From assembly GCF_032062105.1 (NCBI RefSeq), contig NW_026935730.1, forward strand, positions 1-64,000: 64,000 bases of DNA. The letters run 5' to 3'. The translations under genes were made by a program, and so were the position numbers. The stretch is from Saccostrea cucullata (taxonomy: Eukaryota). Shown here in pieces: positions 1-64,000 of this stretch (positions are counted from its first letter, which is position 1; every line of letters starts with the position of its first letter). The notes under the pieces are model-generated. The model ran no database searches and was not told the DNA's origin. It was given only the letters and a program-made list of their open reading frames with translations.

Positions 1-22
1 TAGAAAACAGAAGGAAAACAAT

Positions 23-106
23 AAGGTCTTCCGAAGGAAGTCGGAAGACCTTAATAAGAAACAGAGTAAAAACAAATATGTTCCCCAACTTCGTTTGGGG
101 AACATA
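23..106. repeat. Two short hairpins, likely Helentron/HINE termini
   Basis: AAGGTCTTCCGA-aggaag-TCGGAAGACCTT and TATGTTCCCCAA-cttcgt-TTGGGGAACATA. Family assignment is inferred. Confidence 0.5.
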
Positions 107-1498
107 ATTAATATTTATTTTATCCAACGAGATATGAAATAAGTCGCCGTGGGTTTAAATAACATCAACAAACGATTGCAATACTGTTTTAGTTTCTAAA
201 AAAATAAATAACTCTCACATTTTGAAATAATTTTCTCTCCATGCTTTATTTTTTTTCTTAACACGCGACGTTGTTATACGTGGAAAAAAAGGGGGCGACA
301 AAAAGGCGACAAATAACGAATTTTACTAATATCATGTATTATATAGAAAAAAAATATTTCGGGGGTTGCATTTAAATGTTTCATAGACTGATTTTTCTTA
401 ACTCAAGCTGATCCATGCATATTTAAGTCCTCAATAAAAAAGGGTGTGTATAAACACTTCAACATGTTCAAGGAGAAAGACTAAAATCGTTTACTTTTTG
501 TTGCAGTGTTTGTTTTTTTTTTAACTCACAAACTGAAATAAAACAAGGTAAAATTAATGAATATGTACCAAGAAATTGATATCTCAAAATAAATCATGTT
601 CCAAAGTTGTTTATTAATCAAATTTAAAAAAAATGTAAATAATAGAAATACCAGCTTTCAACATGTATAGTCTATAGAGCTACCAGGTATGCAAGATCAG
701 CGAAACATTTTAGCGCAATTTGACGTCATTTTAATTGTGACGTTATTGTGTTCAATTGTGACGGCAGTCAAGGGTACTGTGACGTGCCTGAGTCGACGCT
801 GCGTTAAAATGTATCCGCAGTTCAAGTAGATCGGGCCTCGTTAAACTGAAAATGATATTCTAAAAAAGGTTTTTGTAAACATAACCAGGTAACTTTTGTA
901 AACGCGAGGATTGTCACTAAATTTTAGACACAAAAACCGTTTATATCCGCAGCATATTTAAAAAAAATCATCTTTCTTTCCCGATGATAGATTTTTTGTG
1001 TTTTATCTATTATTTATTAATTTCAATCATGATTTAATGCTTACATGTATCAGTAAATCTTCGAATAACAGAGCGAAGAATTCATTACATGAATCCCGAA
1101 TTCAATGGTTTAGAAATATTAATGTGATATAAGCCTTTTAAAAAGATTTATAAATAAAACTTTTTTATAGTTTGATTAATAAATCAATTCATGACATTGG
1201 AAAGTTCAACAAAGTAAATACTTTTAAAAGTCCAAACAAATTTTGTGAAAAATAAAGGTTTAATATTTTCTTTTATAAAAAAAAGAGAGGTGATAACCTA
1301 ATGATTAAGGCGATTGTCACCTACTCAAAAGGCCATGAGTTCGCACCATGTGTGTTGAGATTTTTTTTTTTAATTTGAATTTCTTTCTTTTCCTTGTTTT
1401 TACGAAATCAAGGTATTATGAACTCGACATTTATAATTTGTGATAACAATTCACAATATAAATAATTTTTCACCCATAAAAACAATATTATCGACTGC

Positions 1499-1812
1499 GT
1501 AATGGTGGCTTAATGGTAGCTTATGGTGTCTTAATGGTAGCTTAATGGAGTTTGGACATTAAGCACCTGTAAGTGTTGCTTAATGGTAGCTTAATGGTTA
1601 CTTAATGGTGGTCTAACAACTACCATTAAGGACCTGTAAGCCACCATTAAGCTACCATAAAGCCACATTTAAGCACCCATTAAGGACTTCGAGATGGTTT
1701 AATGGTAACTTGATGGTGGTGTAAATATTACTTAAATGTGCTTAATGGTGACTTAAAGACAACCATTAAACAACCATTAAGGACCTATAAACCACTATAA
1801 ACCAGACTTAAA
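1499..1812. repeat. Degenerate ~11-bp minisatellite in alternating inverted blocks
   Basis: Runs of CTTAATGGTAG-like units alternate with runs of their reverse complement (CTACCATTAAG). Confidence 0.75.
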
Positions 1813-2907
1813 GGGTGTGTTTCATCTTGTGTGTCTCGTCAGGTAGGACGTCATCAGCCTTGACATTACGCAGTACAGATGATCCAGGGAACAGATTTAC
1901 TGATTTTATAATGACAAAAATATTTCCTAAAATATGCAATATTCGCTATTTTCTTGACCTTATCATTACAACTAAAAGAAAAATATAATTTAATATAATG
2001 TATAAAGATTATGATTTATCTAGAAGCATTATATTGGGGCTGCGCAGGGACAGAGATTGTACATATAGAATATCGCAGAATTTAAGCAAAGTGAACATTT
2101 TAAGCTATTGCACCTATTTTTGTGAAAAATTTCAGTTCTTCCAAAACAGTCCAGGCTTGTTCTTAGCACTTTCTGGGTATAGAAGGTAAACAAATTTCTA
2201 ATTTTAATCATTTTTCTGTTCAAAAACAAGCGTTAGCCCTTGCACGTTGCTCATTTTCTACACACAGTTTCACCATTCTATTATTATACTAGTCACATAG
2301 AAAAAAACCCAGTATAATTAGTTGATACATGTGCTATAACTGGTCCTGTGTATGGCTTAGCCCTATCAATTATTGATAGTTGTATTACATTTTCTCAATG
2401 CATTAAGTTACTTTTAAAAAAAGAAAATACATATTAAAATGGAGCTCAGATAACATTTTCCATTTCGGTCCTGAAAATAGTTGAGTATATGTTTATTTTT
2501 ATTACATCACGTAATGTAGAAATGATAGCAAAAAGTAAGATGGGAAAAAAATCACATTTGAACCAACTTCATACTATACGGCCCGTTAAATACCTTCCTC
2601 ATCCTAGCCCACCTGTGACGATGCTTATGCATCATCTTAAGTGTAGGTATAATAAGCACATCAGATTATTTTTATGATAAAAAGTGCTTATGATAAAAAA
2701 CCAATGCAGTTATTATTCTTAAACCTATTACATATTTATTTTTAGCGTGAACAATTTATGTTCGTAATGTAACAAAATTTAACAAACACTTCACGACTTG
2801 GTCTACATCGGAAAACATCAGAGTGCATTTATCTTGCAAGCTCGATGTCTGCAAACTATATCTTCATGACATCGAGACAATTCAAAGAGCACTAGTCTGC
2901 ACAAAGT

Positions 2908-3050
2908 GAGTATGACCGTGTGCAGGGGATGCTCACTCCTCCATGGCACTTAATCCCACCTCTGATGTTTTGGAGGTCCGTGTTTGCTTTGCTCCTATTT
3001 TTTATTGTTTAATGGACATTTGAATCGAATACTGGTTATGATCTCCACAT
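2908..3050 (+). mobile_element. Probable 3' fragment of a retroelement
   Basis: TGACCG...CAGGGGATGCTCACTCCTCCATGGCACTTAATCCCACCTCTG...GGTCCGTGTTTGC resembles a 3' repeat end common in oyster genomes. Recognised from memory only. Confidence 0.4.
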
Positions 3051-3103
3051 ATTTAATTGTGTTTGATTGTTTTGAAGCACAAGAAACAAAGTCAACATCA
3101 AAT

Positions 3104-4047
3104 AATAAGAGGCCCACGGGCCTTATAGGTCACCTGAGTATTGTGTAAAAGCTTTCAAACACTTGAATTTGGTTTAAAGCAGAGGCCATGAAATTCACCA
3201 TTCACAATTTTGAAAGAGGCACCATTGCTTATCATAATTATTTACTTAGCATGCTTACTCTATTTACTTAATACCAAGAGGTAGATCAGAGTAACAAAGA
3301 GAAAATGCACTTCCACTTTATACCCAGTTGTGCACCTCACCCCCAAAGGAACCACTGACCCAGGGGCCACATATTTCAAAATTTTGCAAATTTTAAAACA
3401 AAATGGTTGATTAATACCAAAGAGCAGATTTAAAAGCATTAATTTATTTTCAGACTATGTAGCCCCCCCCCCCCCCCGCTCCTCTGACCAAGGGGGCAAA
3501 GGGTGCTCAGTTGGTTTATTTAATACCCAGAAGCAGAGAAGAAGATTTTCAAAGAATAAATGCATTTTCAGTATATGATCCATAGAGTCCCGCCCTAACA
3601 CAAGGATACCTAATCCTGGGGCCATATTATTCACAAATCTGGAAGAGGCACTCTTGGTCATCATAACTATGTGCTTGGTTAGTTTATTTAATACTCAGAA
3701 GCAGAGAAGAAGAATTTCAAAGAATAAATGCATTTTCACTATATAATCAATAGAGCCCCGCCCTAACACCAGAACCCCTGACCCTGGGGCCATAAAATTC
3801 ACAAATCTGGAAGAGGCACTCTTGCTCATCAGAACTATGTGCTTAGTTAGTTTATTTAATACCCAGAAGCAGAGAGGAAGATTTTCAAAGAATAAATGCA
3901 TTTTCACTATATAATCAATAGAGCCCCGCCCTAACACCAGAACCCCTGACCCTGGGGCCATAAAATTCACAAATCTGGAAGAGGTACCCTTGTCATCATA
4001 ACTATGTACTTAGTTAGTTTATATAATACCCAGGAGTAGAGAAGAAA

Positions 4048-4079
<32 letters not shown>

Positions 4080-4478
4080 AATCTATATAGCCCCGCCCTA
4101 GCACTAGAACCCCTGATCCTGGGGCCATGAATTTCACAATTTTGGTAGAGGACTCAATGCTCTTTACATTTATGTCAACAGTTTGCCTGCTTGATGTCCA
4201 GGAGTAAAGAAGAAGATTTTTAAAGATTGCACTAATTTTAGTGGTTTTGGCCCCACCCCTCAGGCCCCAGGGGTTCGGGGACCATGAAATTCACAATTTT
4301 TGTTTCCCTTTATCCATAGATACTGTATAAAATATTTGGTTGAAATTGCTTCAGTGGTTTCAGAGAAGAAGCTGAAAATGTTTAAATGTTAACACACGAC
4401 ACACGACGCACGACGCACGACGGACGACGACGGACGAAAACGGACAGCAATAGGTCACCTGAGTAACTCAAAAACTAA
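3104..4478 (+). mobile_element. Non-autonomous Helentron/HINE-like element with ~168-bp tandem array
   Basis: AAGAGGCCCACGGGCC...ATAGGTCACCTGAGTA box at the 5' end, repeated near the 3' end. Repeat anchor TAATAC at 3521, 3689, 3857 and 4024. GACG/CACGA microsatellite before the 3' box. Confidence 0.8.
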
Positions 4479-5674
4479 AAAAATGGTAGTACTGATAGAA
4501 AAAAGTCTTGTTAGAGTAGCTAAATTTCCAATGTCAAAGTCAAAATTAAAGAAAAGGTGTTGTATAAAAGAGAAAGCCTTATTGCTTAAAATACACATAA
4601 GAAGGAAGAAATTTAAGCCCGTTTATGAATAATGACCAAGGCAGAAAAATACAGACAGACAGAATTAGGAGGCACCAAATGAAAAAAAAAGTATAAAATG
4701 GCATTCATACGCCCCATTACATGTTCGCGTTATAGGAAAAATAAGAAACTACATGTAATAGATCTAGAATGGGAATGAAAACATTTTGCAATGAATTCTT
4801 ATCACTTAAAAATCTTTTTACTCGATCATGGGCAGGACTCATGGTGTGTAAAGCTGTACAGGTAGACAGTAGATATTTTGTCCTACTACATGTACGCACT
4901 ATATCTCATCTCGTCCTTTTCTTCTTTGATACTGGTTTTATGTCTTCTTCATTTTTTTCTTATTTTTGCTTGATTATTTTCAAGACTGAACCGTGTTTGA
5001 AATGTTTTCCCCTCTTATATTTCACAATTTCTGTTACAAAGAAACCTTTTTAGAATGATTATTTATTCTTCTCAAACGACAACATTGATATGAAAGTAGT
5101 CACCCAATTTATGATAAGTTTCTTAACAGTTTTTAGAATATCTTACATTTCAATGATATGTTTTACAAAAGGATTGTGCGTACTTTTTTTAAATCTTGTG
5201 ATTTATTTCCTTTACATTAGAGAAGATGCAAAAGTTTTTTTGACGCATTACTAACTCTCAACTCAGAGAAGAAATAAGGAAATAAAGATATCAATTTGAT
5301 TTTTACATACTATTATCTCTTTCATCTTAAGTCATATACCAGGAAATTGGTTTTTTTATTATCTATCCTCATGCAAATTACCCGCATTTTCACAATATTT
5401 CCTCAAACAGAGAAAGGTTAACAAACTTTTTGAGAGACAGAGGTCTATAAACACGGTGAGGAAATCAACGGAATATAGACATGCACAAATATAAGGGTTG
5501 TGAACATGGCATTTAAAAACAGTAAAAAAATCCTTTAAAAAAAATGACATGATTCCTTCAAAATAATTAAAGCGGACGAAATGCAAATGTTATCTTTAGT
5601 TCATTAAGATTCGGTCACATCCTTGAAGTTAAGTTCATTTGCTGAAAAAAAATATTAGGAAAAAAAGTGCATAA

Positions 5675-5777
5675 AACCAAGTCAGACAGACTGACAGACA
5701 TACACAAGAACAGCTAGACGAACGTGAACAAAATCTTTAGTCCCCTTCCTCCGGTTTCAACTGTGATGGACCAGTAA
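5675..5777 (+). mobile_element. Decayed HINE-type 3' end
   Basis: GACA microsatellite followed by the imperfect hairpin TAGTCCCC...CCGGTTTCAACTG...GGACCA. Confidence 0.4.
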
Positions 5778-6601
5778 GTTTGACATTATAAATGTTAATT
5801 TGTCATACAACATTCATGATAATTCATGATAATGTCCATTGTTTGGTCTTCCTCGTGATTTTTACACTCATAGACTAAATATTACATCAGTCAATGATCT
5901 TTTTCATAAACCCTCGAATAAAACAATATTTAATACGGATTTGGTAAAGGTCGGTTATTTTTTTCACTGGATGAATGATTTTCAATTTTTTTCAATGACG
6001 ATTTGGCAAAAAGTAAGGAAAAGAAAGTTGAAGGAATATAGAAATCAATGGTTTGTAACCATGTAACAGAAAGTTTTCAAGTTTCCATAATTTGATGTTT
6101 TGAAAGTTTTATTCTGAACATACTTTCTTGTATAATTAATAAAATTGGATTTGTAACAAGTTCTAATTATAACAACTAAGGAATTATTTAACAAATAATT
6201 TAAATGTTTTCAAGCTCCCTGTACATATTTGAAGCAATTAAATAAACCGTATAAATGACCATAAAAGTACTAAATAATTGATATGAGCTTATCTTTCATA
6301 AAAGAATATTTACTCTTTATGGTATACATAGAAAGTTTACATGTACAAACCCATGGTTAATAAGTTTTTTTCCAAGTCAAAATGCAATCAAATGAAGATT
6401 ATCTGATACAATCTCTTTTGGTATTACAGTATTTATTCCGTAAACTTATTCATAGATTTTTTTTAACTATTTAAAAATATTTTTTATGTGATTATTTATA
6501 CGAAAGAAAAAATGTTACGAATAGTTCATAAATCATAACTTTAAAAAAGCAAAGTTGTGTTTTGTATTAACCAGTATACATACATATTGCAAATGATTTA
6601 A

Positions 6602-6897
6602 TTAACCAAGATTAATGTACTCTGTTCTAGATTTGACATCAGTTTTTGTTATTTCCATATAGTGAGAAACATCGATTCCTGTATTATTACTGGGCATTGG
6701 GTCGTGAATATGAGCATACTCGGATTTGTCTTCTTTTCTGGCCACAGTACTTTCGTAGCCTGGATCTGAATTCCTGGAATAAGACGGTCGGCATTTTGTT
6801 CTCAGGAAACAGAGAAAGGGTGCTATAACCAACAAGATTATGACCATAGATAGTAATGAGACTGCCAGAAGGAATATGCTGTTCGTAATGGTTGTTT
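6602..6897 (-). CDS. Receptor gene 1 exon 10: TM helix and cytoplasmic tail
   Basis: IFLLAVSLLSMVIILLVIAPFLCFL followed by RTK and a tail with YEST, SEYAHI, SHYMEI and TEYINL, then TAA. A minus-strand AATAAA lies at 6432-6437. Confidence 0.88.
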
Positions 6898-9800
6898 CTG
6901 TACAAAAGGGAGAAAAAAGATTTTTAATTCATAGATGGAACTTTTACTATGTTAGTGGAATCACTGTTCTAAAAGGCATGGAACAGGCATGCGGGCATTT
7001 CTGTGCCTGTAAAAAATATCATTAAATGGTTAAAGTTACTCTATGAATTTCGTTTTGTCCCTAGAAGGAGACCATTCTTTGTAAATCAGATATATTGTAC
7101 GTTTAGGGAAAAGTATGACAACAAAGAAATTTTCATATTTAGAAAATTATTTGAATTTGAGATAAACACTTGACGTTAACCTATTTATCCTTTAATTTTT
7201 TGTTATACCTGTGGAAATTCCAGTCTGACAAAACTCTCCAGATCTGCCTTCATTACATCTAATACAATGTCCCGTCTCTGGGTTACATATATTATCTCTG
7301 CAGTCGTTGCTACAAGACTGATTACAGATAACTCCATAGAACGTCGAGGCACATACTGTAGTTAAACGATTAAATATAATGACCTTTGGTTAATTAGCAA
7401 GATAAAATTTGTAAAATGAAAAGAGGGATCAGACAAGGCTGTTCAATATCAGCAATTCTTTATATTTTAGGTTGTGGAAATTTTGTCTATAAAGATTAAA
7501 GAAAACAAGAATATACGAGGGCCGTTCAAAAATTACGCGGACTTGTTGCATAGTAAAAATATTTGACGACAAAAACAAATAAAAAGTTACACATGTTGTT
7601 GACATATGTTTACTTATATGACTTGCAAAATTTCATTTCAAAATATTGCCAATTCCCATCAGTAGTGGGTTCTGAATTAACATATATCCTGGAGTCACGG
7701 CGCAGTGCGGGCGTAATATCTGCGACGTCATTAACGTCATAAAAATGTGCGCTCACATCTTTTCAAAGTACTCCCCCTTGTGTTTGATACAAAGTTTGTG
7801 TCGCCTTATCCACTAATCGTATGCATTTTTGTACCATTTCCTGTCCAAGTTAGCTACTATAGATCTAGTCGCATATTTCAGTTCGTCAATATTTTCAAAC
7901 TTCCTGCCGCGAAGCTTTGATTTTACAGTAGGGAAGACTTTAAAGTCCATTGGGGCCAAATCAGGACTGTAAGGAGCATGTTCCACTCTTTCAAGACCAA
8001 GAAGATCAAGTTCTAGAATTGTTGATTCAGCTCGATGTGCAGGTGCATTATCTTGATGCAAGATCATATCTGCCAAGTTTTTGACTGGCCGTTTTTTCCG
8101 TACGGCTTGAAGGAGATCTCGTCTAATAACCTGTAAAATTAAATATCAGATTCATTATGGGTTTATTTGAGCTTTACCACGATATCCAAAACGTGATAAT
8201 AATATTAAAAATAAATAAATTTAATAATATGCTAAATGAGTAAAAAATTTCCGTGATTAAAAAATAATTATTGTTATTTAAAATGCACCTATTTACATGT
8301 AGCTCATTTTTAAATCTTATGTATCTTTAGCGTAAATTATTCTACTCGTCTTTAAAACTGACCTTCGAATAATAATCTGCGTTGACAGTTTGGTGGGCTG
8401 GGACAACGTGGATCAGTAACATGCCTTTAATGTCCATAAAGAAAATAAACATGTTTTTCCTAGACGATTGGCGGACTTTCGCTTTTTGTGGGGGAGGAGA
8501 AGATTTTCTTTTCCAAGCAGATGATTGCTGTTTTGTCTCAGGGTCAAAATAAAAAAGCCATGTTTCATCGGTTGTGATAATCCTGTTTAGAAAAGAGTCT
8601 CCTTCACTTGAGTGTCGTCTAAGGAAATTCCTGGACAATCGAACACGCTTGGCTTTATCATTTTCGGACAATAATCTAGGAATCCACCTTGCCGAAACCC
8701 TGCTCATGTTCAAATGATCAGTTAAAATTGTATGTACAGTTCCAGTACTAATCCCAACAAGTGATGATATTTCTTGAACTGTGTGACGTCGGTCATTTTC
8801 AATCACATTCTTAACACTTAATATCAGGTTTTCGTCTATGATCATCTTCCGTCCCCGTCCTGGATCGTCTTCCACTGAAGTCCTACCATCTGAAAATCTT
8901 TTGTGCCATTTGAAGACAAGTGTTCAGCATACTGCTGGTTTAATGTCCGCTTGATCTAGCATCTTTTTTGTCTCTGTTGGAGTCTTCCCGAGCGCCACAC
9001 AAAATTTTATGAAAGTCCGATGCGCCGTGACGTCACTTGACGCCATTGTTGCAGCTGTTTTTGGACCGAAGACTTCAGAGAAAAACTTCAATATTTCTAT
9101 TAATTTTCCAAATATTACGTCAAAAATTTAAACAAGTCATGACGTAACAATGAAAAGATACTGCAGAACAAATTTATGATTTTTCCCGCGAATTATCGGA
9201 AATAAATGAGTAAAAAAATTGATTCTGAAATTTGTTTTTTCTACGTTTTCACCTTGCTCCGTACATCAATTTTTGCAATATTATAACATGAATATTTTCG
9301 GAAAAAATTATAATTAATAACAAATAATGCCATAAATTATTTAAATACATTAAGGAATATATTATTGTAAAATTTTATTTATATCTGACGTCTGTAAAAT
9401 AAGATATTACCCGAGTCCGCGTAATTTTTGAACGGCCCTCGTAGAAGGCTTTCAACATGCTGATGACATGACAGTGGCATAAAAAAATATTGAATCTCTG
9501 AATCAAGCTTTGGTTACTATAAACAATTTTTGTCTTCATGCAGGTTCTAAAGTAAAACTGAATGTATTCTTCTTGGTCCTTTGAAAAAATCTCTTTAGAG
9601 AAATAGGGAGCATTACGGTTACAAATGAGGCAGTAAAGTGTCTAGGCATTTATATAGGTCATGATAAACTACAATGTTATAATAAAAATTGGATGAAAGT
9701 CTATCATGAAATAGAGGCTCTATTCGAATCATGAAAAGAAGAAAACTGACATTATTTGGGAAATGTACTGTAATAAACTCTTTAGCGCTTTCAAAACTAA

Positions 9801-12800
9801 TTTATCTAGCAAATATGTTAGAAACACCCAATGAAAATTATATTAAAAATATTAATAAACTAATATTCAATTTTATATGGAATAAAACAGATCTTATCAA
9901 AAGAAACACAATGATTGGTCATATTAAGGACGGTGGGTTAGGGATAATTGATAATGAGTCTAAGTTTAGAGCGATTAAAGCCTCATCTGTATGTAGATTG
10001 AGAAAAACAGATCACTGCATTAATAGCTACATAAATAGTTATTGTATTCTAATAAATATTAATATCGACTATGTGATTAACACCACGGAAAATAAAATAG
10101 AAAAATTCGAAATGATACGAAAGATGCCTCTATTTTATAAACAAGTATTTACATGTTTCAATGCATGCAAACAATTGCACGATAACCTCAGTGTTGAACT
10201 CTTTCTTAAACAACCGATATGGTCAAATTTAAGATACTCATATGAAGGAAAAACAATCTACTTTAAAAATTGGCTCAAAAGCAATATATTGTTTGTTTAA
10301 GATCTATTTTCCGAGAATGGTCTAAAATCATCCGATGAAATGGCAGGGATTTTGATAAATAAGAGTAATTGGTTATGTGAATATAAATTCATACACTCGA
10401 TCTTTAAAAAGTATGAAAAAGATATGATTTCTCTCTGTATAAACATCTTAAGGTGTCATTAAATACTTTATGTTTTAATAAATATACAACAAAATTCTTT
10501 TATAATGAATTTTTAAAAAGCAAATTTCAAACTCCGCTTGTGCAAACAAAGTATTCTTAAGAATTTAATATACCTAAGAGAGACTAGGAAAAAATCTACA
10601 TAAACAAAATAGAGTTATCAAAAGATAAACAAGTTGCGGAATTCAACTATAAGCTATTAAATAATATTCTGTCTAGCAATTATTTTGCAACTAAGATAAA
10701 TAAAAAGTATAATTACTCATGTAAAATATGTGTCGAAGATGTAGAACATTCAAAGCATCTAATTTTTGATTGTGCTAATGTGCGAGAAATCTGGGCTATA
10801 GTTAGCAATTTCTTAGGCTTTGATGTAAAATGGAAACATATAATTTTTGGTTTTTACATTGATAGAAATGAAACCACTGTCATGTATAATTTACTGTTAT
10901 CATTTGTAGCTTTTAAGATATACAAATATAAAATGTATTGTCGATTAGAAAATATTGATGAAACACATATAGGAATATATTATTTTATTTAAAATCTTGT
11001 ATTTTGAATTATTTTGAAATATTACATATTATGGGAGATACAAAATACTCTTTATTTTTTAAAAATCTATTGAAAAAAAGTAATTGTTTAAATGTCTTTG
11101 AGGGGGACCAGACCCTCAGGACGAACGCAAGAAAGGGGGGGGGGGGTAAAATAACAGACTCTGAGATGGTGAAAAGCTTACCTCCCTTCTAGATGTTATA
11201 ATTAAAACTGTTACAGAAATATGTTGCAAACTGGTATAATATTGTAAAATACCACTACATTCTTTTAACTATACAGACCTCTATTTTTTTTCCTTAAAAT
11301 ATTTTCTCTAGAGTTTTGTTTCCCTAGCAACATAAAGGTATAATTTTCTATCTTTTTAAGTATTTTGTTAATATACAACTTGATTGTTACACCTTTCAAG
11401 TATATAATTTTTGCTATCCAGTCTAGGGAGCCCCTGGCATCCTTGGTGAGGGTTATTATAAGGGGACATATGCGGATGTCTTTGCTCCAAAATTATATTG
11501 TTATCATGTTTTCATTGAATAAAATATTTTTAAAAAATCTTCATTAAAAAAAATAGCAAGGGTGCTCAGGGTTACCCATAAAAGAATATTAACTCTCTTT
11601 ATATACAGATCTAAGTTTTAAACATGTGGATTATATCTACTCACGTTTCCGACACCTGGATCCAATCCAGCCATCCCTACACCCTCCATCACATGACCCA
11701 TTCACGTGATCACACGACATGGGATCCAAACAATGTGGACTACAGTGATCCTTACACATCAGTCCGAAATGTCCAGGATCACATTCTAGAAAATATAAAT
11801 TTATTGCTTCTCTTTAATAAAGTAAGCGCCAATAAGAATATGAGAAATATAGGAAATAAGAATATAAGAAATTAAGCGTCATTTGAATAACTAGCATTTA
11901 AATTACGGAATTATGTAACAGTTACTTGATCCGAAGAGTCGTATTGACTCGGTTTGTGTACGAAGTGACTGGACACCGTATCACGTCGAGTTGACTGATG
12001 CAGATCTTTAAAAAAGTGTGCATGTCAAAAAGATGTGATACCGCACTTCAGATAAAGTTACGGGTACGACCCCCTTCCCTAAACTATAGCTTGCTTTATA
12101 TGAAAAGATATTTCATAAAGATACTTCTTCGGTTCTGGTGCAAAATAGTTCAGCAATATCCAACATAATAAAAAATAAATGCACTTGTACAGAAAAAGAC
12201 ATATACAGTTTTTTTTATCTTACTTTAACTTCGAAAAAATATTGTATTTAGTATATATAAGATATGAATAAAAATTAGATAACCTTGATCACATTTATCT
12301 CCTCTCCATCCAGGAGAACACTCTCCAGGACATGATCCATTCACGTGGTTACACGGAGTATTATTGATGCATGGCCCACAATGCAAAGAACAACCTTGAC
12401 CATATTTACCAGCTGGGCATTCTAAATTATATATAATACGGAAGTTAGTACATTGAGTTATTTTTTCCCAATTTCCTAGTTTATTCAAGGGGGAAGAAAT
12501 TGATTTTATTTGAAGAAGCTAAAATCACAGTGCTAGCCAGGAAGACGCATTTGCATGGGGATTTTTTTTTAGGGGGGGGGGGGGTGTTCCTAAAAAAAAT
12601 TAAGTTCCGAAAATTAGCATTTATTTAGGTGCGATAAATATACGCGATTTTCGCAGCCTTCTTTAAATGTATTTAATTTTATGCTTTCTGAGTCGAGAAA
12701 ATTAATCTTTGCAAATTGATTTCAAACTCTTCGTATTTTATCTTACTTTATTTAGAAATTACCACATGTTATAACATCGAAACACACTGAATGAAGTTTT

Positions 12801-15800
12801 AACATAAAAAGTATGAAGTAAAGGTTTTCCAAAGTACAACCTTTGAACAGTTCATACACTGTCTGCAACAATACCAACACATTGGGAATTTTCTACTTTT
12901 ATATCATTTTGTGTGTTATTATAAATTATATTATAATTATAATAATGGACCGTTATTATAAATTATAATTATAATTATAATAATGGACCGTGGCTTGGGT
13001 ACTTAGGAGAAGTAAGCATTCTTTTCTGATCGTCCCAAATACATTTAAATTCCGTTGGTTGCAGAAATATCTTGCCGAGTTGACTAAGATTGTTTTTTGA
13101 CCAGACAGGCAGAACCAGTAACACAGTTTTTAATTAAAAAAAGAGTCATTTATTCATAAAATAACAAAAATAAAATTTGTACAAATAACAGGAATCAAAA
13201 AGGATTAGAGAAACTTACAAAGTTTTATCTTCAATAAACATTGTGCAATCTGATCCCCAACAAACATAACCTAAAATTACATGAGAATAAACTGCTCAAA
13301 TCTATACAAAACACAACCTGCCTGTACACAAAAAAGGTAGGTTATCTAAAAACATACGGGCCAGGCACATGCAAGTAATTGAAAACCGAGAAGATGGTTC
13401 TGGGGTTGTATGGAGGGTATTTTAAACTTGTTTTCTTTGAAATTTTTGCGTGCTTCTCCTTTTAATAAAATAATACACAATGATCACACAAGATGAGGAG
13501 GCACGCTGATTGGCCAAAAAGTCCAAACTGTGCCTGGTTTTGGTAAAGCTAGGTACATGGACGTAGCCGAGTTAAACAGAACTAGGTATGATTAAAACTA
13601 CGTACATAACGAAATCAATAAAATAACAAATATTTGATATGAATAATGCATGTCACATAAATGTTATCATTTTGTATTTTATATAAGAAATAACTTATTG
13701 ATTCCTTAAAATTGCTCTCTACGAAGTAGTTAAAATTAAAGCCATAAACTGGGAGAAAATTCTGGGCAAAATACGTTAGGAAATATATTTCTCAAAAAGT
13801 TATAATGACAACCCTAGAATTCAATGAATTTCTCCTTTAAATGAGTATTCAATGCATATAAGATAGATTAATAAAATTGTGCATGTTGACAATAGATAAG
13901 CAGAAAAACCCTGATCGCTGTAGTCAGTAATATCTCAATTTATGTAAAAGATGTTACATAAATGTCGAAATTTGAATACTAGTTTGACTTCATAAAGATA
14001 GATCTAGTCGACATTGGATGGATATAATTTTTGCAAAAAATGAAACTTAATCATACATATAAATATCGAGATGAATTTCACATGTGAAAATATATGGGTT
14101 TTCCCCTCTCAAATACGTTTTTGTATAAATATACCACATAGTAATATGAAATACAGTCGACATATAATGCAGCACAGTGGAATATTCAAAATATAATTAG
14201 TGACCTGTCCTCCAAGGCTGCATGAATATGGAAGTTCCGCTTTCATTTGATAACACTTCCTACAGAAACATTAATGTTTTTAGCTTGTCTTCTTCAGTTT
14301 TTCGTGAAAAATAAATAATAATCCAGTTTTAATTCTTCAGAAAAGGTGTTATTATTGAAACAAATTTTTATTGAAGAAAAAAAAAGTTTCTTTTCATGTC
14401 TTTAGGCTACATGTATATAAAGTTAAGGAGGTTTGATCCTGAACTTTTGAGCAGATTTTGATCCTGTCCTTTATTTATAAAATTCTTCATGATTTTTAGG
14501 TTCAAAAAATAAATCTGAATTCCATAATGCCAACTGAACAATATTCAATGAAAAAAAACACTATAAAATTCCATTCAAGTAGAATTAAGCTAGGAACTAT
14601 CTTTTGTGGCGGAAGGTTTTTTTTAGAAGAAATGATCAATGTTTTTCCTTTTGAACTATAACAGTACTGTTAATTTTAGATTCCTTTTTTCCATGCTGGT
14701 TGCACACAAAGCTGTTTTTTGCAGTGAAACATTGTATGCTGATTTTGAAATATCTATGGAACTATTTCTTATGAATTCCTTCAACGAAGTGTGACAAATA
14801 TAGTAAACATATTCTGAAAATCCAGGGGAAAAATGAGCCAATTTCAACTTAAAATTTACGCTTTTTTAGTAATATCTGAAAATTTACATCATATACCCCC
14901 ATTTTATTACTCACATTTTATTAGTGCAGGAAGGTCAAAGAATTGAATCTGCGAAGTAATTTGGAACTTTTTCTTAGTCACAATTTTAAAGTTTCTTTTT
15001 TGAATAAACTTAAAGTTCATTTTGTATCAAGCTTTGATTGGATAAAATATAAGACACAAATTTCAGTGCAAAAAGGTCAAATTAAATGTACTGTAGCGCC
15101 AAAAGAAGCATATTGACCCCCATTTTTTCATTTGAAGTTTAATTACGTTATGTATGTAGAAATTAAAAATATACTTGGCAAACAGAGTTGAAGACATTAA
15201 ATATAAGGATCAAACGTCGTTAAAAGCATGTTTGCGTTTACTTCTTTTATCTTTCGTAAAAGCTCGCAGCTTTCTATGTGAAATCAATGAAATATACATT
15301 TTTTTGTAGACGGACAAAAACAGGACCTTTTAAAAACTGAATTAATTTTAATAAATCTATTTATTTAAGGAATGAAGCTTATTTCAACTTATGTTGTGAG
15401 ATATAACATAAATTTGGACAGAGTACGCATTATAAACCGCGAAGGAGTTTATAAAAAAGCGTAAACTGCCCCAAGTTATGTTATATCGTATAACATAGGT
15501 TGAAATAAGCTTCATTCCTTATTATTCAATTTCAATGAAGACAATGAGACAATTTTTTTTTTCATTTTTTCCTTCGAAAAAAAAGCTTCTCAAATATCGC
15601 ATATTTTAAAAGTTAACCTCAGGCAAGTTATGTTATTCAAAATGGATAAAACCGTTTAACCAATCAAATGACGTGTTACAGCTAAAATTATATTTTTGCA
15701 CTTTGTGGAAAGTGCTGCTGCTTTCAATAGAATTCATATTTTATTTGTTAAAATTTCATGTAATCTGGCTCATGTAAAAATATGCATGACCTTTACCATG

Positions 15801-18800
15801 TATATTATGTCACCATTAAGTAAACCCTGGATTTTAAGAATGCAGCAGTAATTTTCAAGCTAAGGAAAATATTCCGTTTAATGTTGAAATGCATTTCTCA
15901 GTGAAAAACTACTTTGTAAGCCTCTCATAGCACGTGAAAGACGTCATTTTTATCGACAAGTTCGATGCGATTAGTGATTTTTTATAAACTGCTATGTGGG
16001 ATTTAACAAGCAACTGTTTTTAATGTATTGATTAGTTTTAATGGTGTTTATTATACTAATATAGTATTAAGTTTCAAATTGTTTCATGTCTTGATATTAC
16101 GAGGCATAGCTTTTTCTGTGATGTCATAATAAACAATTCCCGTATAAATTAGGCCACGTCCCTTTGTTCTAGTCTTAACTATTCTGCGCTTTTATTTTTG
16201 CAGTTTTCAGAAGTGATAAAAAAATCATGATAGTTTTGAATTTAAAGTTTAAACAATTTAAATGAATTGTCTGTTCTTATCCAAATCCAAAATGTGATAA
16301 AAATAATGTTACATCAGAATCCTGTATCAGGAATATATAGTACCCTGATAAAGAAGAAAACAAGCCTAGGAGTAGGATAATGAAATTGAATGAAGATTAT
16401 ATCCTAGCAATATGGTTCTACCTAGTGTAGCTTACTACATATATACCTGTTTCACAATACTGTCCAGAGTATCCATCGTTACACTCAAAACATTCTCCTA
16501 TCTGAGAGTGACATGTGTTATTCAAACAATTCTGAGGACACTTTGACGTGCAGTTTCCTCCGTAAAATCCCAAGTCACATCCTGCAATTCACAACAAAAG
16601 AACTACTTTTACTGATCTTCTATTGCGAGATAAAACTGATTAAAAAAGCATTATGTGAAGTCGATACCTGTATGCAAGTCATGAATGAATTTATATGTAT
16701 GTTATAAGCCATGGTACAGTAGTAAATAACTTACTGAGGATGCCAACGTTTCAAATAAACAAGAAGGTTTATAAATACCAAAAAATTGCAAGAAACATTC
16801 AAATCACTAAATTATTTCTAATTTTTCTGTACTTTACATTTGCTACCGATCATGACTTTTTAAAACTAAAGAAAAGTGTGTTTTTATTCCGTACACTTGC
16901 AAAATTTAACTAACGATTTTGCATTAAATAGAACGCTTTGAGTTTTAACAAGCATTTAAAATCGTGAAAAATATGCCATTGCCTTTTTCGTAGTTTTGAG
17001 TTTCTGAAAAAAAGAAATTATTTAAAAAAAAATCATTTTCTTTTCTTATTTAACAATTTGTTGAGGAAGCTGGTTGGGCCTGGGGCACAATAAAGCCCAG
17101 TAAAACGAAAATACAAGAAAAAAATAAAAAAAATATCTAATGGAGAATATTTAAAACGCAGATAGTACCATGGCGTTTATGAATCAATCCAAGAGAAGAG
17201 AACAGTTACCTTTTACTTCGATTTCACATATATTTATATACGAAAAGTCGGATACATTAGGAAATGATGTTGTATTTTTTGCATTGTACACAGTAACGTA
17301 GCGACCGTAAGTGACACAGTCTACCGTGACGTTATTATGAGGTATTTGTTGTATATCATGTTGATAACAGAGAGTTCCTGATCTCCAGTCTTCTGTATCA
17401 GATACATACACAGAAAATCCAGACAAGGTGTTCCCTTCTGGAGAGAAATCATACAAAAGATGAATCATTATACCTTATGATGATTTGTCTAAAGAATAGT
17501 TATAGCCCAGCCACATATTTATATGATAAGATTAAAAATATCAATTCACATATTTTTGCAGAGATATTTTATTTTGAATACCATATATTAGTACCTTTGA
17601 TTGAGCAACATTTTAACATCTACTCCATTATTCCTTACTTTGACATTTAACAGCCACAGCTGATCCTGATGGACAGCCATATGATCCTTTTATACATCTA
17701 TTTATGTTAACTTCATTGCCTGCACAGTTCAATTTATTTTCATAAAATGGAGCCGATGAGGAATCAATAGATTTGGAATGAAGGGGACTGTCTCTAAAAA
17801 AAATAAAGAATTTATGTTTCATAAAATGTTTTATATACAAGCTTGTTTACATTGTTATTGACATAGTTAGATAAAAACTGCAGTTATTATTAATATGTTG
17901 CATGAAGAACCCTAAGGCAGGATCTATTGATCTGGATCGAATTTTTAACTATATAAATTGGCGGAAACATGAGGTTGTGGTCAATTTAAAATGAAGAATT
18001 AATCCATTTATACTAACATATATCTATATCAAATGAGTATGTATCTATATATACATTTGTATATAAAAATATACCGAACCATTGAAATTTCCCTGTCTTA
18101 CCAGTTAAGGCGTGTTATTAGATTTGAACAGTTTGATTTATTGTACATTCGACTTTTCGAGAATTCGGCTTTGCGGTAATTTCATCTTATCAACAAAGGA
18201 CGGGAAATTTCCCACCCTTTATTGCGATTTGTGCAATAATTGGATAAATTTCATAGAATACCCGGGCAACATGCATTTTGAGGGCATATTTCTCTTGTAG
18301 ATTCACACAGAATGTCTTCAATTTACCCCAATTAATCACCTGTGCCAGTCAAATGTAAACGCGATTCATCAACTCTGATTCAGAGGGGTAGGGGAAAGGG
18401 GCGTTTCACATTCAAGTTTTCGCTATTGTTAGAATATGTACATAATGGACAAGTGAAAGGAAAAGGGATATGTCCAACATTATAACAGCACACTCAGGCT
18501 TCAAAAAACAATCCCTTTACTGAAATAAACAACAACGCCAAAAATCTACATGCCATGTGAATAGAATGTAAAAAATAAATATCACACTTTACCCACCATG
18601 TCAGCTTAAGTATGCAATGACTTTTAAACAGTTTGATATTTTATGGGCAGACTTATCCTAGTCACGTAATAAACTTCTGAATGATCAGTGTCACCAGTCC
18701 ACCTATGCTAAGCATCCAATAATGATTACTTGATTGATTTATTGATAGAATATTCTTAACGTCCCTCTTAAGAAATTTTCACTCATATGGAAACGCCACC

Positions 18801-21800
18801 ACTTGCCGGTAGAGAGCTGTAAATTTGTTCCTTAATCGGCAGTCAGGGCCATTGAGGAGGGAGAGGTCATTTTTGTGTCAGCACCTACTGCAACACGGAA
18901 CCTCGGTTTATACGGTCTCATTCAAAGGACCGGTCTCCACGTCCACAATGGGATTTACAACCGCGACATAAGGATTGAGACCCTACTTTGCGACTCTTGA
19001 GCAGACGCTCTAACCACTGCGCCAGGCTGGCAACTAATTACTTTGACAACCAATAACCTGAATTGTTAAATTTGTCTAGTGCATGCCTTAAAAGCATATA
19101 TTACTCGACATTAACACAAATATGGTACTTTATTCACCTTCTAATCTGGTGAAACAATTCCTCATTGTATATATGCATTTAATTGCTATATTTTTTTTTA
19201 CGTTTGGACTAATCACTTAACCTCTGTCAAAGTTTTGCTGCTACAAAAGCAGGTAAGAATGGTTCATTCGAAAATGTCATCCAATAACTTGGTCATTTGA
19301 ACTCAAATGCAAGCAGACGTTGAATTAAAATTAATGTTTTTAAGTTCTAAATTCCAAACTTGGTCATAAGAATTCCAAAGTTAGATGTTTCCTCTTATTC
19401 ACGTACTGCCACCGAGTATCAAAAAAAAGAGAGGTTAGTAGATAACTGTTTTAGGAAGAAAGATTACAGAATGGTTTTTAGGTCAGCTTATGGCTGCTCA
19501 AAAAAGGTGTACACTTTTTGTAGCATCAGCTCAATATGGAACAGAAGAAATTTCAACTGTTAAGAGGTCATCATATAGTTGCTTATAAAACAGTTATTAA
19601 GTGAGTGATCTTGGCAAGGTTTTGCTTTGAAATGTGCAAGCTTGTTCATGAGATCAGTATATGACTGCTAATGTCTATTCACGTCATGAGCTTCATACAT
19701 TTTACACTTCAATTTGCTTGTGTAAGCAGTTTGTGAGCTTATATACATGAGATAAGAATCTTATATACATGAGATAAGAATTTTTCTGCTCAGAAAAACT
19801 GTACAGTAGTCAAAATCTAAGCAGATGTTTGTTTTTGAATTAGTGTATGAGGTCAGCATAAACATGTAGCTGCTCAAAAACTGCATGGCAGTTGGAGCTT
19901 ATCATACCTTTGTTCTTACATTTTATAAAAACTGTATTGTATAAATGAGCTTACCATAGTAGGATTTGTTGTTAAATATTGTTTTACGAGGTCAGCATAT
20001 GGGGGTTTTTATATTATCTTTATTTATCTTAAAGGGTTAGCAACTGCTCCTCGTCAATATTGTTACTTAGCCAGATAACTCTTTTATATGATATTTTAAT
20101 TTGTTGATGTTTGTTACAAAGGTTTGACCATATACTTTATATACATAATTTGACAAGATAGATGCTTAAAGCAATAACATAAAATTAATATGAATACCGG
20201 TATAATACTACATATGTACCTACATCAACACGAGTCATTAAGTCTGTCCGCACAGTGTTATTCAATGAATTGTCTATTTTTGGGCTGACTGAATGCGTCT
20301 CGGTAGCTTCTTTGTTTACACCACCTTCATGTCAGACTTACATTGTAATTATTAAGTAACAGTACATGTAACTGGGATAAGTCGCAGTATTATAGTTTTG
20401 TTAAAATGGTTCCTATATAAAGTTTAGAAGGTAAAATAAATATCTTTTATAGTCTGAAAATTTCCACGCATAGCAATGTTATGCGCCGGGTATAGTTTTT
20501 GCTAATCACCCCTCGGAAAATTTAAATGCAAATTTTGCCACCGATTTTTATTTCCAAGGATAAATCTATAGACTGATGATGTCATAATGACTTCAGCTGC
20601 ATTGTGCCGTCATTAGGATTTCAGATTATTCTTGCAGTATTATCTTACTCCAAAAAAAATTCAATCCTCAGAAATAATACTATACATCAGTGTAATAAAA
20701 CACTTATCCACTGTTTGAGAGTGGGAAGCTCTTTCATCAAACCCTTGACAGGGACTATTCCCCTTGGCAAGCCCTTTGGGAATAGTTCCCTGTCGCGGGT
20801 TTGATAAAAAAGCTATCCCACTCAAAACCAGTGGATAAGTGTATAATATATCATATCAAAGTTGAAACTATTCATCAATTTTCCTTATCCCAGCTATAAT
20901 TTACATGAGTGTACGTAATTGTGTATTTTATGTCTTTTGTCATTTATCTGGTCATGACATGTTCACCCAACTCAATTTCTTCTGTTTCCTTTAGTGGTTC
21001 AAACAAAAAGGACAAGCTGTGGAAAGGCGTTTAATATTATGAGATTTATTGTTCTTTAATAAAAAAAAACTGGATGAAAAAATATTTTTATCTTATAAAA
21101 AAAAATGCCTAGGGAAAAAGAAGAATGAGAAATATATAACGTGCTCAAAATAGAAACAAAAATCTGAATTAAAGTATTTCAAATATTAATACACATTGTT
21201 TGATTTAATTACTTACCTTCGAGCCTAATGCAAGGATTAAAGATTTGTTTTTCAAATTAAAAGAAATATTCTATATTTGAAAAATACACATGTTAAAAAA
21301 ACACTTGTTAGGAATTCTCAAGTTGTTGTTGTACTCGAAGTTAACACTTTCGTAATTTGTACATCACTTGATAATTAAATAATACGTGTTTATTTAAATT
21401 TTTTTCTTTCAAATTTATAGATTATTTCTTTTAACTATTTATTTATCAATACAACCCCTATACCCATTTTAATTCTACAACTCATTTTTTAATTTTTTTG
21501 CATTTGATCTCTTTCTAAAATAATATCAATATAAACCCTAATGATTTTCAATCTGTTAGGTACGTAAGATTCTGTTATTTCTATTTTTTTTTTGTATGGA
21601 ATAACATTATATTCGACCATGTTGATATAATCTGCTCTTTAAAAATACTATGAACAGGAGTTGTATTTTCAGAGTATCTTTTTCATAAAGATTTCATATA
21701 GATACATGTATTTGAATACGCTTTAAGATGTTTGAAAAGAAATGAATTTTTGAATTAACATAAACTACTAGAATAAAAACAAAAATCAAAAATCCCTTTT

Positions 21801-23309
21801 ATAGCTTGCAATTATTATGATCAGGATAATCAATTCTATCAAACGTCGTCATATGTCATAAAAAATAATCAAATGTATACTCACGGTAAAAAACCCCAAG
21901 CCAGACAAACGACCTGGGCATCTTTTGCATCAAAGCTATCCAAACAAATTCTTCTTAGTGAATTGGCAGCAAAGACTGGTCCGTCTCCATTTGTATCAGC
22001 ATAGATACCAGAATCAGATGTTCTTAATGAGGATGCATCAAGACCAACTGAAAATTAAATAGGTATGTTTAGATCTTTGAATGTTATAGAATTAATTTTT
22101 TTAGAGGATTTTTAAAAAAAAAAAAATAGAATAATAATACACATCATTTATTTATATATCTGCCCTAGCAATATCATGAAACATTTCATGCCAAACAAAT
22201 ACCTAAATCTTTTACATTTCTTTTCGTTTTTTTATGACACAGTGACATTTATGCTAAGTTTGTCCACTAACAAAAACTAAATATTTCCATTTCTATTTGT
22301 TTTCTTTGTGATAAATGTAACTCTTTCAAAGTAAGTGGAGTTGCTTCTTTGTTAAAATTCTCCCCGAATGTTAATCAGGCAAATCGATACTCCAGGAACT
22401 TAAGAGGCCTCATACACATGTAAATCTCGTGCGCGTTTGTCTTTGTGTCTGACGCTAGGGAGGCAAGATATGCGTGCAAATTTCGTGCGGCTGCCTCTGT
22501 GTTTGACATGGGAGTAACAAAATCTATTAGTCGACGTTTTTGAAATCTTAATCTACAATTTTATTTCACAATGAAATGGAAATATAACGAATCAAGTAAG
22601 TAAAGTAAAGTTAGTAAAGTATGCCAGGGACACGACAGCAGGAAACGTAGTATAAATTATGCATAATGGGCTTCCCTTGCTTCCAATTATCGTCGATGTC
22701 CTGGCATACTAAATAAATATTCATAAAACATTGACCAATTTATTTTGTTTGACAAATGAAATAAGAGTAAAGTAACGTAAATCTAAATGCTTACAGCCCC
22801 CGTGTAAGATTGAGATCGATGCTATATTTTTATTCTCCCCGAGATCCACTGTTAACCACGCCTCTTTCTGACCGGAAGCTGTCAGTGCACATTCCAGTAG
22901 GTATGTACTCTTGTCTCCGTCCACGGCTTTACTTGGTGAAAAGTATCCGTAATTGTATCTACTACTGACCTTCACAGGTTTCCTACTGGCAAGATTTTCT
23001 AGAAGTAATTGTATATTTAATTTATTCTACTCTTTTTTTCATCTTTATTGACATGCTTCAAAACACAACCTTTATGGTATCTGATTCCTGATATTCTTAA
23101 AATAAGTTGATTGTTTGCACTTTTATACATGATTTTTTGTTCTGTTTATTTCCTGACTTTTAAAAATAAATCTTAAATATTGAATTGTAAAGCTTTTAAT
23201 GTTTTCGTACGACTTAAACATGTAACAAATATTAAAACCTACCATATTGTTGAGAATTGATAAGGAACTGGCTGAAAATAAGTAGAAAATTGATGACACC
23301 GAGGTCCAT
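6602..23309 (-). CDS. Type-I membrane receptor, 557 aa: SP / F-type-lectin-like domain with inserted SRCR / 4x EGF (MEGF10/CED-1/SREC-like) / TM / Tyr-motif tail
   Basis: Hand-spliced complement(join(23243-23309,22795-22998,21885-22047,17639-17793,17210-17437,16447-16581,12284-12421,11645-11785,7209-7355,6602-6897)). All introns are GT-AG, with phases 1,1,2,1,1,1,1,1,1. Total 1674 nt, open from ATG to TAA. Confidence 0.88.
7209..7355 (-). CDS. Receptor gene 1 exon 9: EGF-like repeat
   Basis: CASTFYGVICNQSCSNDCRDNICNPETGHCIRCNEGRSGEFCQTGIST; 147 nt, phase 1-1. Confidence 0.88.
7516..9441 (-). mobile_element. Full-length mariner (DD34D) DNA transposon
   Basis: Perfect 28-bp TIRs CGAGGGCCGTTCAAAAATTACGCGGACT; TA TSD at 7514-7515 and 9442-9443. 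Confidence 0.95.
7753..9046 (-). pseudogene. Mariner transposase (~353 aa), one intron, two premature stops
   Basis: Exons 9046-8363 and 8130-7753. Motifs WIPRLL, TTDETW, HQDNAPAH and YSPDLAPMDF (34 residues between the last two catalytic D). TGA at 8924-8926 and TAG at 7813-7815. Confidence 0.92.
11645..11785 (-). CDS. Receptor gene 1 exon 8: EGF-like repeat
   Basis: CDPGHFGLMCKDHCSPHCLDPMSCDHVNGSCDGGCRDGWIGSRCRK; 141 nt, phase 1-1. Confidence 0.9.
11946..11977. mobile_element. Solo terminus of the MITE family at 53447-54463
   Basis: GACTCGGTTTGTGTACGAAGTGACTGGACACC is the exact reverse complement of the 53447 left end. Confidence 0.75.
12284..12421 (-). CDS. Receptor gene 1 exon 7: EGF-like repeat
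   Basis: CPAGKYGQGCSLHCGPCINNTPCNHVNGSCPGECSPGWRGDKCDQ; 138 nt, phase 1-1. Confidence 0.9.
15366..15521. repeat. ~155-bp imperfect palindrome (hairpin MITE)
   Basis: TAAGGAATGAAGCTTATTTCAAC...GTTGAAATAAGCTTCATTCCTTA; the arms pair nearly to the centre. Confidence 0.8.
15698..16188. mobile_element. Diverged partial relative of the CGCAG-TIR element
   Basis: ACTTT..GAAAGTGCTGCTGCTTT.AATA.AATTC and the terminal CCCGTATAAATT.GGCC...TTAAC.ATTCTGCG resemble 50772 and 51450-51499. Confidence 0.55.
16447..16581 (-). CDS. Receptor gene 1 exon 6: EGF-like repeat
   Basis: CDLGFYGGNCTSKCPQNCLNNTCHSQIGECFECNDGYSGQYCET; 135 nt, phase 1-1. Not in the ORF track. Confidence 0.88.
17210..17437 (-). CDS. Receptor gene 1 exon 5: C-terminal half of F-type-lectin-like domain
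   Basis: LSGFSVYVS...LC...DC...GRYVTVYN...NICEIEVKG contains the GRYV and LCEVEV-type motifs. Confidence 0.9.
17639..17793 (-). CDS. Receptor gene 1 exon 4: SRCR C-terminal half
   Basis: PFYENKLNCAGNEVNINRC...GCPSGSAVAVKCQ matches SRCR C-x-G-x-E-x5-C...C...V-x-C. Phase 2 in, phase 1 out. Confidence 0.88.
18731..19031 (-). mobile_element. tRNA-derived SINE with V-domain-like core
   Basis: On the minus strand: A-box TGGCGCAGTGG, core GAATGAGACCGTATAAACCGAGGTTCCGTG, and tail GGGACGTTAAG...(CAAT)n. Shares core and tail with the 43424 SINE. Confidence 0.75.
20700..20842. repeat. ~143-bp imperfect palindrome (hairpin MITE)
   Basis: ACACTTATCCACTG...GACAGGGACTATTCCC / GGGAATAGTTCCCTGTC...CAGTGGATAAGTGT. 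Confidence 0.8.
21885..22047 (-). CDS. Receptor gene 1 exon 3: SRCR N-terminal half
   Basis: ...GDGPVF...RRICLDSFDAKDAQVVCLAWGF matches the SRCR pattern VC-x2-F/W-x3-DAxVVC-x2-LG. Boundaries TTTCAG| and |GTGAGT. Confidence 0.88.
22618..22710. repeat. Small inverted-repeat element
   Basis: AGTATGCCAGGGACACGAC ... GTCGATGTCCTGGCATACT. Confidence 0.65.
22795..22998 (-). CDS. Receptor gene 1 exon 2: N-terminal half of F-type-lectin-like domain
   Basis: ENLASRKPVKVSS...SKAVDGD...ECALT...AWLTVDLG...IASISILHGG. NLA, AVDG and W-x-VDLG are FTP-fold motifs. Confidence 0.9.
23243..23309 (-). CDS. Receptor gene 1 exon 1: signal peptide
   Basis: MDLGVINFLLIFSQFLINSQQY followed by a G|GTAGG donor. Phase 1 matches exon 2. 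Confidence 0.75.
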
Positions 23310-24695
23310 AATGTATTAATTGAGATCCCTGTTCATATTGGAACCATCCTCTCTTGTGAAATATCCCAAGTTATAACGTAAAATACTCCTGCTTTGCGTT
23401 GATATTTATCTAACACTGTTTTAAGGACTGCGTTAAAATATATAAATGGTTCATAAAAAGCTTTTTTCTTACTCCCGGAGCAATGAAATATTTAAATCAT
23501 GCTTCTTTGTTAGTTTGTCAATTTCCGGTTTGGTGAACAAGTAACTACGAATATAAAATGTTTGTAACCACAAATAGGAAGGTGAATATAAAACTACACC
23601 CAAACGTACAACTTTACTTTTTTCGAATCTATTTCTGTTCATATTCTGAATTCATATTATGTTCATAGCCTGAAAAATTCAGGCTAAAGCATTATATGAG
23701 TTGAAAACATGATGTACAATCTCTTCTTTATATGGAATTGGCTAATTAAGTATAGAAATTAAGAAGAATATTTTGAAAGTAATTTTCAAAAGTCGAATGC
23801 ATTTTTTAAACTTTGACATGAAGTAATAATTCTTGTTATGTGTAAAGTAAGGGAAGAAACCTTTATATACAATCAGGGATTTTTTTCACATTAAGGTATG
23901 TCACTCGTGAAATTTGTTAAATCAAGGATTTATTGAGAGTACTCATATAGAGTGACTCAAAATCTCAGAGAAAATAGGGGGTCAGTGTTCATCTTACTGA
24001 TCTACGGTACAATAAAGTAGACCTTTTTGCACTTAAATTTTAACTCTTTTAATTCTTAAACCTTTATTATATTTTATCAGATGTAAAAATATTATCTTAT
24101 TTTACGTAAAATATTTTGAATAATATTTATCATTGAAAAAATCTTGCAAATTAATGCGCGTAAATTATTGTGTGACTTTTTCGCACTAAAAAGTAACATA
24201 TTCTGGTGTATTAAAAACTAAATAGTCAATAAAACATTTTCTTAAATCAAGCTTTTTACGACTAAGTGCTGCTCAGTAACAAGTAACGAGTACTTCAAAA
24301 TAATGAAAGAAAAAGTTGGGGTCAGTGATATACAGTATGTGATTTTCAGGCAAAAAATGGCATTAATTTTACATTGAGTTATTTGACATATCTTCATTTT
24401 TTGGCAAAGTTTGTTGAAGGAAGGTGTAAAACTTGTTCTAAAAATATAAATTAAGATCAATACTAAATATTCCTAGCAATATCATAATGGAAAATAGTCT
24501 CCGAGTAAAAGTATGTGAGGCTGAAGGTCCAAGATCTTAAATTTAACAAATGTGCAGATTTGCAGAATTATCTGCTACATGTAAATATCCTTCCAACACA
24601 CAAAAAAAATAGTTCCTCACAAATCTTGCTTCTTTGTAGCTTTTTGAGCAGTTTTTGCGTTGAAAGTTAAAACATTAACATTGTTGAAATTAGAT

Positions 24696-25102
24696 TTATT
24701 TCAGATTCCCTATAAATCAAACAAACAATATGGATGTTATTTTGCTTGTTTAATATGGCGCTTCTGGCCGCGGTGATCAATTTGCTGTGGCTTCCACAGG
24801 GCTGCCCCACAATCAACAATCAATACAACAAATGTGACGACCCAAATCGGGCGGATCATGCACTGGGTAGGTCACAAGTGCATAAACGGCACCAATGCAA
24901 TAATCAATCAAATTCAATCAATCAATTATTAATCAATCAGTCAATCAATCATTTCAAATATCAATCAAGTCAATTACTTGTTAATCAATCAATTATTAAT
25001 CAATCAATCAATTCAAATATCAATCAAGTCAATAAACAATGGAATGAGCGTAAGAATATGTGTTGCACTCGTCCAATCGCGTTGAGGTGCGACGGAATAC
25101 GC
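24696..25102 (+). repeat. Segment A, copy 1 (~405 bp)
   Basis: Near-identical to 26796-27202 (offset 2100); contains an AATC-rich low-complexity tract. Confidence 0.95.
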
Positions 25103-51499: not shown

Positions 51500-52467
51500 G
51501 AGTAAAATTAAATTATGTTTTAAAACAGCGAGATTCATGGTGACTTCAAAGCACTGAATGTTTTCGTCAGCAATGACGTCATGTGTTTGAAATGACGTCA
51601 GGAAAATGACGTAAATCTAAAATTTCCATGATTTCTATAGAAAAATGTAAAATTTGCGTCAATACTTTGAATAAAAATCACCGAGCGCATGTGTATTCAG
51701 GCGCAATATTTTGATATAATGTGTAGAATAAAAAAAATATCAATTAAATATGCAAATATTGTTCCTGAACAGACATGCAATCTAAAATTTCTATAAATAA
51801 AATTGTTAAAATTTTGTAATTTTTTTCCTTTTTCGGAAAAATAATGCAAAATCCGACGAGTTTGTGACTTCATAAAATAAAAAAATTGTCAATAACCTAC
51901 TTTGAAACAATAATATGTGTTGTTCATTTATATTTTTCATACAATTAATACAATACAACACATTTTAAGACATTTTCAAAATTTAAATTATGTGGGGGCA
52001 AAGATATGCAATATACCGAATGTAGTTCTTTTAAATAACTGTTTTAAAGACAGAATAAAATAACGTCGATAAACTGCTATTGTTCGTATATGCGATGAAA
52101 AAAAATATTTATAAGGTTCCATTAAATTAAAATTAAATTATTGTCACTCTGTATAGTAATGATTTTTTTTTATACAGAACTGTAAATTTTATTGTAAATT
52201 TACTTCTTTCTTCTGCTTTATTTTAGGCTTATTGATCATAAAGGTTGACGTTACACACAAACCCATTTGTAAAGCGTGAAGACAGATTATGTAGAACAGT
52301 TTAAAGTAGATCAAAGGAATGTCAATTCAGTTAAAAAAAAACTTTATTCAGGTTTAATTTTCCCTTTATCCCTACATAGATCATTTTTTAATTCGCACAA
52401 ACTCAGTTTGAAGAAATAATGCTGTTTTCTCATTAATATAGTACCGACCGCACACAACCTAACAGAA

Positions 52468-52618
52468 AGCAAACCCGGAGCGGACCCCGGGTTCGCTCTC
52501 TGGGTCCGCTCCGGTTCGCTTGGGGTCTGCTAGGGCTGACCCCGAGCGAACCCGAAGCGGACCGAGAGAGCGAACCCCAAATTCAGTAGAGGTCCCAGAG
52601 AGCGAACGAGGGTTCGGT
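52468..52618. repeat. GC-rich hairpin of GAGCGAACCC/GAGCGGACC units
   Basis: GGGTTCGCTCTCTGGGTCCGCTCCGGTTCGCTTGGGGTC pairs with GACCCCGAGCGAACCCGAAGCGGACCGAGAGAGCGAACCC. Confidence 0.7.
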
Positions 52619-52968
52619 ATACTTTACAGAGCTGTCAATCAGATCGAACGTGTTGATTTAATTCGATATGAATCCAAACACTGTACATACAAGCATAACG
52701 TGTGAATGTGCTGTGTAAATGTATTATGATAATTTTAATGCTCCGGGTTGTATCTTATATTTATATAATTATTTTCTTTTTTAGTAAAGCAATTAATTTA
52801 TTATATGTTTTATTTTTCCACGTAGAATTTTACATGAATATTTAAGGTTTTTATATCAGTATTTAAAGTCCCTTTGGTAAATAAATTGGGTAAATACATC
52901 AGCCAATGCATAAAAATGGAAATCAATTCATTAATATTAACGTGCCCAATATTTAAATATAAATAGAT

Positions 52969-53289
52969 NNNNNNNNNNNNNNNNNNNNNNNNNNNNNNNN
53001 NNNNNNNNNNNNNNNNNNNNNNNNNNNNNNNNNNNNNNNNNNNNNNNNNNNNNNNNNNNNNNNNNNNNNNNNNNNNNNNNNNNNNNNNNNNNNNNNNNNN
53101 NNNNNNNNNNNNNNNNNNNNNNNNNNNNNNNNNNNNNNNNNNNNNNNNNNNNNNNNNNNNNNNNNNNNNNNNNNNNNNNNNNNNNNNNNNNNNNNNNNNN
53201 NNNNNNNNNNNNNNNNNNNNNNNNNNNNNNNNNNNNNNNNNNNNNNNNNNNNNNNNNNNNNNNNNNNNNNNNNNNNNNNNNNNNNNNNN
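52969..53289. other. Assembly gap (321 N)
   Basis: Run of N. Confidence 1.
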
Positions 53290-53446
53290 ATCATCAAACT
53301 TGATCTTAATAATAAAGCCTGATGACTTTTTCTTATATTTCTATGAATCGTCCTCCCAATACTGTACTCAAATTGTTTTCTATAAGCCTGCTGCAGCTTT
53401 TTTTTTTCAAAAAAAAATATATATGTATAGGAAGATGTATATAAAG

Positions 53447-54463
53447 GGTGTCCAGTCACTTCGTACACAAACCGAGTCGTACACAAACCAACTCGTATAC
53501 AAAAAGTCAACTCGTACACAAAAACCAAAAGTCAACTCGTACACAACATTTATATTAAAATCGTAATGATTTAATTTTATACAAATGATGTTTGATAACA
53601 CGAAGTGTTACTTTTCTTTAAGTTTTTTCCTAAATAATTACTTAAATAATTCAACTTCCCTGGCAGGAACATCAAAGACATCAAAGAAGTATTGTTTAAC
53701 CAACACACGCGCGGTGGTTTCTTGAATCTGCGATAAACGCTAATTACGAGATGCTCATAATTCGGTATCCTTTAATTATGAGATTCTATATGTATCGAAA
53801 ACGTCTCCAAGTTTCTTCAATCCTTATACTTCACCATGGTTTGAGAGAGTTGTCAATGTCTTTCCTGCAGGTAGACGGTAAGTTTCTAAAACTTTTTTTT
53901 ATTTAAATAAGTTTAGATAAGTGTAAGACAAATGTGTTATACAGTATACCATTAAATTCTTACCATGTATTTAGATCGCATTTACTATCTATACTATCTA
54001 TCTATTTAATATAATAAATCAGGATGCTATTAAATATTATATTCTACATCAACATGCATTATTTGCATAACATAAAACTTTTTAGAAATATATAATCTAC
54101 GTATAACAATTTTGTTGACAATTAGAAATCCATTTGAATTAAGTTTTTCAGCTACATATTTAACAAACAAAATATTTAATTTTACAATATAAGAATTATT
54201 TAAGATAATTACGTTTATTTAGGAATTAATTTAAGAATTAAGAATTAAGAATGGATTTGACAATTTAGTTAACTCAAAACACATTTGTGTACGAATTGAC
54301 TTCTCAATTATTTGGAAACAATGGCAAATATTACCTTGAATCACATAGGAAAACCTATGTATGAGTTGTGTACGAGTTGAATTCTGGTTTGTGTACGAGT
54401 TGACTTTTTGTATACGAGTTGGTTTGTGTTCGACTCGGTTTGTGTACGAAGTGACTGTAAATC
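53447..54463. mobile_element. ~1-kb MITE with ~100-bp repeat-rich TIRs and 8-bp TSD
   Basis: CAGTCACTTCGTACACAAACCGAGTCG... and its inverted copy; flanks ATATAAAG / ATATAGAG (one mismatch). Confidence 0.82.
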
Positions 54464-55356
54464 ATATAGAGAACTAAAAATGACCAACAGTTTTGGGACG
54501 CTCTGTCCCTTCCTCAGAACAAAGAAAAGGGTAAAATGTCATAAGAACAAAGGAAAAGAGAAACCAAAAACAACTAGCACTACTACTAAACACTATATAT
54601 TTACATAGTTGCATGTTGAACTGGAAAATTATATAAACGCTATTAAAGAAAGAAATCCGGACCGCTATGAAATACGTCTGGTTTATCGGTGTATACTCAG
54701 GTGAAGTTCGATTTACATAATTGAACGAATAAATTACGCTAATTAATCACGACATTTAGTAAATCGTACATTGTTTCATTTTCTCAAAATGGCGTAACTA
54801 TACCTGACAAAGAATAATCAGAGACATATAATAAAGAAGGGATATTTTAACAAATGAATTATGATCTTTTATAAATTTTGAAATGTTTTAGGACTAATTA
54901 TTGGAAAACAAAATTAATAAAGGCGTAAGCAATACATAGTTATGTGGGTTGTTCGAGAGTTGGTAACGCAAACGAACTGTAGTGTTACGATAAATTGAAA
55001 GAATAATCTTGTTAAGTATCATCAGGAATTGGGTCTAATTCACCTTCATTCTGGTGAAGTCGATCAGTTTGTTAATGCCATTTGGGCGGAATGACTTCAA
55101 TCTGTGCATCCAGAATGAAGATTTTCATATACACGCATTTTTTTCATGCCCAAGAAGATCAAGAAGATTAAGACGATCAATAATTTTGATGTAAATTTTG
55201 AATAATTTAATGTAACACGTAAATTGAAAAATCACAAATAAAGTAATTAAATAATAAGAATTTTTTAAAGACAAAGTGTGTGTAAAATAGGGGGCATATA
55301 TTAATATATTCTTATCGGGTCGGGAAAACAATTATTATTTGCCTTTTTCTTTATTT

Positions 55357-56204
55357 CGTTGTAAACTTTTCACATTTAGATCTTCTTCTCAAGAAAGACT
55401 GGGCCAATTTCAACCAAACGTACCACAAAGTATCTTTGGGTGAAGGGAATTCAAGTCTGTTCAAATGAAGGGTCATGCCCATTTTCAGAGGGAGACAATT
55501 ATGAATAAGTGAAAAATTAATGGCATCTTTTAAAAAACTGTTTTCAAGGACCTATGGGTCATCAAAGATGAAACTCACGTGGAAGCATAGTCTATTAGTG
55601 TAAATTCAAATCTGTTCAAATCATGACCTCAGGGGTAGTATGGGGCCACAGTTGGGGATCAAAGTTTTATATAGAAATACATAGGAAAAATCTTTAAAAA
55701 TGTTCTCAAAAAACACTGGGCCAGAAAAGGTAAAACTCAAGGAAGCATCCTCTGTTAGTGTAGATTGAAGTTTGTTCAAATCATTAGGGTTGGGCCAAAA
55801 TATATGATCAATGTTTTACGTAAGACAAAGTGCTTAAATTCTACAAGAACATCAAAGCCATGTTCATCAATATAAAAGCATCAGAATAGTAACATAGATT
55901 TAAATTTGTTTAAATTATGACCAGTTAGGACAATGGAAGAGCCATTACAGTGAATCATAGCTATACAAAGGAATATAAAAGTTATATCAATCCAATTTTT
56001 CACCTTACATGTATAAACAGGATGCCAATATGGATCATTTTAATTTAAAAGCATTGGTAGGGAGTGCAAGTCTAAGTATGTTTACCCCCCCCCCCCCCTT
56101 TAAACCCACTTTTATATTTGAGATGATATTCAATGTTGAACTGATTTTTACTTTTATCTAGCCAGTTGCTCAGGTGAGCGATGTGACACCTGGGGGTTAT
56201 TGTT
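55357..56204 (-). mobile_element. Diverged Helentron/HINE copy in reverse orientation
   Basis: CTCAGGTGAGCGATGTG box at the right end; reverse-complement monomers (TTTGTTCAAATCAT); TTTTCACATT...TTCTCAAGAA...GGGCCAATTTCAACCAAAC at the left. Confidence 0.75.
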
Positions 56205-56852
56205 TTGGCCTCTATTAATAGTTGATATTTATTATATTTAATAGACAGCTCAGTTTTATTTTATTTTTCCTTCGAGGTCTTTCATAAAATGACATGGATA
56301 TCATCCTAAATGACTATCACTCTTAAGGATATGTAAAATTGTCTTATTTCATCTTATTTTTTTCTTGCATAAGGTTACATTCCAGTATGTAGGAATATTG
56401 ATCTATTTGAAAATACTTGTAAAAACGAGTTCGCAGGGGCAATAAAGAAGCATTCAGAATGTTCTACTTTGACTACATCAGACACATTATGACGTCAAAG
56501 TAGTCGAGATAACGTCATGTTAACAATAATTATTATTTTTAAATTTTTGTTACGCTGTATCTGTCGTTTTGATTAAAATCTAACACTAATGACGTCATAT
56601 GTGTACATTTAGTGACTTGGGAATTGATCATGTGTAAATAGAATATGGCTAAGACGGCATGTAGAAAAATACGAAAAATTTAGCTTAGATGCAAATATTT
56701 TGAATATTTTGTAAAATTCAGTACTGGTATGCTAATTTATTTTCATCGATTGTAATCTCTTTGAAGAGAATCAGCTATATACCTATCAAGGTCAGTTTAT
56801 CCTATCTCATTGCTGACAAAAACAATGCAAAAGAGAGTAAACAGTAAGCCAA

Positions 56853-57593
56853 ATGACTATAATTGCTAACGCAATAGATCAACTCCAGGATGGTCAGGCA
56901 CAATTAAAATCAACATTAAACAGTAAATTAGACAGATTCCGAAATGAGTTTATGGCGTCTATCGACGAAAAGCTCAAAGCTATTCGTTCCGACCTTGACC
57001 TTGAACTTGGAAAACAGCAAAGCCAAATCGAATCATTGTCACAGTCTGTTGCGTCTATTCTTCAGAGACTACAGGTGGTTGAAAATGTAGTAGTAGAACG
57101 CCCGGACCTTGCACATGAAAGTAGGTCAGCAGGTGAATCGAACACGCTGTTTGAAAACAAGGGGAACCCCCTGAACAATGCGGAATTAACAATTATAGCT
57201 TCAAACATTCCACAGGAACCGGACGAATACATATTAGAGGTCTCAAAGGAATTGATACATTCTCTAAATGAATCAATTACTGTGATTGCTGCTGCTCGAT
57301 TGAGAAAGCGGAACATCGAAAAACCAGCTTTAGTTAAAATTAGCTTTGAGTCCGTCCAGGATAAAATACTCATCTTGAGGGAAAAGAAACAACTGAAAAC
57401 GGTGGAGAAATATAAGAATGTGTTTTTGCGTGGTAGCAAAACTCATACCGAAAGGCTATTGGAATTGAATGCACGTACACTACTAAATGAATTGCCACAT
57501 GGAAAAGATTTTCGAATCACTTCAAACGGCGGCATTGTGAAGAAAACGCAAGATAGATTGCAACAGGATTTTCAGGACAATAGTGAAGGATAG
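56853..57593 (+). CDS. LINE ORF1 (coiled-coil plus RRM-like)
   Basis: 246-aa ORF with a heptad-rich N-terminus, then LVKISFES..DKILIL..KKQLK..YKNVFLR, typical of ORF1 proteins. Confidence 0.8.
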   Translation: MTIIANAIDQLQDGQAQLKSTLNSKLDRFRNEFMASIDEKLKAIRSDLDLELGKQQSQIESLSQSVASILQRLQVVENVVVERPDLAHESRSAGESNTLFENKGNPLNNAELTIIASNIPQEPDEYILEVSKELIHSLNESITVIAAARLRKRNIEKPALVKISFESVQDKILILREKKQLKTVEKYKNVFLRGSKTHTERLLELNARTLLNELPHGKDFRITSNGGIVKKTQDRLQQDFQDNSEG

Positions 57594-60500
57594 GATCCGC
57601 TCCGGTTCATTGAACACTCGTTAACTTTCTGTCATTTAAATGTTGGTGGCTGGACATCGAACAATCATGATTTAAGACGAGCATTGATCAAATGTGTAAA
57701 GGCTGACATTGTTAGTGTTTGTGAAACGCATTTACCTGGAGTTACGGGACTTGATTTAAAAGACTTGGGTTATGAATGGTATGGTTTTAACAGAACACAG
57801 ATACATAAGAACGCCCCGAAAGCGTCAGGAGGTGTTGGTTTTTTAATTAAAACTGACATTATTAATCATTATGAAGTGATTGTAATCGATAAATGTGTAG
57901 ATAGAATCCTGGGACTTCAATTTAAAAACAAATTTTCTGATTTTAAATTCATTGTTTTTGCTTGCTACCTCCCACCGGAAAACTCGCCCCGGGGCAGAGA
58001 TGCACTGGCATTTTATTCACACATACTTTCACAAATCTATCTGAACAGTGAATCTGATGCGATGTTCTTATTGGGCGACTTCAATTCTCGTCTGGGCAAC
58101 TTGAAAGACTTTTGTGTCGAAGTTGACAATATCATACCAAGGGAAACTATCGACTTTAATCAAAATCGACATGGTCAAGCATTTGCTGAATTTTTAGGTG
58201 ACGCCAAATTTTGTGTGTTAAATGGTCGGTACGGGGAAGAATCTAACAAATTTACTTCAGTTTCACCAAAAGGAAAAGCTGTTGTAGATTACATATGTGT
58301 TCCTTATGATCAGCTGGCAAACTGTCACAACTTTAGAATAAAAACTTGTGGTGATCTGATTGAATCAGAAAAATTACAAAATTGTCTTGGATCTAGATGT
58401 CGTGTTCCAGACCATGACCTCTTGATGTTCGATTACAGATATAAAATTGAAAGACCGGATGAAGCAAATACTAATGATGTCAACTTTAATTCAAAGAACA
58501 TTCACCATACTCCAAGAAAAAAGTTCAAATTCAAACAAATACCAACAAATTTCATGTGTTCGGACATTTTAAAAGAGGCTTTGTGTGAAATTATTAGTCA
58601 AATAGAACTATGTAGAGAAAAACAAAATGATATTGACAAAATCTATGACAAATTATGTAGTATTATTACAACCGAAATGGAAGAAAAAATACCATTTTTT
58701 GATGCATCCAAAAAAGTTAGAAAACGATTGAAGTACAATAAACCCTATTGGAACCAGGAACTCTCAGAATTATGGAAAAAGTTACACAAGAGTGAAAAAT
58801 ATTTCAGAAAAGCTGTAGGAGGAAAGTGTAGACAAGGAGCACGGTTACAATTTTTAACAGCACAAAGATATTTTGATAAAAAACTTCGATTTTACGAGAG
58901 GAAATACAGACGTGATTTAGCCTTAAACATTGAAACACTAAATACAGAGAATCCAAGTGCCTTCTGGAAAGAGTTGCAGAAACTAGGACCAAAAAGAAAT
59001 ATTAACATTCTTATGGAATATGTAAATGACGATGGAACTGTTCTACATGACGAGGACCGAATATTACAAAATTGGGAGTCGGCATTCAAGAATCTATACA
59101 CAAATCCAACTGGAAATTATGATGATGCATTCTACAATCAAGCTATTCTACATAAACAAATCCTGGAAGGCAACTCACTGGATCCATTATTTATACCAAA
59201 TGAATCACTGAACAAAACTATTACCATAGAAGAAGTCGGTAAAGTTATTTCCAACTTAAAAAACGGAAAGAGTCCAGGAATTGATCAAATTTATAATGAG
59301 GTTCTGAAGAACAACTCTGTTACTAAAGTGTTGCATGTGTTATTCATGTTCTGTTTTGAAACCGGTAGAGTCCCTTCTATTTGGAGGAAAGCTTTAATAC
59401 GTCCGATTCCAAAAGGCTCTACAATTGATACAAGGTTACCTTTGAACTACAGAGGAATCAGCTTATTATCAGTCGTTGCGACATGCTACAGTTCAGTCTT
59501 AAATAATAGAATACAGCAATACCTAGAAGATAATGGAATACTCTCCGACACACAGAATGGATTTCGACGCAATAGATCTTGTGAAGACCACATATTTACC
59601 CTTACCAACCTAATACAAGATCGAAAATCTACTTTTGTTACTTTTATTGATCTTCAAAAAGCGTTTGATTTTGTAAACAGAGATCTCTTGCAATACAAAC
59701 TTCAGTTAAATGGAGTCAATGGTCCAATTTATAATGCTATTTCCAGTTTATATTCTGAAACATTCTCTTGTGTATGTGTAAATGACTTTCGCACAAACTG
59801 GTTTGAATGTCCAAACAGTGTACGTCAAGGTGACAATTTGTCACCCACCTTATTCTCCCTTTTCATTAACGATTTAGCAACAGAAATTTCACAACTAAAT
59901 ACAGGAATTCCCATTGGTGATCAAAAAATAAGCCTTTTATTGTATGCCGACGATATTGCCATTCTCAGTGAAAATGAATCAGATATGCAAAAATGTCTTG
60001 ATACTCTGTCCAACTGGTGTAAACGGTGGAGATTAAATGTGAATTGCGCCAAATCTAATGTCATGCACTTTAGGAAACGCCATGTACCTCAAAGTCTATA
60101 CAAGTTCAAAATAGGGGAAGAAGAATTACAGTATGTTAATCAATATCGATATCTCGGTATTATCTTTCACGAGAAGATGGACTTTAACATAACGGCAGAA
60201 ACTCTTGGTAAAGCAGGAGGAAGAGCATTGGGGTCAGTGATTTCGAAAATTCATGATTATAAAGATGTTGGATTTCATACCTACGAAAAGCTTTTTCAGT
60301 CTTGTGTGATCCCTATTTTAGATTATTGTTCCGGGGTTTGGGGATTCAAAACATATCATTCTTTAGAAGTTGTGCAAAATCGTGCTATTCGATATTTTTA
60401 GGACTACATAGATACGCACCCGCAATCGCATTAAACAGCGAGGTTGGATGGATAACACCGACATACAGGCGCTGGATCAACATGATTAGAAGATGGAATT

Positions 60501-61116
60501 GACTAATTGAAATAGACGATGACAGACTCACCAAAAATGTTTTCTTATGGAATTATCAAAATAGTGGAATATGGTGTTCACAAATGAAAGAAATCCTATA
60601 CAAATTAAATATGCAAACCAATTTTGATTACCTCCGAGTATGTGATTTAAATCAAGTCAAATGTAAATTGTTTGCGCTTTGCGAAGAAGAATGGAAATTG
60701 AAAATATTGTCGTTACCCAAATTGAGAACATTTGTGACCTTTAAAAATAAATTTGAAATGGAACATTACATAACGATGGACATGAAAAAACCAAGAACGC
60801 TCCACAATGGCTCAGTTTAGAGTTGGTATCCTTCCGTTACGAATCGAAACAGGCCGATTTAGAAACGAACCGCCACAAGAACGTTACTGTGTTCTATGTA
60901 ATGACGAATCAGTAGAGGATGAAAAACATTTTTTATTTCATTGTAAAATCTACGAAAATATTAGAGAAACTTTTTTTTCATAATGTTAATTTAAATAAAA
61001 ATGTAGATCCATCTGAAAATTTAAACATTTTAATGAAAAATCATCAGAGACAAACTGCCAAGTTTTTAAATTCATGTTTTTCACTAAGACAAAAATATTT
61101 ATATCAACCAAATTAA
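57594..61116 (+). pseudogene. LINE ORF2 (AP endonuclease, reverse transcriptase, CCHC), disrupted near the 3' end
   Basis: HLNVGG, VCETHL, GGVG, LGDFNSR, VDYI, DHD (APE); NYRGISLL, QNGFR, FIDLQKAFD, VRQGDNLSPTLF, LLYADD, YLG (RT). Frameshift at ~60395, TGA at 60500-60502, further homopolymer frameshift at ~60790. Confidence 0.92.
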
Positions 61117-61910
61117 TATAATGTCCATCATGCGCGCTATCTTTAAATGATTATAGAAATACTGTACATATATTAAAGTGACATAAAGGTCCAATGGGCC
61201 GGGTGTGATGTATATACGTTTATATTGTATTTACTTGCTGACTATACACATGTCACTATAATAAAATATTTACTTACTTACTTACTTACTTACGTAAGCT
61301 GAATATTTCAAAACATAAGATTTGTACAGACCGAAAGTTTGCCTTCTAAAATGCATAGAAAGTGCTGCTACATGTAGAATGCCGAGGTACATGTAAGCAC
61401 ACTTTCACGAAAAATCTAAGGTCAAATGTATATACATGTAATTTAAAACATCTGGTAAGGTTTCCTTCGAGTGTGTGCAATAATTATTTTACTGATCGGA
61501 CAAATGGATTCTAACAGATCTTTTTAGGTATTTTTTACTATAATATCGACTCAAGTAAGTTATAAAACTACGGTGTACTGTTGTTTTGTTTCTGTTTTTT
61601 AAAGGAAAATGTTGCCATAAATAGAAGTCACGTAATGCCATTAAGGTTGCTTGCGTCTTTGCGTAAGGCATTCTTACTGCCAACTGTCACACATATTTGA
61701 ATAAATTTTCATATGAATATTGAAATTTATGTGAATTGTTAAAAAATCCTTTTGAAAGAATAAAAATTGAAATGGGGATTTGTTCTTTAATTTGCTTGTT
61801 CTTTTTTTTTGGGGGGGGGGGTATTTTGATAATTAATTTTAATTTGTCAATAATTTCTATATTGAACATTTTCTCAAATTAAAGATTATATGTCTTTGTT
61901 TTTAAAAATA

Positions 61911-62117
61911 CTGTAAATGTATTTTATTTGGCGTGTATGGTATTTGGCAGAAATTGATTTTTCAACAAGTTGGCGTAGATTTGATTTAGCGCATTTCTTA
62001 ATTTTCTTTTTCGTGCATGTATTTGTAAGTCATTTAGCGGTGTGCTTGAATTAGCGGACGTTTCCATCCGCCAAAGGCGCTCAAAAGAATACACAGCCAA
62101 ATGTAATACGTTTACAA
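61911..62117. mobile_element. Decayed Tc1-type MITE
   Basis: TA|CTGTAAATGTATTTTATTTGGCGTGT ... ACACAGCCAAATGTAATACGTTTACAA. Confidence 0.6.
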
Positions 62118-62775
62118 CAAGTTATATTTTACATACACAGATCTATAAAAGGGGGGGGGGGGTTCCAGACCACTCCTTTGAAATTTGTAAAGTTATTTAA
62201 AGTACAAAGTAAGCAAACTAAAAGTTTTTTAATGTATGAACTGAACCAAATGAAAGGGACGATGGACCCCATTCCCCGAGAACATGGAACCGTGTTAAGT
62301 TTGTGTGAAATATGTCATTGACATGAAGCATAAGAAGTCCCCCCCCCTTCCCCCGTGGAAATAATTTTTAACGTTTAGAAAAAGGAGTTACTTTTTTCTT
62401 GTCAAGACATTTCTGGGATGGATTTTTTTTTACCAAGGTTACACTTTTGAAAAAAACAAAAAAAAAAACCTGAATCCGCGCCTTGATTTTTGACAATTCA
62501 CATTAATATCCATATGAATTTGAAAATTTATTCAAATAATCAGTTGGCTGACGTTTATAAAATTCCATACAAAACACCTTTAAATTGAAAAAGAAAAAAA
62601 TGTGTTAAATTGTTTGACATATAATCAATATCTGAAATATAAGTAAAAAGAAATGCTCACGTAAATGTAAAAAAAAAACCGACTGATTGTTCTAAATTAC
62701 TTGTATCATCATCAGGATGTGCATTGCTAACGAACTTTCAAATATAATAAAAGTATATTTAATATTTAACCTTAC

Positions 62776-62938
62776 AGTAAAAATACCCAAACTAGGCAAA
62801 CAACCTGAGCATCCTTTACATCAAAGCTATCCACGCAAATCTTTCTTAATAGGTTAGCAACAAACACAGTCCCATCTCCATCGGAATCAGGAAAGAGACC
62901 AGAGTCAGATGTTCTTATTGAGGACGCATTGAGAGCAA
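62776..62938 (-). pseudogene. Gene 2 exon: SRCR N-half
   Basis: ALNASSIRTSDSGLFPDSDGDGTVFVANLLRKICVDSFDVKDAQVVCLVWVFL; homologous to 21885-22047 with the same length and phase. Confidence 0.88.
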
Positions 62939-63178
62939 CTGTAAATGACAAATGTATGCTAAAGTCTTTAAATATTATTTTCTGTGCACATAATTGCATA
63001 AACATTAGTTGTTTGGAATATAAATATACAAATCCAACTTAAGTTTATATACACATTGAATGATTCTTACATGTTAATAAACAATAAATGTTCATATAAC
63101 ATCCGCCTTGCTATAAATTGTGCTTGATCAATAAAATAAAGGTAATATACGGCATAGTTTACATATTAAAATGCTTAC

Positions 63179-63382
63179 TGCCCCCATGTAAGATTCATAT
63201 CGATGCTATATTTTTCTTCTTCCCGAGATCCACTGTTAACCACGCCTCCTTCTGACCGGAAGCTGTAAGTGTGCAGTCCAGTAGGTATGAACTCCTGTCT
63301 CCGTCAACGGCTTTACTTGGTGAAAAATATCCATCACTGTATTTAGTACTGACCGTAACATTTTTCCTACTGGCAAGATTTC
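63179..63382 (-). pseudogene. Gene 2 exon: F-type-lectin N-half with premature TGA
   Basis: NLASRKNVTVSTKYSDGYFSPSKAVDGDRSSYLLDCTLTASGQKEAWLTVDLGKKKNIASI*ILHGG; clearly homologous to 22795-22998. Confidence 0.9.
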
Positions 63383-64000
63383 CTGATAAAAATTGTAACA
63401 TTATAAATATCATTGTGATTGGTTCCAAACCATGTTCTAACTCTTTAAAGATTCCGACACCTAAAAGGTGTTAAGAAAGTTCATTCCACATTTCTCTTTT
63501 ACTTACGAAAAGAAATACGATGAAAAGATATTTCATAATATTATCACGGAGTCCATTCTGACTACTGATAAAGTTTAAAGTGCCTTTTAATGAATCAATA
63601 AGGAGGGAGGGGGGGGGCAGGTATTAAAAAAGATTATGTATGTGCAAACAAATATGATTGACGTATATTAGTGACGTATATTACGCACGCAGATATAAAC
63701 ATCCTTTCAGATACTATGCAAAAATTATCAAGTCAATGATTAATTTCAAAATAGTTTTAAAAATTTCAAAATAATGTTTTATCGTTCTTATAGCTATGCT
63801 CATCAGCTTGTTTGATGCAAGATAGGGTATGAAGAAACAAAAGTGAGTTATCCTATAATTTTACCCAAAATGACCTGCATTTCTGTCATTCGAGTGCTTT
63901 AATATATATTATATATGTTATATATATTTTCAAATGGAAGGAAAATCCTATAACTTCCTGTTCTAAATGAATAGCTAAAAAGAACTATATGCGGTATTAA

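What the first reader, a model, noticed from the sequence alone, without database searches (positions are those of the whole stretch)
17210..22998. An SRCR domain is inserted inside an F-type-lectin fold, at the fucose-binding loop
Seen: exon 2 encodes the N-half of an FTP/fucolectin-like domain and exon 5 the C-half. Exons 3-4 between them encode a complete 6-Cys (group A-like, two-exon) SRCR domain bounded by phase-1 introns. Known: F-type lectins bind fucose through H-x26-R-x-D-x4-R, whose R-x-D...R loop follows the strand after VDLG. Here the His is absent (ECALT) and that loop is exactly where the SRCR is spliced in, while the structural AVDG and ICEIEV motifs remain. Inference: exon shuffling replaced a sugar-binding loop with a scavenger-receptor module, giving a nested rather than tandem domain architecture on a MEGF/CED-1-like stalk. 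This may be an undescribed class of bivalve pattern-recognition or engulfment receptor. The paralog at 62776-63382 has the same junction, so it predates the duplication.
Basis: partly seen in the sequence, partly recalled or inferred. Interest (0 to 1): 0.88.

Follow-up and report, generated by a model that had tools for sequence, protein, structure and literature searches.

The report
SRCR domain nested inside oyster lectin fold
Oysters have a family of about twenty cell-surface receptor genes in which a scavenger-receptor (SRCR) domain sits inside the former sugar-binding loop of a fucose-lectin fold. It is a clean natural case of one extracellular domain inserted into another by exon shuffling, and I found it described in no paper.

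Summary
On the minus strand, exons 22998-22795, 22047-21885, 17793-17639 and 17437-17210 have GT..AG borders and the stated phases. A public Saccostrea cucullata protein model (P0001) uses exactly these junctions. Contigs of one probable RNA run show all three junctions.

Exons 2 and 5 together fold as one F-type lectin domain (VIA Z 20.6 to bass FBP32, 19.4 to eel agglutinin). Exons 3-4 are a six-cysteine SRCR domain (Pfam 36.4 bits, cut-off 26.1). It lies in loop CDR4, between the equivalents of eel Arg79 and Arg86. The fucose triad His/Arg/Arg is Leu/Gly/Thr.

At least 19 further loci in this genome have the same exon order. Nested proteins also occur in Magallana gigas and Crassostrea angulata. 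Truncated models in C. virginica and Ostrea edulis point the same way.

An uninserted neighbour gene has a phase-1 intron at the same spot, so the SRCR exons entered an existing intron. All four exons are under purifying selection.

The gene encodes a 557-aa receptor with EGF repeats and an ITAM-like tail; a paralog carries a tyrosine phosphatase instead. The ligand and the function are untested.

The scan noted this receptor family before on other DNA, by its tails, but not the nesting. I rate it a new variant of a known kind.

The parts
23244..23309 (-). Exon 1: start codon and signal-peptide-like leader
   Evidence: tblastn of P0001 residues 1-22, 100% identical
22795..22998 (-). Exon 2: N-terminal half of the F-type lectin fold (eel His52 position is Leu; ends ILHGG)
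21885..22047 (-). Exon 3: N-terminal half of the SRCR insert (first two cysteines)
   Evidence: joint 22047/22795 in X1
17639..17793 (-). Exon 4: C-terminal half of the SRCR insert (four cysteines)
   Evidence: joint 17793/21885 in X1
17210..17437 (-). Exon 5: C-terminal half of the F-type lectin fold (starts GNTLSGF; eel Arg86 position is Thr)
   Evidence: joint 17437/17639 in X1
16448..16588 (-). EGF-like exon 6 (borders approximate)
   Evidence: tblastn of P0001 residues 271-317
12285..12422 (-). EGF-like exon 7 (borders approximate)
   Evidence: tblastn of P0001 residues 318-363, 100%
11646..11786 (-). EGF-like exon 8 (borders approximate)
   Evidence: tblastn of P0001 residues 364-410, 100%
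7209..7355 (-). EGF-like exon 9; the public model P0001 reads past its donor at 7208-7207 into the intron
6602..6897 (-). Last exon: transmembrane helix and a 57-aa tail with YAHI and YMEI-x10-YINL (ITAM-like), plus the stop codon
   Evidence: 36% match to the tail of the Ostrea edulis protein P0005
62781..63380 (-). Orphan exon 2'-exon 3' pair of a paralog with the same phase-1 junction; in-frame TGA at 63197-63195; no exon 4' or 5' in the window

Best explanation
This is a real gene of the hooded oyster Saccostrea cucullata, probably expressed. It encodes a 557-aa type I membrane receptor with this order: signal peptide, F-type-lectin-fold domain with a group-A-like SRCR domain nested in its CDR4 loop, four MEGF-type EGF repeats, transmembrane helix, and a short tail with an ITAM-like motif (YMEI-x10-YINL).

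Shown here:
- The architecture and the splicing.
- The single lectin fold made by the two halves.
- The position of the insert between the Arg79 and Arg86 equivalents of eel agglutinin.
- The loss of the His/Arg/Arg fucose triad and of the Cys-Cys pair.
- A single origin of the nested clade. Full nested models exist in Saccostrea, Magallana gigas and Crassostrea angulata; truncated models suggest the same in C. virginica and Ostrea edulis.
- Purifying selection on all four exons.

Inferred origin: a two-exon SRCR cassette with phase 1 at both ends landed in a pre-existing phase-1 intron that splits the lectin domain in this family. The gene then multiplied by tandem duplication.

Inferred mechanism:
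- The lectin fold no longer binds fucose. It serves as a rigid pedestal.
- Its N and C termini leave from the bottom of the barrel towards the EGF stalk. CDR4 lies on the top face, so the SRCR is held out at the membrane-distal tip as the ligand-binding head.
- Ligand binding is then passed to a Syk-type kinase through the ITAM-like tail.
- Paralogs with the same head but a tyrosine-phosphatase tail (P0002) would act as counterparts.

The confidence of 0.7 is for the whole statement. I put the shown parts (architecture, splicing, insert position, single origin) at about 0.9 and the pedestal-and-head mechanism at about 0.5.
For: - Junctions and phases.
- Public model with the same junctions.
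- Spliced contigs with all three joints.
- One fold from the two halves: AF2 pLDDT 83.3, pTM 0.83; Foldseek top hits are F-type lectins; VIA gives 3cqo Z 20.6, rmsd 1.8, 139 aligned, and 1k12 Z 19.4, both over model range 1-256.
- Family profile against PDB sequences: 3cqo E 2.8e-23, 1k12 E 1.4e-10. The residue alignment places eel H52, R79 and R86 at Leu, Gly and Thr, with the insert in place of GDCCGE.
- CDR4 lies on the top face and the termini at the bottom of the barrel: PMC5712786.
- SRCR identity: Pfam E 6.8e-9, 36.4 bits against a cut-off of 26.1; 12 of 13 family inserts match. The insert profile hits MARCO at 6.4e-9, SCARA5 at 2e-8 and CD163.
- 19 further loci keep the order exon 2-3-4-5.
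- dN/dS is 0.21, 0.44, 0.48 and 0.19 for exons 2 to 5.
- The uninserted neighbour has a phase-1 intron at the same residue and is sister to a 100/99-supported nested clade.
- Relatives in Magallana gigas, C. angulata, C. virginica and Ostrea edulis.
- Tail and phosphatase paralog.
Against: - No ligand, tissue or binding data exist.
- Run X1 is only guessed to be RNA. Its contigs are 90-99% alike, so some may come from paralogs. The contig that bridges exons 2-3-4 is about 97% alike.
- The SRCR folded alone gave a useless model (pLDDT 43). In the full model its second half has pLDDT of only 50-67.
- The lectin halves are more conserved (omega about 0.2) than a mere pedestal might need, so they may still contribute to binding.
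- The C. virginica model (P0014) lacks the second SRCR exon and the Ostrea model (P0005) starts inside the SRCR. For those two species the nested form is shown only in part.
- The ITAM spacer of 10 residues is longer than the classical 6-8.
- I could not read the model coordinates, so the tip position of the SRCR rests on published lectin topology, not on a measurement.
Confidence: 0.7

Rival explanations
1. The lectin fold is still the main binding element, using its other loops (CDR1, 2, 3, 5) for a sugar other than fucose or for a non-sugar ligand. The SRCR would be an accessory, acting as a lid, a co-binding surface or an oligomerisation piece. The working site would be a composite of both domains.
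For: The lectin halves are under strong constraint (omega 0.19-0.21). The calcium-site residues and both structural disulfides are kept. pTM 0.83 suggests a fixed contact between the two domains. Other proteins with this fold and no triad bind other ligands, for example factor V C2 with phospholipid (PMC5712786).
Against: His, both Arg residues and the Cys-Cys pair of the primary site are all replaced, invariantly across the nested clade. The SRCR occupies the rim of the former pocket. The SRCR evolves about twice as fast at replacement sites, as expected of the ligand-facing part.
Confidence: 0.25
2. The family has a non-immune role, such as cell adhesion, gamete or larval recognition, or clearance of the animal's own debris, rather than pathogen recognition.
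For: Oyster F-type lectins include sperm bindins (PMC12221842). MEGF10/Draper-type EGF stalks and ITAM tails serve engulfment of dying cells (my own knowledge). No expression data tie this gene to haemocytes.
Against: There is none directly. The large tandem expansion, the ITAM or phosphatase tail pairs and the SRCR head resemble immune receptor families (earlier scan notes).
Confidence: 0.2
3. Gene-model artefact: exons 3-4 belong to another transcript or are optional, and the real product is a plain lectin-EGF receptor.
For: The public model is automatic. Run X1 is not certified as RNA. A non-canonical joint, 17732 to 22797, was also reported.
Against: Skipping exons 3-4 makes a TAA stop. 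One contig bridges exons 2, 3 and 4, and another bridges exons 4 and 5, at canonical sites. The same exon order is seen in 19 loci, and nested models exist in other oyster species. Exons 3-4 are under purifying selection. The joined protein folds coherently.
Confidence: 0.03

Closest known systems
F-type lectins (eel agglutinin AAA, PDB 1K12; striped bass FBP32, 3CQO; streptococcal fucose modules)
   Same: Same jellyroll fold (Z 19-21, rmsd 1.8-2.4 over about 138 residues). Significant profile match. The calcium-site Asp residues and the two structural disulfides are kept.
   Different: The fucose triad His52/Arg79/Arg86 is Leu/Gly/Thr. The Cys82-Cys83 pair is gone. CDR4 carries a 107-residue SRCR domain. 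[quoted passage not shown]
Group A SRCR domains (MARCO, SCARA5, MSR1, Mac-2 binding protein)
   Same: Six cysteines, two coding exons, Pfam SRCR above its cut-off, and the best single-domain PDB matches are group A members.
   Different: It is not terminal or tandem but embedded in another domain. The first strand region is divergent (the Pfam match starts at profile position 13). The usual Asp-Asp pair after the first cysteine is x-Asp.
Uninserted oyster lectin-EGF receptors ('MEGF10/MEGF6-like', ITAM-tailed or phosphatase-tailed) noted earlier in this scan
   Same: Same lectin-fold family, the same phase-1 intron in the domain, the same EGF stalk, and the same two kinds of tail.
   Different: They have a 10-18-residue loop where this clade has an SRCR. 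Some of them keep the His and both Arg residues.
Known nested extracellular domains (integrin alpha-I domain in the beta-propeller, integrin beta-I in the hybrid domain, laminin domain IV in an EGF-like module; my own knowledge)
   Same: A whole folded domain is inserted in a surface loop of a host domain, with the termini of the insert close together.
   Different: A different pair of folds. Here the insertion hits the host's former ligand pocket, and the exon-level route (a phase 1-1 cassette in a phase-1 intron, with an uninserted sister gene next door) is still visible.
Draper / CED-1 / MEGF10 engulfment receptors
   Same: Atypical EGF repeats, a single transmembrane pass, and a tail with YxxI-x10-YxxL like the long-spacer ITAM of Draper (my own knowledge).
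   Different: No EMI domain and no NPxY motif were seen. The EGF match to the PEAR1-like profile is below its cut-off.

Membership tests
F-type lectin domain (fold) | Beta-jellyroll superposable on AAA or FBP32 over the whole domain | tested here: met
   VIA gives 3cqo Z 20.6, rmsd 1.8, 139 aligned, and 1k12 Z 19.4, both over model range 1-256. Foldseek E is 7e-9 to 1e-8.
F-type lectin domain (fold) | Sequence-profile relationship to solved F-type lectins | tested here: met
   hmmsearch with the family alignment A1: 3cqo E 2.8e-23, 1k12 E 1.4e-10.
F-type lectin (fucose-binding) | Basic triad His52, Arg79, Arg86 (motif H-x24-R-x-D-x4-R/K) | tested here: not met
   The aligned positions are Leu, Gly and Thr, invariant in the nested clade.
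F-type lectin (fucose-binding) | Contiguous Cys82-Cys83 disulfide in CDR4 | tested here: not met
   The segment is replaced by the SRCR insert.
F-type lectin domain (fold) | Structural calcium-site residues and the Cys50-Cys146 and Cys108-Cys124 disulfides | tested here: met
   AVDGD, EC...ICE and LCY...DC are conserved in the alignment. The metal and the disulfide pairing themselves were not tested.
SRCR domain, group A | Match to the SRCR profile above the curated cut-off | tested here: met
   PF00530 E 6.8e-9, 36.4 bits against 26.1, profile positions 13-100. 12 of 13 family inserts match.
SRCR domain, group A | Six cysteines and two coding exons (group B has eight and one) | tested here: met
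   Six invariant cysteines. Exons 3 and 4 are split by a phase-2 intron. Disulfide pairing was not tested.
SRCR domain, group A | SRCR fold (sheet cradling one helix) | tested here: inconclusive
   In the full model the region has pLDDT 50-86 with one helix, and Foldseek hits CD5L 8r83_N at E 3.9e-5. The insert modelled alone failed (pLDDT 43).
MEGF10 / Draper / CED-1 receptors | N-terminal EMI domain | tested here: not met
   No EMI match in the Pfam scan of P0001. The N terminus is the lectin-SRCR unit.
MEGF10 / Draper / CED-1 receptors | Atypical EGF repeats, transmembrane pass, ITAM or NPxY tail | tested here: inconclusive
   EGF_PEAR1L E 0.0016, below its cut-off. A transmembrane helix and YMEI-x10-YINL are present, but no NPxY.
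ITAM-bearing immune receptors | YxxL/I-x6-8(12)-YxxL/I in a cytoplasmic tail that recruits a tandem-SH2 kinase | tested here: inconclusive
   The motif is present with a 10-residue spacer and is shared with the Ostrea protein P0005. Kinase binding cannot be tested with these tools.

The most novel reading that the evidence does not exclude
Oysters turned a dead fucose-lectin barrel into a framework that displays a fast-evolving SRCR head at its former binding loop. They expanded it into about twenty genes wired either to an ITAM-like tail or to a tyrosine phosphatase. That would be a lineage-specific set of paired activating and inhibitory innate receptors, with recognition resting on a nested two-domain head unlike any described receptor.
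Probability: 0.3. Interest if true: 0.75.

Novelty: new variant of a known kind. Interest (0 to 1): 0.6.

Why it matters
Mosaic extracellular proteins are nearly always beads on a string, and whole-domain insertions into another module are rare. Here the route is still legible:
- a host domain already split by a phase-1 intron;
- a two-exon SRCR cassette with phase 1 at both ends;
- an uninserted sister gene on the same contig;
- a clade of about twenty descendants shared by several oyster genera.

This gives a textbook-grade case of exon shuffling creating a nested fold.

It also shows that a lectin jellyroll tolerates a 107-residue domain in CDR4, which is useful for protein engineering.

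Finally, it points to a testable receptor family in oysters, with an SRCR head and ITAM-like or phosphatase tails, for invertebrate immunity or engulfment.

Domain-based censuses that count 'lectin' and 'SRCR' separately, or that miss the split lectin half, will misclassify these genes. Public names range from 'sushi, nidogen and EGF-like' to 'eyes shut homolog'.

Tried and rejected
- **SRCR insert folded alone** (alignment A2). The model had pLDDT 43 and pTM 0.34 and was unusable, so I ran no fold search on it.
- **Word-based search with the SRCR part of P0001.** It found only four close Saccostrea proteins and says nothing about the donor of the SRCR.
- **Profile search with the nested region** (A3). 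It found only oyster proteins plus one fish SRCR protein. The length window and word index limit this search, so absence elsewhere is not shown.
- **Ten longer proteins from the exon 5 search.** They turned out to be tandem lectin-domain proteins without SRCR.
- **Atlas feature search.** It pointed to two echinoderm clusters that carry both SRCR and F5/8-type-C. I could not fetch their sequences, so nested versus tandem is unresolved. The Atlas shape search found no cluster matching both domains at once; TM by query was at most 0.56, covering the lectin part only.
- **Further uninserted loci from the genome.** The same-position intron is therefore shown at the DNA level for one uninserted gene only. 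It is also suggested by the more than 100 exon-5-like matches that all start at query residues 1-5.
- **Only one sequencing run was offered,** and it is not certified as RNA.
- **Papers.** Two F-type lectin reviews contain no mention of SRCR or scavenger receptor, and the 2025 one none of inserts. Four keyword searches gave nothing on this architecture.
- **Joined model.** The joined 557-aa model was not sent to any search or fold tool. I used the public protein P0001 for exons 1-9 and read the last exon by reference. The only joining was inside a script: the two exon translations of the neighbour gene L050 were merged into one row of the tree alignment.
Full report
**Observation.**
I read the minus strand of 17100-23100.
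- exon 2, 22998-22795
- exon 3, 22047-21885
- exon 4, 17793-17639
- exon 5, 17437-17210

Each has an AG acceptor and a GT donor. Exon 2 is entered and left in phase 1. The intron inside the SRCR is phase 2. Exons 4 and 5 are both left in phase 1, so exons 3-4 form a symmetric 1-1 cassette. Joining exon 2 directly to exon 5 would give T+AA, a stop codon, so the cassette cannot simply be skipped in this gene.

Pfam places exon 2 on positions 2-54 of F5_F8_type_C (E 2.5e-8). It places exons 3 and 4 on positions 13-40 and 57-100 of SRCR. Exon 5 alone gives no match.

**Is it spliced that way?**
A search of 1.84 billion representative proteins with exon 5 returned P0001. It is 464 aa, 100% identical, and has exon 5 at residues 198-272. 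It maps back to the window exon by exon. A source names it as a Saccostrea cucullata protein, 'sushi, nidogen and EGF-like domain-containing protein 1'.

Only one sequencing run was offered, and its kind is a guess. Its contigs cover the exons, while the introns are empty apart from repeats. They carry joints at 22047/22795, 17793/21885 and 17437/17639, each with CT..AC ends on the plus strand. One 277-base contig spans the end of exon 2, all of exon 3 and 25 bases of exon 4, with 7 differences over the 252 bases listed (about 97% alike). A non-canonical joint, 17732 to 22797, is also listed. I take it for a mis-laid paralog contig, but I cannot show that.

**One fold from two halves.**
I aligned the head of P0001 with ten nested relatives and twelve relatives without an insert (A1). 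The uninserted proteins have a loop of 10-18 residues where the nested ones have about 105 residues.

AlphaFold2 on this alignment gave mean pLDDT 83.3 and pTM 0.83. Foldseek against the PDB ranks F-type lectins first: 3cqo, 1k12, lectinolysin and the pneumococcal fucose module. The alignments span the whole model. VIA-align gives:
- 3cqo: Z 20.6, rmsd 1.8, 139 residues
- 1k12: Z 19.4, rmsd 2.2, 138 residues

Both cover model range 1-256. Exons 2 and 5 therefore build a single jellyroll of about 150 residues, with the middle 107 residues looping out.

**Where exactly is the insert?**
A profile of A1 hits the sequences of 3cqo (E 2.8e-23) and 1k12 (E 1.4e-10). The printed alignment lets the eel residues be counted. 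His52 lies in CTHS, Arg79 in NRGD and Arg86 in ERIS. In P0001 these positions are Leu (ECALT), Gly (ILHGG) and Thr (GNTLSGF). The insert takes the place of eel residues 81-85, which include the Cys82-Cys83 pair.

The 2017 review states four relevant things (PMC5712786):
- His52, Arg79 and Arg86 hold the fucose.
- Cys82-Cys83 touches the sugar.
- Arg79 and Asp81 belong to CDR4.
- The five CDR loops crown the top of the barrel, while the N and C termini leave from the bottom.

Leu, Gly and Thr are invariant in the ten nested proteins of alignment A3. The calcium-site Asp residues and the cysteines of both structural disulfides are kept.

**Is the insert an SRCR?**
P0001:91-197 scores 36.4 bits on Pfam SRCR (E 6.8e-9, cut-off 26.1, profile positions 13-100). 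Twelve of thirteen family inserts match. A profile of the inserts hits MARCO (6.4e-9), SCARA5 (2e-8), neurotrypsin, Mac-2 binding protein and MSR1. These group A members rank ahead of single group B domains.

Six cysteines are invariant, and the domain has two exons. Both are marks of group A (my own knowledge of the SRCR classification). Modelled alone, the insert failed (pLDDT 43). The fold is therefore supported by sequence and by a Foldseek hit of the full model to CD5L, not by a good model of its own.

**Family and age.**
Exon 5 finds more than 150 exon-like matches in this 1.17-Gb genome. Nearly all start at query residues 1-5, which points to a conserved exon border. About 26 of them are close.

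For 19 non-redundant close loci I fetched up to 10 kb. Wherever the fetched stretch or the contig reaches far enough, the order is exon 2, 3, 4, 5.

| Exon | Protein identity to this gene |
|---|---|
| 2 | 70-90% |
| 5 | 53-87% |
| 3 | 38-79% |
| 4 | 43-81% |

Pairwise Nei-Gojobori estimates give dN/dS of 0.21 (exon 2), 0.44 (exon 3), 0.48 (exon 4) and 0.19 (exon 5). The insert is therefore constrained, but it changes about twice as fast as its host.

Full nested models exist in Magallana gigas and Crassostrea angulata. A C. virginica model lacks the second SRCR exon. An Ostrea edulis model begins inside the SRCR and runs straight into the lectin C-half. No hit came from another bivalve family, but those searches are limited by length window and word index.

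**Origin.**
On contig C3484, next to four nested paralogs, lies a gene with exon-2-like and exon-5-like exons about 1.75 kb apart and no SRCR exons (L050). Its first exon ends CAC AAG A|GT. Its second begins AG|TT GGG. This gives ...INYHK-I-GSTMAGF..., a phase-1 intron at exactly the residue where the nested genes have ...ILHGG-F-[SRCR]-K-GNTLSGF....

In a maximum-likelihood tree of the lectin columns, the nine nested proteins form one clade (100/99). L050 is their sister (92/88). The next group out still has the His and both Arg residues. I left out P0154 and P0158 as partial. A few loop columns are poorly aligned.

L050 itself has Leu at the His position. The triad was therefore probably lost before the SRCR cassette entered the intron.

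**Rest of the protein.**
Four EGF-type exons follow. P0001 then reads past the donor at 7208-7207. Splicing to 6897 instead gives a transmembrane helix and a 57-residue tail with YAHI and YMEI-x10-YINL. The Ostrea protein ends YMDI-x10-YINL. Paralog P0002 has the same head and stalk but a receptor tyrosine phosphatase domain (Pfam E 3.8e-82). Earlier notes of this scan describe such pairs of ITAM-tailed and phosphatase-tailed genes in this genome on other contigs. They do not mention the nested SRCR.

**How it most likely works.**
The sugar pocket is dismantled, and the SRCR sits on the top face, opposite the stalk. It is the faster-evolving part. My best reading is therefore that the barrel is a pedestal and the SRCR is the ligand-binding head of a signalling receptor. 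The conserved acidic residues of the SRCR core (x-D after the first cysteine, and the invariant N-E of GNE) leave room for the cation-dependent binding known from other SRCR domains (my own knowledge). This part is inference. A composite site made of both domains is a live alternative, given the tight constraint on the barrel.

**Novelty.**
The proteins are in public databases under assorted automatic names, and precomputed Pfam lists show both families. Two reviews of F-type lectins list partner domains: C-type lectin, pentraxin, CCP, FA58C and transmembrane. Neither mentions SRCR or scavenger receptor, and the 2025 review mentions no insert. Keyword searches found no paper on the architecture.

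The Atlas shape search found no large cluster matching both domains at once. The Atlas feature search flagged two echinoderm clusters with both Pfam families, but their domain order is unknown.

Whole-domain insertions are known in other receptors, so I rate this a new variant of a known kind.

**Procedural note.**
The joined 557-aa model was not sent to any search or fold tool. The public protein P0001 stood in for exons 1-9, and the last exon was read by reference.

Noticed in passing
window 62781-63380 (-): Orphan exon 2'-exon 3' pair of a paralog with the same junction. It has an in-frame TGA at 63197-63195 and no exon 4' or 5' in the window. The same kind of orphan pair lies upstream of a full copy in L036 (2673-3318). 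One is also read into the 3' end of public model P0151. Partial duplications of the first half of the head therefore recur.
   Followed up: partly
window 6602-7355 (-): Public model P0001 reads through the donor at 7208-7207 and ends after five intron-encoded residues. It therefore lacks the transmembrane and tail exon (6897-6602), which carries the ITAM-like YMEI-x10-YINL.
   Followed up: yes
window 44647-44994 (-): An isolated EGF-like exon, possibly with membrane-proximal sequence, matches P0002, P0005 and P0014 at 34-62%. It may be a remnant of the same broken upstream paralog.
   Followed up: no
window about 18790-19030 (intron 3): tRNA-like SINE sequence with contig depth above 1000 in run X1. 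Many loose ends there show that it is a highly repeated, probably transcribed element.
   Followed up: no
window about 20700-20830 (intron 3): Long, nearly perfect palindrome that looks like a MITE.
   Followed up: no
window 9731-10300 (+): A 189-aa ORF, which by eye looks like the C-terminal part of a LINE reverse transcriptase, lies inside an intron between the EGF exons.
   Followed up: no
window 17732 / 22797: A non-canonical joint (TT..AG, skips 5064 bases, 30 bases on the short side) appears in one X1 contig. It is unexplained and is probably a paralog contig laid on two exons.
   Followed up: no
Atlas clusters (no locus): Two echinoderm protein clusters of about 400 aa carry both SRCR and F5/8-type-C Pfam families. 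Whether the domains are tandem or nested could not be checked.
   Followed up: partly
L045 (G000:C15363:1458-5623): The exon-3-like match of this paralog contains a stop codon, so at least one of the close copies is probably a pseudogene.
   Followed up: no
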